NCBI RefSeq assembly: GCF_051903065.1
Contig: NZ_CP178438.1
Reading direction: 5' to 3' (one strand)
Length of the DNA stretch: 64,000 nucleotides
DNA from: Escherichia coli
GTDB lineage: Bacteria > Pseudomonadota > Gammaproteobacteria > Enterobacterales > Enterobacteriaceae
Below the pieces are notes generated by a model. It worked only from the letters and a program-made list of their open reading frames with translations, did not search any database and was not told the origin of the DNA. This document shows positions 1 to 64,000 of this stretch, one piece after another (positions within the stretch are counted from its first letter, which is position 1; the number at the start of each line of letters is the position of its first letter). Position numbers and translations under genes: made by a program.

Positions 1-233
1 ATAACCTTAATGAATGTGACGATACATTCTGGAATGGCAGTATTCTCGGCTATTGGCTGAAGTATACCCATACCCGGAAAGAGTTACTCCTTATTTGCCG
101 TGTGGTTAGTCGCTTTACATCGGTAAGGGTAGGGATTCTACAGCACCGTGAAAAATCTCATAATTTTTATGAAATCACTGTACTCACTATGGGTAATGAT
201 AAATATCAATGATAGATAAAGTTATCTTATCGT

Positions 234-247
234 TTGATTTACATCAA
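234..247 (+). promoter_or_regulatory. FNR box (TTGAT-N4-ATCAA) of the narK promoter
   Basis: Perfect TTGATttacATCAA at 234-247, centred about 66 bp upstream of the narK ATG; TACCCAT/TACTCCT NarL-type heptamers lie further upstream around 65-90. Confidence 0.6.
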
Positions 248-306
248 ATTGCCTTTAGCTACAGACACTAAGGTGGCAGACATCGAAACGAGTATCAGAG
301 GTGTCT

Positions 307-1698
307 ATGAGTCACTCATCCGCCCCCGAAAGGGCTACTGGAGCTGTCATTACAGATTGGCGACCGGAAGATCCTGCGTTCTGGCAACAACGCGGTCAAC
401 GTATTGCCAGCCGCAACCTGTGGATTTCCGTTCCCTGTCTGCTGCTGGCGTTTTGCGTATGGATGTTGTTCAGCGCTGTTGCGGTGAACTTACCGAAAGT
501 CGGTTTTAATTTTACGACCGATCAGCTATTTATGTTGACTGCGCTGCCTTCGGTTTCTGGCGCGTTATTACGTGTTCCATACTCCTTTATGGTTCCTATC
601 TTCGGTGGTCGTCGCTGGACGGCGTTCAGCACCGGTATTCTGATTATTCCTTGCGTCTGGCTGGGGTTTGCCGTGCAGGATACCTCCACGCCTTATAGCG
701 TCTTCATCATCATCTCTCTGCTGTGCGGCTTTGCTGGCGCGAACTTCGCTTCCAGTATGGCAAACATCAGCTTCTTCTTTCCGAAACAGAAGCAGGGTGG
801 CGCGCTGGGTCTGAATGGTGGTCTGGGCAACATGGGCGTCAGCGTCATGCAGTTGGTTGCTCCGCTGGTGGTATCACTGTCGATTTTCGCAGTATTTGGT
901 AGCCAGGGCGTCAAACAGCCGGATGGGACTGAGCTGTATCTGGCGAATGCGTCCTGGATATGGGTGCCGTTCCTTGCCATCTTCACCATTGCGGCGTGGT
1001 TTGGCATGAACGATCTTGCTACCTCGAAAGCCTCCATCAAGGAGCAGTTGCCGGTACTCAAACGGGGTCATCTGTGGATTATGAGCCTGCTGTATCTGGC
1101 AACCTTCGGCTCCTTTATCGGCTTCTCCGCGGGCTTTGCGATGCTGTCAAAAACGCAGTTCCCGGATGTTCAGATTCTGCAATACGCTTTCTTCGGGCCG
1201 TTTATTGGTGCGCTGGCGCGTTCTGCAGGTGGTGCATTATCTGACCGTCTGGGCGGAACTCGTGTCACGCTGGTGAACTTTATTCTGATGGCGATTTTCA
1301 GCGGCCTGCTGTTCCTGACCTTACCGACTGACGGGCAGGGCGGAAGCTTCATGGCGTTCTTCGCGGTCTTCCTGGCGCTGTTCCTGACAGCTGGGCTGGG
1401 TAGTGGTTCCACTTTCCAGATGATTTCAGTGATCTTCCGTAAACTGACAATGGATCGCGTGAAAGCAGAAGGGGGGTCTGACGAACGTGCGATGCGTGAA
1501 GCGGCAACCGACACGGCGGCGGCGTTGGGTTTCATCTCTGCGATTGGCGCGATTGGTGGCTTCTTTATCCCGAAAGCGTTCGGTAGCTCGCTGGCATTAA
1601 CGGGTTCGCCAGTCGGCGCAATGAAAGTATTTTTGATTTTCTATATCGCCTGCGTAGTGATTACCTGGGCGGTATATGGTCGGCATTCTAAAAAATAA
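307..1698 (+). CDS. narK: Nitrate/nitrite antiporter NarK (MFS)
   Basis: 463-aa ORF from the ATG at 307 (track ORF 301..1698 starts two codons earlier at GTG); protein recognised as NarK (MSHSSAPERATGAVITDW...). Confidence 0.93.
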   Translation: MSHSSAPERATGAVITDWRPEDPAFWQQRGQRIASRNLWISVPCLLLAFCVWMLFSAVAVNLPKVGFNFTTDQLFMLTALPSVSGALLRVPYSFMVPIFGGRRWTAFSTGILIIPCVWLGFAVQDTSTPYSVFIIISLLCGFAGANFASSMANISFFFPKQKQGGALGLNGGLGNMGVSVMQLVAPLVVSLSIFAVFGSQGVKQPDGTELYLANASWIWVPFLAIFTIAAWFGMNDLATSKASIKEQLPVLKRGHLWIMSLLYLATFGSFIGFSAGFAMLSKTQFPDVQILQYAFFGPFIGALARSAGGALSDRLGGTRVTLVNFILMAIFSGLLFLTLPTDGQGGSFMAFFAVFLALFLTAGLGSGSTFQMISVIFRKLTMDRVKAEGGSDERAMREAATDTAAALGFISAIGAIGGFFIPKAFGSSLALTGSPVGAMKVFLIFYIACVVITWAVYGRHSKK

Positions 1699-1721
1699 AT
1701 CTTAATATTTGATTATCCTTT

Positions 1722-1747
1722 GCGCGGCATGATGTCGCGCTTTTTTT
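1722..1747 (+). terminator. narK rho-independent terminator
   Basis: GC-rich hairpin gcgcggcat..atgtcgcgc followed by T7 run, 24 bp after the narK stop. Confidence 0.6.
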
Positions 1748-1858
1748 ATACGTTATTTAGTTACAACATACTAATGTTATATAGCTTATTTCGCCGGATT
1801 TCAGGTGATGCTGCCAACTTACTGATTTAGTGTATGATGGTGTTTTTGAGGTGCTCCA

Positions 1859-2134
1859 GTGGCTTCTGTTTCTATCAGCTGTCCCTCCTGTTCAGCTACT
1901 GACGGGGTGGTGCGTAACGGCAAAAGCACCGCCGGACATCAGCGCTATCTCTGCTCTCACTGCCGTAAAACATGGCAACTGCAGTTCACTTACACCGCTT
2001 CTCAACCCGGTACGCACCAGAAAATCATTGATATGGCCATGAATGGCGTTGGATGCCGGGCAACAGCCCGCATTATGGGCGTTGGCCTCAACACGATTTT
2101 ACGTCACTTAAAAAACTCAGGCCGCAGTCGGTAA
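1859..2134 (+). CDS. insA: IS1 InsA (transposition regulator, N-terminal part of InsAB' transposase)
   Basis: 91-aa [26 protein letters not shown]... recognised as IS1 InsA; A6C slippery motif for the -1 frameshift at 2110-2116. Confidence 0.93.
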
Positions 2135-2556
2135 CCTCGCGCATACAGCCGGGCAGTGACGTCATCGTCTGCGCGGAAATGGACGAACAGTGGGGCTATG
2201 TCGGGGCTAAATCGCGCCAGCGCTGGCTGTTTTACGCGTATGACAGGCTCCGGAAGACGGTTGTTGCGCACGTATTCGGTGAACGCACTATGGCGACGCT
2301 GGGGCGTCTTATGAGCCTGCTGTCACCCTTTGACGTGGTGATATGGATGACGGATGGCTGGCCGCTGTATGAATCCCGCCTGAAGGGAAAGCTGCACGTA
2401 ATCAGCAAGCGATATACGCAGCGAATTGAGCGGCATAACCTGAATCTGAGGCAGCACCTGGCACGGCTGGGACGGAAGTCGCTGTCGTTCTCAAAATCGG
2501 TGGAGCTGCATGACAAAGTCATCGGGCATTATCTGAACATAAAACACTATCAATAA
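2053..2556 (+). CDS. insB: IS1 InsB (transposase C-terminal part)
   Basis: 167-aa ORF in the -1 frame relative to insA, overlapping its 3' end; recognised as IS1 InsB. Confidence 0.9.
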
Positions 2557-2598
2557 GTTGGAGTCATTACCGGATTTCATTAAGAGCCATTAATATGT

Positions 2599-2628
2599 TA
2601 CCCATGGGGAATACTCCTTAATACCCAT
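2599..2628 (+). promoter_or_regulatory. NarL heptamer cluster upstream of narG (about -200 region)
   Basis: TACCCAT (2599-2605), TACTCCT (2613-2619), TACCCAT (2622-2628) match the NarL TACYYMT heptamer; position roughly 180-210 bp upstream of the predicted narG start site. Confidence 0.55.
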
Positions 2629-2761
2629 TTGCATAAAAATCTTAATAGTTTAAATAGCTACAGGTATAAAACGTCTTAATTTACAGCATGTTATGCTGTA
2701 ACTGTTAATTATCCTAAAGGGGTATCTTAGGAATTTACTTTATTTTTCATCCCCATCACTC

Positions 2762-2775
2762 TTGATCGTTATCAA
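2762..2775 (+). promoter_or_regulatory. FNR box of the narG promoter
   Basis: TTGATcgttATCAA at 2762-2775, about 92 bp upstream of the narG ATG, consistent with a class II FNR site at -41.5. Confidence 0.65.
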
Positions 2776-2866
2776 TTCCCACGCTGTTTCAGAGCGTTAC
2801 CTTGCCCTTAAACATTAGCAATGTCGATTTATCAGAGGGCCGACAGGCTCCCACAGGAGAAAACCG

Positions 2867-5800
2867 ATGAGTAAATTCCTGGACCGGTTTCGCTACTTCA
2901 AACAGAAGGGTGAAACCTTTGCCGATGGGCATGGCCAGCTTCTCAATACCAACCGTGACTGGGAGGATGGATATCGCCAGCGTTGGCAGCATGACAAAAT
3001 CGTCCGCTCTACCCACGGGGTAAACTGCACCGGCTCCTGCAGCTGGAAAATCTACGTCAAAAACGGTCTGGTCACCTGGGAAACCCAGCAGACTGACTAT
3101 CCGCGTACCCGTCCGGATCTGCCAAACCATGAACCTCGCGGCTGCCCGCGCGGTGCCAGCTACTCCTGGTATCTTTACAGTGCCAACCGCCTGAAATACC
3201 CGATGATGCGCAAACGCCTGATGAAAATGTGGCGTGAAGCGAAGGCGCTGCATAGCGATCCGGTTGAGGCATGGGCTTCTATCATTGAAGACGCCGATAA
3301 AGCGAAAAGCTTTAAGCAGGCGCGTGGACGCGGTGGTTTTGTTCGTTCTTCCTGGCAGGAGGTGAACGAACTGATCGCCGCATCTAACGTTTACACCATC
3401 AAAAACTACGGCCCGGACCGTGTTGCTGGTTTCTCGCCAATTCCGGCAATGTCGATGGTTTCTTACGCATCGGGTGCACGCTATCTCTCGCTGATTGGCG
3501 GTACTTGCTTAAGCTTCTACGACTGGTACTGCGACCTGCCTCCTGCGTCTCCGCAAACCTGGGGCGAGCAAACTGACGTACCGGAATCTGCTGACTGGTA
3601 CAACTCCAGCTACATCATCGCCTGGGGTTCAAACGTGCCGCAGACGCGTACCCCGGATGCTCACTTCTTTACTGAAGTGCGTTACAAAGGGACCAAAACT
3701 GTTGCCGTCACGCCGGACTACGCTGAAATCGCCAAACTGTGCGATCTGTGGCTGGCACCGAAACAGGGCACCGATGCGGCAATGGCGCTGGCAATGGGCC
3801 ACGTAATGCTGCGTGAATTCCACCTCGATAACCCAAGCCAGTATTTCACCGACTATGTGCGTCGCTACACCGACATGCCGATGCTGGTGATGCTGGAAGA
3901 ACGCGACGGTTACTACGCTGCGGGTCGTATGCTGCGCGCTGCTGATCTGGTGGATGCGCTGGGTCAGGAAAACAATCCGGAATGGAAAACTGTCGCCTTT
4001 AATACCAATGGCGAAATGGTTGCGCCGAACGGTTCTATTGGCTTCCGCTGGGGCGAGAAGGGCAAATGGAATCTTGAGCAGCGCGACGGCAAAACTGGCG
4101 AAGAAACCGAGCTGCAACTGAGCCTGCTGGGTAGCCAGGATGAGATCGCTGAGGTGGGCTTCCCGTACTTTGGTGGCGACGGCACGGAACACTTCAACAA
4201 AGTGGAACTGGAAAACGTGCTCCTGCACAAGCTGCCGGTGAAACGCCTGCAACTGGCTGACGGCAGCACCGCTCTGGTGACCACCGTTTACGATCTGACG
4301 CTGGCAAACTACGGTCTGGAACGTGGCCTGAACGACGTTAACTGTGCAACCAGCTATGACGATGTGAAAGCTTATACCCCGGCCTGGGCCGAGCAGATTA
4401 CCGGCGTTTCTCGCAGCCAGATTATTCGCATCGCCCGTGAATTTGCCGATAACGCTGATAAAACGCACGGTCGTTCGATGATTATCGTCGGTGCGGGGCT
4501 GAACCACTGGTATCACCTCGATATGAACTATCGTGGTCTGATCAACATGCTGATTTTCTGCGGCTGTGTCGGTCAGAGCGGGGGCGGCTGGGCGCACTAT
4601 GTAGGTCAGGAAAAACTGCGTCCGCAAACCGGCTGGCAGCCGCTGGCGTTTGCCCTTGACTGGCAGCGTCCGGCGCGTCACATGAACAGCACTTCTTATT
4701 TCTATAACCACTCCAGCCAGTGGCGTTATGAAACCGTCACGGCGGAAGAGTTGTTGTCACCGATGGCGGATAAATCCCGTTATACCGGACACCTGATCGA
4801 CTTTAACGTCCGTGCGGAACGCATGGGCTGGCTGCCGTCTGCACCGCAGTTAGGCACTAACCCGCTGACTATCGCTGGCGAAGCGGAAAAAGCCGGGATG
4901 AATCCGGTGGACTATACGGTGAAATCCCTGAAAGAGGGTTCCATCCGTTTTGCGGCAGAACAACCAGAAAACGGTAAAAACCACCCGCGCAACCTGTTCA
5001 TCTGGCGTTCTAACCTGCTCGGTTCTTCCGGTAAAGGTCATGAGTTTATGCTCAAGTACCTGCTGGGGACGGAGCACGGTATCCAGGGTAAAGATCTGGG
5101 GCAGCAGGGCGGCGTGAAGCCGGAAGAAGTGGACTGGCAGGACAATGGTCTGGAAGGCAAGCTGGATCTGGTGGTTACGCTGGACTTCCGTCTGTCGAGC
5201 ACCTGTCTCTATTCCGACATCATTTTGCCGACGGCGACCTGGTACGAAAAAGACGACATGAATACATCGGATATGCATCCGTTTATTCACCCGCTGTCTG
5301 CGGCGGTCGATCCGGCCTGGGAAGCGAAAAGCGACTGGGAAATCTACAAAGCCATCGCGAAGAAATTCTCCGAAGTGTGCGTCGGCCATCTGGGTAAAGA
5401 AACCGACATCGTCACGCTGCCTATCCAGCACGACTCTGCCGCTGAACTGGCGCAGCCGCTGGATGTGAAAGATTGGAAAAAAGGCGAATGCGACCTGATC
5501 CCAGGCAAAACTGCACCGCACATTATGGTCGTAGAGCGCGATTATCCAGCGACTTACGAACGCTTTACCTCTATCGGCCCGCTGATGGAGAAAATCGGTA
5601 ATGGCGGTAAAGGGATTGCATGGAACACCCAGAGCGAGATGGATCTGCTGCGTAAGCTCAACTACACCAAAGCGGAAGGTCCGGCGAAAGGCCAGCCGAT
5701 GCTGAACACCGCAATTGATGCGGCAGAGATGATCCTGACGCTGGCACCGGAAACCAACGGTCAGGTAGCCGTGAAAGCCTGGGCTGCCCTGAGCGAGTTT

Positions 5801-6610
5801 ACCGGTCGTGACCATACGCATCTGGCGCTGAATAAAGAAGACGAGAAGATCCGCTTCCGCGATATTCAGGCACAGCCGCGCAAAATTATCTCCAGCCCGA
5901 CCTGGTCTGGTCTGGAAGATGAACACGTTTCTTACAACGCCGGTTACACCAACGTTCACGAGCTGATCCCATGGCGTACGCTCTCTGGTCGTCAGCAACT
6001 GTATCAGGATCACCAGTGGATGCGTGATTTCGGTGAAAGCCTGCTGGTTTATCGTCCGCCGATCGACACCCGTTCGGTGAAAGAAGTGATAGGCCAGAAA
6101 TCCAACGGCAACCCGGAAAAAGCGCTCAACTTCCTGACGCCGCACCAGAAGTGGGGTATCCACTCCACCTACAGCGACAACCTGCTGATGCTGACTTTAG
6201 GTCGCGGTGGTCCGGTGGTCTGGTTGAGTGAAGCCGATGCCAAAGAGCTGGGTATCGCCGATAACGACTGGATTGAAGTCTTCAACAGCAACGGCGCTCT
6301 GACTGCCCGTGCGGTTGTCAGCCAGCGTGTTCCGGCAGGGATGACCATGATGTACCACGCGCAGGAACGTATCGTTAACCTGCCTGGTTCGGAAATTACC
6401 CAACAGCGTGGTGGTATCCATAACTCGGTCACCCGTATCACGCCGAAACCGACGCATATGATCGGCGGCTATGCCCATCTGGCATACGGCTTTAACTACT
6501 ACGGCACCGTAGGTTCTAACCGCGATGAGTTTGTTGTAGTGCGTAAGATGAAGAACATTGACTGGTTAGATGGCGAAGGCAATGACCAGGTACAGGAGAG
6601 CGTAAAATGA
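2867..6610 (+). CDS. narG: Respiratory nitrate reductase A, alpha (molybdopterin) subunit
   Basis: 1247-aa ORF recognised as NarG; first gene of the narGHJI block with overlapping stop/start junctions. Confidence 0.96.
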   Translation: MSKFLDRFRYFKQKGETFADGHGQLLNTNRDWEDGYRQRWQHDKIVRSTHGVNCTGSCSWKIYVKNGLVTWETQQTDYPRTRPDLPNHEPRGCPRGASYSWYLYSANRLKYPMMRKRLMKMWREAKALHSDPVEAWASIIEDADKAKSFKQARGRGGFVRSSWQEVNELIAASNVYTIKNYGPDRVAGFSPIPAMSMVSYASGARYLSLIGGTCLSFYDWYCDLPPASPQTWGEQTDVPESADWYNSSYIIAWGSNVPQTRTPDAHFFTEVRYKGTKTVAVTPDYAEIAKLCDLWLAPKQGTDAAMALAMGHVMLREFHLDNPSQYFTDYVRRYTDMPMLVMLEERDGYYAAGRMLRAADLVDALGQENNPEWKTVAFNTNGEMVAPNGSIGFRWGEKGKWNLEQRDGKTGEETELQLSLLGSQDEIAEVGFPYFGGDGTEHFNKVELENVLLHKLPVKRLQLADGSTALVTTVYDLTLANYGLERGLNDVNCATSYDDVKAYTPAWAEQITGVSRSQIIRIAREFADNADKTHGRSMIIVGAGLNHWYHLDMNYRGLINMLIFCGCVGQSGGGWAHYVGQEKLRPQTGWQPLAFALDWQRPARHMNSTSYFYNHSSQWRYETVTAEELLSPMADKSRYTGHLIDFNVRAERMGWLPSAPQLGTNPLTIAGEAEKAGMNPVDYTVKSLKEGSIRFAAEQPENGKNHPRNLFIWRSNLLGSSGKGHEFMLKYLLGTEHGIQGKDLGQQGGVKPEEVDWQDNGLEGKLDLVVTLDFRLSSTCLYSDIILPTATWYEKDDMNTSDMHPFIHPLSAAVDPAWEAKSDWEIYKAIAKKFSEVCVGHLGKETDIVTLPIQHDSAAELAQPLDVKDWKKGECDLIPGKTAPHIMVVERDYPATYERFTSIGPLMEKIGNGGKGIAWNTQSEMDLLRKLNYTKAEGPAKGQPMLNTAIDAAEMILTLAPETNGQVAVKAWAALSEFTGRDHTHLALNKEDEKIRFRDIQAQPRKIISSPTWSGLEDEHVSYNAGYTNVHELIPWRTLSGRQQLYQDHQWMRDFGESLLVYRPPIDTRSVKEVIGQKSNGNPEKALNFLTPHQKWGIHSTYSDNLLMLTLGRGGPVVWLSEADAKELGIADNDWIEVFNSNGALTARAVVSQRVPAGMTMMYHAQERIVNLPGSEITQQRGGIHNSVTRITPKPTHMIGGYAHLAYGFNYYGTVGSNRDEFVVVRKMKNIDWLDGEGNDQVQESVK

Positions 6611-8145
6611 AAATTCGTTCACAAGTCGGCATGGTGCTGAATCTCGATAAGTGCATCGGCTGCCACACCTGTTCAGTTACCTGTAAAAACGTCTGGACCA
6701 GCCGTGAAGGCGTGGAATACGCGTGGTTCAACAACGTGGAAACCAAGCCGGGCCAGGGCTTCCCGACTGACTGGGAAAACCAGGAAAAATACAAAGGCGG
6801 CTGGATCCGTAAAATCAACGGCAAACTGCAGCCGCGCATGGGTAACCGTGCCATGCTGCTGGGTAAAATCTTCGCTAACCCGCATCTGCCGGGGATCGAC
6901 GATTATTACGAGCCGTTCGATTTTGACTATCAGAACCTGCATACCGCGCCGGAAGGCAGCAAATCGCAGCCGATTGCCCGTCCGCGTTCGCTGATTACCG
7001 GGGAACGGATGGCGAAAATCGAAAAAGGGCCGAACTGGGAAGATGACTTGGGCGGTGAGTTTGACAAACTGGCGAAAGACAAGAACTTCGACAACATCCA
7101 GAAGGCGATGTATAGCCAGTTCGAAAACACCTTCATGATGTATTTGCCGCGCCTGTGCGAACACTGCCTGAACCCGGCATGTGTGGCGACCTGCCCGAGC
7201 GGTGCGATTTACAAGCGTGAAGAAGATGGCATCGTCCTGATCGACCAGGATAAATGCCGTGGCTGGCGTATGTGCATCACCGGATGCCCGTACAAAAAAA
7301 TCTACTTCAACTGGAAGAGCGGTAAGTCTGAGAAGTGCATCTTCTGCTATCCGCGTATTGAAGCGGGTCAGCCGACCGTGTGCTCAGAAACCTGTGTCGG
7401 TCGTATCCGTTATCTTGGCGTGCTGCTGTACGATGCCGACGCGATTGAACGTGCAGCCAGCACCGAGAACGAGAAAGATCTCTACCAGCGTCAGCTGGAG
7501 GTGTTCCTCGATCCGAACGATCCGAAAGTCATCGAGCAGGCGATTAAAGACGGTATTCCGCTGAGCGTTATTGAAGCTGCACAGCAGTCGCCGGTTTATA
7601 AAATGGCAATGGAATGGAAACTGGCGCTGCCGCTGCATCCAGAATATCGCACACTGCCGATGGTCTGGTACGTGCCGCCTCTGTCTCCGATTCAGTCTGC
7701 AGCAGACGCGGGTGAGCTGGGTAGCAACGGCATTCTGCCAGACGTCGAAAGCCTGCGTATTCCGGTACAGTATCTGGCGAATCTGCTGACCGCCGGTGAT
7801 ACCAAACCGGTACTGCGCGCGCTGAAACGTATGCTGGCGATGCGTCATTACAAACGTGCTGAAACCGTTGACGGTAAAGTTGATACCCGTGCGCTGGAAG
7901 AGGTCGGTCTGACCGAAGCCCAGGCACAGGAGATGTACCGTTATCTGGCGATTGCTAACTACGAAGATCGCTTTGTGGTGCCGAGTAGTCATCGTGAACT
8001 GGCACGGGAAGCCTTCCCGGAGAAAAATGGCTGCGGCTTTACCTTTGGTGATGGCTGCCACGGTTCAGATACCAAATTCAATCTGTTCAACAGCCGCCGT
8101 ATCGATGCCATCGACGTAACCAGCAAAACGGAGCCGCACCCATGA
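6607..8145 (+). CDS. narH: Respiratory nitrate reductase A, beta (Fe-S) subunit
   Basis: 512-aa ORF with multiple Cys clusters (CIGCHTCSVTC, CEHCLNPAC...); ATGA overlap with narG stop. Confidence 0.95.
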   Translation: MKIRSQVGMVLNLDKCIGCHTCSVTCKNVWTSREGVEYAWFNNVETKPGQGFPTDWENQEKYKGGWIRKINGKLQPRMGNRAMLLGKIFANPHLPGIDDYYEPFDFDYQNLHTAPEGSKSQPIARPRSLITGERMAKIEKGPNWEDDLGGEFDKLAKDKNFDNIQKAMYSQFENTFMMYLPRLCEHCLNPACVATCPSGAIYKREEDGIVLIDQDKCRGWRMCITGCPYKKIYFNWKSGKSEKCIFCYPRIEAGQPTVCSETCVGRIRYLGVLLYDADAIERAASTENEKDLYQRQLEVFLDPNDPKVIEQAIKDGIPLSVIEAAQQSPVYKMAMEWKLALPLHPEYRTLPMVWYVPPLSPIQSAADAGELGSNGILPDVESLRIPVQYLANLLTAGDTKPVLRALKRMLAMRHYKRAETVDGKVDTRALEEVGLTEAQAQEMYRYLAIANYEDRFVVPSSHRELAREAFPEKNGCGFTFGDGCHGSDTKFNLFNSRRIDAIDVTSKTEPHP

Positions 8146-8852
8146 TCGAACTCGTGATTGTATCGCGTCTCCTTGAATATCCGGATGCTGCCTTATGGCA
8201 GCATCAACAAGAGATGTTTGAGGCGATTGCCGCGTCGAAAAATCTGCCAAAAGAGGATGCCCATGCGCTGGGCATTTTCCTGCGCGATTTAACGACGATG
8301 GATCCGCTCGATGCCCAGGCGCAGTACAGCGAACTGTTCGACCGTGGCCGCGCCACGTCACTGTTGCTGTTTGAACATGTGCACGGCGAATCCCGCGACC
8401 GCGGCCAGGCGATGGTGGACCTGCTGGCGCAGTACGAGCAGCACGGCTTGCAGTTAAACAGCCGCGAATTGCCGGACCATCTGCCGCTGTATCTGGAGTA
8501 CCTGGCGCAGCTACCGCAAAGCGAAGCCGTGGAAGGTTTGAAAGATATCGCGCCGATTCTGGCATTGCTGAGCGCGCGTCTGCAACAGCGTGAAAGCCGT
8601 TATGCCGTGCTGTTTGATCTGCTGCTGAAACTGGCGAATACCGCTATCGACAGCGACAAAGTGGCGGAAAAAATTGCCGACGAAGCGCGCGATGATACGC
8701 CGCAGGCGCTGGATGCTGTCTGGGAAGAAGAGCAGGTTAAATTCTTTGCTGACAAAGGCTGCGGTGATTCAGCAATCACTGCTCATCAGCGTCGCTTTGC
8801 CGGTGCCGTCGCGCCGCAATATCTGAATATCACCACCGGAGGACAGCACTAA
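8142..8852 (+). CDS. narJ: Nitrate reductase assembly chaperone
   Basis: 236-aa ORF recognised as NarJ; 4-nt overlap with narH. Confidence 0.93.
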
Positions 8853-9529
8853 TGCAATTCCTGAATATGTTCTTCTTTGATATCTACCCGTACATAGCCG
8901 GGGCGGTCTTCCTGATTGGTAGCTGGCTGCGTTATGACTACGGGCAGTACACCTGGCGCGCGGCGTCCAGCCAGATGCTGGATCGCAAAGGGATGAACCT
9001 GGCGTCGAACCTGTTCCATATCGGTATTCTGGGGATTTTTGTCGGTCACTTCTTCGGTATGCTGACGCCGCACTGGATGTATGAAGCCTGGCTGCCGATT
9101 GAAGTGAAACAGAAAATGGCGATGTTTGCTGGTGGTGCCAGCGGCGTGCTGTGTCTGATTGGCGGCGTACTGTTGCTTAAGCGTCGTCTGTTCAGCCCAC
9201 GCGTGCGTGCAACCACTACCGGAGCGGATATCCTGATCCTGTCGCTGCTCGTTATCCAGTGCGCGCTGGGCCTGTTGACCATTCCGTTCTCCGCCCAACA
9301 TATGGACGGTAGCGAGATGATGAAACTGGTTGGCTGGGCGCAGTCGGTGGTGACCTTCCACGGTGGCGCTTCTCAACACCTCGATGGTGTGGCGTTTATC
9401 TTCCGTCTACACCTGGTGCTGGGGATGACGTTATTCCTGCTGTTCCCGTTCTCGCGTCTGGTACACATCTGGAGCGTACCGGTGGAGTATCTGACACGTA
9501 AGTACCAGCTGGTGCGCGCTCGTCACTAA
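8852..9529 (+). CDS. narI: Respiratory nitrate reductase A, gamma (cytochrome b) subunit
   Basis: 225-aa membrane protein recognised as NarI; start overlaps the narJ stop (TAATG). Confidence 0.93.
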
Positions 9530-9550
9530 GCGAATTTTAGTTCACATAGA

Positions 9551-9573
9551 CCCTGCTTCGGCGGGGTTTTTTT
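9551..9573 (+). terminator. narGHJI rho-independent terminator
   Basis: Hairpin ccctgc-ttcg-gcgggg followed by T7, 22 bp after the narI stop. Confidence 0.65.
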
Positions 9574-9596
9574 ATGGGCACGGTGCGGGGTGAGTT

Positions 9597-9668
9597 GTCG
9601 GATGCGCTTCGCTTATCCGACCTACAGGGGAGGATATTGTAGGTCCGGTAAACGCGGTGCCATCGGGC
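9597..9668. repeat. REP/BIME-type extragenic palindromic repeat pair
   Basis: gtcggatgcgcttcgcttatccgacctac followed by an inverted, REP-like copy ggtccggtaaacgcggtgccatcgggc; resembles the enterobacterial REP consensus. Confidence 0.5.
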
Positions 9669-9699
9669 AAAATTAGCTCGGAGTAACAGGTTTTGAGTA

Positions 9700-9882
9700 T
9701 TTCAGGAAGTAATGGTGGTGGGGGAAGGATTACTAGCGCTTCGCCCTTCGGGTCGTTGCCTGCGGCAACGCTTTCTCGCTGGCGCTCGAGTCGAACCTTA
9801 GTCGAAGCTTCTCATCCTTCCCCGCTTGGGCAGAATATTTAATTACGGATTCGTTTGAGAGTTCAGGGACTTTTGAAAGTGA
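9700..9882 (-). repeat. tyrT operon 3' trailer repeat region (tpr/rtT-like), about one unit
   Basis: Contains a copy of the last 19 nt of tRNA-Tyr (tggtggtgggggaaggatt at 9713-9731) about 170 bp downstream of the second tRNA, plus a tpr-like ORF (minus-strand ATG at 9815) interrupted by TAA after 5 codons. Confidence 0.6.
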
Positions 9883-9967
<85 letters not shown>

Positions 9968-10001
9968 AGGGGTAATTCAAATTTCGAGGTAATGCTTGAG
10001 A

Positions 10002-10086
<85 letters not shown>

Positions 10087-10129
10087 ACGGGGTAATGCTT
10101 TTTACTGGCCTGCTCCCTTATCGGGAAGC

Positions 10130-10170
10130 GGGGCGCATCATATCAAATGACGCGCCGCTGTAAAGTGTTA
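10130..10170 (-). promoter_or_regulatory. tyrT promoter
   Basis: Minus-strand -35 TTTACA (10159-10164) and -10 TATGAT (10137-10142) with 16-bp spacer; GC-rich discriminator; predicted start about 43 nt upstream of the mature tRNA 5' end; matches the classic tyrT promoter sequence. Confidence 0.8.
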
Positions 10171-10245
10171 CGTTGAGAAAAATGAACTGGTTGCGTAATT
10201 TTCATCCGTAACGGATTAAAGGTAACCAGTTATTTTTGCTGGCGA

Positions 10246-11088
10246 TTAAAGAATAATCGTCCGATTACCGTAAACAAAGACGCGCTGCGCCAGTACTTTG
10301 TAGAGCGCGCGACTTAAGACGTTTTTCTCGACGTCACGACCTGCACGCATCATATCTTCAGCTGTGTAGGTATGATCGACATGAATAACGTCCTGCATGA
10401 TGATTGGGCCTTCGTCCAGATTGTCATTAACATAGTGAGCTGTTGCGCCAATAATCTTCACGCCACGTTCATAGGCCTGGTGATAAGGACGTGCGCCGAT
10501 AAACGCTGGCAGGAAGGAATGGTGAATATTGATGATCTTATTCGGGAAGCGTGACACAAATTCCGGTGTTAATACCCGCATATACTTCGCCAGCACCACG
10601 TAGTCAGGTTGATAAGCATCAATGGCATCCGCCATCTTTTGATCGTGCTCGTTGCGGCTTAACCCTTCATGGCTTACCAGCTCAAACGGTATATCAAAAC
10701 GCTCAACCAGAGAACGTAAAGTATCGTGGTTACCAATCACTGCCGCGATTTCGACATCCAGGCCGCCGTAATTGGCTTTCATCAACAAATCGCCAAGGCA
10801 ATGCGCTTCTTTAGTGACCAGAATCACTATCCGGCGACGACCGGCAGGATTCAGCTCACGCACGGAGCCTTCTGGCAATGCGCTATCGAGATCCGCCAGC
10901 AGGGTGGAATCATTAAAAATCCCTTCCAGTTCCGTGCGCATAAAAAAGCGCCCGGTACGGTGATCAACAAATTCATTGTTCTGTACGATATTTAACTCGT
11001 GCTTGTAGCAAATATTGGTAATACGTGCGATCAGACCTTTTTGGTCCGGACAAATAGTACGCAGAACTTTACGTTGGAGTGAATGCAT
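10246..11088 (-). CDS. purU: Formyltetrahydrofolate deformylase
   Basis: 280-aa ORF recognised as PurU (ACT domain plus formyltransferase domain). Confidence 0.93.
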   Translation of the reverse strand: MHSLQRKVLRTICPDQKGLIARITNICYKHELNIVQNNEFVDHRTGRFFMRTELEGIFNDSTLLADLDSALPEGSVRELNPAGRRRIVILVTKEAHCLGDLLMKANYGGLDVEIAAVIGNHDTLRSLVERFDIPFELVSHEGLSRNEHDQKMADAIDAYQPDYVVLAKYMRVLTPEFVSRFPNKIINIHHSFLPAFIGARPYHQAYERGVKIIGATAHYVNDNLDEGPIIMQDVIHVDHTYTAEDMMRAGRDVEKNVLSRALYKVLAQRVFVYGNRTIIL

Positions 11089-11137
11089 TGCTGGAAAAAC
11101 CTTGTTGAGAGTGTTTGCTAAACCGTACCGTCAACCA

Positions 11138-11596
11138 TTATTGGCCGCAGCACTTTTTAAATTTTTTACCTGAACCACAAGGGCAGGGATCGTTGCGGCC
11201 AAACTGCGGACGTGTACCGTCAATATAGTACCATTGACCGTTTTCTTTCAAAAATCGCGAACGTTCAATTATTGCACCTGTTTTGCCACCTTCGGTAAAT
11301 CGAGCAACAAAACTGACGAATCCGATATTGTCGGCGTCCTGCCAACAATGTTCAAATACGGTCAATCCCAACCATTCAGTATGCGCAAATCCGGCAATCA
11401 ATTCGGCACGTAACGCCGCTGCTCCACAAGATGGATGCCAGGTCTTTATTAAATAATCTGCGTCTTGCATCACAAAAGCGCAGTAACGCGAACGCATGAG
11501 ATGTTCTGGATCAGGTGCAACCTTTTCACCAGACACATAAGGGTGGCAACATAGGCTATACTCGACAGCACTACCACAGGGACAAAGCTGAGACAC
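11138..11596 (-). CDS. ychJ: SEC-C/UPF0225 family protein YchJ
   Basis: Track ORF 159 aa; likely GTG start at 11596 giving 152 aa (MSQLCPCG...); Cys-rich N- and C-terminal SEC-C-like motifs. Confidence 0.85.
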
Positions 11597-11708
11597 AAAT
11601 AATCTCCCTGGAAACAATAACGGCGTATTAACCGCCTGAGTAGCACTATGTTAACCGAGCAGTAGCGATGTGGCTACGATTGCATTCCAGGGGAATCTTG
11701 CGGGAATA

Positions 11709-12614
11709 ATGAGAAAGATAAAAATAGGGCTGGCGCTGGGATCTGGCGCGGCGAGAGGTTGGTCGCATATTGGCGTTATTAATGCGCTAAAAAAAGTGGG
11801 TATTGAAATTGATATCGTTGCAGGATGTTCAATTGGTTCGCTGGTGGGCGCTGCCTATGCATGCGATCGATTATCTGCGCTGGAAGATTGGGTGACCTCT
11901 TTCAGTTATTGGGATGTTTTACGCCTGATGGATCTCTCCTGGCAGCGCGGTGGGTTACTGCGTGGCGAGCGTGTCTTCAATCAATACCGCGAAATAATGC
12001 CGGAAACAGAGATCGAAAATTGTTCCCGTCGCTTCGCGGCTGTTGCCACCAATTTAAGTACTGGGCGTGAATTATGGTTTACTGAAGGCGATCTCCATCT
12101 TGCTATTCGCGCATCATGCAGTATTCCAGGACTAATGGCACCCGTTGCGCATAACGGCTACTGGCTGGTTGATGGGGCAGTCGTTAACCCAATTCCTATT
12201 TCGCTCACGCGTGCATTGGGTGCTGATATTGTGATAGCGGTCGACCTGCAGCACGATGCTCATTTGATGCAACAAGATTTGCTCTCCTTTAATGTCAGTG
12301 AAGAAAATAGCGAGAATGGTGATTCTCTGCCGTGGCATGCGCGTCTGAAAGAAAGGTTAGGCAGCATAACGACACGTCGGGCGGTGACAGCACCAACGGC
12401 AACAGAGATTATGACCACTTCTATCCAGGTGCTGGAGAACCGCCTTAAAAGGAACCGCATGGCAGGTGATCCGCCCGATATTCTGATTCAACCTGTTTGC
12501 CCGCAAATATCTACGCTTGATTTCCATCGCGCGCACGCTGCCATTGCGGCCGGACAGCTGGCAGTGGAAAAGAAAATGGACGAACTTTTGCCGTTGGTAC
12601 GCACCAACATTTGA
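11709..12614 (+). CDS. rssA: Patatin-like phospholipase RssA
   Basis: 301 aa from the ATG at 11709 (MRKIKIGLALGSGAARG...); GxSxG motif (GCSIGS); track ORF extends 13 codons upstream. Confidence 0.9.
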   Translation: MRKIKIGLALGSGAARGWSHIGVINALKKVGIEIDIVAGCSIGSLVGAAYACDRLSALEDWVTSFSYWDVLRLMDLSWQRGGLLRGERVFNQYREIMPETEIENCSRRFAAVATNLSTGRELWFTEGDLHLAIRASCSIPGLMAPVAHNGYWLVDGAVVNPIPISLTRALGADIVIAVDLQHDAHLMQQDLLSFNVSEENSENGDSLPWHARLKERLGSITTRRAVTAPTATEIMTTSIQVLENRLKRNRMAGDPPDILIQPVCPQISTLDFHRAHAAIAAGQLAVEKKMDELLPLVRTNI

Positions 12615-12705
12615 CCAGAATTTTTATCTACACTTAAGTTAATTCTGACAGGCGCAGGTGGCAATAGCATGCCACTATTGAGTAAAGCCAGTCAGGGGAG
12701 AGAAC

Positions 12706-13719
12706 ATGACGCAGCCATTGGTCGGAAAACAGATTCTCATTGTTGAAGATGAGCAGGTATTTCGCTCGCTTCTGGATTCGTGGTTTTCCTCATTGGGAGC
12801 GACAACGGTACTGGCGGCTGATGGGGTGGATGCCCTTGAGTTGCTGGGAGGTTTCACTCCAGACCTGATGATATGTGATATCGCGATGCCACGAATGAAC
12901 GGGCTTAAACTGCTGGAGCATATACGTAACAGAGGCGACCAGACCCCAGTTCTGGTGATATCTGCCACTGAAAATATGGCAGATATTGCCAAAGCGTTAC
13001 GTCTGGGCGTTGAAGATGTTTTGCTGAAACCAGTTAAAGATCTGAATCGCTTGCGCGAGATGGTTTTTGCCTGTCTCTATCCCAGCATGTTTAATTCGCG
13101 CGTTGAGGAAGAGGAAAGGCTTTTTCGCGACTGGGATGCAATGGTTGATAACCCTGCCGCAGCGGCGAAATTATTACAGGAACTACAACCGCCGGTTCAG
13201 CAGGTGATTTCCCATTGCCGGGTTAATTATCGTCAATTGGTTGCCGCGGACAAACCCGGCCTGGTGCTTGATATTGCCGCACTTTCGGAAAACGATCTGG
13301 CATTTTATTGCCTTGATGTAACCCGAGCTGGACATAATGGCGTACTTGCTGCCTTGTTATTACGCGCATTGTTTAACGGATTATTACAGGAACAGCTTGC
13401 ACACCAAAATCAACGGTTGCCAGAGTTGGGCGCGTTATTGAAGCAGGTAAACCATTTACTCCGTCAGGCCAATCTGCCGGGGCAGTTTCCGCTATTAGTT
13501 GGCTATTATCATCGCGAACTGAAAAATCTCATTCTGGTTTCTGCGGGTCTGAATGCGACGTTAAATACCGGCGAACACCAGGTGCAAATCAGTAATGGTG
13601 TTCCGTTAGGCACTTTAGGTAACGCTTATTTGAATCAATTGAGCCAGCGATGCGATGCCTGGCAATGCCAAATATGGGGAACCGGTGGTCGGCTGCGCTT
13701 GATGTTGTCTGCAGAATGA
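12706..13719 (+). CDS. rssB: RpoS-degradation adaptor response regulator RssB (SprE)
   Basis: 337-aa ORF with N-terminal receiver domain (ILIVEDEQ...D58-like) recognised as RssB. Confidence 0.93.
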   Translation: MTQPLVGKQILIVEDEQVFRSLLDSWFSSLGATTVLAADGVDALELLGGFTPDLMICDIAMPRMNGLKLLEHIRNRGDQTPVLVISATENMADIAKALRLGVEDVLLKPVKDLNRLREMVFACLYPSMFNSRVEEEERLFRDWDAMVDNPAAAAKLLQELQPPVQQVISHCRVNYRQLVAADKPGLVLDIAALSENDLAFYCLDVTRAGHNGVLAALLLRALFNGLLQEQLAHQNQRLPELGALLKQVNHLLRQANLPGQFPLLVGYYHRELKNLILVSAGLNATLNTGEHQVQISNGVPLGTLGNAYLNQLSQRCDAWQCQIWGTGGRLRLMLSAE

Positions 13720-13920
13720 GCAAACGATAACGCGGGCTAAATTTGCATTACCAGCTAATGTCGGCTGGTGGTACTATCGTCGCCATTCGTATAAGTAATT
13801 GTCTTAATTATGCTAACTCGCATCCTTTTCAGAACTTAGCCCCTCCGGTGTGCTGATATACTGGGATGCGATACAGAAATATGAACACGTTCAAAACACG
13901 AACAGTCCAGGAGAATTTAA

Positions 13921-14829
13921 ATGGCTGCCATTAATACGAAAGTCAAAAAAGCCGTTATCCCCGTTGCGGGATTAGGAACCAGGATGTTGCCGGCGACGAA
14001 AGCCATCCCGAAAGAGATGCTGCCACTTGTCGATAAGCCATTAATTCAATACGTCGTGAATGAATGTATTGCGGCTGGCATTACTGAAATTGTGCTGGTT
14101 ACACACTCATCTAAAAACTCTATTGAAAACCACTTTGATACCAGTTTTGAACTGGAAGCAATGCTGGAAAAACGTGTAAAACGTCAACTGCTTGATGAAG
14201 TGCAGTCTATTTGTCCGCCGCACGTAACTATTATGCAAGTTCGTCAGGGGCTGGCGAAAGGCCTGGGACATGCGGTATTGTGTGCTCACCCGGTAGTGGG
14301 TGATGAACCTGTGGCTGTTATTTTGCCTGACGTTATTCTGGATGAATATGAATCCGATTTGTCACAGGATAACCTGGCAGAGATGATCCGCCGCTTCGAT
14401 GAAACGGGTCATAGCCAGATCATGGTTGAACCGGTTGCTGATGTGACCGCATATGGCGTTGTGGATTGCAAAGGCGTTGAATTAGCGCCGGGTGAAAGCG
14501 TACCGATGGTTGGCGTGGTTGAAAAACCAAAAGCGGATGTTGCGCCGTCTAATCTCGCTATTGTGGGTCGTTACGTACTTAGTGCGGATATTTGGCCGTT
14601 GCTGGCAAAAACCCCTCCGGGAGCTGGTGATGAAATTCAGCTCACCGACGCAATTGATATGCTGATCGAAAAAGAAACGGTGGAAGCCTATCATATGAAA
14701 GGGAAGAGCCATGACTGCGGTAATAAATTAGGTTACATGCAGGCCTTCGTTGAATACGGTATTCGTCATAACACCCTTGGCACGGAATTTAAAGCCTGGC
14801 TTGAAGAAGAGATGGGCATTAAGAAGTAA
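13921..14829 (+). CDS. galU: UTP-glucose-1-phosphate uridylyltransferase
   Basis: 302-aa ORF recognised as GalU ([24 protein letters not shown]...). Confidence 0.95.
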
Positions 14830-14853
14830 CATCCGTATCGGTGTTATCCACGA

Positions 14854-14885
14854 AACGGCGTTGAGCAATCGACGCCGTTTTTTTA
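14854..14885 (+). terminator. galU rho-independent terminator
   Basis: Stem aacggcg / cgccgtt with T-run, 25 bp after the galU stop. Confidence 0.6.
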
Positions 14886-14927
14886 TAGCTTATTCTTATT
14901 AAATTGTCTTAAACCGGACAATAAAAA

Positions 14928-14946
14928 ATCCCGCCGATGGCGGGAT
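14928..14946 (-). terminator. hns terminator hairpin (bidirectional, A/T-flanked)
   Basis: aaaaaatcccgcc-gatg-gcgggatttta between convergent galU and hns. Confidence 0.6.
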
Positions 14947-14972
14947 TTTAAGCAAGTGCAATCTACAAAAGA

Positions 14973-15386
14973 TTATTGCTTGATAAGGAAATCGTCGAGG
15001 GATTTACCTTGCTCATCCATTGCTTTTTTGATTACAGCTGGAGTACGGCCCTGGCCAGTCCAGGTTTTAGTTTCGCCGTTTTCGTCAACGTAGCTATATT
15101 TTGCCGGACGCTGAGCACGTTTAGCTTTGGTGCCAGATTTAACGGCGGCAAGGCTATTCAGCAGTTCGTTCGGGTCAATACCGTCAGCGATCAGCATTTC
15201 GCGATATTGCTGCAGTTTACGAGTGCGCTCTTCAACTTCAGCAGCAGCCGCGCTTTCTTCTTCGCGACGTTCGTTAACAACAACTTCTAATTTTTCCAGC
15301 ATTTCTTCCAGCGTTTCAAGTGTACATTCTCTTGCCTGCGCACGAAGAGTACGGATGTTGTTCAGAATTTTAAGTGCTTCGCTCAT
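14973..15386 (-). CDS. hns: Nucleoid-associated protein H-NS
   Basis: 137-aa [44 protein letters not shown]... recognised as H-NS. Confidence 0.96.
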
Positions 15387-15989
15387 TGTAGTAATCTCAA
15401 ACTTATATTGGGGTGGTTTGTTGAGGTAATAATAGAGCCTTAAATTCAGTTGTGCAATAGCCAGGAATGTAAGGAATTCAAAATTGTTCTTTATTTTGTG
15501 CCGCCAATAAATATCTTTTCATAAAATTAGCCAGAAAAGACGCGGCATATAGCCCTATTTGTACCGATGATTTCGCAGCACGTGAGGTTAAAACTTCCTG
15601 ATTCATGTCACATTTTATGGGGAGATTATCGTAGGCTGACGACCTTTCAGTCTTCTGTATTAGTCGTGTTTACGAGAATTCCCTATTAAGCGAATGATGA
15701 AAAGTAGAACAGTCGCAATAAGAGCAGGGACTTAGTATTGCACTATCTCCTGGAGGTCAACAGAGGGCTATTACTTGCGCAACAGGTTAAAGATTGTGAA
15801 TAGTTACCAGCAGTCATTTACCCGCTTATAACAAGCGAGGCAGTTGTAATGATAGCTCAGAAGGATTATGCAAGGCTTCGTAAGGGAGAACGCATATACC
15901 ACTTCTGTGCATACTGTTGAGCTGAAAAACTGACGAATTATGATAAACTCCAGCCAACTTTATTTCATATCATTGAGGGCCTGTGGCTG

Positions 15990-16607
15990 ATGGCACAGCT
16001 ATATTTCTACTATTCCGCAATGAATGCGGGTAAGTCTACAGCATTGTTGCAATCTTCATACAATTACCAGGAACGCGGCATGCGCACTGTCGTATATACG
16101 GCAGAAATTGATGATCGCTTTGGTGCCGGGAAAGTCAGCTCGCGTATAGGTTTGTCATCGCCTGCAAAATTATTTAACCAAAATTCATCATTATTTGCCG
16201 AGATTCGTGCGGAACATGAACAGCAGGCAATTCATTGTGTACTGGTTGATGAATGCCAGTTTTTAACCAGACAACAAGTATATGAATTATCGGAGGTTGT
16301 AGATCAACTCGATATACCCGTACTTTGTTATGGTTTACGTACCGATTTTCGAGGTGAATTATTTATTGGTAGCCAATACTTACTGGCATGGTCCGACAAA
16401 CTGGTTGAATTAAAAACCATCTGTTTTTGTGGCCGTAAAGCAAGCATGGTGCTGCGTCTTGATCAAGCAGGCAGACCTTATAACGAAGGTGAGCAGGTGG
16501 TTATTGGTGGTAATGAACGCTACGTTTCTGTATGCCGTAAACACTATAAAGAGGCGTTAGAAGTCGGCTCATTAACGGCTATTCAGGAAAGGCATCGCCA
16601 CGATTAA
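15990..16607 (+). CDS. tdk: Thymidine kinase
   Basis: 205-aa ORF with P-loop (NAGKST) recognised as Tdk. Confidence 0.94.
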
Positions 16608-16870
16608 TAAGAATTTCTTTACTGACAGGGTGAGCAGGGCGTTTTTATCCTGTCAGTCCGTTTTACGCACTTCCTCTGGGTTATACACCCTTCGCGGTAG
16701 TTTTTAACGCCGCTATACGCCTCACAGAGCGTTTAAGCACCGATATGACCTGTAAAGTACACTATCGCTGTGTGTAGGCGTTATACATCGCTGCAATTAT
16801 GATGAAGGCTAATGCTGTCGGTTTATGGAATAGTTGCTTTGGGTAAACAAAAAAACGGCCCCAGAAGGGG

Positions 16871-18296
16871 TAATGCCGATCAGTTAAGGATCAGTTGACC
16901 GATCCAGTGGCTGTGTAAGAATCCGGAAACGCTCACTCGTTTCCGGATTTTTTTATGCACATTGGACAGGCTCTTGATCTGGTATCCCGTTACGATTCTC
17001 TGCGTAACCCACTGACTTCTCTGGGGGATTACCTCGACCCCGAACTCATCTCTCGTTGCCTTGCCGAATCAGGTACTGTAACGCTACGCAAGCGCCGTCT
17101 TCCCCTCGAAATGATGGTCTGGTGTATTGTTGGCATGGCGCTTGAGCGTAAAGAACCTCTTCACCAGATTGTGAATCGCCTGGACATCATGCTGCCGGGC
17201 AATCGCCCCTTCGTTGCCCCCAGTGCTGTTATTCAGGCCCGCCAGCGCCTGGGAAGTGAGGCTGTCCGCCGCGTGTTCACGAAAACAGCGCAGCTCTGGC
17301 ATAACGCCACGCCGCATCCGCACTGGTGCGGCCTGACCCTGCTGGCCATCGATGGTGTGTTCTGGCGCACACCGGATACACCAGAGAACGATGCAGCCTT
17401 CCCTCGCCAGACACATGCCGGGACCCCGGCGCTCTACCCGCAGGTCAAAATGGTCTGCCAGATGGAACTGACCAGCCATCTGCTGACGGCTGCAGCCTTC
17501 GGCACGATGAAGAACAGCGAAAATGAGCTTGCTGAGCAACTTATAGAACAAACCGGCGATAACACTCTGACGTTAATGGATAAAGGTTATTACTCACTGG
17601 GATTGTTAAATGCCTGGAGCCTGGCGGGAGAACACCGCCACTGGATGATCCCTCTCAGAAAGGGAGCTCAATATGAAGAGATCAGAAAACTGGGTAAAGG
17701 CGATCATCTGGTGAAGCTGAAAACCAGCCCGCAGGCACGAAAAAAGTGGCCGGGACTGGGAAATGAGGTGACAGCCCGCCTGCTGACCGTGACGCGCAAA
17801 GGAAAAGTCTGCCATCTGCTGACGTCGATGACGGACGCCATGCGCTTCCCCGGAGGAGAAATGGCGGATCTGTACAGTCATCGCTGGGAAATCGAACTGG
17901 GATACAGGGAGATAAAACAGACGATGCAACTGAGCAGGCTGACGCTGAGAAGTAAAAAGCCTGAGCTTGTGGAGCAAGAGCTGTGGGGTGTCTTACTGGC
18001 TTATAATCTGGTGAGATATCAGATGATTAAAATGGCGGAACATCTGAAAGGTTACTGGCCAAATCAACTGAGCTTCTCAGAATCATGCGGAATGGTGATG
18101 AGAATGCTGATGACATTGCAGGGCGCTTCACCGGGACGTATACCGGAGCTGATGCGCGATCTTGCAAGTATGGGACAACTTGTGAAATTACCGACAAGAA
18201 GGGAAAGGGCCTTCCCGAGAGTGGTAAAGGAGAGGCCCTGGAAATACCCCACAGCCCCGAAAAAGAGCCAGTCAGTTGCTTAACTGACTGGCATTA
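16871..18296 (+). mobile_element. IS4 insertion sequence, complete 1426 bp
   Basis: Imperfect 18-bp terminal inverted repeats (TAATGCCGATCAGTTAAG... / ...CTTAACTGACTGGCATTA); single intact transposase ORF; flanked by 12-bp direct repeat CCCCAGAAGGGG (16859-16870 and 18297-18308). Confidence 0.92.
16955..18283 (+). CDS. IS4 transposase (DDE), apparently intact
   Basis: 442-aa [43 protein letters not shown]... recognised as IS4-family transposase; no internal stops. Confidence 0.9.
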
Positions 18297-18337
18297 CCCC
18301 AGAAGGGGCCGTTTATGTTGCCAGACAGCGCTACTGA

Positions 18338-21013
18338 TTAAGCGGATTTTTTCGCTTTTTTCTCAGCTTTAGCCGGAGCGGCTTCTTTTTTCGCTGCAGT
18401 TTCACCTTCTACATAATCACGACCGTAGTAGGTATCCAGCAGAATCTGTTTCAGCTCGGAGATCAGCGGGTAACGCGGGTTAGCGCCAGTGCACTGGTCA
18501 TCGAATGCATCTTCAGACAGTTTATCCACGTTCGCCAGGAAGTCTGCTTCCTGAACGCCAGCTTCACGGATAGATTTCGGAATACCCAGTTCAGCCTTCA
18601 GCGTTTCCAGCCATGCCAGCAGTTTCTCGATCTTAGCAGCAGTACGGTCGCCCGGTGCGCTCAGACCCAGGTGGTCGGCAATTTCAGCATAACGACGGCG
18701 AGCCTGCGGACGGTCATACTGGCTGAATGCAGTCTGCTTGGTCGGGTTGTCGTTCGCATTGTAGCGAATAACGTTACAAATCAGCAGGGCGTTTGCCAGA
18801 CCGTGCGGAATATGGAACTGGGAACCCAGTTTGTGCGCCATTGAGTGACATACACCCAGGAAGGCGTTCGCAAACGCGATACCCGCGATAGTCGCTGCAC
18901 TGTGAACACGTTCACGCGCTACCGGATTTTTAGACCCTTCGTGGTAGGACGCTGGCAGATATTCTTTCAGCAGTTTCAGTGCCTGCAGAGCCTGACCATC
19001 AGAGAACTCAGATGCCAGTACAGAAACATAAGCTTCCATGGCGTGAGTTACTGCGTCCAGACCACCGAAAGCACACAGGGACTTCGGCATGTCCATAACC
19101 AGGTTGGCGTCGACAATCGCCATATCCGGGGTCAGCGCATAGTCCGCCAGCGGGTATTTCTGACCAGTAGCGTCGTCAGTTACAACCGCAAACGGAGTGA
19201 CTTCAGAACCTGTACCAGAAGTGGTGGTGACAGCAATCATTTTCGCTTTCACGCCCATTTTCGGGAACTTGTAGATACGTTTACGGATATCCATAAAGCG
19301 CAGCGCCAGCTCTTCGAAGTGAGTTTCCGGATGTTCGTACATAACCCACATGATCTTCGCGGCGTCCATCGGGGAACCACCACCCAGCGCGATAATCACG
19401 TCTGGTTTGAAGGAGTTTGCCAGTTCTGCACCTTTACGAACGATGCTCAGGGTCGGGTCCGCTTCTACTTCGAAGAAGACTTCAGTTTCAACGCCTGCTG
19501 CTTTCAGTACGGAAGTGATCTGATCAGCATAACCATTGTTGAACAGGAAGCGGTCAGTCACGATGAGCGCACGTTTGTGGCCATCAGTAATCACTTCATC
19601 CAGCGCGATTGGCAGGGAGCCACGGCGGAAGTAGATAGATTTCGGAAGTTTGTGCCACAACATGTTTTCAGCTCGCTTAGCAACGGTTTTCTTGTTGATC
19701 AGGTGTTTCGGACCAACGTTTTCAGAGATGGAGTTACCACCCCAGGAACCACAACCCAGAGTCAGGGAAGGTGCGAGTTTGAAGTTATACAGGTCACCGA
19801 TACCACCCTGAGAAGCCGGGGTGTTAATCAGGATACGAGCCGTTTTCATTTTCTGACCGAAGTAAGAAACGCGAGCCGGTTGGTTATCCTGGTCAGTGTA
19901 CAGGCAAGAGGTATGACCGATACCACCCATAGCAACCAGTTTCTCTGCTTTTTCTACCGCGTCTTCGAAATCTTTAGCGCGGTACATTGCCAGAGTCGGG
20001 GACAGTTTTTCATGTGCGAACGGTTCGCTTTCATCAACAACGGTCACTTCACCGATCAGAATCTTGGTGTTTTCTGGTACAGAGAAGCCTGCCAGTTCAG
20101 CAATTTTATAGGCTGGCTGACCTACGATAGCCGCGTTCAGCGCACCGTTTTTCAGGATAACGTCCTGAACAGCTTTCAGCTCTTTACCCTGCAATAGATA
20201 GCCGCCGTGGGTTGCGAAACGTTCACGTACTGCGTCATAAACAGAGTCAACAACAACAACAGACTGTTCAGAAGCACAGATTACGCCGTTGTCGAAGGTT
20301 TTGGACATCAGTACAGATGCAACTGCACGTTTGATATCAGCAGTTTCATCAATAACAACTGGAGTGTTACCCGCGCCTACACCGATAGCTGGTTTACCGG
20401 AGCTGTATGCGGCTTTAACCATGCCCGGACCACCAGTCGCGAGGATCAGGTTGATGTCTGGGTGGTGCATCAGTGCGTTAGACAGTTCAACAGAAGGTTG
20501 ATCGATCCAGCCGATCAGATCTTTCGGAGCACCTGCAGCGATAGCAGCCTGCAGAACGATATCAGCCGCTTTGTTGGTGGCATCTTTTGCACGCGGGTGC
20601 GGGGAGAAGATAATGGCGTTACGGGTCTTCAGACTGATCAGCGATTTGAAGATAGCAGTTGAAGTCGGGTTAGTAGTCGGAACGATACCGCAAATAATAC
20701 CGATTGGTTCAGCGATAGTGATGGTACCAAAAGTGTCGTCTTCAGACAGAACACCACAGGTTTTTTCATCTTTATAGGCGTTGTAGATATATTCAGAAGC
20801 AAAGTGGTTTTTGATCACTTTATCTTCGACGATACCCATGCCGGATTCGGCAACGGCCATTTTCGCGAGTGGGATTCGAGCATCTGCAGCAGCCAGAGCG
20901 GCGGCGCGGAAGATTTTGTCTACTTGCTCTTGAGTGAAACTGGCATATTCACGCTGGGCTTTTTTTACACGCTCTACGAGTGCGTTAAGTTCAGCGACAT
21001 TAGTAACAGCCAT
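18338..21013 (-). CDS. adhE: Bifunctional aldehyde/alcohol dehydrogenase
   Basis: 891-aa [29 protein letters not shown]... recognised as AdhE. Confidence 0.96.
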
Positions 21014-21489
21014 AATGCTCTCCTGATAATGTTAAACTTTTTTAGTAAATCATCTGCTCGAATACGAGAGTATAGTCAGTGCGGTGATGATTTGCTTAAC
21101 CGATGAAAATCAAAAGCTTACTCGCGCTCACACTCACTGTGATTTACTAAAAGAGTTTAAACATTAGAGTTATTATCTCTAATGCGTCACTTCCAGGTGG
21201 CGTAAGCAAGATTACTCACTTCTGGGTACTGATTACGTGATCCAAATCAAATTTTTGCAAAGCTGACACCTTTCAGCATCGCTTTTCGCCATTATAGCTA
21301 ACAGTTAATAAATTGTAGTATGATTTGGTGGCTACATTAGCATGTTTTGCACAACTAGATAACAATAACGAATGATAGCAATTTTAAGTAGTTAGGAGGT
21401 GAAAAATGCTGTCAAAAGGCGTATTGTCAGCGCGTCTTTTCAACCTTATTTATGGCTAACATTATCCGGCTTTTGCTTCGGAGCTAACC

Positions 21490-22137
21490 GTGATTCAGAC
21501 CCTTTTTGATTTTCCCGTTTACTTCAAATTTTTCATCGGGTTATTTGCGCTGGTCAACCCGGTAGGGATTATTCCCGTCTTTATCAGCATGACCAGTTAT
21601 CAGACAGCGGCAGCGCGAAACAAAACTAACCTTACAGCCAACCTGTCTGTGGCCATTATCTTGTGGATCTCGCTTTTTCTCGGCGACACGATTCTACAAC
21701 TTTTTGGTATATCAATTGATTCGTTCCGTATCGCCGGGGGTATCCTGGTGGTGACAATAGCGATGTCGATGATCAGCGGCAAGCTTGGCGAGGATAAACA
21801 GAACAAGCAAGAAAAATCAGAAACCGCGGTACGTGAAAGCATTGGTGTGGTGCCACTGGCGTTGCCGTTGATGGCGGGGCCAGGGGCGATCAGTTCTACC
21901 ATCGTCTGGGGTACGCGTTATCACAGCATTAGCTATCTGTTTGGTTTCTTTGTGGCTATTGCATTGTTCGCTTTATGTTGCTGGGGATTGTTCCGCATGG
22001 CACCGTGGCTGGTACGGGTTTTACGCCAGACCGGCATCAACGTGATTACGCGTATTATGGGGCTATTGCTGATGGCATTGGGGATTGAATTTATCGTTAC
22101 TGGTATTAAGGGGATTTTCCCCGGCCTGCTTAATTAA
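21490..22137 (+). CDS. ychE: MarC-family inner membrane protein YchE
   Basis: 215-aa hydrophobic ORF with GTG start, recognised as YchE. Confidence 0.85.
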   Translation: MIQTLFDFPVYFKFFIGLFALVNPVGIIPVFISMTSYQTAAARNKTNLTANLSVAIILWISLFLGDTILQLFGISIDSFRIAGGILVVTIAMSMISGKLGEDKQNKQEKSETAVRESIGVVPLALPLMAGPGAISSTIVWGTRYHSISYLFGFFVAIALFALCCWGLFRMAPWLVRVLRQTGINVITRIMGLLLMALGIEFIVTGIKGIFPGLLN

Positions 22138-22874
22138 TTCCTTTCAAATGAAACGGAGCTGCCATGCTCCGTTTACTTCGTCATTATTTTTACTTTGTTC
22201 CCGCGCAGTTATCAAAAGCAAAAGGAATAGGTAAAAATATTCTTCTCAAATTACAGTTAGTTATAAGGATTTCCTTAACTGCTTCTCCTCACCATCATGT
22301 TATTTTCGCCACATCATAATCCTGGGCTTGCTGAAGAATAATTGAAATGATATTAGTAATTCCACTGCCTTTGGTAGAGGAAAGTGCTAAATAATAATCA
22401 ATTGTTAAATTATTGTGCATTTCACTGCTGGAACTGTAATCAGAAAAGATAGACATGCTTAACCAATCTCTATTTGATTGAATTTAAAGATGTTTGTTAA
22501 GACATGGAAGCAAGCTATAGATTCTGATACGGTCAATAAAAGAGAATTGCTTAACAATTTTGCAAAATGTATTGGCGAGTAAGAAGCGCATTTGGTACTT
22601 TCCGGGCAACCGCCAGGCGATTCTTTATTGGTAATGAGAATAATTAACAATTAAAGAGCGTCGCGAAAGAATAATGTGTCTCGACAGGGGAGACACAGTA
22701 CGAATCGACATAAGGTGATCGTCTGAATCACCAGAATAAATAAAGTCGGTGATAGCAATCCGTAACGATAAAGTAACCTGACAGCAGAAAGTCTCCGAGC
22801 CTGTGCAGGGTCCCATTCCGGGATTACACATGCTGGTTAATACCAGTAATTATAATGAGGGAGTCCAAAAAACA

Positions 22875-24506
22875 ATGACCAACATCACCAAGAGAAGTTT
22901 AGTAGCAGCTGGCGTTCTGGCTGCGCTAATGGCAGGGAATGTAGCGCTGGCAGCTGATGTACCCGCAGGCGTCACACTGGCGGAAAAACAAACGCTGGTA
23001 CGTAACAATGGTTCAGAAGTTCAGTCATTAGATCCGCACAAAATTGAAGGTGTTCCGGAGTCTAATATCAGCCGAGACCTGTTTGAAGGCTTACTGGTCA
23101 GCGATCTTGACGGCCATCCGGCACCTGGCGTCGCTGAATCCTGGGATAATAAAGACGCGAAAGTCTGGACCTTCCATTTGCGTAAAGATGCGAAATGGTC
23201 TGATGGCACGCCAGTCACAGCACAAGACTTTGTGTATAGCTGGCAACGTTCTGTTGATCCGAACACCGCTTCTCCGTATGCCAGTTATCTGCAATATGGG
23301 CATATCGCCGGTATTGATGAAATTCTTGAAGGGAAAAAACCGATTACCGATCTCGGCGTGAAAGCTATTGATGATCACACATTAGAAGTCACCTTAAGTG
23401 AACCCGTTCCGTACTTCTATAAATTACTTGTTCACCCATCAACTTCACCGGTGCCAAAAGCCGCTATCGAGAAATTCGGCGAAAAATGGACCCAGCCTGG
23501 TAATATCGTCACCAACGGTGCCTATACCTTAAAAGATTGGGTCGTAAACGAACGAATCGTTCTTGAACGCAGCCCGACCTACTGGAACAACGCGAAAACC
23601 GTTATTAACCAGGTAACCTATTTGCCTATTGCTTCTGAAGTTACCGATGTCAACCGCTACCGTAGTGGTGAAATCGACATGACGTATAACAACATGCCGA
23701 TCGAATTGTTCCAGAAGCTGAAAAAAGAGATCCCGGACGAAGTTCACGTTGATCCATACCTGTGCACTTACTATTACGAAATTAACAACCAGAAACCGCC
23801 ATTCAACGATGTGCGTGTGCGTACCGCACTGAAACTAGGTATGGACCGCGATATCATTGTTAATAAAGTGAAAGCGCAGGGCGACATGCCCGCCTATGGT
23901 TACACTCCACCGTATACTGATGGCGCAAAATTGACTCAGCCAGAATGGTTTGGCTGGAGCCAGGAAAAACGTAACGAAGAAGCGAAAAAACTGCTGGCTG
24001 AAGCGGGTTATACCGCAGACAAACCGTTGACCATCAACCTGCTGTATAACACCTCCGATCTGCATAAAAAGCTGGCGATTGCTGCCTCTTCATTGTGGAA
24101 GAAAAACATTGGTGTAAACGTCAAACTGGTTAACCAGGAGTGGAAAACGTTCCTCGACACCCGTCACCAGGGTACTTTTGATGTGGCCCGTGCAGGCTGG
24201 TGTGCTGACTACAACGAACCAACTTCCTTCCTGAACACCATGCTTTCGAACAGCTCGATGAATACCGCGCATTATAAGAGCCCGGCCTTTGACAGCATTA
24301 TGGCGGAAACGCTGAAAGTGACTGACGAGGCGCAGCGCACAGCTCTGTACACTAAAGCAGAACAACAGCTGGATAAGGATTCGGCCATTGTTCCTGTTTA
24401 TTACTACGTGAATGCGCGTCTGGTGAAACCGTGGGTTGGTGGCTATACCGGCAAAGATCCGCTGGATAATACCTACACCCGAAATATGTACATTGTGAAG
24501 CACTAA
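22875..24506 (+). CDS. oppA: Oligopeptide ABC transporter periplasmic binding protein
   Basis: 543 aa from the ATG at 22875 (MTNITKRSLVAAGVLAALMAGNVALA signal peptide); track ORF extends 24 codons upstream; long AT-rich leader upstream. Confidence 0.94.
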   Translation: MTNITKRSLVAAGVLAALMAGNVALAADVPAGVTLAEKQTLVRNNGSEVQSLDPHKIEGVPESNISRDLFEGLLVSDLDGHPAPGVAESWDNKDAKVWTFHLRKDAKWSDGTPVTAQDFVYSWQRSVDPNTASPYASYLQYGHIAGIDEILEGKKPITDLGVKAIDDHTLEVTLSEPVPYFYKLLVHPSTSPVPKAAIEKFGEKWTQPGNIVTNGAYTLKDWVVNERIVLERSPTYWNNAKTVINQVTYLPIASEVTDVNRYRSGEIDMTYNNMPIELFQKLKKEIPDEVHVDPYLCTYYYEINNQKPPFNDVRVRTALKLGMDRDIIVNKVKAQGDMPAYGYTPPYTDGAKLTQPEWFGWSQEKRNEEAKKLLAEAGYTADKPLTINLLYNTSDLHKKLAIAASSLWKKNIGVNVKLVNQEWKTFLDTRHQGTFDVARAGWCADYNEPTSFLNTMLSNSSMNTAHYKSPAFDSIMAETLKVTDEAQRTALYTKAEQQLDKDSAIVPVYYYVNARLVKPWVGGYTGKDPLDNTYTRNMYIVKH

Positions 24507-24518
24507 TGGCAATACGTG

Positions 24519-24537
24519 GGGCAGGAGTGTCCTGCTC
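24519..24537 (+). other. oppA-oppB intercistronic stem-loop
   Basis: gcagga-gtg-tcctgc hairpin 15 bp after the oppA stop; candidate partial terminator or mRNA stabiliser between the binding-protein gene and the permease genes. Confidence 0.35.
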
Positions 24538-24591
24538 CACGGTGTCTGATTTTTATCGCATTACAGAAGGCACAGGCCAGAAGGTAGGGCA

Positions 24592-25512
24592 ATGTTAAAA
24601 TTTATTCTACGTCGCTGTCTGGAAGCGATTCCGACGCTATTTATTCTTATTACTATTTCGTTCTTTATGATGCGCCTCGCGCCGGGAAGCCCTTTTACCG
24701 GCGAACGTACTTTACCGCCGGAAGTAATGGCCAATATCGAAGCGAAATATCATCTTAATGATCCGATCATGACACAGTATTTCAGCTACCTGAAACAACT
24801 GGCGCATGGCGATTTCGGTCCATCGTTTAAATATAAAGATTATTCGGTCAATGACCTGGTTGCATCCAGTTTTCCCGTTTCTGCCAAACTGGGAGCCGCA
24901 GCATTTTTCCTTGCGGTAATACTGGGTGTTAGTGCTGGCGTTATTGCCGCATTAAAACAAAACACCAAATGGGACTATACCGTGATGGGGCTGGCAATGA
25001 CCGGGGTTGTTATCCCCAGTTTTGTGGTTGCGCCATTATTAGTCATGATATTTGCGATCATTTTGCATTGGCTGCCGGGCGGTGGCTGGAATGGTGGGGC
25101 GCTTAAATTCATGATATTGCCGATGGTGGCGTTGTCACTCGCCTATATCGCCAGTATTGCGCGTATTACCCGTGGCTCTATGATTGAAGTATTACACTCC
25201 AACTTTATTCGTACTGCCCGGGCGAAAGGGTTACCTATGCGGCGGATCATTTTACGCCACGCATTAAAACCTGCTCTGTTACCCGTGCTCTCTTATATGG
25301 GCCCCGCATTTGTCGGCATTATTACCGGTTCTATGGTTATCGAAACCATTTATGGTTTGCCGGGGATTGGACAACTGTTCGTTAATGGCGCATTGAACCG
25401 TGACTATTCCTTAGTGTTAAGCCTGACCATCCTGGTTGGTGCTTTAACCATTTTGTTTAATGCCATTGTCGATGTGCTATATGCGGTTATCGACCCGAAA
25501 ATCCGTTACTGA
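24592..25512 (+). CDS. oppB: Oligopeptide ABC transporter permease
   Basis: 306-aa membrane ORF recognised as OppB. Confidence 0.93.
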   Translation: MLKFILRRCLEAIPTLFILITISFFMMRLAPGSPFTGERTLPPEVMANIEAKYHLNDPIMTQYFSYLKQLAHGDFGPSFKYKDYSVNDLVASSFPVSAKLGAAAFFLAVILGVSAGVIAALKQNTKWDYTVMGLAMTGVVIPSFVVAPLLVMIFAIILHWLPGGGWNGGALKFMILPMVALSLAYIASIARITRGSMIEVLHSNFIRTARAKGLPMRRIILRHALKPALLPVLSYMGPAFVGIITGSMVIETIYGLPGIGQLFVNGALNRDYSLVLSLTILVGALTILFNAIVDVLYAVIDPKIRY

Positions 25513-25526
25513 TACTGGAGCTCGCG

Positions 25527-26435
25527 ATGATGTTAAGTAAGAAAAACAGCGAGACGCTGGAAAATTTCAGTGAAAAGCTGGAGGTCGAAGGGCGCAGCTT
25601 GTGGCAGGACGCACGTCGACGTTTTATGCATAACCGTGCGGCGGTTGCCAGTCTGATAGTGCTGGTGCTGATCGCGTTATTTGTAATCCTGGCACCGATG
25701 CTTTCGCAGTTTGCCTATGACGATACTGACTGGGCGATGATGTCCAGCGCACCGGATATGGAGTCAGGTCACTACTTTGGTACTGACTCATCCGGTCGCG
25801 ACCTGCTTGTGCGCGTTGCGATTGGTGGGCGTATCTCACTCATGGTCGGTGTTGCTGCGGCACTGGTGGCAGTGGTCGTGGGGACACTTTATGGTTCGCT
25901 TTCCGGTTATCTGGGCGGTAAGATGGATTCGGTAATGATGCGTCTGCTGGAAATCCTCAACTCCTTCCCATTCATGTTCTTCGTCATTTTGCTGGTGACC
26001 TTTTTCGGCCAAAACATCCTGCTGATTTTCGTGGCGATAGGCATGGTTTCCTGGCTGGATATGGCTCGTATTGTGCGTGGGCAAACCCTGAGTCTGAAGC
26101 GCAAAGAGTTTATTGAGGCGGCACAAGTTGGCGGTGTATCGACGCCGGGCATTGTTATTCGCCACATTGTGCCGAACGTACTCGGTGTGGTGGTGGTCTA
26201 CGCATCGCTACTGGTGCCCAGCATGATCCTCTTTGAATCTTTCCTTAGCTTCCTGGGGTTGGGTACGCAAGAGCCGTTAAGCAGCTGGGGGGCATTGCTG
26301 AGTGATGGCGCGAACTCGATGGAAGTCTCTCCATGGTTACTGTTGTTCCCAGCGGGATTCCTCGTGGTGACGCTGTTTTGTTTCAACTTTATCGGCGATG
26401 GCTTGCGTGATGCCCTCGACCCGAAAGATCGTTAA
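25527..26435 (+). CDS. oppC: Oligopeptide ABC transporter permease
   Basis: 302-aa membrane ORF recognised as OppC. Confidence 0.93.
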   Translation: MMLSKKNSETLENFSEKLEVEGRSLWQDARRRFMHNRAAVASLIVLVLIALFVILAPMLSQFAYDDTDWAMMSSAPDMESGHYFGTDSSGRDLLVRVAIGGRISLMVGVAAALVAVVVGTLYGSLSGYLGGKMDSVMMRLLEILNSFPFMFFVILLVTFFGQNILLIFVAIGMVSWLDMARIVRGQTLSLKRKEFIEAAQVGGVSTPGIVIRHIVPNVLGVVVVYASLLVPSMILFESFLSFLGLGTQEPLSSWGALLSDGANSMEVSPWLLLFPAGFLVVTLFCFNFIGDGLRDALDPKDR

Positions 26436-26446
26436 GGAGTGCAGCC

Positions 26447-27460
26447 ATGAGCGTAATTGAAACTGCAACTGTGCCGCTCGCACAACAACAGGCTGACGCA
26501 CTGCTGAACGTGAAAGATTTGCGTGTCACCTTTAGTACCCCGGACGGCGACGTCACGGCGGTCAATGATTTAAATTTTTCCCTACGTGCCGGAGAAACGC
26601 TGGGCATTGTAGGTGAGTCTGGTTCGGGTAAATCGCAAACTGCATTTGCGTTGATGGGCCTGTTGGCTGCCAACGGACGCATTGGCGGATCGGCAACCTT
26701 CAATGGGCGTGAAATCCTCAATTTGCCAGAGCGTGAACTCAATAAACTGCGCGCTGAACAAATCTCAATGATTTTTCAGGACCCAATGACTTCGTTGAAT
26801 CCCTATATGCGCGTCGGTGAGCAGTTGATGGAAGTGCTGATGCTGCATAAGAACATGAGCAAAGCTGAGGCGTTTGAAGAGTCGGTGCGGATGCTCGATG
26901 CGGTAAAAATGCCGGAAGCGCGTAAACGCATGAAAATGTACCCGCACGAATTTTCTGGCGGCATGCGTCAGCGAGTCATGATTGCGATGGCATTGCTATG
27001 TCGGCCTAAGCTGCTGATTGCGGATGAACCCACTACTGCGCTGGACGTCACCGTACAGGCGCAGATCATGACGCTATTAAATGAACTGAAGCGGGAATTT
27101 AATACCGCCATCATTATGATCACCCACGATCTTGGCGTGGTGGCGGGGATCTGCGACAAAGTGCTGGTAATGTACGCCGGGCGCACGATGGAATATGGCA
27201 ACGCGCGCGATGTCTTTTATCAACCTGTTCATCCTTATTCTATCGGTTTGCTCAACGCGGTGCCTCGTCTCGATGCGGAAGGTGAAACAATGTTGACTAT
27301 TCCGGGTAATCCGCCAAACCTGCTGCGATTACCGAAAGGTTGCCCGTTCCAGCCACGTTGTCCGCATGCGATGGAAATTTGTAGTAGCGCACCGCCGCTG
27401 GAAGAGTTTACGCCTGGCCGTCTGCGTGCTTGCTTTAAACCGGTGGAGGAACTGTTATGA
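26447..27460 (+). CDS. oppD: Oligopeptide ABC transporter ATPase
   Basis: 337-aa ORF with Walker A (GESGSGKS) and ABC signature; recognised as OppD. Confidence 0.93.
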   Translation: MSVIETATVPLAQQQADALLNVKDLRVTFSTPDGDVTAVNDLNFSLRAGETLGIVGESGSGKSQTAFALMGLLAANGRIGGSATFNGREILNLPERELNKLRAEQISMIFQDPMTSLNPYMRVGEQLMEVLMLHKNMSKAEAFEESVRMLDAVKMPEARKRMKMYPHEFSGGMRQRVMIAMALLCRPKLLIADEPTTALDVTVQAQIMTLLNELKREFNTAIIMITHDLGVVAGICDKVLVMYAGRTMEYGNARDVFYQPVHPYSIGLLNAVPRLDAEGETMLTIPGNPPNLLRLPKGCPFQPRCPHAMEICSSAPPLEEFTPGRLRACFKPVEELL

Positions 27461-28461
27461 ATGCTGTAACCGAAGGAAGAAAAGTCCTCCTCGAAATCGC
27501 CGATCTGAAAGTGCACTTTGAAATCAAAGATGGCAAACAGTGGTTCTGGCAACCACCGAAAACTCTCAAAGCCGTAGATGGTGTAACTCTTCGCCTGTAT
27601 GAAGGGGAAACATTAGGTGTGGTAGGGGAATCGGGATGCGGTAAGTCCACCTTTGCTCGCGCCATCATCGGTTTGGTCAAGGCGACCGACGGTCATGTTG
27701 CCTGGTTAGGTAAAGAGTTGCTGGGCATGAAGCCCGATGAATGGCGTGCCGTTCGCAGTGATATTCAGATGATTTTCCAGGATCCGTTGGCATCGCTAAA
27801 CCCGCGTATGACCATCGGCGAGATCATCGCTGAACCACTGCGTACTTATCATCCGAAAATGTCACGCCAGGAAGTTCGCGAGCGCGTGAAGGCGATGATG
27901 CTGAAAGTCGGGTTATTGCCTAACCTGATTAACCGCTATCCGCATGAGTTCTCTGGTGGGCAGTGCCAGCGTATCGGGATTGCGCGTGCTCTTATTCTTG
28001 AACCGAAGCTGATTATCTGTGATGAGCCGGTATCGGCGCTGGACGTGTCAATTCAGGCACAGGTGGTCAACCTGCTCCAGCAGTTACAACGTGAGATGGG
28101 ATTGTCATTAATTTTTATCGCTCACGACCTGGCCGTGGTAAAACACATTTCCGATCGTGTGTTGGTGATGTATCTCGGCCATGCGGTAGAACTGGGGACC
28201 TATGATGAGGTCTACCACAATCCACTACATCCTTACACCAGGGCATTGATGTCGGCAGTCCCCATACCTGATCCGGATCTGGAGAAGAACAAAACCATCC
28301 AGTTACTGGAAGGGGAATTACCGTCGCCGATCAACCCGCCTTCCGGTTGTGTTTTTCGTACCCGTTGCCCGATTGCCGGTCCGGAGTGTGCCAAAACACG
28401 TCCTGTGCTGGAGGGGAGTTTCAGACACGCCGTTTCTTGCCTGAAAGTCGATCCGCTTTAA
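27457..28461 (+). CDS. oppF: Oligopeptide ABC transporter ATPase
   Basis: 334-aa ORF with Walker A (GESGCGKS); ATGA overlap with oppD. Confidence 0.93.
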   Translation: MNAVTEGRKVLLEIADLKVHFEIKDGKQWFWQPPKTLKAVDGVTLRLYEGETLGVVGESGCGKSTFARAIIGLVKATDGHVAWLGKELLGMKPDEWRAVRSDIQMIFQDPLASLNPRMTIGEIIAEPLRTYHPKMSRQEVRERVKAMMLKVGLLPNLINRYPHEFSGGQCQRIGIARALILEPKLIICDEPVSALDVSIQAQVVNLLQQLQREMGLSLIFIAHDLAVVKHISDRVLVMYLGHAVELGTYDEVYHNPLHPYTRALMSAVPIPDPDLEKNKTIQLLEGELPSPINPPSGCVFRTRCPIAGPECAKTRPVLEGSFRHAVSCLKVDPL

Positions 28462-28513
28462 ACACAAAAAGGGCTGACAGTTGTCAGCCCTTTTTCACGC
28501 CGAAAGTGATTAT

Positions 28514-30338
<1,825 letters not shown>

Positions 30339-30480
30339 AGATTAGAAATCCTTTTGAAAGCGCATTGTTATGAGTTTACGCATATGGATTCATCTGGCAA
30401 ATAAAAACGCGGGAAAAGCACTGGTCAGCGTCGGGGGCGGGGGTATAATGACCATTCTGTTATTGCATAGAGTAGTTAAC

Positions 30481-30654
30481 ATGAAGCGGAGTAGAACGGA
30501 AGTGGGGCGCTGGCGCATGCAGCGTCAGGCTAGCCGACGTAAATCGCGTTGGCTTGAGGGGCAATCGCGCCGAAATATGCGTATCCACAGCATCAGGAAG
30601 TGCATTCTAAACAAACAGCGTAACTCGTTATTGTTTGCGATCTACAATATCTAA
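30481..30654 (+). CDS. yciY: Small protein YciY
   Basis: 57-aa Arg/Lys-rich ORF from the ATG at 30481 (MKRSRTEVGRWRMQRQASRRKSRW...), matching my recollection of YciY. Confidence 0.55.
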   Translation: MKRSRTEVGRWRMQRQASRRKSRWLEGQSRRNMRIHSIRKCILNKQRNSLLFAIYNI

Positions 30655-30708
30655 ATGTACTGGGCACCATTGCGGTGCCCAATAAGTTTACTCTTCCGTC
30701 TTTAAACT

Positions 30709-31962
30709 CTATTTTTGCGCCGATTCTTTACTGTCAGCTTTCGTTTCTTGTTCATCGTTATCGCTGAAAATGCCATGACCGGAGTTCAACAACATTGAAA
30801 CGAGCATATCATTATTAATCTCTTCACCATTTAAAACTCGCGCCAGAATTTCGCTGCCAAACAGTTGCGGTGAGAGAATGATATCCGGATGTACCATCTT
30901 AATCTTATTCAGGTTTTTGCTATCACTGACGGCGAGAACTGTTTTGACATCACTGCTCATATCTTTTGCCGAGAGTACAACAAACGCGTTATCTGCATCG
31001 TTATCACTCAGCGCCAGAATGGCCCGGCAACGATCGATTCCCGCTTTCTTTAATACAGAACTGTCATTACTGTCACCGGGGATAACATCAGCGTTATCGC
31101 CTAAGCGTTGCTCAAGTTGCTTGATATCATCTTCAGGCAAGTTGCTGATAACCGTTACGTTTTGTCCGCGTTGATTCAGTTGCAGGATCGTATTGATAGC
31201 GAGAATCGAATGTCCGCAAACAATAAAATGATCTTTACGATGCATTGTATGATTGTTTCCTTTTACAAGTTTGTTGAATCCCCCGCGGATAAGCGGACCA
31301 AAAATTGAGGTCATAGATGTGGCAAAAACGGTAATGCCGGAAATAATGACCGAAATAGTGAACAATCGTGCTGATTCAGAAACAGGGACAATATCTCCAT
31401 AGCCGACGGTTGACATGGTTTCTATCGAAAAATAGAACGCGGTCATCAAACTTTCTATTCGCGGATTAAAACCTTCGCTTAAATAAAGCGCACCGTAGGT
31501 TGAGTAAAACAGTAATGTCGTGAAACTAATAAATGCAAAAATTGTCCCGGCTGCGGCGCTACTGTGGGAGAAGTCTTTGCGCAGTATCAGCAAAAACACC
31601 AGCGTAAAAATGCAAAATCCAATACTAAATTTCAGCCAGGGATAAAAATGCAGGGTGTAAATTAGCGCTATCAACAACAAAATGATACTGATTGCCCATG
31701 CGAGCTTTGCCCGGAACAGTAAGCCAATGGAGTTCAGGACAAGAAAGACGCCGAGCATAAATAGTGGGGCGTTTGCCAGCAAGGAGAGATCCAACTCTGA
31801 AAATGCTTTGATATGGAAAATATCAAGCAAATTGACCGACATACCATAGATTGTTTTAAAAATAAGCAATCCATTTAAAAAGACGGCCAGCGCGAGAATG
31901 TCGTGCCGTAGGGTCACCCATAAATTTGTTGCTGTTTGTTTGAATGTAGCCCAGTGACTCAC
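30709..31962 (-). CDS. kch: Voltage-gated K+ channel Kch
   Basis: Selectivity filter TVGYGD present; 417 aa if started at the GTG at 31962 (MSHWATF...), track ORF starts 6 codons earlier at 31980. Confidence 0.9.
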   Translation of the reverse strand: MSHWATFKQTATNLWVTLRHDILALAVFLNGLLIFKTIYGMSVNLLDIFHIKAFSELDLSLLANAPLFMLGVFLVLNSIGLLFRAKLAWAISIILLLIALIYTLHFYPWLKFSIGFCIFTLVFLLILRKDFSHSSAAAGTIFAFISFTTLLFYSTYGALYLSEGFNPRIESLMTAFYFSIETMSTVGYGDIVPVSESARLFTISVIISGITVFATSMTSIFGPLIRGGFNKLVKGNNHTMHRKDHFIVCGHSILAINTILQLNQRGQNVTVISNLPEDDIKQLEQRLGDNADVIPGDSNDSSVLKKAGIDRCRAILALSDNDADNAFVVLSAKDMSSDVKTVLAVSDSKNLNKIKMVHPDIILSPQLFGSEILARVLNGEEINNDMLVSMLLNSGHGIFSDNDEQETKADSKESAQK

Positions 31963-32262
31963 TGATACCTCTGTAACCACAATTTTGTTTAATTATCTTA
32001 GCGTGCACATTTTCTGAACATACATGCAGCGCGTGAATGTGTTAAACAATAGTAGATGACTTTATCCGCAGTAATCAAAGGTTTTGAGTGAGCAACTCTG
32101 CGTCAGGAAAGGGCATTTTTCCTGAATATGCTCACATCATATAAAGAAATACAGATAAAGTTATTATCTGCTTGTGGTGGTGAATGCACTGACCGACCTA
32201 TAAGGAAAGGCCAAACAAGAACACGGTTGCAAAAACCGTGCCCTTAAATATTGGCTCTCTAC

Positions 32263-32559
32263 TCAGAACACTTTCTTAAATGGTTTCACTGAAACGTGTT
32301 CATAGACTCCTGCCGCTACGTACGGGTCAGCATCGGCCCAGGCCTGAGCTGCTTCCAGCGATTCAAATTCAGCAATAACGGTTGAGCCAGTAAATCCCGC
32401 AGCCCCTGGATCGTTACTGTCTACCGCTGGCATTGGACCAGCTGTCAACAAACGACCTTCATCATGCAGTAACTGTAAACGTGCTAAATGTGCCGGACGA
32501 ACGGAAAGGCGTTTTTCGAGGCTATCAGCTTTGTCTTGAGCGTAAATAACATACAACAC
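32263..32559 (-). CDS. yciI: YciI-like protein (dimeric alpha/beta barrel family)
   Basis: 98 aa from GTG at 32559 preceded by AAGGAG 8 nt upstream ([22 protein letters not shown]...). Confidence 0.85.
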
Positions 32560-32711
32560 GGGCACAACTCCTTGTTCGGGAAAGTTGTAAAGTACGTTAT
32601 TTGAAAGGGCGAAGATCTGCAACGGAAAGATGATGTCTTTGTTAAGACCATGCATAAAGTAAGGTCAATTACGCCAAAAATGACATTTTCACTGATCCTG
32701 ATCGTCTTGCC

Positions 32712-32782
32712 TTATTGAATATGATTGCTATTTGCATTTAAAATCGAGACCTGGTTTTTCTACTGAAATGATTATGACTTCA
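32712..32782 (+). promoter_or_regulatory. tonB promoter region with Fur-box-like AT-rich dyads
   Basis: ttgaatatgattgctatttgcattt and tgaaatgattatgacttca resemble the GATAATGATAATCATTATC Fur consensus (about 11/19 each) immediately upstream of the tonB ATG. Confidence 0.4.
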
Positions 32783-33502
32783 ATGACCCTTGATTTACCT
32801 CGCCGCTTCCCCTGGCCGACGTTACTTTCGGTCTGCATTCATGGTGCTGTTGTGGCGGGTCTGCTCTATACCTCGGTACATCAGGTTATTGAACTACCTG
32901 CGCCTGCGCAGCCGATTTCTGTCACGATGGTTGCGCCTGCTGATCTCGAACCGCCACAAGCCGTTCAGCCGCCACCGGAGCCGGTGGTAGAGCCAGAACC
33001 GGAACCTGAGCCGATTCCTGAACCGCCAAAAGAAGCACCGGTGGTCATTGAAAAGCCGAAGCCGAAACCTAAGCCAAAACCGAAGCCGGTGAAAAAGGTA
33101 CAGGAGCAGCCAAAACGCGATGTCAAACCCGTAGAGTCGCGTCCGGCATCACCGTTTGAAAATACGGCACCGGCACGCCCGACATCAAGTACAGCAACGG
33201 CTGCAACCAGCAAGCCGGTTACCAGTGTGGCTTCAGGACCACGCGCATTAAGCCGTAATCAGCCGCAGTATCCGGCACGAGCACAGGCATTGCGCATTGA
33301 AGGGCAGGTTAAAGTTAAATTTGACGTCACGCCGGATGGTCGCGTGGATAACGTACAAATCCTCTCAGCCAAGCCTGCGAACATGTTTGAGCGTGAGGTG
33401 AAAAATGCGATGCGCAGATGGCGTTATGAGCCGGGTAAGCCAGGCAGTGGGATTGTGGTGAATATCCTGTTTAAAATTAACGGCACCACCGAAATTCAGT
33501 AA
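32783..33502 (+). CDS. tonB: Energy transducer TonB
   Basis: 239 aa from the ATG at 32783 ([11 protein letters not shown]...); (Glu-Pro)n and (Lys-Pro)n spacer repeats; track ORF extends 17 codons upstream. Confidence 0.95.
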
Positions 33503-33508
33503 GCAGAA

Positions 33509-33540
33509 AGTCAAAAGCCTCCGACCGGAGGCTTTTGACT
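33509..33540. terminator. Bidirectional terminator between convergent tonB and yciA
   Basis: Near-perfect palindrome agtcaaaagcctccg-ac-cggaggcttttgact directly after the tonB stop and 2 bp from the yciA stop. Confidence 0.8.
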
Positions 33541-33541
33541 A

Positions 33542-33940
33542 TTACTCAACAGGTAAGGCGCGAGGTTTTCCTTCAGGATCAACCGCGACATACTTAAATA
33601 ATGCTTCTGTCGCTTTATAGCGTTGCCCGATTGGTTCAGACGCTACTTTTTTCACCCACACTTCAATATTAATGCTGACCGATGTCGTCCCTTTCTGGAC
33701 ACAGCGTGCATAGCAGCACACCACATCGCCGACCGCAACCGGCCGTAAGAAAGTCATTCCTTCAACCCGCACAGTCACTACGCGACCGTGGGCAATTTCT
33801 TTCGCCAGAATAGCGCCGCCAATATCCATTTGTGACATTAACCAACCACCAAAGATGTCACCATTGGCATTGGTATCGGCGGGCATGGCTAAAGTACGTA
33901 AAACAAGATCGCCCTGAGGGACGTTATGTGTTGTAGACAT
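33542..33940 (-). CDS. yciA: Acyl-CoA thioesterase YciA
   Basis: 132-aa hotdog-fold ORF recognised as YciA. Confidence 0.9.
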   Translation of the reverse strand: MSTTHNVPQGDLVLRTLAMPADTNANGDIFGGWLMSQMDIGGAILAKEIAHGRVVTVRVEGMTFLRPVAVGDVVCCYARCVQKGTTSVSINIEVWVKKVASEPIGQRYKATEALFKYVAVDPEGKPRALPVE

Positions 33941-34044
33941 GGTAAAACCGACTTAAAAGGAAAATCACAGGCGCGATGCTACTATGATTTTCTTGAGGAG
34001 AACAGAGGAGATACAGCGCCAGCCCCGAAGGACTGGCAGTCTGG

Positions 34045-34584
34045 TTAGGATTTATCTTCCTGCGGCATGTGGCGGTAGATATAGATACCGCTTAACAATG
34101 TGAAGATTAAGGTAAGGGCGGTCAGGCCAAAGACTTTAAAGTTGACCCAAATATTTTGCGGCAGCCAGAATGCGATGTAGATGTTTGCCAGACCGCAAAG
34201 GATAAAGAAAACAGCCCAGGCCAGATTCAGCTTCGACCATACCGGTTGCGGCAGCGTGAGTTCTTTACCCAGCATCCGCTGAATTAGCGGCTTTTTCATC
34301 ACCCATTGGCTGACTAACAGGGCTCCCGCAAACAGAGCATAAATGACTGTAACCTTCCATTTAATAAACTCATCATTGTGGAAGAACAGCGTCAAGCCAC
34401 CGAAGACGACCACCAGAACAAAAGTGATCAGGGCCATCTTCTCAACCTTACGAAAGCGAACCCAGCTATAGATAAGCACAATCGCCGTGGCGACGATCAG
34501 CGCCGCAGTAGCCGCATAGATATCATAAATCTTGTAAAACGCGAAAAAGACAACCAGCGGTAAAAAATCAAGAAACTGCTTCAT
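34045..34584 (-). CDS. yciB: Inner membrane protein YciB (intracellular septation protein family)
   Basis: 179-aa hydrophobic ORF recognised as YciB. Confidence 0.88.
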
Positions 34585-34613
34585 TTTACGATTCCGTAAT
34601 CAAATGCTTAAGG

Positions 34614-35357
34614 TTATTGGCGAATCAACATATACAGACGGAACAGATAGATGAGCAATACGGCTGAAATCAGGTTGCTCAAGGTGTTCGCCAGTACGGC
34701 ACCAATTTCCGGGGTTAATGCGGCAAAAGAAGAGGCAAAAAGCAGCAACAGTGTTTTTGCCAGCAACCAGCTCAGTACTGCGGGTGCCACCAGACGCATA
34801 TTCGCCCAAGTCAGCCGCATACTGCTACGCATCGAGGCAAAAACGCCCATTTTGTCCTGTACCAACATCACCGGTGCCAGGGCCAGTAAAATGGCCATGA
34901 TAATTCCCGGAACGACCACCAGCATGATGCCAATCTGTACTAAAAGGGTAGTCAGAAAAATCAGAATAAATAACTTTGGCAATATCGGCGCACTGGCACC
35001 AATAGCTCGCAGCGCACTGACTCTCTGACCCGCAGACACCAGCTGGATAATTAATATTACGCCTCCGGCGAGAATGGCGTTACCGATTAATCCTGAAAAA
35101 GTGGACGCCGCTGAAGCCTGCAGCAAAATTTGTTGCTGTTCCGGTGACATATTCTGAACCAGGTCGAACAACCCACTACTGCCGCTAACGGGCACGCCGT
35201 CATTGAGCTGCGCAAGCTGTGCATCACTGGGTGAGAAAACATGCCCTAACACCACTGTGATAAACGCACATAGCAACGATACCAACAGAATGGTCATAAA
35301 TTGATTACGGAAGAAATTTCCGGTGTCACGGTATACGGACTGCGCCGTGATAGACAT
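34614..35357 (-). CDS. yciC: UPF0259 inner membrane protein YciC
   Basis: 247-aa hydrophobic ORF recognised as YciC. Confidence 0.88.
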
Positions 35358-35551
35358 GCACTCTCCTTGAGTTTTATGCAGGTGTTAATTAGCGGGCAAT
35401 TGTACCCTGGTTAAGCCTCGGGTGGCAGCATCAGGTCTTGTATGGAAAAGCATATCTTTGTAAAGCGGAGGTAATTGCTGGCCTTCAGGCGTGGGCAAAC
35501 CGCGGCAAGTGGCGATCGAGTTAATATTTGCGTAGCGAAAATATTTAAAAA

Positions 35552-35610
35552 TTGATTTAAATCACGTTAACCAGGATTCTCAATGCAACTTCTAAATTAA
35601 TCCAGATCAA
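35552..35610 (+). promoter_or_regulatory. Candidate FNR half-site pairs upstream of ompW
   Basis: TTGATttaaATCAC (35552-35565) and TTAATccagATCAA (35597-35610) resemble TTGAT-N4-ATCAA. Confidence 0.4.
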
Positions 35611-35713
35611 TAAAGGGTGAATTATCATATGTAATGTGATCTATGTAGGATCATTTGTTACTCCAATATAGGTATATTCGTCACGTTTTTATAACCATAA
35701 CGACGGAGCGGAT

Positions 35714-36352
35714 ATGAAAAAGTTAACAGTGGCGGCTTTGGCAGTAACAACTCTTCTCTCTGGCAGTACCTTTGCGCATGAAGCAGGCGAATTTTTTATG
35801 CGTGCAGGTTCTGCAACCGTACGTCCAACAGAAGGTGCTGGTGGTACGTTAGGAAGTCTGGGTGGATTCAGCGTGACCAATAACACTCAACTGGGCCTGA
35901 CGTTTACTTATATGGCGACCGACAACATTGGTGTGGAATTACTGGCAGCGACGCCGTTCCGCCATAAAATCGGCACCCGGGCGACCGGCGATATTGCAAC
36001 CGTTCATCATCTGCCGCCAACACTGATGGCGCAGTGGTATTTTGGTGATGCCAGCAGCAAATTCCGTCCTTATGTTGGGGCAGGTATTAACTACACCACC
36101 TTCTTTGATAATGGATTTAACGATCATGGCAAAGAGGCGGGGCTTTCCGATCTCAGTCTGAAAGATTCCTGGGGAGCTGCCGGGCAGGTGGGGGTTGATT
36201 ATCTGATTAACCGTGACTGGTTGGTTAACATGTCAGTGTGGTACATGGATATCGATACCACCGCCAATTATAAACTGGGCGGTGCACAGCAACATGATAG
36301 CGTACGCCTCGATCCGTGGGTGTTTATGTTCTCAGCAGGATATCGTTTTTAA
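35714..36352 (+). CDS. ompW: Outer membrane protein W
   Basis: 212-aa ORF with signal peptide and C-terminal aromatic residue, recognised as OmpW. Confidence 0.94.
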   Translation: MKKLTVAALAVTTLLSGSTFAHEAGEFFMRAGSATVRPTEGAGGTLGSLGGFSVTNNTQLGLTFTYMATDNIGVELLAATPFRHKIGTRATGDIATVHHLPPTLMAQWYFGDASSKFRPYVGAGINYTTFFDNGFNDHGKEAGLSDLSLKDSWGAAGQVGVDYLINRDWLVNMSVWYMDIDTTANYKLGGAQQHDSVRLDPWVFMFSAGYRF

Positions 36353-36411
36353 TTCCGCACAAAAACGACCCCGTAATATACGGGGTCAATAAGGACATGG
36401 CATAAAGGGTA

Positions 36412-36918
36412 TTATTTCTTCGCTTCTACGCCATCAGTTTCAGAGCGAATTAAAAATTTCTCAGTTGTTTGCGGAATATGCTGAATCAGCCAGTCGGCCA
36501 TTTGCTTTTCCTCATTTAAAATCGCTTCGATGATCGGAATTGAGGCTGTATCACCGGCATTTTTTGCTGCTGCTAATAGAGAGGTGTAACAGGCGATTTC
36601 AAATTGCTCGAAGACATATCCGCTAATAGAGCCTTTGACTATTTCATCAGAAGGGAATATACCACCGATTGACTGCCCAAGCGCAGCCATTTTACTCATG
36701 GAATCTTTAATGACTGAACGTGAAATGTCATTACGATCAAGAATAGTTTCCAGTTGAACAATCTGGTTTTTGGTTTCACTAAGATGTTGTTCAATACGAG
36801 CACGTAGTTCAGGATAATTATCTATACGGCTGGCCATGGATTCAAGCATAGATTCGGCTTGCTTTTCCATTGCATGGGCGTCACGTAACCAGTCATGATA
36901 ATGTTCAATACGATTCAT
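36412..36918 (-). CDS. yciE: DUF892 ferritin-like protein YciE
   Basis: 168-aa ORF recognised as YciE; in tandem with paralogous yciF. Confidence 0.88.
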   Translation of the reverse strand: MNRIEHYHDWLRDAHAMEKQAESMLESMASRIDNYPELRARIEQHLSETKNQIVQLETILDRNDISRSVIKDSMSKMAALGQSIGGIFPSDEIVKGSISGYVFEQFEIACYTSLLAAAKNAGDTASIPIIEAILNEEKQMADWLIQHIPQTTEKFLIRSETDGVEAKK

Positions 36919-36963
36919 GAAAATGTCCTCTTTATAAAATGACTAAAAGTTAAAGTTCATATT

Positions 36964-37464
36964 TCAGGCTTTATTTTCGGCTTTCTTATTTACGTTATTA
37001 AGGGCCAGATCAGTCAGTTTGATGTCGGTGGCCTTTTCTTCTTCCAGGGTCTCTTTCAGAAGCTTCGCTGCTTTACGGTAACCTAATTGTTCAGCCAGCG
37101 TCGCTAATGTCCCGTAACTGGCAATCTCATAATGCTCGACTTTCTGTGCTGCGGCAATCAGTGCGGCATCACGCACTTCGTTTTTCTCGGTACTTTCGAT
37201 GACCTCATTAGCTTCTTCAATAAGACCTTCCATTGCCACACATTTCATGCGCTTAATTTTCAGATTCGATTCTGATTCCACAACTTGATCAATACGTTCA
37301 ATCTGTCCATGTGTTTCCTCGAGGTGCGCATGAAAAGCCTGACTTAATTTTTCGTTTGATGTTGCTCTTGCGAGTTTTGCCAGTGCCCGGGTTAATTGTT
37401 TTTCTGCGCTGTAGGTATCTGAAAGTAGGTGAATAAATACATCTTCCATGGTCTTCATATTCAT
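36964..37464 (-). CDS. yciF: DUF892 ferritin-like protein YciF
   Basis: 166 aa from the ATG at 37464 (MNMKTMEDVFIHLLSDTYSAEKQ...); track ORF extends 16 codons upstream. Confidence 0.88.
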   Translation of the reverse strand: MNMKTMEDVFIHLLSDTYSAEKQLTRALAKLARATSNEKLSQAFHAHLEETHGQIERIDQVVESESNLKIKRMKCVAMEGLIEEANEVIESTEKNEVRDAALIAAAQKVEHYEIASYGTLATLAEQLGYRKAAKLLKETLEEEKATDIKLTDLALNNVNKKAENKA

Positions 37465-37549
37465 ATTTTTCTCCAGTGGAATCACTGCGAGCCATACGGC
37501 CCGCAGATGCAATTATCTTTATCAGCTGATATTAATAATTAACGGTGAA

Positions 37550-37729
37550 TCAGGATTTACCTGATTTATTACCACCGTTTTGTTGACCGCCTTTTTTACC
37601 CGCTTCAGATGCGCGTTGCGGATCATTTTTAAAATTACCGCCGCTATGCTGACCGCCTTTACGGCCTGCGTCGGATGCCTTCTCACGGTCTTCGGCGAAA
37701 TTTCCTGAACCACCACGATGTTCGGCCAT
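37550..37729 (-). CDS. yciG: KGG-repeat general stress protein YciG
   Basis: 59 aa from the ATG at 37729 (MAEHRGGSGNFAEDREKASDAGRKGGQHSGGNFKNDPQRASEAGKKGGQ...). Confidence 0.8.
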   Translation of the reverse strand: MAEHRGGSGNFAEDREKASDAGRKGGQHSGGNFKNDPQRASEAGKKGGQQNGGNKSGKS

Positions 37730-38074
37730 GTTATTTCTCCCGTTGCGTTGCATTGTTTCATTAATATGAGTGTTGTGTGTCGGCACTCATTAAAATTAGT
37801 CGCTAATGAGAATTAGTCAAATTAAGCGTAACGAGAAGAAAGTGGGAAAATATATTATGAGGAACGTTCTTGATATATTAACAATTGCCTGAGGAATAAG
37901 TGACTTAGAGAAAATTATTGATTTTACTGGTGTTATGTTGCGGGATTAATTTGTTTGATTATATTACTGTTGGGCGGAAAAATGACGTAAGTTGACGTTT
38001 GACAGGGGTAAGCGAAACGGTAAAAAGATAAATATTAAATGAATTTAGGATTTTTCCGGCTTCGTTAAAGAAAG

Positions 38075-38102
38075 TTAAAATGCCGCCAGCGGAACTGGCG
38101 GC
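38075..38102 (-). terminator. trp operon terminator (trp t) downstream of trpA
   Basis: Hairpin gccgccag-cggaa-ctggcggc immediately 3' of the trpA stop, followed by an A/T-rich tract on the minus strand. Confidence 0.6.
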
Positions 38103-38109
38103 TGTGGGA

Positions 38110-38916
38110 TTAACTGCGCGTCGCCGCTTTCATCGGTTGTACAAAAGCTTTCAGTGCCGCCAGCATTTTCTCTGGCTCATTAATATGTTGCTCGATGATT
38201 TTAACAATGGCCGAACCAGAAATCGCGCCCGCAGCTCCTGCATCAATCGCTGCTTTTACCTGATCCGGGGCGGAAATACCAAATCCCTGCAATGGAGGTG
38301 CAGCGTTGTACTCTTTCAGCTTCGCAATCAGATGATTGAGGGGTAACGCGGCGCGGTTTTCTGCGCCGGTCACGCCCGCTCGTGACAGCAAATATGTGTA
38401 ACCACGACCGTAAGAGGCTATCTGGCGCAGCAGGTCGTCATCGGCATTTGGCGGGCAGATGAAGATAGGTGCGACATTATGACGCAACGCGGCCTGGCGG
38501 AAGGGCGCGGACTCTTCAACTGGCACATCGGCAACCAGCACCGAATCGACGCCGACTTTCTCGCACTGGGCATAAAACTCATCAATGCCTTTGTTAAACA
38601 CCAGGTTGGCATACATCAGCAGGCCAATGGGAATGGTCGGGTGTTTCTGGCGAATGAGTGCCAGCATCTCAAAGCACTGCGCCGGGGTCACACCTGCCGC
38701 AAAGGCACGCAGTGTGGCGTTTTGAATCGTCGGGCCATCTGCCAGTGGGTCGGAGAAGGGGATGCCTAACTCCAGCGCGTCAGCACCGGCTTCAATTAGC
38801 GTATCGATAATTTTCAGCGACTGCTCAATGCCCGGATCACCGAGCGTGACGAAAGGAACAAATGCGCCTTCTTTGCGCTCCTTCAACTGGGCAAACAGAG
38901 ATTCGTAGCGTTCCAT
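38110..38916 (-). CDS. trpA: Tryptophan synthase alpha subunit
   Basis: 268-aa [32 protein letters not shown]... recognised as TrpA. Confidence 0.96.
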
Positions 38917-40109
38917 CAGATTTCCCCTCGTGCTTTCAAAATATCGTGAACGGTGAAGATGTCTTTATCGCCGCGACCGGAAAGGTTAACCACCAGTAGC
39001 TGCTCTTTTTCCGGGTTTTCGCGCATCATTTTCAACGCATGGGCCAGGGCGTGGGAGGATTCCAGCGCCGGGATGATCCCTTCATGCAGGCAGAGCGTTT
39101 TGAAGGCTTCAAGGGCTTCATCATCGGTAATAGACACGTAATCAGCGCGTCCAGTGCTGTTAAGATACGCGTGTTGTGGGCCGACAGACGGGAAATCCAG
39201 TCCGGCGGAGATGGAGTAAGATTCTTCAATCTGCCCGTCTTCGGTTTGCATCATCGGCGCTTTCATACCGAAATAAATGCCCACGCGACCATGTTTTAGC
39301 GGTGCGCCGTGCTCGCCAGTTTCGATACCGTGACCACCAGGCTCCACACCAATCAGGCCGACGTCGGTTTCGTTGATGAAATCTGCAAACATACCGATGG
39401 CATTCGAACCGCCGCCAACACAGGCGATAACGGCATCCGGCAGACGACCTTCTCTTTCCAGAATCTGTGCTTTGGTTTCTTCGCCAATCATCCGCTGAAA
39501 CTCACGGACAATGGTCGGATAAGGATGTGGGCCAGCTGCGGTGCCCAGCATATAGTGCGCGGTTTCATAACTGCCGGACCAGTCGCGTAGCGCCTCGTTA
39601 CAGGCATCTTTCAGCGTCGCGGAACCGCTATGTACCGGGATCACTTCCGCACCCATTAAGCGCATACGAAAAACGTTAGGCGACTGGCGTTCAACGTCTT
39701 TGGCCCCCATATAAATACGGCATTTCAGGCCGAGCAGGGCGCTGGCAAGGGCCGACGCCACGCCATGCTGACCGGCCCCGGTTTCGGCGATGATTTCGGT
39801 TTTACCCATCCGCTTCGCCAGTAAAGCCTGACCGAGCACCTGGTTAGTTTTATGCGCGCCGCCGTGCAGCAAATCTTCGCGCTTCAGATACAGCGTGGTT
39901 TTCGTCCCAGCCGTAATGTTCTGGCATTTGGTCAGTGCGGTTGGACGCCCGGCATAGTTTTTCAGTAGGTCGTTGAACTGGGCCTGAAATTCAGGATCTT
40001 TTTGCGCGCTGACAAAAGCTTCTTCCAGCTGGCGCAGAGCAGGCATCAGGATTTGTGGCACGTACATGCCGCCAAACTCACCAAAATAGGGATTAAGTAA
40101 TGTTGTCAT
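38916..40109 (-). CDS. trpB: Tryptophan synthase beta subunit
   Basis: 397-aa ORF recognised as TrpB; 1-nt stop/start overlap with trpA (TGATG). Confidence 0.96.
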
Positions 40110-40120
40110 TGTTCCTTTCC

Positions 40121-41482
40121 TTAATATGCGCGCAGCGTCTGGAAAACCGAGGCCAAAAGACGTGCGTCTTTGATGCCTGGTTGCGACTCTACAGCAGAAT
40201 TAAAATCAAGCCCGGCGCAGCCGGTTTGTGCCGCTTCCACGCAGTTATCTGCGCCTAAGCCACCCGCCAGCAGGACATTGCTAAGCGATTGACCGTTTAA
40301 CAGTGACCAGTCGAAACGTTGCCCACTCCCACCCTGGCCGTTATCAAAAACATATTTATCGACGTGCTGCAAATCGCGTGCGGGCAGGGTTTCACCGACG
40401 CTTAATGCTTTCCAGATGGCAACGTTTTCCGGCAATGCCTTACGTAGTTCATCGATATACTGCTGGTCTTCACTGCCATGCAGTTGTACTGCCGCCAGCG
40501 ATAACACCTTAGCGTTGTCCACCACATCGGCAATATTGTGATTGCGGAACACGCCAACGTATTGCAACGGTGCCGCAGCCATCACCGCCTGCGCCTGTTC
40601 AACATTGACGCAGCGCGGTGACGTTGTAACAAAAATCAACCCACCGTAAATCGCCCCGGCATCATAAGCGGCTTTAGCATCTTGCCCACGCGTCAGGCCA
40701 CACACTTTATTCTCACCCAGCAACACCCGGCGCACGGCGGCGTTCAAATCGTCATGGGCCATCAGCGCCGAACCAATCAGAAAACCGTTAGCGAAGTGGC
40801 TTAACTCGCGCACCTGAGCGTAAGTATTGATGCCGGATTCGCTGATCACCGTCACGTTGTGCCCCAGTTTCGGCGCAAGCTCGCGCGTGCGGTTGAGATC
40901 GATCGACAAATCACGCAGATCGCGGTTGTTGATACCGACAACTCTTGCCCCCAATGCAATGGCGCGCTCCAGTTCCTCGTCATTACTGACTTCGGTCAGC
41001 ACGCCCATCGACAGACTGTGGGCGACGGCGGCAAGCTGGCAATATTGTTCGTCGTCCAGCACCGACAGCATTAATAAGCAGGCATCGGCCTGGTAATAAC
41101 GCGCAAGATAGATCTGGTAAGGGTCGATAATAAAGTCTTTACATAAAATCGGCTGCGGGGCGATCTGGCTGACGATGGGGAGAAAATCAAAGCTTCCCTG
41201 GAAATATTTCTCGTCAGTCAGCACCGAAATTGCCGAAGCGTAATTTCTGTAGACGGTTGCAATGCGTGCCGGATCGAAATCATCACGGATCACGCCTTTT
41301 GACGGCGACGCTTTCTTGCACTCCAGAATAAACGCCGTGCGTGCACCCTGTAGCGCATCATAAAAATGTCTCGTGCTCGGCTGAACCTCATTCTGAAAAC
41401 TGGCCAGCGGTTGCTGCTGTTTGCGGGCTTCTACCCAAATCGCCTTGTCTGCGACGATTTTCGCTAAAACGGTTTGCATCAT
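40121..41482 (-). CDS. trpC: Bifunctional indole-3-glycerol-phosphate synthase / phosphoribosylanthranilate isomerase
   Basis: 453-aa ORF recognised as TrpC. Confidence 0.95.
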
Positions 41483-43078
41483 TTACCCTCGTGCCGCCAG
41501 TGCGGTTACTCTGTCGTAAGCGGAACCACTGCGCAGTACCTCAAGAACGGTTTGCGCATTGGCTTGCAGATCTTCATGGCCATGCAGGCGCATTAACATG
41601 GCGACATTCGCCGCGACGGCTGCTTCATGGGCGGCGTCGCCTTTACCTTGTAACAAGCGTGTTAAAATGTCACGGTTTTCTTCCGGTGTTCCGCCTGCCA
41701 GTTGCTCCTGGTGGTAAGGCGTCAGGCCAAAATCTTCAGCGGTCAGCTGATAGCTCTTAATTTCGCCATCATGCAGTTCGGCAACGATTGTCGGCGCGTG
41801 TAATGAAACTTCATCCATCCCGCCGCTGTGCACCACCGCCGCGCGTTGATATCCCAGCACGCGCAAGGTTTCGGCAATCGGCAGCACCAGCTCCGGGCTG
41901 TAGACACCAATTAACGCCAGCGGCGGATGCGCCGGGTTAATCAGTGGCCCCAGCACGTTGAACAGGGTGCGGGTTTTCAGTTGCTGGCGAACCGGCATTG
42001 CATGGCGAAATCCGGTGTGATATTTCGGCGCAAAGAGGAAACAAACACCTAACTCATCCAGCGCCTGGCGCGATTTATCGGCGTTCATATCAAGATTAAT
42101 ACCGAACGCCGCCAGCAGATCGGACGAACCAGATTTACTGGAGACGCTACGGTTGCCGTGTTTCGCCACTTTCAGCCCACAGGCCGCGGCGACAAACGCA
42201 CTGGCGGTAGAAATATTGATGCTGTTGCTGCCGTCACCGCCGGTGCCGACGATATCGGCAAACAGATAATCCGGGCGCGGGAACGGCGCGGCGTTTTCCA
42301 GTAGCGCGGTTGCTGCTCCGGCGATCTCGTTCGGGTGCTCGCCGCGAATTTTCATGCTCACCAGCGCCGCCGCCAGTTGTTCCGGCTTCAGCTCGCCACG
42401 TACCACCGCTGAAAACAGCTGGTGGCTTTCTTGTTGGCTAAGGGTCTGTGCCTGATACAGTTTTTCCAGAATCGGTTGCAGCGTGTTGGTTGGCTCTAGT
42501 TTCTGCTGCGTCCAGGCCAGCGTTTGTTCCAGCAGGCGAGCGCCCTGGGTAGTAAGAATGGACTCTGGATGAAACTGGAAACCGCAAACGCGATCTGCAT
42601 CGTGACGCACCGCCATCACCATGCCATTAAAATGGGCGTTGATGGTTAAACCGGCCGGAATATTACTGCCAACCAGCGAGTGATAACGCGCCACCAGCAG
42701 CGGGTTTGTTAATCCGGCAAACATCGCCTGACCGTCGTGTTCAATGCTGGAGGCTTTACCGTGGAGAATTTCGCCCGCCTGACCGACATAGCCCCCGTAA
42801 GCTTCGACAATCGCCTGATGACCAAGGCAAATGCCAATAATAGGCAGCTTACCGCGCAGGCGGGTAAGCAGTTCAGGCATACAACCAGCTTCGCTCGGCA
42901 CACCGGGTCCAGGAGAAAGCATCAGTACCGGATTGCTCATCGTCGCCAGGCGTTCAATTAAGGTCTGCGCCGGAATATGGTTGCGGTAAATCACCACGTT
43001 ATGACCATTGCTGCGCAACTGATCTGCCAGGTTGTAAGTAAAAGAGTCGATATTATCGAGCAGCAGAATGTCAGCCAT
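41483..43078 (-). CDS. trpD: Anthranilate synthase component II / anthranilate phosphoribosyltransferase
   Basis: 531-aa ORF with N-terminal glutamine amidotransferase domain, recognised as TrpD (TrpGD). Confidence 0.95.
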
Positions 43079-44640
43079 CAGAAAGTCTCCTGTGCATGGT
43101 GCGCGGTGGCGATAGCGCGCAGTACAGCGCGGGCTTTATTAAGGGTTTCGTCGGCTTCCGACTGCGGAACAGAATCAAGGACTACGCCAGCACCGGCTTG
43201 CACGGTAGCGATACCGTTTTCCACCAGCGCCGAGCGGATCACAATGCAGGTGTCGAGATCGCCGTGCGCGGTGAAATAACCTACCGCGCCGCCGTAGCTG
43301 CCGCGGCGACGACCTTCCGCCTCGGCAATTAACTGCATAGCACGCACTTTCGGCGCACCGCTTAACGTCCCCATATTCATACAGGCGCGGTAAGCGTGCA
43401 GGGCGTCGAGATCGTGGCGCAGCTCACCGACCACGCGGGAGACCAGGTGCATCACGTAAGAGTAACGGTCAACTTTGGTGAGATCGGCGACGTAGCGGCT
43501 GCCGGGGGTGCAAATGCGTGCCAGGTCATTACGGGCGAGATCCACCAGCATCAGATGTTCAGAAAGCTCTTTATGATCGGTACGCATTTCCAGTTCGATG
43601 CGGCTGTCGAGGTCTCTGTCCAGTGAACCATCGGCACGACGACCGCGTGGACGTGTTCCGGCAATCGGGTAGATCTCAATCTGGCGGCTGGTGGCGTCAT
43701 ACTTGAGCGAACTTTCCGGCGACGCGCCAAACAGGGTGAAATCATTATCCTGCATAAAAAACATGTACGGGCTGGGATTACTCTTTTTCAGCACGTAATA
43801 GGCCGCCAGCGGTGACGGGCAGGGCAGAGAGAAACGGCGAGATGGCACCACCTGGAAAATTTCTCCGGCGCGAATCGCTTTTTGCAACAAACGCACTACG
43901 CCACCGAACTCTTCATCGCTCTGATTACATTCACAACGCATATGCGGCACGGAAACCACCGGCAGCGGTGGCGCGGTTTCGGTCAGTTGCTGGCGAAGAT
44001 CGTTCAGGCGAGCAGTGAGACGTTGTTTTTCTTCTTCATTCGGAGCAAAAAGGCTGGCCTGAATGCGGGTGCTTTTTTTCTGATGGTCAATCACCATCAG
44101 CGTTTCAGCGAGATAAAAACAGAAATCAGGGCAGTTATTTTCCGCTGACAGTTGCGGTAAATCTTCAAACCCCGCCACAAGGTCATAAGAGAACAGGCCG
44201 CCGAAGAACATTGCTTCTCGTTCTTCCTTCGGTACATTCAACAGATTCTGCAATAAGCGGAAAGCGTCAAAAACCGAAAGGGAGCATAAGCGAGCGTCTT
44301 CATCCAGCAGTGGACTGACAGGGGGGAAGCGCAGCACACGGCAGTTTGGTGATTGTTCATTTTCCACACCCGCAGGCAGGGCGGTATCCAGTAGTGTCAG
44401 CAGGGCTTCACCATTGCCGGAAAGCGCCTGGATTGTGACGGTGTCACCTAAAGCTGTAATGCGCAGCGCACTGTCTACCAGCAGCAGGCTTTTTAAATCA
44501 TCTTTGCTGTCGATATCTGCGGATTCCAGCAGCAGCGTTGCCGGACGATCCCCACACAACTGGTGAAAAAGCGCGGTGGGATTGTCGCGATAAGCGCCTT
44601 CGCAGGTTAGCAGTTCGAGAGTCGGTTTTTGTGTTTGCAT
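43078..44640 (-). CDS. trpE: Anthranilate synthase component I
   Basis: 520-aa ORF recognised as TrpE; 1-nt overlap with the trpD start. Confidence 0.95.
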
Positions 44641-44661
44641 TGTTATTCTCTAATTTTGTTC

Positions 44662-44689
44662 AAAAAAAAGCCCGCTCATTAGGCGGGCT
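44662..44689 (-). terminator. trp attenuator (3:4 terminator hairpin)
   Basis: Minus strand agcccgcctaatgagcgggc followed by T8 between trpL and trpE; matches the classic trp attenuator. Confidence 0.85.
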
Positions 44690-44731
44690 GGGTATCTGAT
44701 TGCTTTACGCATGGTGAATACACTGCCCGTT

Positions 44732-44776
44732 TCAGGAAGTGCGCCACCAACCTTTCAGTACGAAAATTGCTTTCAT
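44732..44776 (-). CDS. trpL: trp operon leader peptide
   Basis: 14 codons ATGAAAGCAATTTTCGTACTGAAAGGTTGGTGGCGCACTTCCTGA ([14 protein letters not shown]) with tandem Trp codons. Confidence 0.9.
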
Positions 44777-44794
44777 TGTCGATACCCTTTTTAC

Positions 44795-44840
44795 GTGAAC
44801 TTGCGTACTAGTTAACTAGTTCGATGATTAATTGTCAACA
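44795..44840 (-). promoter_or_regulatory. trp promoter and TrpR operator
   Basis: Minus strand TTGACAATTAATCATCGAACTAGTTAACTAGTACGCAAG: -35 TTGACA at 44833-44838, palindromic operator CGAACTAGTTAACTAGTACG overlapping the -10. Confidence 0.88.
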
Positions 44841-44913
44841 GCTCATTTCAGAATATTTGCCAGAACCGTTATGATGTCGGCGCAAAAAACATTATCCAGA
44901 ACGGGAGTGCGCC

Positions 44914-45795
44914 TTGAGCGACACGAATTACGCAGTGATTTACGACCTGCACAGCCATACCACAGCTTCCGATGGCTGCCTGACGCCAGAAGCATTGGTG
45001 CACCGTGCAGTCGAGATGCGCGTCGGCACCCTGGCGATCACCGACCATGACACCACAGCTGCAATCGCGCCAGCAAGAGAGGAAATTTCACGTTCGGGAC
45101 TGGCGCTGAATCTTATTCCCGGCGTGGAAATTTCCACGGTCTGGGAAAATCATGAAATTCATATTGTCGGGCTGAATATTGATATTACTCATCCGCTAAT
45201 GTGTGAGTTCCTCGCGCAGCAGACAGAACGGCGCAATCAGCGGGCGCAGCAAATTGCCGAAAGACTCGAAAAAGCGCAAATACCTGGGGCGCTGGAAGGC
45301 GCACAACGACTGGCGCAGGGCGGCGCAGTGACGCGCGGTCATTTTGCGCGTTTCCTTGTTGAGTGCGGCAAAGCCAGTTCAATGGCGGATGTCTTTAAAA
45401 AGTATCTGGCGCGCGGGAAAACCGGATACGTTCCGCCACAGTGGTGTACAATAGAACAAGCTATTGATGTCATTCATCATTCTGGCGGTAAGGCGGTGCT
45501 TGCTCATCCTGGGCGGTACAATCTTAGTGCTAAATGGCTGAAAAGATTGGTTGCGCATTTTGCCGAACACCACGGCGACGCGATGGAAGTCGCGCAGTGC
45601 CAGCAATCGCCCAATGAACGTACCCAGCTGGCGACGCTTGCCCGCCAGCACCATTTATGGGCATCACAAGGATCTGATTTTCATCAGCCATGCCCGTGGA
45701 TCGAACTGGGTCGTAAACTCTGGCTGCCCGCAGGCGTTGAAGGCGTCTGGCAGCTATGGGAACAGCCGCAGAACACCACAGAGAGGGAATTATGA
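44914..45795 (+). CDS. yciV: PHP-domain 5'-3' exoribonuclease / phosphoesterase YciV (TrpH)
   Basis: 293-aa ORF with N-terminal HSHTTASDG PHP motif. Confidence 0.88.
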   Translation: MSDTNYAVIYDLHSHTTASDGCLTPEALVHRAVEMRVGTLAITDHDTTAAIAPAREEISRSGLALNLIPGVEISTVWENHEIHIVGLNIDITHPLMCEFLAQQTERRNQRAQQIAERLEKAQIPGALEGAQRLAQGGAVTRGHFARFLVECGKASSMADVFKKYLARGKTGYVPPQWCTIEQAIDVIHHSGGKAVLAHPGRYNLSAKWLKRLVAHFAEHHGDAMEVAQCQQSPNERTQLATLARQHHLWASQGSDFHQPCPWIELGRKLWLPAGVEGVWQLWEQPQNTTEREL

Positions 45796-46412
45796 GCCAG
45801 TTTTTTTATATTCATCCTGATAACCCACAGCAACGTCTGATCAACCAGGCGGTGGAGATCGTGCGTAAAGGCGGGGTGATTGTTTATCCAACTGATTCCG
45901 GCTATGCGCTCGGCTGTAAAATTGAAGATAAAAACGCCATGGAGCGTATTTGTCGTATTCGCCAGCTGCCGGACGGTCACAACTTTACCCTGATGTGTCG
46001 CGATCTTTCTGAACTCTCGACCTATTCATTTGTCGATAACGTTGCGTTTCGTTTAATGAAAAATAACACGCCGGGCAACTATACCTTCATCCTGAAGGGG
46101 ACGAAGGAAGTGCCACGCCGTCTGTTGCAGGAAAAACGCAAAACCATCGGTATGCGTGTGCCTTCTAACCCGATTGCGCAGGCGTTGCTTGAAGCACTGG
46201 GCGAACCGATGCTTTCCACTTCGCTAATGCTGCCAGGCAGCGAATTTACCGAATCCGATCCCGAAGAAATTAAAGACCGTCTGGAAAAACAGGTAGATTT
46301 GATTATTCACGGCGGCTATCTCGGGCAGAAACCGACAACGGTTATTGATCTTACCGATGATACGCCGGTCGTGGTGCGTGAAGGCGTAGGTGATGTGAAG
46401 CCTTTCTTATAA
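45792..46412 (+). CDS. yciO: YrdC/Sua5-family dsRNA-binding protein YciO
   Basis: 206 aa from the ATG at 45792 (MSQFFYIHPDNPQQRL...); ATGA overlap with the yciV stop. Confidence 0.88.
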   Translation: MSQFFYIHPDNPQQRLINQAVEIVRKGGVIVYPTDSGYALGCKIEDKNAMERICRIRQLPDGHNFTLMCRDLSELSTYSFVDNVAFRLMKNNTPGNYTFILKGTKEVPRRLLQEKRKTIGMRVPSNPIAQALLEALGEPMLSTSLMLPGSEFTESDPEEIKDRLEKQVDLIIHGGYLGQKPTTVIDLTDDTPVVVREGVGDVKPFL

Positions 46413-46439
46413 CAAATTGCGTTCCACGGATGGAAGACT

Positions 46440-48342
46440 ATGGCAGGGAAGTTTCGCTGCATTTTGCTGTTGATAGCAGGGCTGTTTGTATCATCTCTAA
46501 GTTATGCAGATAACACGGAGATCCCTTCTTATGAAGAAGGGATCTCGCTCTTTGATGTTGAAGCCACTCTGCAACCGGATGGGGTGCTCGACATCAAAGA
46601 GAACATTCATTTTCAGGCGCGAAATCAGCAGATTAAGCACGGATTTTATCGTGATTTACCACGACTATGGATGCAGCCTGATGGTGACGCGGCGCTGCTG
46701 AACTATCGCATTATTAGCGTCACCCGTGATGGTATTCCTGAACCCTGGCATCATGACTGGCATATCGGGTTAATGAGTATTGTCGTGGGCGATAAACAAC
46801 GTTTCTTGCCTCAAGGCGACTATCATTATCAAATTCATTATCAGGTTAAAAATGCTTTCCAGCGTGAGGGAGATTCAGATCTGTTAATCTGGAACGTGAC
46901 TGGTAACCACTGGCCGTTTGAAATCTATAAGACCCGATTTCCACTCAAGTTCCCTGATATCGCGGGTAATCCATTTAGCGAAATCGATCTCTTTACTGGA
47001 GAAGAGGGCGACACATATCGAAATGGCCGCATCCTTGAGGACGGAAGAATTGAATCCAGCGATCCGTTTTATCGTGAAGATTTCACGGTACTCTATACTC
47101 TACCGTTGGCCTCACTCGTTACTTAGCAATGCCCCGGCTCCGCAAACGACGAATATTTTCAGCCATCTTCTTTTACCCTCCACGTCATCGTTGTTAATTT
47201 GGTTTCCGTGTCTGTTCCTGGTTTGTGGATGGTTATATCTCTGGAAGCGCAGGCCGCAATTTACGCCGGTAGATGTGATTGAAACCGATGTCATTCCGCC
47301 AGATTACACGCCCGGCATGTTACGTCTCGATGCGAAGCTGGTTTACGACGATAAAGGTTTTTGTGCCGATATCGTAAATCTGATTGTGAAAGGAAAAATT
47401 CATCTGGAAGATCAGTCTGACAAGAACCAGCAAATCCTGATTCGTGTTAATGAAGGCGCGACCAGAAATAATGAGGTATTACTGCCCGCAGAGCAGTTAT
47501 TACTGGAAGCGTTATTTCGTAAAGGCGATAAGGTCGTTCTTACGGGGAGACGCAACAGAGTCTTACGCAGGGCATTTTTACGGATGCAGAAATTTTATCT
47601 GCCGCGTAAAAAGTCTTCGTTTTACCGGCCTGATACTTTTTTGCAATGGGGTGGACTGGCAATATTGGCGGTCATTCTTTACGGTAACCTGAGTCCTGTA
47701 GGCTGGGCAGGAATGAGTCTGGTGGGCGATATGTTTATTATGATCTGCTGGCTTCTTCCTTTTTTATTTTGTTCCCTTGAGCTTTTGTTTGCCCGCGATG
47801 ATGACAAGCCTTGCGTTAATCGTGTAATCATCACTTTGTTTTTACCGCTGATTTGTTCAGGCGTGGCCTTTTATTCTCTCTATATCAATGTCGGAGATGT
47901 ATTCTTTTACTGGTATATGCCAGCGGGTTATTTTAGCGCTGTTTTCCTGACCGGTTATCTCACTGGTATGGGGTATATTTTTCTGCCAAAGTTTACCCAA
48001 ACTGGGCAGCAACGTTATGCCCACGGTGAAGCTATCGTTAACTATCTTGCGCGTAAAGAGGCGGCAACACACAGTGGGCGGCGGCGGAAAGGGGAAACAC
48101 GGAAACTGGATTACGCGTTGCTAGGTTGGGCAGTCTCAGCAAACCTTGGAAGAGAATGGGTAGCACGTATCACCCCATCACTCACAGCGGCTGTTAGCGC
48201 CCCGGAAATTGCCCGTAGTGGCGTTTTGTTCTCATTACAGATGCACCTGAGTCTGGGGGCCAATACCAGTTTGTTGGGGCGAAGTTATTCCGGTGGTGGT
48301 GCTGGCGGCGGCGCGGGTGGCGGAGGCGGTGGTGGCTGGTAA
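46440..48342 (+). pseudogene. yciQ: DUF2207-type membrane protein YciQ, interrupted by an apparent +/-1 frameshift
   Basis: N-terminal 228 codons in frame 0 end at TAG 47124-47126; the remainder (to the Gly-rich C-terminus ...GGGAGGGAGGGGGGGW) continues in the +1 frame, which is open from 46900; the two frames overlap at 46900-47126. Confidence 0.6.
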
Positions 48343-48554
48343 TTAAGCTGATGATAATCGAAACAAGCTTTAACCATAAAGATAGTGTAGTATGTTGCGC
48401 CTCAAAGCCAGGCCAGTTAAAACGTCGAGTCGTTTACTTAAGGCCTGAAGAGTTCAAACAGACTTTACTATCAGTGAGTCAGATGTAAGTTCTGACTCAC
48501 TGTTGCACAAAAGCATATCAGACGCCTGGGAAGGCGACACCAAAAGGAAGCTCT

Positions 48555-49430
48555 ATGAGCGAAAAGCTACAGAAAGTGCTGGCGCGTGCCGGCCACGGTT
48601 CTCGCCGTGAAATCGAATCTATTATTGAAGCCGGTCGTGTGAGTGTTGATGGCAAAATTGCTAAACTCGGCGATCGCGTTGAAGTTACCCCTGGATTGAA
48701 AATCCGTATCGATGGTCACCTGATTTCGGTACGTGAGTCCGCTGAACAAATTTGTCGCGTTCTGGCCTATTACAAACCGGAAGGTGAGTTGTGTACCCGT
48801 AACGATCCGGAAGGACGTCCAACGGTGTTTGACCGTCTGCCAAAACTGCGTGGCGCACGCTGGATTGCCGTGGGTCGCTTGGACGTTAATACCTGTGGTC
48901 TGCTGCTGTTCACCACCGATGGTGAACTGGCAAACCGTTTAATGCACCCAAGCCGTGAAGTTGAACGTGAATATGCCGTGCGTGTATTTGGTCAGGTTGA
49001 CGACGCGAAACTGCGTGATTTGAGTCGTGGCGTGCAGTTGGAAGATGGTCCGGCAGCTTTTAAAACCATCAAGTTCAGCGGCGGCGAAGGGATCAACCAG
49101 TGGTACAACGTGACTCTGACCGAAGGCCGTAACCGTGAAGTTCGTCGTCTGTGGGAAGCGGTTGGTGTGCAGGTGAGCCGCCTGATCCGTGTTCGTTACG
49201 GTGATATCCCACTGCCAAAAGGTCTGCCACGCGGTGGCTGGACGGAGCTGGACCTCGCCCAGACTAACTATCTGCGCGAACTGGTGGAGCTACCGCCAGA
49301 AACCAGCTCTAAAGTCGCTGTAGAAAAAGACCGTCGTCGCATGAAGGCGAATCAGATTCGTCGTGCGGTGAAACGTCACAGTCAGGTGAGCGGCGGTCGT
49401 CGTTCTGGCGGACGTAATAATAACGGTTAA
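48555..49430 (+). CDS. rluB: 23S rRNA pseudouridine synthase RluB
   Basis: 291-aa ORF with S4 domain and Arg/Gly-rich C-terminal tail, recognised as RluB. Confidence 0.92.
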
Positions 49431-49469
49431 TCAAAGTATGCCGGACGTCATATCCGGCATTTTTACAGA

Positions 49470-50060
49470 TTAATAATCGATCCCTATCTGCGCTTTTACA
49501 CCGGCATCAAACGCATGTTTGATGGGGCGCAACTCACTCACCGTATCCGCCAGTTCAAGAATATCCCGATGACAGCCTCGACCCGTGATAATCACCGTCT
49601 GTTGATGTGGACGTTCATTTAACGCCTGCAACACTTCTTCCAGTGGCAAATAGTCATACGCCACCATATAAGTCAGCTCATCAAGCAAAATCATATCCAG
49701 TGAGGAATCAGCAAGCATCCGCTTTGCATGTTGCCAGACTTCGCGGCAGGCGGCGGTATCAGACTCGCGGTTTTGTGTATCCCAGGTAAAGCCCGTTGCC
49801 ATTACCTGAAACTCAACGCCATGTGGCTCCAGCAGATTGCGTTCGCCATTAGGCCAGGTGCCTTTAATAAACTGCACGACGCCCACTTTTTTTCCGTGAC
49901 CAACTGCGCGTGTTGCCGTACCAAATGCCGCGGTGGTTTTGCCTTTTCCATTGCCGGTAAAGACGATGATAATACCGCGTTCATCCTGGGCCTGGGCCAC
50001 ACGAGCATCTACTTTTTCTTTCACTCGCTGCTGACGCTGTTGGTAGCGTTCATCACTCAT
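49470..50060 (-). CDS. btuR: Cob(I)yrinic acid a,c-diamide adenosyltransferase
   Basis: 196-aa ORF with P-loop (GNGKGKTTAAFG) recognised as BtuR/CobA. Confidence 0.92.
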   Translation of the reverse strand: MSDERYQQRQQRVKEKVDARVAQAQDERGIIIVFTGNGKGKTTAAFGTATRAVGHGKKVGVVQFIKGTWPNGERNLLEPHGVEFQVMATGFTWDTQNRESDTAACREVWQHAKRMLADSSLDMILLDELTYMVAYDYLPLEEVLQALNERPHQQTVIITGRGCHRDILELADTVSELRPIKHAFDAGVKAQIGIDY

Positions 50061-50815
50061 TGGGAAATTCCTGGTTTACGGCCCGGTTGGGCGTCAAAGG
50101 TCATGCCGGTTTTACGGCGGCTGTCATCGCCCATCAGCCAGAGGTAGAGCGGCATGATATCAGCGGGTGTTTTAAGTTTCTGTGGATCTTCGGTCGGGAA
50201 GGCGCTGGCACGCATTGCGGTGCGCGTACCGCCTGGGTTAATGCAGTTGACGCGCAGGCGCTGCTGATATTCATCGGCCAGTACCTGCATCATCCCTTCG
50301 GTGGCAAATTTCGACGCTGCATATGCGCCCCAGTTGGCTCGTCCCTGACGTCCAACGCTTGATGAAGTAAAGACCAGTGAACCGGCGTCCGATTTGAGTA
50401 ATAAAGGAAGCAGTGCCTGGGTGAGCATAAAGGTAGCATTAACGTTGACCTGTATGACGTCCTGCCAGACCTGTGGATTTTGTTCGCTCATTGGGCAAAC
50501 ATCGCCGAGCAATCCGGCATTATGCAAAACACCATCCAGACGCGGATAATTAACGGCAATGCGCTGTGCCAGTTGTTGGCAATCTTCGGACCTGCAGGTC
50601 AGCAAATCGAGAATAAACCACTGTGGCTGACGCCCAGTTTCTTCGTTTATGTGGCTGGCTACCTGACGTAATTTTTCTTCATTACGGCCCAACAGAATCA
50701 CTGTCGCACCATAGCGTGCATACGTCATCGCGGCTTCACGACCAATACCATCACTGGCTCCCGTCACCAGGATAATGCGATCATTGAGTAAATCTTGTTT
50801 TGGCTGGTAATGCAT
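50057..50815 (-). CDS. yciK: Short-chain dehydrogenase/reductase YciK
   Basis: 252-aa ORF with TGASDGIG Rossmann motif; ATGA overlap with the btuR start. Confidence 0.9.
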   Translation of the reverse strand: MHYQPKQDLLNDRIILVTGASDGIGREAAMTYARYGATVILLGRNEEKLRQVASHINEETGRQPQWFILDLLTCRSEDCQQLAQRIAVNYPRLDGVLHNAGLLGDVCPMSEQNPQVWQDVIQVNVNATFMLTQALLPLLLKSDAGSLVFTSSSVGRQGRANWGAYAASKFATEGMMQVLADEYQQRLRVNCINPGGTRTAMRASAFPTEDPQKLKTPADIMPLYLWLMGDDSRRKTGMTFDAQPGRKPGISQ

Positions 50816-51034
50816 GGCTACTCCTCAACGACGTTGTCTGTCGCGCTGCCAGTGTACTTTATGACTTTGGGGCTTTATGCCTGAAACAGAAGGGCATTTC
50901 AATCAGCCTGGGGCGATAACACCGCAAAATGGATACTTTGTCATACTTTCGCTGCAATAACATCTCTGCGAGACGGCTTAACATGCCTGTTGTAAACTGT
51001 GAGCCAAAGCGTTGTTTAACCAAGGTGGGGACTC

Positions 51035-52084
51035 GTGGAATTGTTGTCTGAATATGGTTTGTTTTTGGCGAAAATCGTTACCGTTGTGCTAGCGATTGCG
51101 GCGATTGCCGCCATTATTGTCAATGTTGCTCAACGTAATAAACGCCAGCGTGGCGAGTTACGGGTCAACAATCTCAGCGAACAGTATAAGGAGATGAAAG
51201 AAGAACTGGCCGCGGCGCTGATGGACTCACATCAGCAAAAACAGTGGCACAAAGCGCAGAAGAAAAAGCATAAGCAAGAAGCGAAAGCAGCAAAAGCGAA
51301 AGCCAAACTGGGAGAGGTGGCAACTGACAGTAAACCCCGCGTCTGGGTGCTGGATTTTAAAGGCAGCATGGACGCCCATGAAGTGAACTCGCTACGTGAA
51401 GAGATAACGGCTGTACTCGCAGCATTCAAACCGCAGGATCAGGTTGTGCTACGTCTGGAAAGCCCTGGTGGCATGGTGCATGGTTACGGGTTGGCGGCTT
51501 CGCAGCTGCAGCGTCTGCGTGATAAAAACATTCCTTTAACTGTTACGGTAGACAAAGTCGCTGCCAGCGGCGGTTACATGATGGCCTGTGTGGCGGACAA
51601 AATTGTTTCCGCACCGTTTGCTATTGTGGGTTCCATTGGTGTGGTGGCGCAAATGCCCAACTTTAACCGCTTCCTGAAAAGCAAAGATATTGATATCGAA
51701 CTGCACACCGCCGGGCAGTATAAGCGCACGCTGACCTTGCTGGGTGAAAATACCGAAGAAGGGCGGGAGAAATTCCGCGAAGAGCTGAACGAAACGCATC
51801 AGTTATTTAAAGATTTTGTGAAGCGTATGCGTCCGTCTCTGGATATTGAACAGGTGGCAACGGGTGAACACTGGTACGGACAACAGGCGGTAGAGAAAGG
51901 CCTGGTTGATGAAATCAACACCAGTGATGAAGTTATTCTTAGCCTGATGGAAGGCCGAGAAGTGGTCAATGTACGCTATATGCAGCGTAAACGACTCATT
52001 GACCGATTCACCGGCAGCGCGGCAGAGAGCGCCGATCGATTATTGCTACGCTGGTGGCAGCGTGGGCAAAAGCCATTGATGTAA
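51035..52084 (+). CDS. sohB: Inner-membrane S49-family peptidase SohB
   Basis: 349-aa ORF with N-terminal TM segment, recognised as SohB. Confidence 0.9.
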   Translation: MELLSEYGLFLAKIVTVVLAIAAIAAIIVNVAQRNKRQRGELRVNNLSEQYKEMKEELAAALMDSHQQKQWHKAQKKKHKQEAKAAKAKAKLGEVATDSKPRVWVLDFKGSMDAHEVNSLREEITAVLAAFKPQDQVVLRLESPGGMVHGYGLAASQLQRLRDKNIPLTVTVDKVAASGGYMMACVADKIVSAPFAIVGSIGVVAQMPNFNRFLKSKDIDIELHTAGQYKRTLTLLGENTEEGREKFREELNETHQLFKDFVKRMRPSLDIEQVATGEHWYGQQAVEKGLVDEINTSDEVILSLMEGREVVNVRYMQRKRLIDRFTGSAAESADRLLLRWWQRGQKPLM

Positions 52085-52119
52085 AAGACAAACGCGAGGG
52101 TAAGACCTCGCGTTTTGCT

Positions 52120-52371
52120 TTAATCAACCAGGTGATATTTTTCTGAAAGCACATGGGCCAGGTGTTTGAACATATTAAACACCGCGGTGCTTTTGGCTGT
52201 TGGCAATCCTTGTTCATCTAAAAAGTAGTCGCCGGTAAATACCAGCACGCCATTACGCTGTGTGACGCCGGTGGCTTCAATCCCTGCGAGCGTATCCTCA
52301 TGCTCACGAATGATTTTGTTGGCCTCTTTCAACAGCGTTTCGCGGTCGATGGGTTGTGTCTCTTTGTTCAT
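52120..52371 (-). CDS. yciN: Small protein YciN
   Basis: 83-aa [39 protein letters not shown]... recognised as YciN. Confidence 0.85.
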
Positions 52372-52750
52372 TATTTACTCCTTAAACAAGGACATTAGTC
52401 TACGCCAGGCATGGCTTGCAGACAAATATACCACGCTGGTGGCAAGAGCGCCTTACTGGCAACTTTGGATTTTGCATGCTAATAAAGTTGCGTATCGGAT
52501 TTTATCAGGTACAGTGTGACGCTTTCGTCAATCTGGCAATAGATTTGCTTGACATTCGACCAAAATTCCGTCGTGCTATAGCGCCTGTAGGCCAAGACCT
52601 GTTAACTCAGTCACCTGAATTTTCGTGAACAGAGTCACGACAAGGGGTTGATATCCGCAGAGAACGAGTCCATATCGGTAACTCGTTGCCAGTGGAAGGT
52701 TTATCAACGTGCGACGCATTCCTGGAAGAATCAAATTAGGTAAGGTGAAT

Positions 52751-55348
52751 ATGGGTAAAGCTCTTGTCATCGTTGAGTCCCCGGCAAAAGCCAAAACGAT
52801 CAACAAGTATCTGGGTAGTGACTACGTGGTTAAATCCAGCGTCGGTCACATCCGCGATTTGCCGACCAGTGGCTCAGCTGCCAAAAAGAGTGCCGACTCT
52901 ACCTCCACCAAGACGGCTAAAAAGCCTAAAAAGGATGAACGTGGCGCTCTCGTCAACCGTATGGGGGTTGACCCGTGGCACAATTGGGAGGCGCACTATG
53001 AAGTGTTGCCTGGTAAAGAGAAGGTCGTCTCTGAACTGAAACAACTGGCTGAAAAAGCCGACCACATCTATCTCGCAACCGACCTTGACCGCGAAGGGGA
53101 AGCCATTGCATGGCACCTGCGGGAAGTGATTGGTGGTGATGATGCGCGCTATAGCCGAGTGGTGTTTAACGAAATTACTAAAAACGCGATCCGCCAGGCA
53201 TTTAACAAACCGGGTGAGCTGAATATTGATCGTGTTAATGCCCAGCAGGCGCGTCGCTTTATGGACCGCGTGGTGGGGTATATGGTTTCGCCGCTGCTAT
53301 GGAAAAAGATCGCTCGTGGTCTGTCTGCCGGTCGTGTGCAGTCGGTGGCGGTTCGTCTGGTGGTCGAGCGTGAGCGTGAAATTAAAGCGTTCGTGCCGGA
53401 AGAGTTCTGGGAAGTCGATGCCAGCACGACCACGCCATCTGGTGAAGCGTTGGCGTTGCAGGTGACTCATCAGAACGACAAACCGTTCCGTCCGGTCAAC
53501 AAAGAACAAACTCAGGCTGCGGTAAGTCTGCTGGAAAAAGCGCGCTACAGCGTGCTGGAACGTGAAGACAAACCGACAACCAGTAAACCTGGCGCTCCTT
53601 TTATTACCTCTACGCTGCAACAAGCTGCCAGCACCCGTCTTGGATTTGGCGTGAAAAAAACCATGATGATGGCGCAGCGTTTGTATGAAGCAGGCTATAT
53701 CACTTACATGCGTACCGACTCTACTAACCTGAGTCAGGACGCGGTAAATATGGTTCGCGGTTATATCAGCGATAATTTTGGTAAGAAATATCTGCCGGAA
53801 AGTCCGAATCAGTACGCCAGCAAAGAAAACTCACAGGAAGCGCACGAAGCGATTCGTCCTTCTGACGTCAATGTGATGGCGGAATCGTTGAAGGATATGG
53901 AAGCAGATGCGCAGAAACTGTACCAGTTAATCTGGCGTCAGTTCGTTGCTTGCCAGATGACCCCAGCGAAATATGACTCCACGACGCTGACCGTTGGTGC
54001 GGGCGATTTCCGCCTGAAAGCACGCGGTCGTATTTTGCGCTTTGATGGCTGGACAAAAGTGATGCCTGCACTGCGTAAAGGCGATGAAGATCGTATCTTA
54101 CCGGCAGTCGATAAAGGCGATGCTCTGACGCTCGTTGAACTGACACCAGCCCAGCACTTTACCAAACCGCCAGCCCGTTTCAGTGAAGCATCGCTGGTTA
54201 AAGAGCTTGAAAAACGCGGTATCGGTCGTCCGTCTACCTATGCGTCGATCATTTCGACCATTCAGGACCGTGGCTATGTGCGTGTAGAAAATCGTCGTTT
54301 CTATGCGGAAAAAATGGGCGAAATCGTCACCGATCGCCTGGAAGAGAATTTCCGCGAGTTAATGAACTACGACTTCACCGCGCAGATGGAAAACAGCCTT
54401 GACCAGGTGGCAAATCACGAAGCAGAGTGGAAAGCTGTACTGGATCACTTCTTCTCGGATTTCACCCAGCAGTTAGATAAAGCTGAAAAAGATCCGGAAG
54501 AGGGTGGTATGCGCCCGAACCAGATGGTTCTGACCAGCATCGACTGCCCGACCTGTGGTCGCAAAATGGGGATTCGCACAGCGAGCACCGGGGTATTCCT
54601 TGGCTGTTCTGGCTATGCGCTGCCGCCGAAAGAGCGTTGCAAAACCACCATTAACCTGGTGCCGGAAAACGAAGTGCTGAACGTGCTGGAAGGCGAAGAC
54701 GCTGAAACCAACGCGCTGCGCGCAAAACGTCGTTGCCCGAAATGCGGCACGGCGATGGACAGCTATCTCATCGATCCGAAACGTAAGTTGCATGTCTGTG
54801 GTAATAACCCAACCTGCGACGGTTACGAGATCGAAGAGGGCGAATTCCGCATTAAAGGTTATGACGGCCCGATCGTTGAGTGTGAAAAATGTGGCTCTGA
54901 AATGCACCTGAAAATGGGGCGTTTCGGTAAATACATGGCCTGCACCAACGAAGAGTGTAAAAACACACGTAAGATTTTACGTAACGGCGAAGTGGCACCA
55001 CCGAAAGAAGATCCGGTTCCGCTGCCCGAACTACCTTGCGAAAAATCAGATGCTTATTTCGTGCTGCGTGACGGCGCTGCGGGTGTTTTCCTGGCGGCCA
55101 ATACCTTCCCGAAATCGCGTGAAACGCGTGCGCCGCTGGTGGAAGAGCTGTATCGCTTCCGCGACCGTCTGCCGGAAAAACTGCGTTATCTGGCCGATGC
55201 GCCGCAGCAGGATCCGGAAGGTAATAAGACTATGGTTCGCTTTAGCCGTAAAACCAAACAGCAATATGTCTCTTCGGAAAAAGACGGAAAGGCGACTGGC
55301 TGGTCAGCATTTTATGTTGATGGCAAATGGGTTGAAGGGAAAAAATAA
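52751..55348 (+). CDS. topA: DNA topoisomerase I
   Basis: 865 aa from the ATG at 52751 ([22 protein letters not shown]...); C-terminal zinc-ribbon Cys motifs; track ORF extends 14 codons upstream. Confidence 0.96.
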
Positions 55349-55533
55349 CCTTTAATTCTGTCAGGTTTTTATAAACAAAGGGTCGCGAAAGCGGCCCTTT
55401 TTTATTGCATATTATTTTTTCTTCACACCTATACACTAAGGCTATAAATGATATAGTGGTTATAGTTAGCACCTTTTTTATTATTAAATCGTATTAGTCA
55501 CCCGCCATGTGTGACGAAAAAACGATGTTCTGA

Positions 55534-56532
<999 letters not shown>

Positions 56533-56850
56533 TTTCTTGCGTTATTATCGGCACCTTTTATGTAGCGAAGGTGCCGTAATATATTCTCTTTTGTTACTTA
56601 TTTGTATACCGTGCACAATATTTTTATCCCTCATATTTATAGGGTAAATTACCTGTAAAGTAGTGTCTAATTACCCGCCTCGCAAACTCCAGTTTTCAAA
56701 TATCTATTTCAGGTCAAAAGATTGAATTATTCACTGAAGACGATTCGTAAATTCGCTGGATTTTTGACTAAAGTTTCTTTAGGATTTGTCTTATCGTATG
56801 ATTAATTACACCAATCGTTCAACGTCTTGCTGATAAGTGATGGCGATTAT

Positions 56851-56991
56851 ATGAGGTTAGCAATGCCTTCTGGAAATCAGGAACCCCGCCGCGATCCTGA
56901 ATTAAAACGTAAAGCCTGGCTGGCGGTTTTTCTTGGTTCTGCACTTTTCTGGGTGGTTGTCGCACTGCTGATTTGGAAAGTGTGGGGATAA
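56851..56991 (+). CDS. ymiA: Small membrane protein YmiA
   Basis: 46 codons from the ATG at 56851 (MRLAMPSGNQEPRRDPELKRKAWLAVFLGSALFWVVVALLIWKVWG); alternative in-frame ATG at 56863; single predicted TM helix. Confidence 0.55.
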   Translation: MRLAMPSGNQEPRRDPELKRKAWLAVFLGSALFWVVVALLIWKVWG

Positions 56992-56993
56992 CT

Positions 56994-57161
56994 ATGGTTG
57001 GTCAGGAGCAACTGGAGTCGTCACCATTATGCCAGGATAGTGACAATGAACCAGAAACGAAACGGGAATGTTCCGTCGTTATTCCAGACGACTGGCAACT
57101 AACATCGCAGCAGCAAGCCTTTATAGAACTGTTTGCTGAAGATGATCAGCCGAAACAATAA
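56994..57161 (+). CDS. yciX: Small acidic protein YciX
   Basis: 55 aa from the ATG at 56994 (MVGQEQLESSPLCQDSDNEPETKRE...), starting 2 nt after the ymiA stop. Confidence 0.55.
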   Translation: MVGQEQLESSPLCQDSDNEPETKRECSVVIPDDWQLTSQQQAFIELFAEDDQPKQ

Positions 57162-57533
57162 TTATCATCATTCTTATTACCCATTTTTAATGAATTAAAG
57201 GGCTTTTAATACACCGCAGCAATAACAGGTTGAGTTATCTCAACACAAAGTAATAACCGTTAAGGGTGTAGCCTATGATCAACACAAATATGAAATATTG
57301 GTCCTGGATGGGTGCATTTTCTCTGTCGATTCTCTTCTGGGCCGAACTCCTCTGGATCATTACTCACTGATCCTTGACCCCGCTGCGGCGGGGTTGTCAT
57401 TTGCTTTGCCACAAGGTTTCTCCTCTTTTATCAATTTGGGTTGTTATCAAATCGTTACGCGATGTTTGTGTTATCTTTAATATTCACCCTGAAGAGAATC
57501 AGGGCTTCGCAACCCTGTCATTAAGGAGGAGCT

Positions 57534-60209
57534 ATGTCGTCAACCCTACGAGAAGCCAGTAAGGACGCGTTGCAGGCCAAAGATAAAACTTACCACTACT
57601 ACAGCCTGCCGCTTGCTGCCAAATCACTGGGCGATATCACCCGTCTACCCAAGTCACTCAAAGTTTTGCTCGAAAACCTGCTGCGCTGGCAGGATGGTAA
57701 CTCGGTTACCGAAGAGGATATCCACGCGCTGGCGGGATGGCTGAAAAATGCCCATGCTGACCGTGAAATTGCCTACCGCCCGGCAAGGGTGCTGATGCAG
57801 GACTTTACCGGCGTACCTGCCGTTGTTGATCTCGCTGCAATGCGCGAAGCGGTTAAACGCCTCGGCGGCGATACTGCAAAGGTTAATCCGCTCTCACCGG
57901 TCGACCTGGTCATTGACCACTCGGTGACCGTCGATCGTTTTGGTGATGATGAGGCATTTGAAGAAAACGTACGCCTGGAAATGGAGCGCAACCACGAACG
58001 TTATGTTTTCCTGAAATGGGGAAAGCAGGCGTTCAGTCGGTTTAGCGTCGTGCCGCCAGGCACAGGCATTTGCCATCAGGTTAACCTCGAATATCTCGGC
58101 AAAGCAGTGTGGGGCGAATTGCAGGACGGTGAATGGATTGCTTATCCGGATACACTCGTTGGTACTGACTCGCACACCACCATGATCAACGGCCTTGGCG
58201 TGCTGGGGTGGGGCGTTGGTGGGATCGAAGCAGAAGCCGCAATGTTAGGCCAGCCGGTTTCCATGCTTATCCCGGACGTAGTGGGCTTCAAACTTACCGG
58301 AAAATTACGTGAAGGTATTACCGCCACAGACCTGGTTCTCACTGTTACCCAAATGCTGCGCAAACATGGCGTGGTCGGGAAATTCGTCGAATTTTATGGT
58401 GATGGTCTGGATTCACTACCGTTGGCGGATCGCGCCACCATTGCCAATATGTCGCCAGAATATGGTGCCACCTGTGGCTTCTTCCCAATCGATGCTGTCA
58501 CCCTCGATTACATGCGTTTAAGCGGGCGCAGTGAAGATCAGGTCGAGTTGGTCGAAAAATACGCCAAAGCGCAGGGCATGTGGCGTAACCCGGGCGATGA
58601 ACCGATTTTTACCAGTACGTTAGAACTGGATATGAATGACGTTGAAGCGAGCCTGGCAGGGCCAAAACGCCCACAGGATCGCGTTGCACTGCCCGATGTA
58701 CCAAAAGCATTTGCCGCCAGTAACGAACTGGAAGTGAATGCCACGCATAAAGATCGCCAGCCGGTCGATTATGTTATGAACGGACATCAGTATCAGTTAC
58801 CTGATGGCGCTGTGGTCATTGCTGCGATAACCTCGTGCACCAACACCTCTAACCCAAGTGTGCTGATGGCTGCAGGCTTGCTGGCGAAAAAAGCCGTAAC
58901 TCTGGGCCTCAAGCGGCAACCGTGGGTCAAAGCGTCGCTGGCACCAGGCTCGAAAGTTGTTTCTGACTATCTGGCAAAAGCGAAACTGACACCGTATCTC
59001 GACGAACTGGGGTTTAACCTTGTGGGATACGGTTGTACCACCTGTATTGGTAACTCTGGGCCGCTGCCCGATCCTATCGAAACGGCAATCAAAAAAGGCG
59101 ATTTAACCGTCGGTGCGGTGCTGTCCGGCAACCGTAACTTTGAAGGCCGTATCCATCCGCTGGTTAAAACTAACTGGCTGGCCTCGCCGCCGCTGGTGGT
59201 TGCCTATGCGCTGGCGGGAAATATGAATATCAACCTGGCTTCTGAGCCTATCGGCCATGATCGCAAAGGCGATCCGGTTTATCTGAAAGATATCTGGCCA
59301 TCGGCACAAGAAATTGCCCGTGCGGTAGAACAAGTCTCCACAGAAATGTTCCGCAAAGAGTACGCAGAAGTTTTTGAAGGCACTGCAGAGTGGAAAGAAA
59401 TTAACGTCGCACGATCCGATACCTACGGATGGCAGGAGGATTCAACCTATATTCGTTTATCGCCTTTCTTTGATGAAATGCAGGCAACACCAGCACCTGT
59501 GGAAGATATTCACGGTGCGCGGATCCTCGCAATGCTGGGGGATTCAGTCACCACTGACCATATCTCTCCGGCGGGCAGTATTAAGCCCGACAGCCCGGCG
59601 GGTCGATATCTACAAGGTCGGGGTGTTGAGCGAAAAGACTTTAACTCCTACGGTTCGCGGCGTGGTAACCATGAAGTGATGATGCGCGGCACCTTCGCCA
59701 ATATTCGCATCCGTAATGAAATGGTGCCTGGCGTTGAAGGGGGGATGACGCGGCATTTACCTGACAGCGATGTTGTCTCTATCTATGATGCCGCGATGCG
59801 CTATAAGCAGGAGCAAACGCCGCTGGCGGTGATTGCCGGGAAAGAGTATGGATCAGGCTCAAGCCGTGACTGGGCGGCAAAAGGTCCGCGTCTGCTTGGT
59901 ATTCGTGTGGTGATTGCCGAATCGTTTGAACGAATTCACCGTTCGAATTTAATTGGCATGGGCATCTTGCCGCTGGAATTTCCGCAAGGCGTGACGCGTA
60001 AAACGTTAGGGCTAACCGGGGAAGAGAAGATTGATATTGGCGATCTGCAAAATCTACAACCCGGCGCGACGGTTCCGGTGACGCTTACGCGCGCGGATGG
60101 TAGCCAGGAAGTCGTACCCTGCCGTTGTCGTATCGACACCGCGACGGAGTTGACCTACTACCAGAACGACGGCATTTTGCATTATGTCATTCGTAATATG
60201 CTGAAGTAA
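57534..60209 (+). CDS. acnA: Aconitate hydratase A
   Basis: 891-aa [29 protein letters not shown]... recognised as AcnA. Confidence 0.96.
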
Positions 60210-60272
60210 CAAGTATTTGCTTGCCGGTTATTTTGCTTCCGGCAAGCAAATTAATTCCACAATGCAAGAGGG

Positions 60273-60863
60273 TTATTTGTTCAGCAAATGACCCATTTTC
60301 TCGGCTTTAGTATCGAGATAATGTTCGTTATTGGGGTTACGACCTACAATCAATGGTACGCGTTCAACAATATTAATCCCCGCTTCGGTCAGAATTTCGA
60401 CTTTTTTCGGGTTATTGGTTAACAAGCGGACTTCATTGACGCCAAGGAGTTTGAACATATCAGCGCAAAGAGTGAAGTCGCGCTCATCAGCGGCGAAGCC
60501 TAACTGGTGGTTAGCCTCTACAGTATCGTAACCTTGATCCTGCAGTGCGTAAGCGCGGATTTTATTCAGCAGACCAATGTTACGACCTTCCTGACGGTGA
60601 TACAGCAAAATACCACGGCCTTCCTCGGCAATTTGCGTCAATGCCGCTTCGAGCTGGAAGCCACAATCGCAGCGCAAGCTGAACAGGGCGTCACCGGTCA
60701 GACATTCGGAATGGACGCGCGCAAGTACCGGGGTATGCCCGGAAATATCGCCATAGACTAGCGCGACATGATCGTGTCCGGTTGCCAGTTCTTCAAATCC
60801 CACCATCAGGAAATCGCCCCATGGGGTTGGCAGTTTGGCTTCTGCCACACGTTTAAGCTGCAT
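60273..60863 (-). CDS. ribA: GTP cyclohydrolase II
   Basis: 196 aa from the ATG at 60863 ([18 protein letters not shown]...); Cys-x2-Cys-x-Cys zinc motif; track ORF extends 21 codons upstream. Confidence 0.94.
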
Positions 60864-61032
60864 GAAATTCTCCAGATAATGCTGGTTCTGTATTGGCTTA
60901 TTTTGCCATAACGAGAAGGGGTTCACCTAATCACGACGCGTCGATCGTTCACGGAATGGCACAAATCTGTCAATTTTTCCTGGAACTGGCATTTTCAGTT
61001 ATGATTGTGGGACTTATCAAAAAGGAGAGGCC

Positions 61033-61797
61033 ATGCGTTCGATTGCCAGACGTACCGCAGTGGGAGCTGCACTATTGCTTGTTATGCCAGTAGCCGTATG
61101 GATTTCTGGCTGGCGTTGGCAACCTGGAGAACAAAGTTGGCTACTAAAAGCGGCTTTTTGGGTTACTGAAACTGTCACCCAGCCCTGGGGCGTCATTACA
61201 CATTTGATTTTATTCGGCTGGTTTCTCTGGTGTCTGCGTTTTCGCATTAAGGCTGCCTTTGTATTATTTGCCATTCTGGCGGCCGCAATCCTTGTGGGAC
61301 AAGGCGTTAAATCCTGGATCAAAGACAAAGTCCAGGAACCACGACCTTTTGTTATCTGGCTGGAAAAAACACATCATATTCCGGTTGATGAGTTCTACAC
61401 TTTAAAGCGAGCAGAACGCGGAAATCTAGTGAAAGAACAGTTGGCTGAAGAGAAAAATATCCCACAATATTTGCGTTCACACTGGCAGAAAGAGACGGGG
61501 TTTGCCTTTCCTTCCGGTCACACGATGTTTGCTGCCAGTTGGGCACTGCTGGCTGTTGGTTTGCTGTGGCCGCGTCGGCGAACGTTAACCATTGCTATCT
61601 TGTTGGTCTGGGCAACTGGAGTCATGGGAAGCCGCCTGCTGCTCGGGATGCATTGGCCACGCGATCTGGTAGTAGCTACGTTGATTTCGTGGGCGCTGGT
61701 GGCGGTGGCAACGTGGCTTGCGCAACGAATTTGTGGGCCATTAACACCACCAGCGGAAGAAAATCGCGAAATAGCGCAACGAGAACAAGAAAGTTAA
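61033..61797 (+). CDS. pgpB: Phosphatidylglycerophosphatase B (PAP2 family)
   Basis: 254-aa membrane ORF with PAP2 motifs (PSGHT, SRLLLGMHWPRD), recognised as PgpB. Confidence 0.93.
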   Translation: MRSIARRTAVGAALLLVMPVAVWISGWRWQPGEQSWLLKAAFWVTETVTQPWGVITHLILFGWFLWCLRFRIKAAFVLFAILAAAILVGQGVKSWIKDKVQEPRPFVIWLEKTHHIPVDEFYTLKRAERGNLVKEQLAEEKNIPQYLRSHWQKETGFAFPSGHTMFAASWALLAVGLLWPRRRTLTIAILLVWATGVMGSRLLLGMHWPRDLVVATLISWALVAVATWLAQRICGPLTPPAEENREIAQREQES

Positions 61798-61945
61798 CGC
61801 TGGTTGATTTTCCGAATTTAGCCCTTAAATCATCAACAATGCGCGTGGATGCCATTTCGCAGACGGCGCGAAAATGGTACTTTAAAGGGCTATTGCGGTA
61901 AGTTGACCATAATTTATTCGCTCTAACCACATAACGGGAAGTAAT

Positions 61946-62254
61946 GTGAAATATTTACTCATTTTCTTACTGGTGTTAGCGATCTTCGTGATTTCGGTCA
62001 CGTTGGGTGCGCAGAACGATCAACAGGTGACGTTTAATTATCTGTTAGCGCAAGGGGAGTACCGTATTTCCACATTGCTGGCGGTATTGTTTGCTGCGGG
62101 TTTTGCTATCGGTTGGTTGATTTGTGGCCTGTTCTGGCTGCGAGTTCGTGTTTCCCTGGTGCGCGCTGAACGTAAAATAAAGCGACTGGAAAACCAGCTT
62201 TCACCCGCGACTGACGTGGCTGTAGTGCAGCACTCGTCAGCGGCGAAGGAATAA
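61946..62254 (+). CDS. lapA: LPS assembly protein LapA (YciS)
   Basis: 102-aa ORF with GTG start and two TM segments, immediately upstream of lapB. Confidence 0.85.
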   Translation: MKYLLIFLLVLAIFVISVTLGAQNDQQVTFNYLLAQGEYRISTLLAVLFAAGFAIGWLICGLFWLRVRVSLVRAERKIKRLENQLSPATDVAVVQHSSAAKE

Positions 62255-62260
62255 CTTTCT

Positions 62261-63430
62261 ATGCTGGAGTTGTTGTTTCTGCTTTTGCCTGTAGCCGCTG
62301 CCTATGGCTGGTATATGGGCCGCAGAAGTGCGCAACAAAACAAGCAAGATGAAGCCAACCGCTTGTCGCGTGATTACGTAGCGGGGGTTAACTTCCTGCT
62401 TAGTAATCAACAGGATAAAGCGGTAGACCTGTTTCTCGATATGCTTAAAGAGGATACAGGCACCGTTGAAGCCCACCTTACGCTCGGAAACCTGTTCCGT
62501 TCGCGTGGCGAAGTTGATCGCGCTATTCGCATCCATCAGACCCTAATGGAAAGCGCCTCGCTGACCTATGAACAGCGTCTGTTGGCGATTCAACAACTGG
62601 GGCGTGATTACATGGCCGCCGGGTTATATGACCGCGCGGAAGACATGTTCAATCAGCTGACCGATGAAACTGACTTCCGCATTGGCGCGCTGCAACAGTT
62701 GCTACAAATCTACCAGGCTACCAGTGAGTGGCAGAAAGCAATTGATGTTGCCGAACGCCTGGTGAAGCTGGGTAAAGATAAACAGCGCGTCGAAATTGCC
62801 CATTTCTACTGTGAGTTAGCCCTGCAGCATATGGCCAGCGACGATCTCGATCGTGCCATGACCTTGCTAAAAAAAGGGGCGGCGGCAGATAAAAACAGCG
62901 CCCGCGTATCCATCATGATGGGACGCGTGTTTATGGCGAAAGGAGAATACGCCAAAGCCGTCGAAAGTTTGCAACGCGTGATATCCCAGGACAGAGAACT
63001 GGTCAGCGAAACGCTGGAAATGCTGCAAACCTGCTATCAGCAGTTGGGTAAAACTGCCGAATGGGCAGAATTCCTGCAGCGCGCGGTGGAAGAGAACACC
63101 GGTGCCGATGCTGAATTGATGCTTGCTGATATCATCGAAGCGCGCGACGGTAGTGAGGCCGCACAGGTCTATATTACGCGCCAGCTTCAGCGTCATCCGA
63201 CCATGCGTGTGTTCCATAAGTTAATGGATTACCACTTAAATGAAGCGGAAGAAGGGCGTGCCAAAGAGAGCCTGATGGTGCTGCGTGACATGGTTGGCGA
63301 GAAGGTACGTAGTAAGCCTCGTTATCGCTGCCAGAAATGTGGTTTTACCGCATACACCCTCTACTGGCATTGTCCGTCTTGTCGTGCCTGGTCGACCATT
63401 AAACCGATTCGCGGTCTTGATGGCCTGTAA
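62261..63430 (+). CDS. lapB: LPS assembly protein LapB (YciM), TPR repeats plus C-terminal rubredoxin-like zinc finger
   Basis: 389-aa ORF with C-terminal CQKCGF...CPSC motif, recognised as LapB. Confidence 0.93.
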   Translation: MLELLFLLLPVAAAYGWYMGRRSAQQNKQDEANRLSRDYVAGVNFLLSNQQDKAVDLFLDMLKEDTGTVEAHLTLGNLFRSRGEVDRAIRIHQTLMESASLTYEQRLLAIQQLGRDYMAAGLYDRAEDMFNQLTDETDFRIGALQQLLQIYQATSEWQKAIDVAERLVKLGKDKQRVEIAHFYCELALQHMASDDLDRAMTLLKKGAAADKNSARVSIMMGRVFMAKGEYAKAVESLQRVISQDRELVSETLEMLQTCYQQLGKTAEWAEFLQRAVEENTGADAELMLADIIEARDGSEAAQVYITRQLQRHPTMRVFHKLMDYHLNEAEEGRAKESLMVLRDMVGEKVRSKPRYRCQKCGFTAYTLYWHCPSCRAWSTIKPIRGLDGL

Positions 63431-63621
63431 TTTTTAAAAAAATCCGACTTTAGTTACAACATACTTGTTATTGATGTTCCATTGTGCTCCGGCAACGACG
63501 GCGCAGAAAAGCCTGCCAGGGGAGAAATCGCAACTGTTAATTTTTTATTTCCACGGGTAGAATGCTCGCCGTTTACCTGTTTCGCGCCACTTCCGGTGCC
63601 CATCATCAAGAAGGTCTGGTC

Positions 63622-64000
63622 ATGACGTTAACTGCTTCATCTTCTTCCCGCGCTGTTACGAATTCTCCTGTGGTTGTTGCCCTTGATTATCATAATCGTG
63701 ATGCCGCGCTGGCCTTTGTCGACAAGATCGACCCACGCGATTGTCGTCTGAAGGTCGGCAAAGAGATGTTTACATTGTTTGGGCCACAGTTTGTGCGCGA
63801 ACTTCAACAGCGTGGTTTTGATATCTTTCTTGACCTGAAATTCCACGATATCCCCAACACTGCAGCGCACGCTGTCGCTGCTGCAGCTGACTTAGGCGTG
63901 TGGATGGTGAATGTTCATGCCTCTGGTGGGGCGCGTATGATGACCGCAGCGCGTGAGGCACTGGTTCCGTATGGCAAAGATGCACCGCTTTTGATTGCTG
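63622..64000 (+). CDS. pyrF: Orotidine-5'-phosphate decarboxylase (3' end beyond the window)
   Basis: ATG at 63622; N-terminal sequence [50 protein letters not shown]... recognised as PyrF; ORF runs off the window end. Confidence 0.9.

Follow-up and report, generated by a model that had tools for sequence, protein, structure and literature searches.

IS1 elements of the IS1A/IS1E consensus type, as present in K-12, are 768 bp long, carry 23-bp ends, insA, an A6C motif and a 232-aa InsAB' frame, and give rise to target duplications of 8 or 9 bp. According to PMC12428005, the A6C motif acts as the -1 frameshift site in IS1, a weak promoter partly overlaps the left terminal inverted repeat (IRL), target duplications measure 8 or 9 bp, and appreciable transposition is achieved only by the consensus-type copies IS1A and IS1E. 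The same work shows that IS1 transposition is stimulated by read-through from upstream, and describes assays on the activation of the silent bgl operon. For narG, the 'full-length narG promoter' has been delimited as the nitrate-inducible fragment from -223 to +70 (PMC9314961), and NarL-P footprints were mapped at -89 and -195 on a fragment starting at -236 (PMC4549865). Here we analysed a 64-kb stretch of E. coli DNA (the window), in which a copy of IS1 resembles the K-12 elements in each of the features named first and differs from them in location alone: it lies between narK and narG. Annotation and alignment confirm that K-12 has no IS in this place, in line with the initial annotation.

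Anatomy of the element and its target duplication

The element spans positions 1804-2571 of the window on the plus strand, is exactly 768 bp long and belongs to the IS1A type (Table 1). Its ends are imperfect 23-bp repeats starting with GGT, which form an inverted repeat pair; a search of the whole 64-kb window with an IS1-end pattern returned these two as its sole matches, with none expected from shuffled sequences. The insA product matches the NCBIfam zinc-binding domain NF050000, and the InsAB' fusion can be translated across A6C without an internal stop up to the stop codon at 2556. When compared with the NCBIfam equivalog NF033558 ('IS1 family transposase'), the fusion reaches 245 bits (cut-off 100) over the entire profile (positions 1-199 of 199), and RefSeq labels the same span, as a join, 'IS1-like element IS1A family transposase, programmed frameshift'. 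A single nucleotide distinguishes the element from the IS1A copy of K-12 DH5alpha. Its length of ~768 bp, the GGT-starting ends, insA/insB' with A6C, the profile score and a duplication in the 8/9-bp range are all those of the IS1 family. That is, length, repeats, open frame and NF033558 score agree with the initial annotation of a complete IS1 with both ends, insA, insB and A6C, and the span of 1795-2580 given there comprises the IS, both duplications and one additional base per side. The putative promoter within IRL falls where the known weak IS1 promoter is placed (PMC12428005). The near-consensus sequence, together with the new IS1 copy that carries the same transposase in a sister isolate (see below), suggests that the copy is probably still mobile.

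The element is flanked by direct repeats of GGATTTCA. In the empty sites of K-12 HMS174 and CEC08123, alignment revealed a single copy (CGCCGGATTTCATTAAG) in the context TTTCGCCGGATTTCATTAAGAGCC and flanks that are collinear with those of the window. As the empty sites hold one copy only, the repeat represents duplicated target sequence, which in combination with the collinear flanks identifies a simple insertion rather than a rearrangement junction, precisely as had been proposed. The order of genes is likewise kept, i.e. narX, narK, IS1, narGHJI. Identity between the two flanks reaches 10 nt (CCGGATTTCA at 1794-1803 and 2570-2579), for no other reason than that the IS ends in CC and that CC precedes the target. 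The initial annotation had left a choice between 8 and 9 bp for the repeat. The longer reading (CGGATTTCA) requires a 767-bp IS without its terminal C, and the other intact copies examined end with ...CATTACC; it was dropped in favour of an 8-bp duplication, the plainer reading.

We consider it very probable that this structure arose by simple transposition of an IS1A-type element in the ancestor of a single clone, most likely with near-neutral consequences for nitrate respiration. In this scenario, the ancestor of the clone would have acquired an intact IS1A-type IS1 in the AT-rich spacer between the separate transcription units narK and narGHJI. InsAB', synthesized via -1 ribosomal frameshifting at A6C, would have joined the IS ends to target cuts staggered by 8 bp, and repair of the gaps would have duplicated these 8 bp. 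Since the landing site spares the narK terminator and the narG control sites, the insertion has most likely been inherited since then as a near-neutral marker.

Table 1. Features of the narK-narG region of the window and further IS1 insertions in the same spacer. Negative positions refer to narG +1.
Feature	Position	Strand or orientation	Details
narK intrinsic terminator (intact)	1722-1747	+	8-bp G+C-rich stem, 3-nt loop, T7 run; terminator scan
Target-site duplication, left copy	1796-1803		GGATTTCA; direct repeat
IRL, left terminal inverted repeat	1804-1826	+	GGTGATGCTGCCAACTTACTGAT; pattern search, 0 mismatches
Promoter-like site within IRL (putative)	1811-1838	+	CTGCCA-16-TATGAT; consensus scan
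insA	1859-2134	+	91 aa, GTG start; repressor with zinc-finger and helix-turn-helix; ORF list, translation
insAB' transframe transposase gene	1859-2556	+	-1 shift at A6C; 232 aa
A6C (AAAAAAC) -1 frameshift site	2110-2116	+	sequence match
IRR, right terminal inverted repeat	2549-2571	minus	GGTAATGACTCCAACTTATTGAT; pattern search, 0 mismatches
Target-site duplication, right copy	2572-2579		GGATTTCA; -238..-231
narG promoter fragment -223..+70 (intact)	2587-2879	+	primers narGup223 (2587) and narGDown (2879), PMC9314961 supplement
NarL heptamers	2599-2605, 2612-2618, 2622-2628		-211 to -182
FNR box, perfect	2762-2775		TTGATCGTTATCAA; centred at -41.5 given +1 at 2810
narG ATG	2867	+	within fragment 2587-2879
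LR-24 insertion	-222..-215	forward	duplication CATTAATA
EC2641 insertion	-238..-230	reverse	duplication GGATTTCAT; same target as window, overlaps GGATTTCA
MEC2025-PR insertion	-228..-220	reverse	duplication AAGAGCCAT
P276M insertion	-270..-262	reverse	duplication CAACATACT

Position relative to the control sites of narK and narG

The narK stop codon ends at 1698 and is followed by an intact intrinsic terminator, whose RNA is predicted to fold with -13 kcal/mol (z = -2.4). IS1 is oriented as narK, and its left end lies 56 bp beyond the T-run of this terminator. On the other side, the positions of the two primers delimiting the -223 to +70 fragment place narG +1 at 2810. The NarL heptamers agree with the -195 footprint region of PMC4549865. 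Relative to the same +1, the right end of IS1 is located at -239 and thus misses the -223 fragment by 16 bp and the -236 footprint fragment by 3 bp. The perfect FNR box is centred at what we take to be the established position of the narG FNR site, and both the NarL and the FNR sites of narG are untouched by IS1. Thus, IS1 is placed as the initial annotation had stated, with the narK terminator on one side and, on the other, the narG control region with its NarL heptamers from 2599 onwards.

Since the insertion point follows the narK terminator and precedes all mapped narG control sites, nitrate respiration is most likely affected marginally, if at all, and the expression of narK and narG would be essentially unchanged. 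In accordance with a consensus scan, the junction between IRR and the flank carries no promoter-like site on either strand; the sole match between 1600 and 2900 is the inward-directed site in IRL. Prentki et al. are said to have described, in 1986, hybrid promoters formed with IS1 ends. A hybrid or outward promoter at IRR was considered and rejected, as no -10 element lies at an appropriate distance from IRR; the arrangement typical of IS-mediated promoter activation, in which a -35 element in the IS end is spaced to a -10 element in the flank, is absent. Activation of bgl by IS1 or IS5 resembles the present case in that IS1 is placed upstream of a regulated operon. However, narG is not silent, the appropriately spaced -10 element is missing, and the recurrent insertions described below are of mixed orientation. 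The scan of the junction yielded no evidence of narG activation by IS1. Among RNA elements in the spacer, the best Rfam match was L20_leader, a sub-threshold chance match that reaches 25 bits where the gathering score is 58.7. Judged by titles and abstracts, no literature on an IS1 insertion at narK-narG was found; in PMC11148124, narG merely figures among the mutations of a strain, unrelated to IS1.

The nar region also varies in other respects. At 2681-2701 (-129..-109 of narG), the window and CEC08123 carry a perfect 9-bp hairpin (TTACAGCATGTTATGCTGTAA), where K-12 and LR-24 read TTACAGTCTGTTATGTGGTGG; this allele is unrelated to IS1, and the narG IHF site, which we assume to lie at ~-125, would fall around this hairpin. 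Directly after the narK stop codon, K-12, LR-24, MEC2025-PR and many others possess an extra element of ~123 bp (~500-625 in K-12 HMS174, 5873-5995 in LR-24; window equivalent 1699-1710), which is absent from the window clone and CEC08123. This element (TTCACCCCAGTCACTTACTTTAGTAAGCTCCTGGGATTCA) presumably resembles an ERIC/IRU repeat. Many matches to the empty site come in two pieces across 748 bp as compared to the 625-bp query.

Elsewhere in the window, the annotation places a seemingly intact IS4 transposase gene between tdk and adhE (CDS at 16954-18282), a location for which we assume a degenerate IS4-like remnant in K-12. In the clone, the annotation marks yciQ (window 46394-48296) as a pseudogene with a frameshift and lists, at 35339-35428 between yciC and ompW, a 90-bp fragment of the YkgJ family.

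Distribution of the insertion and clonal background of its carriers

We inspected 5,426 complete E. coli genomes. The reconstructed empty site is matched over at least 80% of its length by 5,415 of these, while the filled site is present in three: ECNB21-M121 (meat, Zhejiang, China), 23CRST027 (human faeces, Santo Domingo, Ecuador) and 23CRST031. These counts bear out that the insertion is strain-specific. Across 24 kb, the three carriers share 100% identity with the window, whereas the next genome reaches 98.8%, indicating that they represent one clone. Over the entire 64 kb, the window and 23CRST027 are separated by two substitutions and one T-run indel (a T7 versus a T6 run directly upstream of the IS4 transposase ATG at 16954).

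Chromosomes of this clone contain 28-37 places matching IS1, as compared to a median of 11 per genome. Moreover, ECNB21-M121 carries an extra IS1 between yciG and trpA that is absent from the window and adds ~776 bp (7946-8643 of its locus, corresponding to window ~37,700-38,000). Its transposase (WP_103215986.1) is identical to that of the window copy, and its presence indicates that IS1 has moved since the isolates diverged. Searching JGI metagenome contigs for junctions with an IS1 end 5-35 bp from the NarL box returned none.

Recurrent IS1 insertions in the narK-narG spacer

To cover both possibilities, the filled-site searches employed one query per IS1 orientation. They uncovered, in four other genomes, four further insertions of IS1 in the same ~60-bp spacer and in both orientations (Table 1). 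Thus, while the insertion itself is specific to its strain, the spacer is not a site unique to this lineage. No two of the five elements have the same sequence: they differ from one another at 4-17 positions, and the other four differ from the window copy at 4-11 positions, which shows that the insertion events are independent. Two are in forward and three in reverse orientation, and each is limited to one clone comprising 1-3 of the 5,426 genomes. The insertions in LR-24, EC2641, MEC2025-PR and P276M have in common with that of the window that they occupy the same spacer and leave narK and the narG promoter intact; they differ from it in target, IS1 sequence and host background, and three of them have the opposite orientation. 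LR-24 and 23CRST027 are both human faecal isolates from Santo Domingo, Ecuador, and differ in insertion site, IS1 variant (7 differences) and chromosomal background; the shared origin of these two events is probably a coincidence of sampling.

All five events fall within ~56 bp (-270 to -215 of narG), in the ~62-bp spacer (GC 0.29) that extends from the narK terminator to narG -223. By contrast, the 281 bp of narG promoter and leader (GC 0.37) received none of the five, an outcome with a probability of ~2e-4 under uniform targeting. Within +/-50 bp of the target in the window, GC content is 0.32 as compared to 0.50 for the window as a whole. The clustering is most simply explained by the AT preference of IS1 in conjunction with purifying selection against insertions into promoter and terminator. 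The tight packing of the events would then reflect that little free DNA is left between functional elements at narK-narG.

As a control, the same test was applied to two further intergenic regions of the window that are rich in AT. The ychE-oppA region (window 22137-22873, 737 bp, GC 0.37), which is 20 kb away, is empty in the window and its clone. Among the 5,426 genomes, however, it harbours six independent IS1 insertions, at +287, +292, +344, +394, +565 and +607 from the ychE stop, all with 9-bp duplications. The carriers are the K-12 DH5alpha/DH10B laboratory lineage, TW01221, TUM1857, 21220, J2 and Ecol_448; one event, ~130 bp upstream of oppA, is common to 55 strains of the K-12 DH5alpha/DH10B/JM83 type. 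Like narK-narG, this region is AT-rich intergenic DNA of the same chromosomal neighbourhood with multiple independent IS1 insertions. Unlike there, these are spread over ~320 bp of 737 bp rather than ~56 bp. In adhE-ychT (392 bp, GC 0.36), no insertion was detected among the matches examined, which instead fell in neighbouring ychE-oppA; the match counts (57 versus 58 in forward orientation) suggest the same for the remaining ones. The six ychE-oppA events demonstrate that multiple independent IS1 insertions in AT-rich intergenic DNA are commonplace in the collection. The designation of narK-narG as an 'exceptional hot spot' was rejected on the basis of this control.

Of the competing explanations, the one that survives best holds that the spacer is a hot spot specific in sequence or structure, e.g. 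an IHF-bound or bent target, rather than simply the sole permissive AT-rich DNA. Reportedly, an IS1 hot spot of this kind, with an IHF-bound or bent target, was found in pBR322 by Gamas et al. in 1987. Five events in ~56 bp, two of them on the same target, a spacer GC content of 0.29, and the finding that no insertion larger than ~812 bp, a size covering most other E. coli IS types, splits the empty site in 5,415 genomes would all be compatible with such specificity. However, the target has no match to the IHF consensus; the sole match with one mismatch in the empty-site locus is elsewhere and at chance level. Furthermore, ychE-oppA also received four IS1 insertions within 107 bp, so that the density at narK-narG is not exceptional, and the Poisson estimates rest on assumed numbers of independent IS1 events in the collection and are not reliable. 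On balance, we regard a specific hot spot as unlikely, albeit as the most serious competitor of AT preference combined with purifying selection.

Considerably less probable is an adaptive origin, in which IS1 close to the NarL -195 region of narG alters nitrate reductase expression and recurrence reflects positive selection. Conceivable routes would be read-out transcription, an IHF-binding IS1 end that introduces a new bend, or the shielding of narG from the sequence upstream of it. This idea draws on the five independent IS1 variants between -270 and -215, one of which hit the same target in opposite orientation, on the lack of insertions across the promoter and leader, 281 bp that are similarly rich in AT (~2e-4 under uniform targeting, as above), and on the presence of the window clone on two continents. 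Yet, the six independent insertions at ychE-oppA show that recurrence is not unusual, and purifying selection by itself would lead to the observed sparing of the terminator and the -223..+70 promoter. With two forward and three reverse insertions, the orientation is mixed, which speaks against any mechanism based on a directional promoter or on read-through; the junction has no predicted hybrid promoter, and each event has remained confined to one clone with 1-3 of 5,426 genomes. Similarly improbable is that read-through of the terminator of narK, a gene strongly induced by nitrate and anaerobiosis, raises insAB' transcription and thereby couples IS1 transposition to nitrate respiration, or that the IS end beside the NarL -195 region subtly retunes narG induction. 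If true, narK read-through might help to explain the expansion of IS1 in this lineage.

Finally, an assembly artefact or rearrangement junction, i.e. an IS1 collapsed or misplaced by the assembler, is a negligible prospect: misassembly classically originates at IS copies, but no support for this reading was found, and the identical filled site occurs in three independent complete assemblies, which settles the possibility of an artefact raised by the initial annotation, with an exact target duplication, collinear flanks and an intact gene order from narX to narGHJI.

Taken together, simple transposition into permissive AT-rich DNA remains the preferred explanation, and we infer from the position of the element relative to the mapped sites that the insertion is neutral or nearly so. 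The element is an ordinary, strain-specific textbook IS1, the annotation of which is already present in three public genomes. Apart from strain typing, it is of little consequence and does not challenge what is known about IS1 or nar regulation. For typing, the filled narK-narG site provides a clean clonal marker of a rare, IS1-rich E. coli lineage. Beyond that, the five insertions outline, at base-pair resolution, a stretch from the narK terminator to narG -223 that tolerates disruption, in agreement with the experimentally determined limits of the narG promoter.

Follow-up and report, generated by a model that had tools for sequence, protein, structure and literature searches.

A complete IS1 element lies just upstream of an intact narG control region in a rare clone of Escherichia coli

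The stretch of DNA analysed here (the window) comprises 64,000 nucleotides of Escherichia coli sequence and includes, near its start, narK and narG. The coding sequence of narK, which specifies the nitrate/nitrite transporter, occupies positions 307-1698, and that of narG, which specifies the alpha subunit of nitrate reductase A, occupies positions 2867-6610 and is followed by narH. Both are on the plus strand, as are the stranded features of this locus described below unless noted otherwise. The assignments come from the list of open reading frames and RefSeq annotation, which for narK was that of the identical locus in strain ECNB21-M121, together with a Pfam match of narK to MFS_1. The narK-narG intergenic region is 1,168 bp long and contains a complete IS1.

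The element is 768 bp long (1804-2571), belongs to the IS1A type, and has its transposase genes oriented toward narG. It was recognized by its inverted repeats, by comparison with IS1A of K-12, and by Pfam and RefSeq, where the identical locus of ECNB21-M121 is labelled as an IS1A family transposase with a programmed frameshift and given as a joined CDS. The imperfect terminal inverted repeats of ~23 bp, GGTGATGCTGCCAACTTACTGAT and GGTAATGACTCCAACTTATTGAT, are located at 1804-1826 (plus strand) and 2549-2571 (minus strand), and are the only two matches to such repeats in the 64-kb window, with none expected by chance. Between them, insA (1859-2134) and the insB' frame (2053-2556) are fused by a −1 frameshift at the A6C motif TTAAAAAAC, found at position 2108, into a unit spanning 1859-2556. 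The reading frames match the Pfam families Zn_ribbon_InsA, HTH_Tnp_IS1, and DDE_Tnp_IS1 with E-values from 1e-21 to 1e-78, and the whole element is identical to K-12 IS1A at 767 of 768 bases, the sole mismatch being at position 444. Its length and ends, the insA/insB' arrangement with its frameshift, and the target duplication and empty site described below are all those of an IS1 family member. With reading frames and ends intact, the copy is apparently transposition-competent.

Copies of the 8-bp sequence GGATTTCA flank the element at 1796-1803 on the left and at 2572-2579 (−238 to −231 of narG) on the right; counting the terminal C of IS1 extends the target-site duplication to 9 bp. Alignment with K-12, where the empty site reads ...CGCCGGATTTCATTAAGAGCC..., showed that the window adds the IS1 and one more GGATTTCA, with no bases missing. 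An empty site rebuilt from the window flanks (200 bp) was 100% identical to that of the IS-free strain SCU-316. Since the rebuilt site matches SCU-316 exactly and the K-12 alignment agrees, the event was a clean simple insertion without deletion. Of the 5,415 complete E. coli genomes with this locus, 5,408 have the same 200-bp empty site unbroken. The target DNA at the insertion has a G+C content of 28-37%, and IS1 prefers AT-rich targets.

The intergenic region also differs from that of K-12 by 123 bp in length. An IS1-mediated adjacent deletion was considered as the source of this difference and rejected: the difference is a 123-bp ERIC-like element that in K-12 directly follows the narK stop codon (in the narK 3'UTR, 2350-2521 of the retrieved K-12 locus), ~100 bp from IS1, and that is absent not only from the window (1699-1747) but also from the IS-free SCU-316 and from FDAARGOS_943. 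A long form of NarS, a small RNA derived from the narK 3'UTR, has been described in K-12 (PMC7038943); because the ERIC-like repeat is missing from the narK 3'UTR here, NarS of the window would be of the short, Salmonella-like form. The narK intrinsic terminator, which is also the NarS 3' end (1722-1747; terminator scan, folding energy of −13 kcal/mol, K-12 narS annotation, PMC7038943), is intact, with a stem at 1722-1740 followed by seven T residues, and ends 56 bp upstream of IS1. An Rfam search of window positions 1-3000 at gathering thresholds gave no match, and the identification of NarS relies on the K-12 annotation and on PMC7038943. The insertion has displaced this terminator from narG by 776 bp, in agreement with an initial sequence-only reading of the locus, which had put the displacement at nearly 800 bp.

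The narG transcription start site (+1) was placed at window position 2810 by mapping the primers narGup223 and narGDown (PMC9314961 supplement). The former anneals at CCATTAATATGTTACCC, starting at position 2587, and the latter ends at 2879; the interval 2587-2879 thus corresponds to narG223 (−223 to +70), which the literature treats as the full-length narG promoter, and is wholly preserved. The end of IS1 corresponds to −239, 16 bp beyond this fragment. A pattern search located the FNR box TTGATCGTTATCAA at 2762-2775, centred at −41.5. Exact matches to TTGAT-N4-ATCAA number three in the 64 kb, versus 0.11 expected; one of the others is the site expected at the narK promoter (234-247), and the remaining one, the palindrome TTGATAAGCATCAA, falls within the purU coding sequence (10609-10622). 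The upstream NarL heptamer cluster, the −195 region, is at 2599-2628 (−211 to −182) and consists of three heptamers of the form TACYYMT (TACCCAT at 2599-2605, TACTCCT at 2612-2618, and TACCCAT at 2622-2628). It is the only match to the three-heptamer pattern in the window (none expected) and is identical to its K-12 counterpart. The distance of 28 bp from IS1 to the heptamers given by the sequence-only reading is correct as the difference between coordinates 2571 and 2599, which leaves 27 bases in between.

For full induction, narG needs two NarL regions, at −89 and −195, as well as FNR and IHF (PMC4549865), which bears out that reading's premise of activation through far-upstream NarL and IHF. 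The fragment used for NarL footprinting, −236 to +155, holds both NarL regions (PMC4549865). A test promoter joined to the upstream segment of narG223 became massively nitrate-inducible, though vector DNA abuts position −223 (PMC9314961); these assays were done on plasmids in K-12, that is, in another context and with another promoter allele than those of the present chromosome. The published fragment boundaries and the primer mapping place every cis element known as necessary downstream of IS1, with the spacing kept.

From the heptamers to the narG ATG (2597-2866, 270 bp), the window matches the IS-free SCU-316 with 100% identity, and 419 records, O157:H7 included, are identical to it at 99% or more. 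Relative to K-12, the control region carries 8 natural substitutions, none of which affects the FNR box, the −195 heptamers, or the −89 region; the sequence from −108 to the narG ATG is identical to that of K-12, and the stretch from the heptamers to the promoter contains no indels. The FNR box and heptamers, previously described as intact, are indeed so, and the native DNA further upstream has, as also proposed, been replaced, IS1 occupying everything beyond −239.

Alignment with K-12, scanning, and folding revealed an allelic difference at 2681-2701 (−129 to −109), where the window has a perfect 9-bp palindrome, TTACAGCAT-GTT-ATGCTGTAA, in place of TTACAGTCT-GTT-ATGTGGTGG in K-12 (6 substitutions in 15 bp). 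About 419 records, including O157:H7, have the palindromic allele as a standing variant, and the IS-free SCU-316 shares it; judged by this distribution, it is a natural allele that IS1 did not cause. A search of species-representative genomes with a degenerate 30-mer gave no matches to the palindrome, even for E. coli, and was uninformative. The palindrome falls where IHF reportedly binds narG upstream DNA. The native narG IHF site, between the two NarL regions, reportedly lies at about −125; in 2540-2800 outside IS1, neither the window nor K-12 has a match to WATCAANNNNTTR at up to one mismatch, and the native site is therefore degenerate. An exact IHF consensus, TATCAATAAGTTG, was found by consensus search at 2548-2560 (−262 to −250 of narG), in the right inverted repeat of IS1. 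As this is one of six exact matches in the window, versus 3.3 expected, the match by itself carries little weight. The ends of IS1 are reportedly bound by IHF, and a candidate IHF site this close to the NarL heptamers, ~50 bp upstream, could change the local architecture of the DNA.

Among 5,426 complete E. coli genomes, the IS1/narG junction is present in three: ECNB21-M121, isolated from meat in China, and 23CRST027 and 23CRST031, both from human faeces in Ecuador. The window differs from ECNB21-M121 by 5 SNPs (mismatches) in 37.9 kb, and shows no mismatches to 23CRST027 over the first 16.9 kb. Going by these alignments, the window and the three junction genomes are essentially one rare clone, with a single insertion event. 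The near-identical ECNB21-M121 carries another IS1, between trpA and yciG, which the window lacks (at ~37889). This extra copy indicates ongoing movement of IS1 within the clone and fits recent activity, whichever copy was the mover. The window also carries an intact IS4 transposase gene between tdk and adhE (16955-18283); since the alignment of the window with 23CRST027 breaks at 16954, exactly at the start of the IS4 gene, this region differs among clone members. Elsewhere in the window, yciQ (DUF2207; 46440-48342) is split into the overlapping open reading frames 46440-47126 and 46918-48342, and the ECNB21-M121 annotation lists the gene as a frameshifted pseudogene, while positions 57202-57404 strongly match the enterobacterial small RNA STnc180 in Rfam (198 bits). 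A literature search combining IS1, narG, and narK returned no papers.

IS1 has entered the narK-narG intergenic region independently four times, in the window clone and in strains LR-24, MEC2025-PR, and FDAARGOS_943. In LR-24 (NZ_AP027494.1; retrieved locus 2383-3150), an IS1 with 7 differences is inserted in the same orientation as that of the window, 16 bp nearer to narG, with the duplication CCATTAATA corresponding to window positions 2587-2595 (−223 to −215); the narG223 fragment is left exactly intact. The MEC2025-PR copy (NZ_CM195848.1), 11 bp nearer to narG than that of the window, is in the opposite orientation, with the duplication AAGAGCCAT at the equivalent of 2582-2590 (−228 to −220). 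Both insertions are within 25 bp of that in the window, and all three stop short of the heptamers. In FDAARGOS_943 (NZ_CP065615.1; retrieved locus 2739-3506), the element is in the same orientation as in the window, the duplication CTAAAGGGG corresponds to 2714-2722 (−96 to −88), and IS1 comes between the −195 NarL/IHF module on one side and the −89 NarL region with the FNR site on the other; in this strain, nitrate is predicted no longer to induce narG normally. A query with the whole occupied locus, which ranks collinear insertions high, missed FDAARGOS_943; this strain came from the search with the control region. The 200-bp stretch is interrupted in 7 genomes, as compared with 0 and 1 for two 200-bp regulatory regions from the same window that served as controls (narX-narK and upstream of adhE, respectively), the 7 being genomes rather than independent events, of which 5 were traced to a strain.

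Transcription from IS1 toward narG was considered next to these data. A consensus promoter scan of 1650-2900 identified one promoter-like site only, CTGCCA-16-TATGAT at 1811-1838, in the left inverted repeat, which presumably corresponds to the known left-end promoter of the IS1 transposase. Transcription from the IS1 promoter is weak and subject to InsA repression, and the element is polar. The same scan of 1650-2900 predicted no σ70-like hybrid promoter at the right-end junction of IS1 with the narG upstream DNA. Read directly, the junction offers TTGGAG-17-TAAGAG and TTACCG-18-TAATAT, both poor and below the scan threshold; the outward −35-like TTGGAG belongs to the right repeat, and the good −10-like TAATAT is at 2591-2596. 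The scan is capable of detecting such promoters, since in MEC2025-PR (retrieved locus 4865-4893) it finds TTGGCA-17-TAATAT, a promoter-like hybrid whose TTGGCA belongs to the left end of IS1 and which faces narG from about −230. In FDAARGOS_943, the same scan found no hybrid promoter. Between the end of insB' (2556) and the narG promoter, no convincing terminator was detected; the sole hairpin, at 2681-2701 (−10.1 kcal/mol), is AT-rich, with 3 G-C pairs and a poor T-tail. Because IS1 faces narG and no convincing terminator follows insB', some read-through into narG is possible, and would take the form of low-level insAB' transcription.

The reading that we prefer, with a probability of roughly 0.7, is that ordinary IS1 transposition into a spacer has had little or no effect on narGHJI. 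On this reading, a complete IS1A-type element entered AT-rich, apparently functionless DNA that separates the narK terminator from the narG upstream activating region, by a transposition that gave rise to an 8- or 9-bp target duplication and no deletion. Neither the sequence nor the mutual spacing of the FNR site, the IHF region, and the two NarL regions has been altered by it, so that anaerobic and nitrate control of narGHJI would most likely be changed little or not at all, and the insertion would be a recent, probably near-neutral marker of one clone. The lack of a meaningful regulatory effect is favored by the position of IS1 outside the functional fragment, by the unchanged spacing, by the lack of a predicted junction promoter, and by the identity of the allele to that of IS-free strains. 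That the assembler misplaced IS1 has a negligible probability: copies of insertion sequences are generally hard to place, and nothing more speaks for it, while the identical junction, with a proper duplication, recurs in three complete genomes of Chinese and Ecuadorian origin whose sequencing was independent, so that the insertion is real.

An effect of IS1 on narGHJI expression is unlikely. It could arise from transcription passing through insAB' into narG, fed by low-level constitutive output of the left-end promoter or by leaky narK read-through, or from altered bending or nucleoid-protein occupancy beside the −195 region, caused by the IHF- and InsA-binding right end and 768 bp of GC-richer DNA. 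The orientation of IS1, the lack of a strong terminator past insB', and the exact IHF consensus at 2548-2560 are consistent with such an effect, as is the finding that transcription from flanking DNA does enter IS1 (PMC12428005). In ST131, IS1 elements in the same orientation altered the transcripts of afaA (up) and osmB (down); however, up-regulation there depended on a strong hybrid promoter, and ugd was unchanged (PMC8764528). No such promoter is predicted at the present junction, where the best candidates score below threshold, and IS1 leaves every cis element within the functional −223 to +70 fragment untouched; the weakness, InsA repression, and polarity of IS1 also argue against altered expression. 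The functional idea of the sequence-only reading, that read-through or outward transcription from IS1 alters narG expression, is, if anything, disfavored by these results.

We consider it improbable that IS1 lands recurrently just upstream of the narG NarL sites under positive selection, with the insertions serving as adaptive variants in the regulation of nitrate respiration. The four independent insertions, the 7 interrupted genomes as compared with the two controls, and the hybrid facing narG in MEC2025-PR would fit this explanation. Yet each insertion is limited to one strain or clone and has not spread, orientations and predicted outcomes differ (neutral, promoter-creating, and disruptive at −96), and IS1 is expected to land and be tolerated in an AT-rich, non-essential spacer. 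Two control regions, and a count of genomes rather than of events, do not demonstrate positive selection. We give equally little credence to a more specific version, in which the ~25-bp stretch upstream of the NarL sites and the −96 position are recurrent IS1 targets and the insertions act as selected switches of nitrate reductase A. In that case, weak constitutive read-through or one more IHF bend might come from the window copy, and a hybrid promoter independent of FNR and NarL from the MEC2025-PR copy, while in FDAARGOS_943 narG might be uncoupled from induction by nitrate. The simplest reading of the recurrent hits is that of an AT-rich spacer without function, in which IS1 lands readily and is tolerated.

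As it stands, the window insertion is a strain-specific IS1 in a well-understood locus, and is mainly useful as a clonal marker. If narG expression were altered, it would be a naturally occurring variant in the regulation of the principal respiratory nitrate reductase. The four insertions, with predicted effects that range from neutral to promoter-creating to architecture-breaking, would then form a natural series probing, in the chromosome, how much upstream DNA the NarL/IHF/FNR architecture needs.

The silent bgl operon is held inactive by H-NS, and IS1 and IS5 insertions are selected there as activating mutations. The present locus shares with bgl the insertion of an IS element into an AT-rich upstream regulatory region, but differs from it in that narG has a normally active promoter, activated by FNR and NarL, and shows no sign of relief from silencing. 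In the ST131 cases of afaA, osmB, and ugd (PMC8764528), IS1 is likewise upstream of the operon and in the same orientation, and the effect depends on whether an outward −35 element meets a −10 element. In those cases the insertion is beside the −10 element, whereas the window IS1 is 239 bp from the start site and no hybrid promoter is predicted; the MEC2025-PR insertion, unlike that of the window, resembles the afaA case. The window copy is like IS1A of K-12 in its length, 23-bp repeats, insA/insB' genes, A6C site, 8- or 9-bp duplication, and AT-rich target, and differs from it in one base (position 444) and in location, since K-12 has no IS1 between narK and narG. The narGHJI control region has the same FNR box, three −195 heptamers, −89 region, and spacing as that of K-12, from which it differs by the 8 substitutions and, upstream of −239, by the replacement of the narK 3' flank with IS1. 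Both IS1A and the FNR/NarL/IHF control region of narG are textbook elements; the location alone is new, and it is already recorded in RefSeq annotation.

Follow-up and report, generated by a model that had tools for sequence, protein, structure and literature searches.

REPs are the most abundant repeat family of Escherichia coli. They are imperfect palindromes of 30–40 nt that can fold into a stem-loop and are defined by a conserved GTAG/CTAC tetranucleotide at the foot, and binding by TnpA_REP requires this tetranucleotide together with non-complementary stem bases, GC opposite TT (PMC3333891). Two classes of BIME have been described: BIME-1, composed of Z1 and Y with a long conserved L linker that often holds an IHF site, and BIME-2, composed of tandem Y and Z2 with a short linker (PMC3333891). 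Three E. coli REP consensus sequences (Y, Z1 and Z2) are printed in PMC11208160, which also describes the specific insertion of IS621 in REPs at ATCAGGCCTAC/ATCGGGCCTAC. REPs in general have been described as partial Rho-dependent terminators and stabilisers, with a dual role proposed for REP325 (bioRxiv 10.64898/2026.03.23.713779). The supplementary table of the same preprint lists REP108 at MG1655 1286595–1286666, between narI and ychS.

We analysed a window of 64,000 nt of E. coli DNA (GCF_051903065.1, contig NZ_CP178438.1), in which positions 9596–9669 very probably represent the orthologue of K-12 REP108, a single inverted doublet of BIME type for which we infer a relic origin and effects on the neighbouring operons. 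Alignment with K-12 (K-12 coordinate = window + 1,276,997) projects REP108 onto window positions 9598–9669. The doublet runs from TGTCGGATGCGCTTCGCTTATCCGACCTACA (9596 to 9626) through the linker GGGGAGGATAT (9627–9637) to TGTAGGTCCGGTAAACGCGGTGCCATCGGGCA (9638 to 9669), and its feet face each other across the 11-nt linker, with CTAC of unit 1 at 9622–9625 and GTAG of unit 2, as read on the + strand, at 9639–9642. An inverted-repeat finder paired 9610–9626 with 9638–9654. With one unit on each strand (unit 1 +, unit 2 −) and a linker of 11 nt, the locus has the make-up of a BIME. The first-pass annotation of this DNA had placed a REP/BIME pair at 9597–9668. The matches of both units to a REP covariance model, the alignment with K-12 doublets (both below) and the REP108 catalogue entry bear out the pair, and the boundaries were correct to within 1–2 nt. 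The inverted orientation of the units agrees with the facing CTAC and GTAG feet, and the gene and RNA coordinates confirm that the doublet separates convergent narGHJI (+) and tyrT-tyrV-RtT (−) transcription units. That annotation had also called this the usual location of such elements, in line with the approximately 60% of E. coli REPs that lie between convergent genes (bioRxiv 10.64898/2026.03.23.713779). The doublet is already catalogued in the reference strain and is an ordinary member of the REP family.

The doublet is extragenic, lying between the narI stop codon and the trailer of the tyrT operon; the narGHJI terminator begins 19 nt past the stop codon, upstream of the REP pair (Table 1). 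An Rfam search over 9400–10300 at E ≤ 1 returned RtT and tRNA only, with no family covering the REP doublet. RtT content varies in this region: the window carries one repeat and a 19-nt partial repeat, K-12 carries three repeats (with the dubious ychS and tpr ORFs) and other strains carry 0 to 3 units, so that the REP of the window, with its one RtT repeat against three in K-12, lies nearer to tyrV. The tyrT-tyrV spacer measures 34 nt in the window and 209 nt in K-12. A TTG-initiated ORF of 32 amino acids (9572–9670, − strand) lies wholly inside the REP and terminator sequence. The part of the − strand that spans the linker and unit 2 also contains sigma-70-like hexamers (ATGGCA, a 16-nt spacer and TACAAT; 9/12 matches) at 9636–9663 that point to narI; a promoter reading was set aside because the number of such sites in the 900-nt region was near the chance level (two found, 0.5 expected from shuffles).

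Table 1. Features of the narI–tyrT region, in window coordinates.
Feature	Position	Strand	Basis or remark
narI stop	9529	+	end of narGHJI operon
narGHJI intrinsic terminator, hairpin and T-run	9548–9576	+	terminator scan; also paired in fold
REP unit 1	9596–9626	+	covariance model R1, nhmmer, hairpin fold, ET201 IS621 insertion
Linker, 11 nt	9627–9637	.	CTAC-to-GTAG spacing; doublet alignment
REP unit 2, inverted, degenerate	9638–9669	−	covariance model R1, CE20 IS621 insertion
C-rich, G-poor stretch of tyrT-operon transcript, candidate rut	9683–9742	−	C minus G, 40-nt windows
RtT repeat, single unit, tyrT operon trailer	9713–9836	−	Rfam RF00391, 118.9 bits, E = 1.2e-25
tRNA-Tyr genes, two	9883–9967 and 10002–10086	−	tyrT operon

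Given that the window holds no other canonical REP, we built an external reference from K-12. The Y, Z1 and Z2 consensus sequences served as nhmmer seeds, matched many loci in K-12 segments and yielded 28 copies from MG1655 segments elsewhere on the chromosome; the copy of RefSeq NC_000913.3 that we used contains no REP repeat_region features. A covariance model (R1) was then constructed from 17 non-redundant K-12 REPs, with this locus excluded, on the known two-helix REP structure. R1 was searched with filters off against the whole 64-kb window and also against the 353-nt narI–tyrV intergenic region alone. On further K-12 segments, known REPs scored 30–60 bits by R1, and two weak annotated REPs of K-12 scored 19.6 bits (REP106) and 17.7 bits (REP103). 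Simpler searches were less useful: a fixed-gap consensus pattern with three mismatches allowed gave zero matches in the window, a failure attributable to the variable loop lengths of REPs, and scans for head and tail motifs were too noisy, with the canonical tail present just once in the window.

Unit 1 is a clean, intact REP. It is the top R1 match in the window (44.7 bits, E = 5.3e-11; E = 2.9e-13 in the intergenic search), so that the alignment to REP consensus sets that the first-pass annotation had named as its check comes out clearly for this unit, against an independent REP set and with corresponding REP108 coordinates in K-12. It is also the best Z2 match by nhmmer (E = 0.016, 25/30 identities). 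The unit is of Z2 length (31 nt) and has the GTCGGAT...ATCCGAC stem subtype, a stem that recurs among other K-12 REPs; relative to Z2, stem positions 2/24 and 4/22 differ, both in a compensatory manner. Its hairpin reaches −12.6 kcal/mol on the + strand (z = −4.1; 0/200 shuffles as good) and −12.3 kcal/mol on the − strand (z = −3.5). The GC/TT internal mismatch is kept (GGAT-GC-GC...GC-TT-ATCC) and aligns to unpaired columns of the model.

Unit 2 is far less well preserved. It is the third R1 match in the window (12.2 bits, E = 0.3 over the 128 kb searched), reaches E = 0.0017 when the intergenic region alone is searched and has E = 27 against the Z2 consensus by nhmmer. Compared with the majority K-12 allele, the window carries two SNPs in this unit, T instead of C at 9644 and C instead of T at 9655. 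By R1, 20.8 bits are reached with the K-12 allele (E = 8.8e-6 in the intergenic search), on a level with the weak annotated REPs REP106 and REP103. The outer stem GCCCGAT/ACCGGGC pairs at 6/7 positions with the K-12 bases, and the T at 9644 breaks one of these pairs; the inner stem is lost. Folding of unit 2 was no better than that of shuffles (z = +0.3 and −0.1; z = −0.9 for the K-12 allele). The whole doublet folds as one long hairpin, with −33.8 kcal/mol (z = −3.6) on the + strand and −24.7 kcal/mol (z = −2.2) on the − strand. The unit 2 of the window is a decayed, degenerate remnant and not a self-folding palindrome, which refines the earlier description of two palindromic units. Given its E value of 0.3 and the lack of a fold, the label of a pair rests in part on position, orientation and the better-kept allele of K-12.

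The same weaknesses could be taken to mean that unit 1 is a solitary REP, and that what we call unit 2 is unrelated intergenic sequence with a GTAGG and chance matches: the window-wide and Z2 scores are poor, and the fold is no better than shuffles. However, this third-best match in 128 kb lies 11 nt from the best one and on the other strand, so placed that the two meet foot to foot in the canonical manner; its local E value is 0.0017 and the K-12 allele, with 6/7 stem pairs, scores higher by R1. In the doublet alignment, unit 2 falls together with the second units of the others, a wild-type IS621 has inserted at its CT core with 8/9 positions matching the guide of the IS, and the K-12 catalogue counts it within REP108. 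Together, these observations largely refute the solitary reading, which we regard as very unlikely. Column-for-column alignment with the K-12 doublets REP95, torD–cbpM, REP325 and REP118 shows the same order of a CTAC-ending unit, a short linker and a GTAG-beginning unit. The linker GGGGAGGATAT can be aligned to the short stretches that join CTAC and GTAG in further doublets of K-12 and resembles the S-type; the REP325 linker GGAGGGTGCGGGAATTT is related to it, with a 4-nt gap.

Two natural insertions of IS621 mark the two arms. In strain ET201, IS621 lies in unit 1 at the CT of CTAC (window-equivalent 9622–9623; within 1440–1580 of the extracted locus), in the arrangement ...ATCCGACCT, the IS, then ACAGGGG, that is, ...ATCCGACCT^AC. 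In strain CE20, a wild-type IS621 lies at the CT core of unit 2 (window-equivalent 9641–9642, ...ACCGGGCCT^AC; within 2530–3830 of the extracted locus), as a separate event and in the opposite orientation to the ET201 copy. Given the specificity of IS621 for REPs, these insertions confirm independently, and on functional grounds, that each arm is a REP foot. The two IS621 copies themselves differ in their 5′ non-coding region, where the ET201 copy reads ccgtATCCGACCTtggg...ctgcgcggtag and the CE20 copy, in the same place, ccgtATCGGGCCTtggg...ctgttgcgtag. A 9-nt segment of this region matches the host arm in each case: ATCCGACCT equals unit 1 at 9/9 positions, and ATCGGGCCT equals unit 2 (ACCGGGCCT) at 8/9. 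The target-binding loop of wild-type IS621 encodes the ATCGGGCCTAC specificity (PMC11208160), the start of which is ATCGGGCCT, and by its position we read the 5′ segment as the putative target-binding loop.

Exact copies of the ATCCGACCT variant were also found in C9, PT62, GF4-3, downstream of znuB in ET201 (1.89 Mb) and in MB53; C9 and PT62 were counted as one locus because of their identical flanks, which leaves four loci besides REP108. At every locus examined, the left flank of the variant copies was CTTATCCGACCT, inside REPs of the GTCGGAT/ATCCGAC type. About 15 records carry the variant at ≥99% identity, and 2,237 of the 5,426 genomes contain IS621-like 5′ ends, with a median of five copies. 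From sequence comparison, the variant looks like a natural IS621 lineage with a left target guide that may have been retuned to a REP sub-type. Covariation of guide and target across the IS110 family has already been published, and the present case is an illustration rather than a discovery: the two arms of one doublet display IS621 copies with differing 5′ non-coding regions in different REP sub-types.

Further insertions mark the narI–tyrV intergenic region as a recurrent IS landing zone. In STEC17-190, IS4 lies in the linker (2534–3962 of the extracted locus) with a 12-bp duplication, GACCTACAGGGG; in UPEC132, an IS4-family element (206–1405 of the extracted locus) lies between the narI stop and the segment that holds the terminator and REP108. 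In approximately 12% of genomes (for example, U15A), a cluster of seven lipid-modification genes fills the interval from narI to a single tRNA-Tyr gene, in place of the nar terminator, REP108, RtT and one tRNA-Tyr gene (equivalent to window 9530–9967). The products of the cluster are a KAS-III-like protein, an epimerase, an MBL hydrolase, an F390-synthetase-related protein, a PAP2 phosphatase, a sterol desaturase and a fatty-acid desaturase. As these ~12% of genomes lack the segment yet keep narI and a tRNA-Tyr gene, REP108 is dispensable. With SNP decay, insertions of both IS621 and IS4, and replacement by the seven-gene island in ~12% of strains, the doublet is a polymorphic spot.

The 72-mer occurs in 4,727 of 5,426 complete E. 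coli genomes (~87%), at a median of one and a maximum of three places per genome, which indicates an old single-copy locus and not a recently spreading REPIN. Exact matches to the 72-mer of the window were found in 401 records and to that of K-12 in 2,823, showing that the strain of the window has the minority, weaker allele. Natural alleles decay without compensation, as seen in the SNP at 9644 in unit 2 and in the stem of unit 1 in ET201, where a G has become a C; this pattern speaks against strong selection on the structure. Scans of a contig collection for outgroup sequences with the exact 23-mer CCTACAGGGGAGGATATTGTAGG and with a degenerate pattern for the narI 3′ end (the last eight codons and the stop) gave zero matches each; because the narI pattern is expected in any E. 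coli, its zero appears to reflect a limit of the scan, and the lack of outgroup matches does not indicate biological absence.

These data bear on the possibility that the doublet is an active REPIN, that is, currently mobile and copied by the RAYT/TnpA_REP transposase. Its units can form a single long hairpin (−33.8 kcal/mol, z = −3.6), and unit 1 keeps the GTAG/CTAC and the stem mismatch needed for TnpA_REP binding (PMC3333891). However, the 72-mer sits at the orthologous locus only, at the low copy number given above, unit 2 has decayed, the pair is single, with no tandem amplification, and no RAYT gene was found nearby in the stretch examined, all of which make present mobility highly improbable. 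Most likely, the doublet is a relic, a non-proliferating element of BIME type. It may have been deposited long ago through the REP/RAYT (TnpA_REP) single-strand mechanism and would since then have been an immobile relic drifting through point mutation.

Two other REP-like matches lie elsewhere in the window. The second-best R1 match (49435–49459, − strand, 17.5 bits, E = 0.008) is a hairpin, TGCCGGACGTCATATCCGGCA, with an A-run and a T-run at its sides, set in the gap between two convergent ORFs, the ends of which are at 49430 and 49470. It corresponds to the bidirectional terminator of K-12 adjoining REP109 (bioRxiv 10.64898/2026.03.23.713779) and is a minimal REP-like stem without a CTAC foot or inner helix. 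At 2290–2316 on the + strand, GCGACGCTGGGGCGTCTTAT matches the Z1 apical helix only (nhmmer E = 0.09; covariance model 11.6 bits, E = 0.47) and, having neither the outer stem nor the foot of a REP, is probably an unrelated small hairpin.

The position of REP108 between convergent units raises the question of its part in ending transcription. Hairpins in this setting might be an intrinsic (Rho-independent) or bidirectional terminator of the tyrT operon, and not a member of a repeat family that has an incidental position; 78 REPs have indeed been placed within predicted bidirectional terminators (bioRxiv 10.64898/2026.03.23.713779). Here, however, neither hairpin leads into a U-tract on the − strand (unit 1 is followed by CAACUCACCCCGCACCG), T-runs are absent after both REPs on both strands and the terminator scan gives the narI terminator alone in the region. 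In addition, 'narI' does not occur among those entries of the preprint's bidirectional-terminator list that the search covered. As neither hairpin is followed by a U-tract, the doublet is not an intrinsic terminator, and we consider a terminator of either kind to be exceedingly unlikely.

A Rho-dependent end of the transcript is a candidate on the − strand. The C-minus-G excess of the − strand RNA rises to +15 per 40 nt between 9742 and 9683, immediately 5′ of the REP in the tyrT direction, and the REP doublet is the first stable structure past the last RtT repeat on that strand. A Rut peak detected by H-SELEX (Helicase-SELEX) has been reported on the − strand at MG1655 1286609–1286798, equivalent to window 9612–9801, both with and without NusG, with a log10 enrichment of 1.43 and a 57-nt overlap with REP108; it overlaps a bicyclomycin-sensitive transcript (bioRxiv 10.64898/2026.03.23.713779). 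The primary screen behind this peak is probably that of PMC9499579, an attribution of our own. The C-rich tract of the window lies inside the published peak. Rho would load on the C-rich, G-poor tract of the tyrT-operon transcript and release the tyrT-tyrV-RtT transcript within the REP or shortly past it. The REP hairpins, above all that of unit 1, may serve as a pause site or as a 3′-exonuclease barrier that limits antisense transcription into narI. The doublet thus probably lies within the zone in which Rho ends the transcription of tyrT-tyrV-RtT. On the + strand, where a strong intrinsic terminator precedes it, the REP would have little influence on the narGHJI mRNA.

Whether REP108 is more than a passive relic, as a working part of this Rho-dependent end that shields narI from antisense read-through, is a separate matter, and we hold such a role to be possible but rather doubtful. 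Against a strong selected role stand the uncompensated decay of the alleles and the dispensability of the segment; moreover, the greater part of the Rut peak lies upstream of the REP, and the peak would be there even if the REP were absent. If REP108 does have this role, the SNPs in unit 2, the insertions of IS621 and of IS4, and the island in ~12% of genomes would lead to strain differences in the 3′ ends of tRNA-Tyr/RtT transcripts and in nar antisense transcription. Beyond complete annotation, the importance of the doublet is slight; it marks the probable Rho-termination zone of the tyrT operon transcript.

The spacing and composition of the units place the doublet among the BIMEs. The CTAC-to-GTAG gap of 11 nt falls into the short class (approximately 14–16 nt in other K-12 doublets), as opposed to the long class of 31–33 nt. 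Membership in BIME-1 was rejected given this linker length and the absence of the Z1 apex from both units. Membership in canonical BIME-2 was also rejected: the short linker and a unit 1 of Z2 length are present, but there is only one pair and no canonical Y. Binding of IHF, by way of the L linker, and of gyrase has been described for BIMEs (background in PMC3333891), and the locus could accordingly be viewed as a DNA-topology element, either an IHF-binding BIME-1/RIP type or a gyrase-binding BIME-2. A linker of 11 nt, as against 31–33 nt in the long class, leaves no room for an IHF site, and a single pair differs from the tandem array typical of BIME-2, which renders a topological element extremely improbable. 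The doublet is best described as an atypical, BIME-2-like single pair.

Among known systems, REP108 of K-12, in the narI–ychS/rttR intergenic region, is the closest: the locus, the 72 nt bar two SNPs and the flanks (the narI terminator and, opposite, RtT) are shared, whereas unit 2 is weaker in the allele of the window (12.2 versus 20.8 bits) and RtT is present as one repeat instead of three. With BIME-2 and atypical BIMEs (for example, REP325 at yjdM–yjdN), the doublet shares inverted REPs with facing feet, a short related linker and a unit 1 of Z2 length, but BIME-2 is a tandem array and the window has a single pair in which both units are short and neither is a canonical Y; unlike the BIME-2 reference, unit 1 has a G-type (Y-like) position 5 and a T-A replacing the second C-G pair. 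The geometry of the doublet, its fold as one long hairpin and the GTAG/CTAC and stem-mismatch determinants of unit 1 are those of REPIN–RAYT systems, from which it differs in having one decayed arm and no sign of recent copying. Finally, as in the natural REP targets of IS621, both units carry insertions at the CT of their CTAC foot in other strains, as published for ATCAGGCCTAC/ATCGGGCCTAC; the difference lies in unit 1, which carries ATCCGACCTAC and has received an IS621 copy with ATCCGACCT where the wild type has ATCGGGCCT.

Follow-up and report, generated by a model that had tools for sequence, protein, structure and literature searches.

The closest described systems are the RtT RNA and the Tpr protein of Escherichia coli K-12. 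According to Bosl and Kersten 1991, as cited in PMC3318445, PMC4986893 and 10.1101/2024.07.17.603846, RtT is set free as an RNA from the transcript of the tyrT operon, and these papers implicate it in the response to amino-acid limitation and in the stringent response, with an unknown mode of action. Altman et al. 1981 (cited in PMC11623569) described tpr as the gene of a protamine-like protein. In the reference genome NC_000913.3, tpr (b1229) lies inside rttR (b4425), the annotated RtT; the tRNA gene preceding the repeats is named tyrV in this record, and tyrT gives the operon its name.

K-12 carries four RtT copies. One lies in the spacer that separates the tRNA-Tyr genes, and the other three follow the distal tRNA gene, where TRF reports a tandem array of 178 bp in 3.1 copies. 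The spacer copy (L001 1503-1634) starts with GTG, and its codon 6 closes the frame, which reads GAC TAA. Trailer copy 1 starts with ATG, reads GAC CAA and remains open for 29 codons, which is the annotated tpr. Trailer copy 2 (L001 1978-2109) starts with ATG and reads GAC TAA at codon 6, and trailer copy 3 starts with ATG, has CAA at codon 6 and is closed by TGA at codon 10.

We compared this arrangement with the corresponding locus in the window, the whole stretch of 64 kb of E. coli DNA that was analysed. Two tRNA-Tyr genes and an RtT element are flanked by purU on the minus strand (10246-11088) and by narI on the plus strand (8852-9529). The promoter-proximal tRNA-Tyr gene (tyrT in the naming of NC_000913.3) occupies positions 10002-10086 and the promoter-distal one (tyrV) positions 9883-9967, both on the minus strand; ARAGORN assigned the anticodon GTA to each of them, and each scored 53.4 bits with the Rfam tRNA model. 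A consensus scan found a putative sigma-70 promoter-like site of the tRNA-Tyr operon at 10137-10164 (minus strand; TTTACA, 16 nt, TATGAT, with an upstream TG; 10 of 12 matches), and its position just upstream of the first tRNA-Tyr gene suggests that it may function as the promoter. The spacer between the tRNA genes (9968-10001, minus strand) is 34 nt long and holds no RtT copy; in K-12 it measures 209 nt and holds one (L001 1460-1668). The terminator of narI (9548-9569, plus strand) is separated from the RtT element by a REP-like palindrome (…GTAGGTCGGATAAGCGAAGCGCATCCGACAA…) at about 9600-9660, and K-12 has this palindrome too.

The segment 9713-9836 on the minus strand is one copy of the already known RtT element, RF00391. 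It covers the whole covariance model (positions 1-130 of 130) with a score of 118.9 bits, where the gathering score is 45, and an E value of 1.2e-25. Every pair of the Rfam structure is a standard pair in this copy, and its minimum free energy is -46.1 kcal/mol (z = -2.6). The element lies directly downstream of tRNA-Tyr, which ends at 9883, and it closes with a copy of the last 19 nt of this tRNA, CCA included (9713-9731, minus strand). Chance would predict no occurrence of this tail, AATCCTTCCCCCACCACCA, in the window, and it is found exactly three times, twice as a tRNA 3' end and once at 9713-9731. The complete genome of strain ECNB21-M121 contains an identical 701-nt locus, in which PGAP labels the sequence "RtT sRNA, processed from tyrT transcript". 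The likeness to rttR of K-12 comprises the full-length covariance match, the helices, the 19-nt tRNA tail with CCA, and the location in the purU-narI interval, immediately after tRNA-Tyr. Release as a stable RNA is known from the literature for K-12, and it is predicted for the window strain. On the other hand, the two loci differ in score, the four K-12 copies reaching 133-138 bits, and in copy number. The preliminary description had counted about one trailer repeat here and given about three for K-12, and both counts were borne out: a single occurrence of the RtT core motif was found in the 64 kb of the window, which means that only one trailer repeat is present, in contrast to the 3.1 units of the K-12 array. 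TRF found no tandem array at the window locus, which fits a single unit.

In addition, the invariant RtT core CTTCGAC[T/C]AAGGTTCGA (9791-9814, minus strand) resembles the variable-arm/T-arm segment CTTCGAAGGTTCGA of tRNA-Tyr (9901-9920, minus strand). Beyond the 19-nt tail, the local alignment between RtT and tRNA-Tyr scored 19, compared with 13.7 ± 2.3 for shuffled sequences, 16 of 500 of which scored as high. This faint similarity hints that RtT may have been derived from the 3' third of tRNA-Tyr by an insertion in the T-loop.

Within the element, a minus-strand reading frame begins with ATG at 9815-9813, continues with AGA AGC TTC GAC (9812-9801) and ends with TAA at 9800-9798, as the preliminary description had stated. 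When the stop was ignored, we obtained the same read-through translation as that description, and the K-12 Tpr sequence that it had given proved exact (PRTL_ECOLI, "protamine-like protein", annotated as tpr b1229 in NC_000913.3). The tpr-homologous mini-frame (9798-9815, minus strand) comprises five codons and the stop, and its variable base is the T at 9800. The uninterrupted 29-codon Tpr frame is absent; the window shares with Tpr the homologous nucleotides, the ATG and the first five codons, MRSFD. Whereas tpr of K-12 has CAA at codon 6, the window has TAA, and the frame of its tail is shifted by an 8-nt deletion. Because of the stop and the change of frame in the tail, the 29-residue product cannot be made from the window copy. 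At codon 15 the window has AAG and K-12 has GAG, the window base being the majority state across species.

The stop had been presented as a truncation of tpr, that is, as a departure from an intact reference, and this part of the description does not stand. Codon 6 is indeed CAA in the annotated tpr copy of K-12, as had been expected, but two of the other three K-12 copies have TAA. These two, the spacer copy and trailer copy 2, read GAC TAA at the homologous position just as the window does. Unlike the window copy they are part of a multi-copy array, and the spacer copy has, besides its GTG start, a different 5' leader.

The state of codon 6 was then surveyed across species by scanning one genome per species with the pattern TGAGAANCTTCGNNNAAGGTNCGA. 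The scan returned 179 cores at 114 loci, nearly all of them in Enterobacterales, in genera that include Citrobacter, Salmonella, Enterobacter, Klebsiella, Pectobacterium and Pantoea. Among these cores, a set from which more divergent copies are missing because the pattern fixes the bases around codon 6 and leaves only the first base of the codon free, codon 6 was TAA in 117, CAA in 56 and GAA in 6. Only 11 copies have a frame of 29-30 codons, and in these the homologous sequence is read in two different frames. Across Enterobacterales codon 6 is most often TAA, and the open tpr of K-12 is the exception.

For the analysis of RNA structure, 128 unique RtT copies were aligned (alignment A2), and the Rfam consensus structure was projected onto them from the window copy. 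The results showed that 97.5% of the pair cells contain standard pairs, a proportion that fell to 41-55% once the 3' partners were slid by 1-3 columns, and that all six pairs of helix 5 have undergone compensatory changes. The variable base of codon 6 (column 37) belongs to helix 2 and pairs with an invariant G (column 94), as U-G in 87 copies and as C-G in 40. Since both C and U pair with this G, CAA and TAA both fit the RNA fold, and a change from one to the other is neutral for the RNA.

We consider it very probable that the window contains one RtT copy in which the tpr frame is a by-product and in which copy number and codon 6 show routine variation. According to this account, RtT is a structured RNA that shares its transcript with both tRNA-Tyr genes, each copy closes with the 19 nt of the tRNA, and the "tpr" frame is a by-product of the RtT RNA sequence. 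The open state, C in CAA, and the closed state, U in TAA, interchange freely while the pair with the helix-2 G is kept; the U of the window is the commoner state of the family, which two of the four K-12 copies have as well. The repeat number would have changed most likely through slippage or unequal recombination, both among the 178-bp units and among the 19-nt tRNA-tail repeats. Three observations count against this account, namely that tpr is still a CDS in NC_000913.3, that it was described as a protein gene (Altman et al. 1981), and that 2,029 genomes contain the exact 90-nt frame, which could result either from recent common ancestry or from selection.

The same observations would support a different explanation, in which tpr is a genuine coding gene that was lost here by a nonsense mutation and repeat deletion, a pseudogenisation with phenotypic cost or benefit. 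The curated K-12 annotation retains b1229, UniProt and NCBI carry Tpr as a "protamine-like protein", and the exact frame is found in 2,029 of 5,426 genomes. The distribution of the frame in the same 5,426 complete E. coli genomes, however, speaks against gene loss. A 34-mer with CAA at codon 6 occurred in 3,995 genomes, one with ATG..TAA in 1,828, and one that requires both CAA at codon 6 and CGA at codon 10 in 2,929, while 727 genomes had no match to the 90-nt trailer-type tpr query. An open tpr is possible in only 37-74% of the genomes, and the counts for the CAA and the CAA plus CGA 34-mers imply that the full Tpr cannot be encoded in roughly 26-46% of them. Most other Enterobacterales copies have no open frame either.

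The pattern of substitutions is also at odds with a lost gene. Frameshifting indels occur between species: 76 of the 128 aligned copies lack one nucleotide within the tpr-homologous span, and 80 differ from K-12 tpr by a length that is not a multiple of three. Among 12 unique E. coli copies of the ATG type, the 13 variable sites are distributed as 10 at codon position 1, one at position 2 and two at position 3. Eleven of the 13 are nonsynonymous, including three that introduce a stop (codons 6, 10 and 25), to be set against two synonymous changes. Each nonsense change is a C-to-T transition at a G-paired C of RtT (columns 37-94, 49-60 and 96-34), which converts a G-C pair into a G-U pair. With 117 of 179 cores closed, frameshifting indels and an excess of changes at codon position 1, the tpr frame is not kept as a coding sequence among relatives and shows no sign of coding constraint.

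Furthermore, the ATG of tpr is located within the G+C-rich helix 1, and the GGAAGG purine run abuts it with zero spacing. Burial in the helix together with the lack of spacing should hinder translation initiation, which would likewise argue against a functional gene. NCBIfam contains no model matching Tpr, and PGAP annotates RtT but never calls tpr. A full-text literature search that included ribosome-profiling preprints returned no evidence for or against translation of tpr. Overall, Tpr is probably not translated or not a functional protein, and we regard loss of a genuine gene at this locus as very unlikely.

Two readings that would leave the frame some role have a very small probability. 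In the first, Tpr would be a protein of recent origin that emerged within a structured RNA and is polymorphic among strains, with the window strain as a natural null, the frame being opened and closed by G-C/G-U changes that are neutral for RtT. In the second, the five-codon frame ATG AGA AGC TTC GAC TAA, which is found in about two thirds of the Enterobacterales RtT copies, would be translated as a mini-ORF and affect how the tRNA-Tyr trailer is processed or terminated by Rho. Both are disfavoured, because the ATG is buried in helix 1 and RNA structure alone explains the conservation.

Beside the window, 15 distinct loci were read, in which RtT copies were located by a mismatch-tolerant search. 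The number of RtT copies per locus ranged from 0 to 6 in total, from 0 to 2 in the spacer and from 0 to 5 in the trailer, and the number of tRNA-Tyr genes was 1 or 2. Eight loci lack any 29-codon frame, including those of O157:H7 strain 611 and strain HS. The short tRNA spacer of the 34-nt type is also present in L003, L004, L006, L007, L014 and L015. The window copy itself is a mosaic of K-12 states, having leader segments like copies 1 to 3, TAA like copy 2 and ACTCGAGCGCC like copy 1, and the junction of the short tRNA spacer (34 nt) falls precisely on the 19-nt tail. A mosaic with such a joint is the pattern expected from unequal crossing-over, gene conversion or slippage involving pairs of 178-bp units and pairs of 19-nt tails, and a mechanism of this kind would probably account for the difference in copy number. 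As further variants at this locus, strain HS has two RtT copies within the tRNA-Tyr spacer (L008 1170-1553), and in TW08637, CD45 and ZH063 the tRNA-Tyr gene is present just once.

Short-read assembly often collapses tandem repeats with a unit of about 178 bp, and the single copy could in principle be an artefact in which a longer array was collapsed. This is highly improbable, since the identical 701-nt locus is found in the complete ECNB21-M121 genome, the private deletion junction of the window copy recurs in two further complete genomes, and loci with a single copy occur in several other complete genomes as well (L003, L005, L008 and L014). Nonsense-suppressor alleles classically map to the tRNA-Tyr genes found here, and 31 further codons are open after the TAA, but readthrough or recoding of the stop, for example by an ochre-suppressing tRNA, to give a 37-residue Arg-rich peptide has next to no probability, as stop-codon suppression is rejected by the wild-type GTA anticodons of both tRNA-Tyr genes in the window, the frame behind the stop varies between copies and species, and the C-terminal frame is altered again by the 8-nt deletion.

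Set against this background of variation in the RtT repeat, the 8-nt deletion is the sole rare feature of the window copy. Near its 3' end the element lacks 8 nt that every K-12 copy has, reading GAAGCGC|TAGTAATCC where these have GAAGCGCGCAGCGCTGAGTAATCC, with the junction at 9735-9736 (9736|9735 on the minus strand) as placed by the alignments. The deletion takes out a small hairpin (AGCG-CGCAG-CGCU) that Rfam leaves unpaired, and the covariance score is lowered from about 135 to 118.9 bits, a value still far above the threshold. A 34-mer across the junction was found in 3 of the 5,426 complete E. coli genomes, those of ECNB21-M121, 23CRST027 and 23CRST031; the 91 records that match the locus at an identity of at least 99% do not represent an allele frequency, as coverage varies between hits. 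Deletions of 4 or 8 nt are found at the same spot of RtT in other genera, and the segment therefore appears dispensable.

The TAA in the window is ordinary strain variation, a routine polymorphism in a known RNA repeat of variable copy number. It carries little weight for biology and somewhat more for annotation. In K-12, the antisense CDS ychS (b1228, 91 aa; L132 410-685, plus strand) covers about 1.5 repeat units, and for this reason it cannot be encoded in single-copy strains; in the window just a 29-aa remnant is present (9712-9801, plus strand). Like tpr, ychS is probably another chance ORF. Both K-12 CDSs behave as chance frames within a repeated structured RNA, and when another strain has a stop in tpr or ychS, this should not be counted as the loss of a gene. 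More generally, an overlapping frame is seen here to be opened and closed by G-C/G-U transitions in a helix, with no penalty for the RNA.

Finally, in strains AGR6128 and ZH063 (L011, L012 and L133) an island of about 7 kb takes the place of the entire RtT array. It is located exactly between the tRNA-Tyr 3' end and narI, and it carries fatty-acid and sterol desaturase-family, PAP2 phosphatase, F390 synthetase-related, MBL hydrolase, epimerase and KAS III-like genes.

Follow-up and report, generated by a model that had tools for sequence, protein, structure and literature searches.

A complete IS4 element in the tdk/adhE terminator of Escherichia coli, a recurrent insertion site of IS4 and ISZ

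Background

IS4 is an insertion sequence (IS) that moves by cut-and-paste and encodes a DDE transposase in a single open reading frame. We know of no biochemical work on IS4 itself, and none turned up in the literature searched. IS10 and IS50 (Tn10/Tn5), which serve as mechanistic models of the IS4 family, possess devices that guard the transposase gene against read-through from outside. They share with IS4 the DDE and YREK signature and the single-ORF transposase, but differ from it in their 9-bp duplications, their 5'-CT ends and an only loose target consensus. They transpose by cut-and-paste and attack the target at staggered points, one on either side of about one helical turn (PMC2266710). 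In the IS4 family the DDE residues follow a D(60~110)D(100~150)E spacing, and the catalytic E sits in a Y-(2)-R-(3)-E-(6)-K motif; members of the IS4 subgroup are recognised by a length of 1400-1650 bp, ends of the form -AATR--------WTW---- and direct repeats of 10-13 bp (Table 1 of PMC2266710), and iso-forms by an amino acid divergence below 2% (PMC2266710).

The choice of target sites also has described parallels. IS231A of Bacillus thuringiensis belongs to the IS4 family but, unlike IS4, to another subgroup, with CAT... ends and 10-12-bp duplications. Its target, as Hallet et al. reportedly described in 1994, is a short GC palindrome, GGG(N)5CCC, amid A/T-rich bent DNA and resembles that of IS4; in nature it inserts into the ends of Tn4430 and not into terminators. 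Like IS4, IS231A shows marked insertion specificity (PMC2266710). Among other mobile elements, bacterial class C group II introns home to Rho-independent terminators as safe sites (PMC3522654). In contrast to IS4, they are retroelements whose insertion, via RNA-DNA pairing, takes place immediately downstream of the stem-loop, with no cut within the stem and no duplication.

Literature searches for IS4 in connection with tdk/adhE, insZ or terminator and hairpin targets returned only a table of K-12 elements that includes ISZ'/insZ (PMC3032704), the review of the IS4 family (PMC2266710) and a preprint that deals in general terms with terminators located upstream of ISs; IS4 is mentioned only in passing in PMC11251521 and PMC11708052. 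Here we describe an IS4 copy found between the convergent genes tdk and adhE in a 64-kb stretch of E. coli DNA (the window). Taken as a whole, the evidence makes it very likely that this is an intact, probably transposition-competent IS4 inserted in a terminator that is a hot spot for such elements, with hairpins in its own ends that probably take the place of the terminator.

Results

The window carries an ordinary, complete IS4

The features of the locus are collected in Table 1. The element has the same length as the annotated K-12 IS4, and its right end, the reverse complement of TAATGCCAGTCAGTTAAG, pairs with the left end at 16 of 18 positions. The position of the transposase gene agrees with that of the WP_024250060.1 CDS in strain 23CRST027. 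The protein matches Nterm_IS4 (PF13006; 3e-33, 114.3 bits, cutoff 25) and, over residues 126-352, DDE_Tnp_1 (PF01609; 1.4e-31, 110.2 bits, cutoff 23) in Pfam, as well as transpos_IS4_1 (NF033592; 304.5 bits, cutoff 115) in NCBIfam. Catalytic residues, assigned by motif and by the DDE_Tnp_1 match and not by structure, are D133 (AIDG), D209 (LMDKG) and E314, with spacers of 75 and 104 residues; the catalytic E lies within a YREK motif, Y307-R310-E314-K321. With its 1426 bp, a left end TAATGCCGATCAGTTA that has AATG at positions 2-5 and T-T-A at 14-16, and a 12-bp repeat, the element has the characteristics of the IS4 subgroup.

Table 1. Coordinates of the tdk-adhE locus in the window and of the features observed or predicted in it
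Feature	Position	Strand	Remarks
tdk (thymidine kinase)	15990..16607	+	convergent upstream gene, terminator split
Left duplication copy, CCCCAGAAGGGG	16859..16870	.	exact repeat; terminator loop and inner 4 bp of the stem
Complete IS4 element	16871-18296	+	1426 bp; length equal to annotated K-12 IS4
Left inverted repeat (IRL), TAATGCCGATCAGTTAAG	16871..16888	+	16/18 against the right end in reverse complement; consistent with -AATR--------WTW, the end signature of the IS4 subgroup (PMC2266710)
Candidate transposase promoter	16895..16922	+	TTGACC-16 nt-AAGAAT, extended -10 TG; consensus scan
Predicted terminator-like hairpin, left end	16917..16954	+	core stem TCCGGAAACG/CGTTTCCGGA, T7 directly before ATG; faces transcription from outside
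IS4 transposase gene	16955..18283	+	442 aa plus stop; uninterrupted ORF without internal stop
Predicted terminator-like hairpin, right end	18257..18292	-	GCCAGTCAGTT-AAGC-AACTGACTGGC, then TCTTTTTCGG; faces transcription from adhE
Right inverted repeat (IRR)	18279..18296	+	comparison of terminal inverted repeats
Right duplication copy, CCCCAGAAGGGG	18297..18308	.	exact repeat
adhE	18338..21013	-	convergent gene; stop codon 29 nt from the right duplication copy

The K-12 copy of IS4 (insG, b4278; NC_000913 4502090-4503515) has the same terminal repeats, a 442-aa single ORF and a 12-bp duplication. The two copies are 99.0% identical in nucleotide and 99.3% in amino acid sequence (14 of 1426 nt and 3 of 442 aa differ), and none of the amino acid changes, N157T, G304A and R326L, falls on a DDE or YREK residue. 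The element is IS4 itself, an iso-form of K-12 IS4. It is also already known: the complete RefSeq genomes 23CRST027, 23CRST031 and ECNB21-M121 match the window at 100% and their copy is annotated as IS4, at the tdk-adhE locus of 23CRST027 under the name 'IS4-like element IS4 family transposase'. An earlier reading of the DNA from its sequence only had called a complete 1426-bp IS4 with an unbroken 442-aa transposase here; its coordinates were exact, and the K-12 comparison, Pfam and NCBIfam all agree with it. That reading had allowed that a reference might show a different structure at this locus, and the three genomes share the structure seen in the window.

The insertion splits a terminator shared by tdk and adhE

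Within the 64-kb window, CCCCAGAAGGGG is present only as the two copies that border the element, and neither side of the repeat can be lengthened by even one base. A given 12-mer would recur at a fixed position with a chance of 4^-12 (about 6e-8). The same 12 bp border IS4 between tdk and adhE in other strains, in either orientation. The direct repeat proposed by the sequence-only reading is thus real, and its size lies within the 11-13 bp that the reading had given for IS4 together with high target specificity, of which the mirrored arms in register in the flanks are a sign.

Removal of the element and of one repeat copy restores the empty site, AAAAAAACGGCCCCAGAAGGGGCCGTTTATG, the RNA of which folds into a 10-bp stem, AAACGGCCCC/GGGGCCGTTT. 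Read in the direction of adhE, the fold has -19.5 kcal/mol (z = -5.4) and is followed by U7, 29 nt past the adhE stop; in the direction of tdk it has -23.4 kcal/mol and is followed by UUUAUGUU. No shuffled sequence was equally stable. By these predictions the empty site has the properties of a bidirectional intrinsic (Rho-independent) terminator. The target was therefore correctly placed in the tdk/adhE hairpin, but the further claim that the insertion doubles the terminator stem on both sides does not hold, for the duplication takes in no more than the loop and the 4 innermost base pairs of the stem. The hairpins that remain at the junctions have only 3-5 bp (5 bp at both junctions as the incoming tdk and adhE transcripts read them) and do not exceed shuffled sequence in stability (energies of -8.9 to -10.2 kcal/mol, with z about -0.6 to -0.9), and the adhE hairpin now lies 1438 bp away from its U7 tract. 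The insertion of IS4 is thus predicted to destroy the shared terminator by parting the stem from the U-tract, with neither side keeping one.

Each end of IS4 carries a hairpin of its own that is predicted to act as a terminator on transcription from outside. The left one folds with -20.1 kcal/mol (z = -6.5; 0 of 200 shuffles as stable); it was revealed by folding and is not listed by the terminator pattern scan, probably because extension of the stem consumes the T-tract. The right one was found by the terminator scan with an 11-bp stem and is present in both the MFE and the centroid folds of the adhE 3' region. Near the left hairpin lies a putative promoter of the transposase gene, suggested by a match to the consensus at 9 of 12 positions, although such sites are no commoner in the region than in shuffles; its -10 hexamer shares bases with the 5' arm of this hairpin.

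K-12 carries a different element in the same hairpin

In K-12 MG1655, an 'ISZ / insZ pseudogene' (b4573) is annotated between tdk and adhE, in the very same hairpin. The insZ remnant that the sequence-only reading had named for K-12 is there; it is a distinct element of the IS4 subgroup and not a decayed IS4. ISZ' resembles the IS4 of the window in its dyad centre, its IS4-subgroup ends (CAATGCC...GGCATTG) and its remnant of an IS4-family transposase. It differs in orientation, which is opposite, in a duplication of 10 bp instead of 12 bp, and in its protein, with about 31% amino acid identity over residues 23-243 (N-terminal half; tblastn). In a blastn comparison with the window element, alignment was limited to the flanks and some 50 bp at the junction, the interior being without similarity, which argues both against ISZ as a decayed IS4 and against the window element as a copy of ISZ. 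The K-12 ISZ, 980 bp long, has an internal deletion in addition to stops and frameshifts; a relative of roughly 1.4 kb lies on plasmid p1 of strain EC25.

The tdk-adhE terminator is a species-wide hot spot

We surveyed the tdk-adhE site in 5426 complete E. coli genomes; the set includes many laboratory K-12 derivatives, and the following counts are not phylogenetically independent. The site is empty, with the terminator uninterrupted, in 2201 genomes, holds ISZ in 1884, and holds IS4 in 1134 in the orientation opposite to that of the window and in 189 in the same orientation. These four states cover 5408 of the 5426 genomes, and IS4 or ISZ occupies the terminator in about 59% of them all. In strain SCU-172 a variant duplication, CCCCAGAAGGGA, is present at both sides of IS4 at this site. 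The terminator is a species-wide hot spot that has been entered repeatedly by IS4 and separately by ISZ.

Two pairs of alleles, window/TUM13936 and NCTC10444/789, have IS4 in opposite orientations. The IS4 copies within a pair are 0-1 nt apart but about 980 bp of flank differs by 5-11 mismatches, which speaks for recurrence at this site. The same IS4 sequence in both orientations on fairly similar flanks might, on the other hand, be expected if IS4 had entered once per allele and later been inverted in place. We give such inversion hardly any chance. Inverted homology around the element is limited to 4 bp of the duplication (CCCC/GGGG) and to the terminal repeats of 18 bp. Recombination within the latter would not turn round the entire element with its ends, whereas the ends are in fact cleanly swapped and the duplication is unchanged. 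Excision between the 12-bp direct repeats and re-insertion, for example from the copy at bamD, fits the observations and involves known processes.

IS4 targets terminator-like DNA

The flanks of IS4 were compared in 44 distinct left flanks and 14 right flanks. On the left, A stands at -18 in 40 of 44, and G at -1 and at -4 in 33 of 44 each. An A-run is present in 84% of the left flanks, compared with 21% of random positions. In 21 of 44 flanks (48%, compared with 2.9%) a 4-bp hairpin ends right at the junction, and 39% combine both features, compared with 0.7% (binomial P about 7e-26). The right arm mirrors the left: at each position from +16 to +21, 8-12 of the 14 flanks have T (10-12 at five of the six positions). 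IS4 targets terminator-like DNA, in which a GC hairpin stands between an A-run and a T-run and which is cut symmetrically about the dyad; the mirrored A- and T-runs and the C/G positions in register with the cuts show the strong insertion specificity of the IS4 subgroup.

A strict need for a hairpin was considered and rejected. The resident IS4 site of K-12 (duplication CAGAACCAAGAT) differs from that of the window in having AAA/TTT arms without a GC hairpin, and only about half of the sites have the perfect 4-bp terminal hairpin, so neither hairpin nor cruciform is strictly required. Recognition of the target may rest on sequence or bendability instead of structure.

Such a hot spot could in principle arise with no target preference at all, if IS4 inserted almost at random and the insertions in terminators between convergent genes were those that survive, the rest being shared ancestry. 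Intergenic spots between convergent genes are indeed the least harmful for any IS, and genome counts are confounded by phylogeny. Survival of this kind would nevertheless have to account for the base-exact reuse of a 12-bp stagger in both orientations and on a variant hairpin, for nucleotide signals in register with the cuts, and for ISZ, which shares the dyad with a 10-bp stagger; all three go beyond what selection can do. Independent laboratory galT::IS4 mutants, moreover, are all said to lie at one site. We assign this explanation a small chance only.

The window allele is probably active

The IS4 of the window is identical over all 1426 nt to two copies in TUM13936, one in the bamD terminator and one between tdk and adhE in the opposite orientation, and the bamD copy of ECNB21-M121 is 1 nt off. 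The exact allele of the window thus occupies three positions or orientations across different genomes, and the 3-4 IS4 copies of its source lineage differ from one another by 0-2 nt. Because ORF and ends are intact and identical copies are found at other sites, the element is probably competent for transposition. Identical alleles could also come from gene conversion between IS4 copies or from horizontal transfer.

Inactivating substitutions would leave the copy a fossil, and G304A and R326L do flank the catalytic E314, at most 12 residues from the YREK motif. However, A304 and L326 are present in every sampled copy outside the resident site of K-12, at no fewer than 8 different insertion sites, and T157 recurs in the IS4 copy at a further site (L017); G304/R326 is a state specific to the K-12 lineage. 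The three differences were therefore discarded as a sign of inactivation, K-12 being the outlier. Given also the occurrence of the exact allele at three positions or orientations and the near identity of the copies in its lineage, there is a very small chance that one of N157T, G304A and R326L has killed the element. 'Potentially active', the phrase of the sequence-only reading, thus suits what the intact ORF, the DDE and YREK residues and the identical copies elsewhere suggest, and the inactivating changes against which it had cautioned do not appear among the three.

Discussion

The IS4 transposase cuts the terminator hairpin in a staggered manner, with the two cuts placed symmetrically to its dyad axis, and this gives rise to the 12-bp duplication. 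The preferred target is built like a terminator: a GC-rich palindromic core, of which the loop and the inner stem become duplicated, is separated by 3-5 bp on each side from an A-run on the left and a T-run on the right. As this target is two-fold symmetric, IS4 enters in either orientation, and both are seen at this exact position in different strains. After insertion, transcripts of tdk and adhE probably still end a few tens of nucleotides further on, at the end hairpins of IS4; the insertion would then be nearly neutral and the transposase gene shielded from read-through. Transcripts from the promoter-like site would lack the 5' arm of the left hairpin that this site overlaps, and so would escape termination.

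A wider possibility, put forward tentatively and against our own leaning, is that elements of the IS4 subgroup specifically recognise the DNA of bidirectional intrinsic terminators (A-tract, GC palindrome, T-tract), cut it symmetrically to the hairpin dyad and replace the split terminator by the hairpins of their own ends, which face incoming transcription, a 'terminator-swapping' safe-haven strategy. If true, it would explain why one 30-bp terminator is occupied in 59% of complete E. coli genomes and why its occupants, in either orientation, have repeatedly been turned over.

Neither this hot spot nor the target rule is described in the literature searched, outside which lie the IS4 papers of 1979-1984, and our account may be in part a rediscovery. 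Those papers reportedly give the target consensus as AAA-N20-TTT and describe an insertion in the pheST attenuator. Hot spot and rule are a modest addition to a known element.

Conclusions

The window itself holds a textbook insertion sequence, and nothing in it points to an unusual phenotype. The four-state polymorphism of the tdk-adhE terminator can conveniently serve as a typing marker and provides a natural system in which to measure the gain and loss of insertion sequences. The rule of A-run, GC palindrome and T-run, in register with the cuts, would allow IS4 insertion sites to be predicted and offers a concrete hypothesis on how a transposase of the IS4 family reads a symmetric target. 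If the end hairpins of IS4 do terminate transcription, an insertion sequence can occupy a regulatory signal and leave its neighbours undisturbed.

Results

The element is an annotated IS4

An exact-match script finds CCCCAGAAGGGG only twice in the 64 kb, as a direct repeat that cannot be extended either way and that brackets 1426 bp, in agreement with the coordinates of the sequence-only reading, which had described an intact IS4 between tdk and adhE. The element starts with TAATGCCGATCAGTTAAG, ends with an imperfect inverted copy of it (16 of 18 positions matching) and contains one long ORF; removing it with one repeat copy rebuilds the empty site AAAAAAACGGCCCCAGAAGGGGCCGTTTATG.

Its identity as IS4 is borne out. 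Compared with the annotated IS4 of K-12 MG1655, the element has equal length and differs at 14 of 1426 nt, with three of 442 residues changed in the transposase (K-12 to window: N157T, G304A, R326L). The transposase matches Pfam Nterm_IS4 (3e-33) and DDE_Tnp_1 (1.4e-31), and NCBIfam transpos_IS4_1 at 304.5 bits (cutoff 115). Every hallmark listed in a review of the IS4 family (PMC2266710) is found: a single, unframeshifted transposase ORF; D133, D209 and E314 with spacers of 75 and 104 residues; the signature Y307-x2-R310-x3-E314-x6-K321; ends fitting -AATR--------WTW; and a 12-bp duplication, inside the subgroup range of 10-13 bp. All defining features tested in the sequence identify the element as IS4; by analogy through IS10 and IS50, it would be expected to move by cut-and-paste as other family members do (PMC2266710).

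Comparison with other E. coli genomes, the check that the earlier reading had proposed, gave a 100 % match of the window's first 25 kb in three complete genomes (23CRST027, 23CRST031 and ECNB21-M121). RefSeq labels the same copy in 23CRST027, between tdk and adhE, as 'IS4-like element IS4 family transposase' (WP_024250060.1). This is thus a genuine, known element that had been annotated before, and the finding as first stated was already known. Of 5426 complete E. coli genomes, 2479 carry IS4 at full length.

Table. Positions of the IS4 insertion, its neighbours and other features in the window
Feature	Position	Strand	Remarks
IS1	1804-2571		Complete, 768 bp; narK-narG intergenic, upstream of nitrate reductase operon; direct repeat of ~8 bp on flanks (GGATTTCA)
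Rfam matches	9713-10086, 44662-44755, 57202-57404		Gathering threshold
tdk	15990-16607	+	Flanks insertion site
Spacer	16608-16858		250 bp, tdk stop codon to hairpin
Direct repeat, left copy	16859-16870		CCCCAGAAGGGG
IS4	16871-18296		1426 bp
Promoter-like site	16895-16922		TTGACC-16 nt-AAGAAT; weak consensus match; overlaps 5' arm of left-end hairpin
Left-end hairpin	16922-16947 (core stem), 16917-16952 (extended)		Predicted by folding; faces tdk transcription
Transposase ORF	16955-18283	+	442 aa
Right-end hairpin	18292-18257	-	Predicted; 11-bp stem, then TCTTTTT; faces adhE transcription
Direct repeat, right copy	18297-18308		CCCCAGAAGGGG
adhE	18338-21013	-	Flanks insertion site

Elsewhere in the window, the IS1 corresponds to an element labelled 'IS1-like element IS1A family transposase' in 23CRST027; it could affect narG promoter control, and it is the reason why the first 25 kb match plasmids thousands of times. 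The Rfam matches (two tRNA-Tyr genes with RtT RNA, the trp operon leader and sRNA STnc180) are as expected for the region. The spacer between tdk and the hairpin diverges between strains far more than the adhE side, with 8-10-bp indels in several strains. In the comparison with K-12, 470 bp on the left (the final 208 bp of tdk and the spacer, unseparated) contain 24 mismatches and 19 gap columns, and 295 bp on the right contain three mismatches.

ISZ of K-12 is a distinct element

The sequence-only reading placed an IS4-like remnant with a disrupted transposase at this locus in K-12. A remnant is there: MG1655 is annotated between tdk and adhE with 'ISZ', 980 bp, carrying the insZ pseudogene, and K-12 has one IS4 and one ISZ' (PMC3032704). 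It lies in the same hairpin at the same dyad centre as the window IS4, in the opposite orientation; its ends are of the IS4-subgroup type and its duplication is 10 bp long (junctions CGGCCCCAGAAGGG, CAATGCC...GGCATTG, CCCAGAAGGGGCCG). A decayed IS4 is ruled out, since the ISZ interior gives no blastn alignment with IS4 and tblastn detects ~31 % transposase identity across residues 23-243; on these comparisons ISZ is a distinct IS4-subgroup element. Its coding remnant contains a stop and frameshifts and lacks the C-terminal half (tblastn).

The K-12 copy (NC_000913 1294426-1295405) is an internally deleted member of this separate element. A relative of ~1.4 kb, 87 % identical, adjoins etsC on plasmid p1 of strain EC25 (L008:919-2321) and is a pseudogene too, with a duplication of ~10 bp (CGCTATGCCG). 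An intact ISZ transposase was not seen.

The tdk-adhE hairpin is a species-wide hot spot

Four mutually exclusive queries, a genome being counted if at least 80 % of the query was covered at a single place, assigned 5408 of 5426 complete genomes: 2201 with the reconstructed empty site, 1884 with K-12-type ISZ, 1134 with IS4 in the opposite orientation and 189 with IS4 in the window orientation, counts that are phylogenetically non-independent and include many laboratory strains. The 18 others include truncated IS4 copies, e.g. in 2015C-4136CT1. An IS4-subgroup element thus occupies the hairpin in 59 % of these genomes, and of the genomes that carry IS4, 49 % do so at this site. A truncated, frameshifted IS4 in the opposite orientation (L007, NZ_CP027550 778037-779594, and hits H105 and H106) is a rare fifth state; in L007 the IRR end was found, without an IRL end or a second duplication copy.

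Independent events are evident from three observations. IS4 is surrounded by the identical 12-bp duplication in both orientations. In SCU-172 the element is flanked on each side by the variant duplication CCCCAGAAGGGA, so the hairpin that it entered must itself have been a variant. Two allele pairs in both orientations differ by 0 or 1 nt over 1426 bp of IS4, with 11 or 5 mismatches over ~980 bp of flank.

The ORF is intact in all 27 full-length 1426-bp copies collected. The window allele is 1 nt from the ECNB21-M121 bamD copy and identical over 1426 nt to two copies in TUM13936, of which one occupies the bamD terminator and the other is inserted at tdk-adhE the other way round. Recent movement is indicated by the identity of copies that sit at different positions with diverged genomic flanks, and the window IS4 is probably active; the allele identity could also stem from gene conversion between copies. 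A304 and L326 are common to every copy away from the K-12 resident site, so G304 and R326 represent a state specific to the K-12 lineage; T157 recurs at one further site.

At the 3' end of bamD (L089 in ECNB21-M121 and L090 in TUM13936), the duplication is unusually long at 14 bp (CAGCCCTTGAGCTG), beyond the 11-13 bp of older IS4 papers. It also exceeds the 10-13 bp given for the subgroup (PMC2266710).

IS4 targets resemble intrinsic terminators

Scanning metagenomes with the 40-nt IS4 left end yielded 80 loci which, together with the E. coli loci, provided 44 distinct left and 14 distinct right flanks. Complete target sites resemble intrinsic terminators: acacaaaacggCAGCCCTTGAGCTGccgttttttta downstream of bamD (14-bp duplication), gaaaaaaaagcccCTCCGAAGAGGGgc, and gcacagaaaaccccCAGCTAGGCTGggggtt (11-bp duplication). 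Among left flanks, A is found at -18 in 40/44 and G at -1 and at -4 in 33/44 each. An upstream A-run is present at 37/44 sites (84 %, against 21 % of random positions), a 4-bp Watson-Crick hairpin whose end coincides with the junction at 21/44 (48 % against 2.9 %), and both together at 17/44 (39 % against 0.7 %; binomial P ~7e-26). On the right arm the pattern is mirrored: 8-12 of the 14 flanks have T at each position from +16 to +21, and at five of these six positions the count is 10-12. Duplications span 11-14 bp, mostly 12, and are dyad-centred; the two-fold symmetry of the target allows IS4 to enter either way round. At the K-12 resident site, AAA and TTT arms lie 20 bp apart without a hairpin, so the hairpin is favoured rather than required.

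Habermann (1979), Klaer (1981) and Mayaux (1984) reportedly described 11-13-bp duplications, an AAA-N20-TTT consensus and a pheST attenuator insertion, so part of the target rule may already be in print. IS231A chooses targets similarly to IS4. The outcome is similar for class C group II introns, whose homing sites are terminators (PMC3522654).

In five metagenome contigs (L052, L057, L032, L056, L075) the IS4 flanks come from two different target terminators and hence lack a matching duplication, one flank being the tdk-adhE hairpin in L052 and L057. This suggests IS4-IS4 recombination (inversions or deletions) or chimeric assemblies.

The insertion splits the terminator

The sequence-only reading had the terminator stem duplicated on both sides of IS4. 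The insertion does lie in the tdk-adhE hairpin; the duplicated terminator does not stand. By folding, the intact site forms a 10-bp stem, at -19.5 kcal/mol followed by U7 in the adhE direction and -23.4 kcal/mol followed by UUUAUGUU in the tdk direction. The present junctions retain weak 3-5-bp remnant hairpins (-8.9 to -10.2 kcal/mol, z ~-0.6 to -0.9), and 1438 bp now separate the adhE hairpin from its own U-tract. We infer that the shared terminator would have been destroyed, not duplicated.

The predicted left-end hairpin (extended stem -20.1 kcal/mol, z = -6.5) is followed by T7 abutting the ATG; the right-end stem pairs the right terminal repeat with neighbouring sequence. Since these hairpins face incoming transcription, we propose that tdk and adhE read-through would be halted just inside IS4, which would make the insertion near-neutral and shield the transposase gene. 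Transcripts from the promoter-like site would lack the hairpin 5' arm and might escape termination. That all this amounts to a 'terminator-swapping' hot-spot strategy is a tentative and rather doubtful idea.

Discussion

The initial observation is confirmed and its interpretation supported, refined in two points: K-12 ISZ is an element of its own, and the terminator is not preserved but split. The analysis adds one terminator polymorphic in four states across E. coli, a terminator-like target consensus registered to the IS4 junctions, and predicted terminator-like hairpins at both IS4 ends facing incoming transcription. None of the three was found in the searchable literature; they extend, and do not overturn, existing knowledge.

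Follow-up and report, generated by a model that had tools for sequence, protein, structure and literature searches.

The yciQ gene of this Escherichia coli clone is very probably a recent, lineage-specific pseudogene, generated by a 7-bp tandem duplication that has cost the cell its full-length YciQ, a loss tolerated because the gene is dispensable. The lesion lies in a window of 64,000 nucleotides, by which we mean the whole stretch of DNA that was analysed. The initial annotation of this window, made from the sequence alone, had named the gene and the frameshift correctly, and had guessed at a single-base indel. This guess must be corrected as to size: seven bases have been duplicated exactly and in tandem (with a net shift of +1), and the allele is genuine, not the product of an error. 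The layout of the split gene, in coordinates of the window, is the following.

46440..48342, + strand: full extent of the yciQ pseudogene, 1903 bp (against 1896 bp in intact alleles)
46440..47126, + strand: ORF1, ATG start, 228 aa, TAG stop at 47124-47126 (from the ORF list and the sequence)
46897..46899, + strand: TGA bounding the +1 frame upstream (direct reading of the sequence)
47089..47102, + strand: the lesion, two adjoining exact copies of a 7-bp unit (TACTCTA at 47089-47095 and TACTCTA at 47096-47102)
47098..48342, + strand: +1-frame remainder of yciQ (native residues 218-631), comprising TM1, a cytoplasmic region, a TM cluster and a Gly-rich tail

ORF1 is made of a signal peptide and a periplasmic DUF2207 N-terminal domain (native codons 1-219), followed by nine out-of-frame codons, TLPLASLVT, and the TAG. 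The +1 frame is open from 46900, because the TGA immediately upstream closes it, and it overlaps ORF1 over 230 bp; its product displays hydrophobic segments and ends with the Gly-rich tail …GGGAGGGAGGGGGGGW. The two-frame layout proposed at the outset, with its 228-aa ORF1, its stop and the start of the open +1 frame, was exact to the base. The accompanying remark that the combined length was close to that of a 631-aa YciQ also holds, as both the repaired ORF and the YciQ protein of E. coli K-12 count 631 aa.

Over 100% of its 1903 bp, the stretch matches yciQ, annotated as 'DUF2207 domain-containing protein', in 3967 complete E. coli genomes, where most alleles are 1896 bp long. It occupies the orthologous position, between yciO and rluB, in the conserved order rnm-yciO-yciQ-rluB, and in the annotated genomes that were opened yciQ is always located between these two neighbours. 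The counterpart in strain K-12 (b1268; WP_001326916.1), a DUF2207 inner-membrane protein, is encoded at the same rnm-yciO-yciQ-rluB locus with 95.2% DNA identity over its full length. Once the window allele is repaired, the two proteins share the N- and C-terminal Pfam domains of DUF2207, a length of 631 aa and the same Gly-rich C-terminus. By contrast, K-12 yciQ is one continuous ORF and reads GGTCCTCTACCG where the window has GGTACTCTATACTCTACCG and a +7 frameshift at codon 219/220, and the two alleles are further separated by 30 other amino-acid differences.

Alignment with reference yciQ genes, the check that the initial annotation had in view, locates the indel. Against all intact alleles there is a single 7-column gap, at 47089-47095, and zero 1-bp gap in the window sequence, which dismisses the single-base indel. 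As had been anticipated, the lesion falls in the last few tens of base pairs before 47126, its two copies occupying the stretch 24-37 bp ahead of the stop. The local sequence is GG-TACTCTA-TACTCTA-CCG in the window, whereas K-12, CFT073 and TUM13936 read GG-TCCTCTA-CCG at the same site, and XJ34, JNE151685, CUWW06, O145 and O157 read GG-TACTCTA-CCG; the latter five alleles, from other E. coli, carry a single GGTACTCTACCG(T/C)TGG. Removing one TACTCTA copy restores a clean ORF of 1896 bp and 631 aa, with zero internal stops and both DUF2207 domains. ORF1 begins to diverge from this repaired protein after ...FTVLY, and 13-30 residues separate the repaired protein from other intact alleles. It is this comparison with intact alleles, not the repeat itself, that identifies the duplication as the lesion: exact two-copy 7-mer tandem repeats occur three times in the window against 3.2 expected in shuffled sequences, a chance frequency, so that statistical oddity cannot serve as proof.

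If K-12 were the only reference, the site could be read as an insertion with a simultaneous substitution (TCCTCTA vs TACTCTATACTCTA), possibly templated. However, intact alleles bearing TACTCTA exist, and therefore the synonymous GTC>GTA variant predates the duplication: the substitution came first. An allele that already had the GTA variant (GGTACTCTACCG) would then have gained a second TACTCTA heptamer, presumably by replication slippage or by short tandem duplication, a mechanism to which flanking microhomology, beyond the repeat itself, lends no support. Frameshift pseudogenes created by short tandem duplication, via slipped-strand mispairing, form a common class in bacterial genomes. The present allele resembles them in its exact head-to-tail copy, of a length that is not a multiple of three, in its early stop just downstream and in a gene that is otherwise intact. 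Indeed, apart from the duplication there are zero further stops in the gene, and this lack of further decay argues for a recent event.

Frameshifts seen in single assemblies are often errors, and one might suspect that the true yciQ is intact and that the seven extra bases are an artefact of sequencing or assembly, all the more as the -1 change that strain TUM13936 shows in a run of five A could be an error of this kind. Yet an exact 7-bp tandem copy is atypical for a homopolymer error, and identical yciQ DNA is present in three RefSeq complete genomes (NZ_AP045789.1, NZ_AP045800.1 and NZ_CP083585.1), obtained in two countries and in different laboratories. The carriers are strains 23CRST027 and 23CRST031 from Ecuador, the former (NZ_AP045789.1) isolated from human faeces, and ECNB21-M121, isolated from meat in China. 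Furthermore, the exact 228-aa product, including its nine aberrant C-terminal residues, is found on 176 public contigs (about 202 blocks) in the collections of NCBI, ENA and Logan, the last of which contributes short-read assemblies. Members of the clone that show separate SNPs relative to the window (single changes at 46302, 47759 and 48219) all retain the duplication, which is therefore older than the diversification of the clone and stably inherited. A lesion that is defined against intact alleles, an ORF that is restored by repair and a change that recurs in independent assemblies are what characterizes a genuine pseudogene. An artefact thus has a vanishingly small chance of being the explanation: the 7-bp duplication is a real, vertically inherited allele of one clone.

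As for the clone itself, the window aligns with NZ_AP045789.1 over all 64 kb at 99.995% identity, with two mismatches and one gap, so that it belongs to the E. coli chromosome of the clone of strain 23CRST027. The allele is confined to that clone: among 3977 records, only three have at least 99% identity to it. Two annotations were opened, those of NZ_AP045789.1 (23CRST027) and NZ_CP083585.1 (ECNB21-M121), and in both the PGAP label is 'DUF2207 domain-containing protein, frameshifted'. We are dealing, then, with an ordinary pseudogene, already annotated in RefSeq as frameshifted.

Several other features of the region may be recorded here. According to the annotation of the 99.995%-identical record, a copy of IS1A lies at ~1860-2557, between narK and narG, and a copy of IS4 at ~16955-18283, between tdk and adhE; no annotated gene is interrupted by either of them. 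An internal repeat of ~97 bp, visible in a self-comparison of the window at 9881-10096, corresponds to a tandem pair of tRNA-Tyr genes (tyrTV) with the rtT sRNA downstream, and this is the ordinary arrangement, as in K-12. A 90-bp remnant of a gene of the YkgJ family, which codes for a cysteine-cluster protein, subsists without its N-terminus at ~35385-35474 on the - strand, between yciC and ompW; this remnant and yciQ are the only two pseudogenes flagged in the window. Finally, NZ_CP083585.1 (ECNB21-M121) matches window positions 36000-60000 in two pieces that span 24,777 bp for a query of 24,001 bp; this strain therefore has an extra ~776 bp, the size of an IS, absent from the window.

What the duplication does to the protein can be followed domain by domain. 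With Pfam membership judged by the gathering score of each domain, PF09972 (DUF2207, N-terminal) is recognized on residues 35-176 of ORF1 with 86.6 bits (cut-off 24.4, E=2.9e-24), and PF20990 (DUF2207_C, membrane) on the +1-frame part with 40.7 bits (cut-off 33, E=3e-10). A hydropathy scan displays a hydrophobic N-terminus resembling a signal peptide at residues 2-23 and, in the repaired protein, TM1 at ~241-265 and a TM cluster at ~418-482. The native reading frame ends with codon 219, in the interval between the two Pfam domains and a short way ahead of TM1. Past this codon the +7 insertion shifts the frame, adding nine wrong codons up to the stop at 47124-47126, and the remaining 412 codons, specifying TM1, the cytoplasmic region, the TM cluster and the Gly-rich tail, are left out of frame and without a recognizable start. 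Because the C-terminal part is in this situation, full-length YciQ would be lost in the clone. A product would still be possible in the form of a DUF2207 N-domain fragment, exported by its signal peptide to the periplasm and deprived of its membrane anchor. Since the signal peptide and the entire N-terminal Pfam domain are kept, such a soluble fragment may have residual or altered activity. As the event is recent, purifying selection might conceivably act on the fragments of yciQ too.

The location of the break invites another reading, in which the gene would be functional as a split gene, the periplasmic N-domain and the membrane C-part being made as two polypeptides that keep the activity of YciQ jointly or separately. 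The break separates the two Pfam domains exactly and lies shortly ahead of TM1, ORF1 keeps its signal peptide, the downstream part carries no further disabling mutation, and gene callers predict there an ORF of 355 aa. This ORF, however, starts at GTG 47275, which is beyond TM1 and has no Shine-Dalgarno sequence, and a search of the native sequence upstream of TM1 for +1-frame start codons with a Shine-Dalgarno match found none, so that an independent start for the downstream ORF is rejected. The initial annotation had also considered that yciQ might naturally consist of two ORFs, and this is not what is found, all intact orthologues being single ORFs. In addition, the split arrangement is confined to one recent clone (3/3977 records at the 99% threshold), and outright loss of yciQ in many lineages means that there is nothing that requires preservation. 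It is therefore very unlikely that the split gene functions as such. A functional member of the YciQ family would be encoded by one uninterrupted ORF; here this ORF is split by the 7-bp duplication at codon 219/220, and the gene is therefore a pseudogene of the DUF2207 family, not a functional member of it.

A different way to save YciQ would be a reversible switch, with the heptamer serving either for phase variation, in the manner of contingency repeats, or for programmed frameshifting, so that some full-length protein would still be made. In principle slippage can remove one unit of a two-copy tandem duplication precisely, and the frame would then be restored. In contrast with contingency loci, yciQ has no repeat tract of several units, only two copies of the heptamer, and no evidence of switching; in intact orthologues the heptamer occurs once and the ORF is undivided. 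Restoration of the frame by the ribosome would require a -1 (or +2) shift between 47089 and the TAG at 47124, an interval where reading by eye reveals no slippery heptamer of the X XXY YYZ type. In the clone only the duplicated state is observed, exact-match look-ups having found no one-copy, reverted state among the 24 contigs read and the three complete genomes. The exact repaired 631-aa protein, whether as the intact ancestor or as a revertant, is absent from a collection of ~15 billion proteins searched by exact look-up. We thus consider a switch to be extremely improbable, and retain a stable pseudogene as the preferred interpretation.

A scan of the locus for promoters and terminators brought zero promoter-like sites and nothing that bears on the frameshift. 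It did flag as terminator-like, within the coding sequence, a perfect inverted repeat at 46518-46546 (+ strand; yciQ codons ~27-36), with arms of 13 bp and a loop of 3 nt, GAGATCCCTTCTT ATG AAGAAGGGATCTC. The corresponding RNA hairpin has a predicted MFE of -22.3 kcal/mol (z = -3.6). The palindrome is kept in all alleles examined; it stays perfect in JNE151685 because two changes compensate each other, C>G on the left arm and G>C on the right arm, and in the O157 allele there is a change in the left arm only. It may represent a selected hairpin, or else the outcome of quasipalindrome-templated mutation, and it bears no relation to the frameshift.

That a lesion of this kind persists has to be placed in the context of the species. 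The yciQ DNA is absent in 1450 of 5426 complete E. coli genomes (27%), and the region that flanks it is present in 5422 of them. In AR437, one yciQ-less genome that was opened, yciO and rluB are 100 bp apart; there, ~66 bp of unrelated sequence with a GGCGCC…GGCGCC hairpin (1114-1179 of the NZ_CP029108.1 locus) replaces window positions 46413-48520. Elsewhere the gene is damaged: in O157:H7 an in-frame deletion of 312 bp leaves a protein of 527 aa, in strain E8 yciQ has an IS1 insertion, and in strain 2A a 10-bp deletion. TUM13936 (NZ_CP134358.1), the closest non-clonal relative at 98.6% identity, has its own -1 change, in a run of five A at the equivalent of window position 46848; this frameshift may be genuine, and then a second inactivation of the gene, or else a sequencing error in the homopolymer. 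All these alleles resemble that of the window in that the same gene was independently lost or damaged, and differ from it in that each has its own lesion and position, the 7-bp duplication being specific to the clone studied here. Sequence divergence tells about constraint as well: dN/dS is 0.17-0.34 when the repaired yciQ is compared with other alleles, and dN is 0 for yciO and rluB in comparison with K-12. Moreover, in strain engineering yciQ is used as a neutral site for integration (PMC11943725). The gene is dispensable, accessory-like and weakly constrained in E. coli, which is why the duplication allele is tolerated, and its loss in the clone is probably neutral. In this light, the statement that yciQ was the only disrupted conserved gene in the window has to be divided: in the 99.995%-identical record PGAP indeed flags just yciQ plus the small YkgJ-family remnant, but yciQ is not strongly conserved, as more than a quarter of complete genomes do without it.

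The recurrence of such events could also be thought to reflect something other than neutrality. Absence in 27% of the genomes, the in-frame deletion of O157:H7, the IS1 insertion of E8 and three or more distinct frameshifts, that of the window included, suggest the idea that loss of yciQ is selected for, either because an envelope protein is exploited by a phage or a toxin or because it has a cost in some niche; alternatively, the N-domain freed of its anchor would have a new or residual activity. We hold these proposals to be unlikely, and neutral loss of a dispensable gene as the preferred account.

Little can be borrowed from other work on the function of the protein. No function is assigned to YciQ in the literature searched, and DUF2207 is uncharacterised; a pan-genome paper lists yciQ under 'regulators' without supporting evidence. 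A search of NCBIfam models with YciQ returned zero matches, and its sequence matches in the PDB are limited to the low-complexity Gly tail, with zero solved homologues. In the literature searched, the only DUF2207 protein found with a published phenotype is SMU.243 of Streptococcus mutans, annotated in the same Pfam family; its deletion mutant, studied for growth, tolerance of stress and the formation of biofilms, is viable, so that SMU.243 is not essential (PMC10457818). This is a distant Gram-positive homologue, likened to YciQ by its annotation, and it says nothing direct about the E. coli protein.

Taken by itself, the case is one of routine pseudogenisation of a dispensable gene with no assigned function, and it matters little. 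Of wider use is the observation that many E. coli lineages have lost yciQ or carry it in damaged form, a fact to be kept in mind in work on DUF2207, when yciQ is assumed to be a core gene, and when it is employed as a neutral site of integration.

Follow-up and report, generated by a model that had tools for sequence, protein, structure and literature searches.

The perfect inverted repeat between yciQ and rluB in this E. coli strain is the Escherichia orthologue of an RNA stem-loop that is conserved upstream of rluB in many Enterobacteriaceae. It occupies positions 48472-48502 on the + strand of the window, i.e. the whole 64-kb stretch of DNA that we analysed, and reads CAGTGAGTCAGA-TGTAAGT-TCTGACTCACTG. 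The first-pass annotation had described a perfect 12-bp stem with a 7-nt loop, 52 bp upstream of the rluB ATG, and both the sequence and our repeat search agree with it: the arms are 12 nt each, 100% complementary and 7 nt apart, and the stem ends 52 nt before the ATG at 48555. The yciQ stop codon is at 48342, about 130 nt 5' of the stem-loop, and both genes lie on the same strand as the hairpin. The features of the locus are the following.

46440..48342, + strand: yciQ (DUF2207), the upstream gene, frameshifted in this strain.
48385..48401, + strand: element A, GTG-TAGTAT-GTTGCGCC, in which a G+C-rich 8-mer follows a -10-like hexamer (48388-48393); conserved in most leaders.
48472..48502, + strand: the stem-loop, with 5' arm 48472-48483, loop 48484-48490 and 3' arm 48491-48502 (repeat search, folding and alignment).
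48503..48518, + strand: the tail or spacer TTGCACAAAAGCATAT, single-stranded and homologous to the U-rich tail TTTTTGAAAGTATAC of relatives (alignment, T counts and a table of MazF sites).
48519..48541, + strand: element B, CAGACGCCTGGGAAGGCGACACC, in which a GNRA tetraloop closes the 5-bp stem CGCCU/AGGCG; invariant in the leaders examined.
48544..48557, + strand: the Shine-Dalgarno sequence AAGGAAG and the rluB ATG (sequence, ORF and RefSeq naming).
48555..49430, + strand: rluB, 23S rRNA pseudouridine(2605) synthase, whose leader carries the hairpin.

Chance alone rarely gives such a repeat. First-order Markov shuffles of the 64-kb window lead us to expect, per window, 0.075 perfect inverted repeats with arms of 12 bp or longer and a loop of 3-12 nt, and seven are observed; the others that we inspected have A/T runs alongside and resemble ordinary terminators. 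As RNA the E. coli hairpin folds at about -20 kcal/mol (-19.5 to -20.1), with z = -4.2 against dinucleotide shuffles, and the entire yciQ-rluB spacer also folds better than its shuffles (z = -4.8). The hairpin is found once in the window and at one place per genome across 3976 E. coli genomes, which does not fit the many genome copies of a dispersed palindromic repeat such as REP/BIME or MITE ends.

The hairpin is new to annotation and to Rfam. An MG1655-derived RefSeq record, which confirmed the gene names, has no annotated feature across the stretch. Rfam 15 returned only noise for the E. coli locus at a permissive threshold (E >= 0.13, far under the gathering scores), and for eight related loci at the gathering threshold its sole match was the Trp leader (RF00513), located elsewhere. 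The literature that we searched on yciQ, yciL and the rluB promoter, UTR or sRNAs does not describe the hairpin. Several other candidates for this stretch were dropped: a 45-aa ORF (48351-48488) ending in the loop has its frame shifted by a 2-nt indel in MG1655; motifs for LexA, CsrA or alternative sigma factors, judged by eye, misfit or are unconserved across lineages; the stem is too short for an RNase III substrate; and a long-range helix of the minimum free energy fold (48381-48396/48457-48472) is without support in other lineages.

Conservation across Enterobacteriaceae had been named at first pass as one check of the hairpin, and its lack outside close relatives as part of what would refute it; we found the hairpin kept well outside the close relatives of E. 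coli, with compensatory changes in its stem, so that it withstands this test. It occurs at the equivalent site, 17-20 nt upstream of element B, in Leclercia, Enterobacter-like bacteria, Klebsiella, Raoultella, Salmonella and Scandinavium. When metagenomes were scanned with a degenerate element B pattern, E. coli excluded, 120 stretches were returned, from which we obtained about 100 distinct rluB leaders; nearly all of the "long" leaders have a hairpin ending 17-20 nt before element B. Leaders of Leclercia adecarboxylata, Raoultella ornithinolytica, Scandinavium goeteborgense and the K. pneumoniae-like and Enterobacter-like lineages were assigned by exact look-up of the RluB protein, and for Klebsiella sp. 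and Salmonella named records were the source. MAFFT, aligning on sequence alone, places the E. coli arms in register with the hairpins of 36 further leaders, all distinct. Among the relatives a typical hairpin is AGATCAGTGAGTTAAG-loop-CTAACTCGTTG-TTTTTGAAAGTATACCAGACGCC and that of E. coli is CTATCAGTGAGTCAGA-loop-TCTGACTCACTG-TTGCACAAAAGCATATCAGACGCC, and the spacer between the arms varies from 7 to 14 nt across the aligned leaders.

The stem covaries. We mapped the 12 stem pairs of E. coli onto a 40-sequence alignment, where 8 of the 12 pairs show changes on both sides and 86.5% of the cells are paired, many of the rows being closely related so that cell counts overstate the independent events. 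The covariation score is 0.285 vs 0.166 for column shuffles, none of 500 shuffles scored as high, and shifting the 3' partners by 1-3 columns lowers the score to 0.05-0.11. RNAalifold, run on 20 full-length leaders and unseeded by the E. coli structure, returns the hairpin as the only covarying helix, together with the invariant stem of element B and a 4-bp helix around the AUG. At least seven distinct combinations of arms exist: CAGTGAG/CTCGTTG, CAGCGAG/CTCGTTG, CAATGAG/CTCATTG, CATTGAG/CTCAGTG, CAGGGTG/C(T/G)CCCTG, AACAGGT/ACCTGTT and AATAAGT/ACTTGTT.

The changes also identify the strand on which the structure is kept. Over the ten well-aligned outer pairs we counted 310 Watson-Crick cells, 60 G.U cells on the + strand and 4 A.C cells. 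An A.C cell is a G.U pair on the opposite strand, and hence the 60 vs 4 indicates that the structure is selected in the rluB-sense RNA; this asymmetry rules out an antisense RNA and a DNA operator as what is being preserved. The three stem variants found within Escherichia, i.e. the Nissle/B2 type (C>T), Escherichia sp. MOD1-EC7003 (C>T) and E. whittamii (A>G), all turn a Watson-Crick pair into G.U on the + strand. The first-pass annotation had offered an RNA-level element in the rluB leader or a protein-binding palindrome. The former stands, given the rluB-sense strand, the position tied to rluB and the compensatory changes. The latter falls on the mismatch counts and on arms that covary without a fixed half-site. 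A palindromic operator for a dimeric regulator at the rluB promoter would suit the perfect 12-bp dyad upstream of a gene start in E. coli, but we give it almost no credence: the dyad is often broken in DNA while it is kept in the + strand RNA, the spacer between the arms is 7 to 14 nt, and every natural Escherichia variant breaks the DNA symmetry. Just as improbable is a chance repeat or a functionless remnant of a mobile element or insertion junction. The hairpin does lie 18 nt from the boundary of yciQ presence and absence, as a remnant might; the low expectation per window, the single copy in each genome and the compensatory changes conserved across genera all speak against it.

The hairpin belongs to the rluB module and not to yciQ, since its distance to element B and rluB is constant while the upstream stop codon and the upstream gene vary. 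The upstream stop codon is closest in E. coli, about 130 nt from the hairpin, and farthest in Klebsiella sp. (locus L005), at about 1200 nt. The slot between yciO and rluB is variable in loci L005, L007 and L011-L014, where it holds a DUF2207/yciQ gene, an OprB-family porin, EamA plus LysR genes, or nothing; the porin is in the Salmonella record, EamA and LysR are in a K. pneumoniae-like contig, and C. koseri has nothing. Close homologues of YciQ occur only in Escherichia, the next relatives are proteins of ~50-55% identity encoded at the yciO-rluB position in Klebsiella, and a scan of genome contigs with the YciQ C-terminus matched only at two Escherichia loci. We also observed near-identical RluB proteins (L013, L124 and L028, K. 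pneumoniae-like) with three different leader classes.

E. coli itself is dimorphic at this locus (window 46413-48520). The hairpin is present in 3976 of 5426 complete genomes (73%), always at the rluB locus, with 2639 of them sharing an identical 51-nt stretch and 1337 having a variant. A short haplotype with neither yciQ nor the hairpin is found in 1442 genomes, about 27%, and the two forms cover 5418 of the 5426. In strain N96, which has the short haplotype, yciO is followed by a 100-nt spacer and rluB, and homology to the window resumes at 48521 (GACGCCTGGG...). The short-haplotype spacer (L002 2435-2500) has an unrelated GC-rich hairpin, about 30 nt after the yciO stop, that is nearly identical to that of Citrobacter koseri. 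The yciO-rluB region was also seen on three E. coli records typed as plasmids, which could be mis-typed replicons or assembly artefacts.

The yciQ gene of the present strain is broken by a 7-bp tandem duplication of ACTCTAT relative to MG1655 (47089-47097), which leaves ORFs at 46440-47126 and 46918-48342. Only 3 of the 5426 complete E. coli genomes match this stretch at an identity of at least 99%. The 3' end of yciQ (48303-48332) encodes a Gly-rich tail (GGGAGGGAGGGGGGGW) made of imperfect 15-nt direct repeats TGGCGGCGGCGCGGG/TGGCGGAGGCGGTGG, and the length of this tail varies among Escherichia species.

The 230 nt before rluB, compared across loci, consist of two conserved blocks, elements A and B, flanking a variable middle. 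Element B has the form CAGACGCCTG(G/T)GAAGGCGACACC directly before the Shine-Dalgarno sequence and is invariant across the leader classes, in about 100 rluB leaders. The hairpin of element B lies 7 nt before the Shine-Dalgarno sequence, and its tetraloop is GGGA here and GUGA in many genera. It marks the point where the mosaic upstream sequence ends, and there the E. coli haplotypes and the other genera regain homology. Rfam has no match for it. It loosely resembles helix 93 of 23S rRNA, the RluB substrate. Around the rluB start codon (48551-48561) RNAalifold places an invariant mini-helix, GCUC-(A/U)AU-GAGC, in 20 of 20 leaders, which shows no covariation since nothing varies.

As far as its sequence can tell, element A is a candidate for the rluB promoter, with what would be a discriminator of the stringent type. 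It lies directly downstream of whichever gene precedes rluB in many genera. Its hexamer, TAnnAT or TATACT, takes the forms TAGTAT, TACCAT, TACTAT, TAATAT, TAAGAT, TAGAAT and TATACT, with a conserved discriminator of the CGGCC type. It has no recognisable -35 element and was not called by our consensus promoter scan. Genomic SELEX with RNA polymerase in vitro places a constitutive sigma-70 site between yciO and yciQ, outside the spacer. In favour of a promoter in these leaders, a K. pneumoniae-type leader instead has a clear GTTACA-17-TATAAT directly upstream of a related hairpin. The consensus scan found no promoter ending directly upstream of the E. coli hairpin. A -10-like TACTAT abutting the E. 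coli stem (48466-48471) was rejected as a promoter: it has no -35 element, a natural 3-nt deletion removes it, and its start would fall inside the 5' arm. On the opposite strand, the first part of rluB contains a promoter-like TCAACA-17-AATAAT (48649-48621), and Adams et al. (PMC7815308) list a Rho-dependent signal in antisense orientation at MG1655 1326939(-), about window 48642.

The available transcript data suggest that rluB transcripts run through the hairpin. Table 1 of Sauert et al. (PMC5001579) has the rluB mRNA cut by the toxin MazF at an ACA 49 nt before the AUG, an entry made by inspection of coverage and without primer-extension validation. The sole ACA near this distance is at 48507-48509, 4 nt 3' of the stem, and its A precedes that of the AUG by 48 nt. 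This site is partial evidence that the region is included in rluB transcripts. Neither the consensus scan nor a reading of the leaders found any promoter-like sequence in the interval of about 50 nt between hairpin and ATG, and hence transcription of rluB should cross the hairpin. The portion of the Term-seq list of Adams et al. 2021 (PMC7815308) that we searched has a terminator of rluB at MG1655 1327761 and a Rho-dependent, bicyclomycin-sensitive site inside yciQ at MG1655 1325258 (+), about window 46961. The latter suggests that upstream transcription often stops before rluB, which would then need a promoter downstream of the site, with element A as the conserved candidate. Among the 3' ends in that portion of the list none lies in the yciQ-rluB spacer, a negative of little weight as yciQ is weakly expressed. 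The published transcript data searched gave no 5' end at the hairpin either.

The first-pass annotation had called the repeat no obvious intrinsic terminator, and this holds for the E. coli copy but needs qualifying for its orthologues. The E. coli tail, TTGCACAA / TTGCACAAAAG, has 2 T in its first 8 nt and no T-run, and a terminator scan made no call. Like intrinsic terminators, the copy lies past the end of a gene and forms a stable stem-loop on the strand that is transcribed; it lacks a U-tract and a mapped 3' end among those listed, and for these reasons we do not file it as a terminator. The tails outside Escherichia contain 4-5 T in their first 8 nt (TTTTTGAA, TTTTAGAA, TTTCATAA), and some of these hairpins score as terminators. 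Only Escherichia and one other lineage have tails with 2 T in 8; in Escherichia the U-tract is absent and replaced by UUGCACAA.

The stem of E. coli is the strongest of the family, whose other members typically fold at -7 to -14 kcal/mol. We scored 40 hairpins with a terminator index of the d'Aubenton-Carafa type, used with modern energies: 9 are above zero and 31 are below it because their stems are A/U-rich with loops of 8-14 nt, and most are marginal. The mid-range index of E. coli (-3.3) is due to its strong stem. The simple terminator scan called none of the orthologous hairpins. RNAalifold on the 20 leaders and a check of upstream ORFs, which proved unconserved, detected no antiterminator, conserved leader peptide or sensor domain.

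Three further readings have to be weighed against these data. The hairpin could simply end the yciVOQ transcript, as a U-poor terminator or as an exonuclease stop after Rho termination, and have no role in rluB. It shares the strand of yciQ and lies 130 nt past its stop, E. coli genomes have either both yciQ and the hairpin or neither, and the short haplotype has a different, terminator-like hairpin about 30 nt after its yciO stop. We nevertheless hold this to be unlikely. The position of the hairpin follows element B and rluB (17-20 nt), whereas its distance to the upstream stop varies from 130 to ~1200 nt, and it is retained where unrelated genes (OprB, LysR) lie upstream. The E. coli copy is missing its U-tract, no spacer 3' end appears among those in the searched part of the Term-seq list (PMC7815308), and transcripts extend past the hairpin at the MazF site with no promoter between it and rluB. 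Alternatively, the hairpin could be the terminator of an sRNA of about 100-115 nt transcribed from element A, with rluB expressed by read-through and the sRNA lost or fused to the leader in E. coli. In most lineages a U-tailed hairpin follows, at 70-100 nt, a conserved -10-like element and its G+C-rich discriminator, an arrangement typical of enterobacterial sRNA genes. That reading is quite improbable in our view: no lineage examined has a match to an Rfam family, the literature searched has no sRNA at the rluB locus, the interval from A to the hairpin is poorly conserved and without covarying structure in RNAalifold, and the E. coli copy is without a U-tail, on which termination and Hfq binding depend. 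Finally, the hairpin could be a translational switch: the 3' arm, which is CUCAUUG or CUCGUUG in many lineages, would pair with the rluB start region CAAUGAG, and the 5' arm would act as a decoy that frees the AUG. This idea draws on the likeness in the alignments of the 5' arm consensus CA(A/G)UGAG to the invariant start region C(A/U)AUGAG. We regard it as very unlikely, as the complementarity is poor in E. coli (CUCACUG vs CUAUGAG) and Klebsiella (C(U/G)CCCUG), is lost when the stem covaries, and is not predicted by RNAalifold.

The reading that we prefer, and to which we would give about an even chance, is that the hairpin acts in cis within the leader and derives from a leaky terminator or attenuator controlling how far transcription reads through into rluB. 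It is an RNA stem-loop of the + strand in the transcript entering rluB, as part of the yciVOQ 3' UTR and/or of an rluB leader of about 150 nt. The U-rich tail after the stem in most non-Escherichia lineages suggests to us that the family consists of intrinsic terminators or attenuators that are weak and leaky and would limit the upstream transcription that reaches rluB. That transcription would come from the trpH-yciO-cargo operon and from the candidate promoter in element A. In Escherichia, where the U-tract has been replaced and the stem has become perfect and stronger, the copy probably terminates little. A pause site or stability boundary is then likelier than an efficient terminator, on the strength of these two changes. 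The E. coli hairpin would then serve mainly as a stable structural boundary, by causing a pause or by blocking exonucleases, and the A/U-rich zone immediately 3' of the stem would be open to cleavage. A role in processing or stability, as proposed at first pass, is possible.

The family has much in common with leaky intrinsic terminators and leader attenuators such as the trp leader (RF00513). It is a sense-strand stem-loop upstream of a gene, a U-rich tail directly follows the stem in most orthologues, the stem changes are compensatory, and the hairpin sits between upstream transcription and the start codon. Unlike them, the E. coli hairpin has no U-tract, and the stems of its relatives are A/U-rich with large loops and mostly marginal scores. 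In contrast to attenuators, the rluB leader showed in our search neither an alternative antiterminator nor a leader peptide, nor a domain for sensing a ligand or protein. The strong perfect stem of about -20 kcal/mol, and an A/U-rich single-stranded 3' flank that is cleaved at least by MazF, are shared with mRNA-stabilising or processing stem-loops, i.e. the ompA type and exonuclease-blocking 3' hairpins. A 5' protective hairpin of the ompA type, however, must occupy the very 5' end, and no such end is known for the E. coli hairpin. The predicted promoter of the K. pneumoniae-type leader would put the related hairpin at the 5' end, which is not the arrangement in E. coli.

Ribosome-related genes are known to use autoregulatory leaders, e.g. 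the ribosomal-protein operons and ksgA with its translational autocontrol. The rluB leader is like them in being a conserved, structured leader of a ribosome-biogenesis gene with a GNRA hairpin 7 nt before the Shine-Dalgarno sequence; it differs in that its binding by RluB or another protein is hypothetical only. We speculate, as a long shot, that element A as a stringent-type promoter, the covarying attenuator hairpin and the invariant GNRA hairpin of element B make up an undescribed regulatory leader of rluB, in which element B would partially mimic helix 93 of 23S rRNA, and RluB or another 50S-assembly factor could exert feedback on the expression of rluB.

The regulation of rluB is essentially undescribed, and we found no study of its leader or promoter in the literature searched. 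The hairpin is an uncharacterised conserved leader stem-loop of a familiar kind, and it explains an unannotated conserved spacer in the best-studied bacterium. If its function is weak termination alone, it is ordinary. The compensated hairpin, the adjoining invariant GNRA hairpin and the 73/27 split of unrelated leader haplotypes in E. coli together offer a testable way into the question of how transcription from upstream is kept away from a ribosome-biogenesis gene, or linked to it. If the reading as a regulatory leader is true, the dimorphism of long and short leaders would set differing levels of rluB expression.
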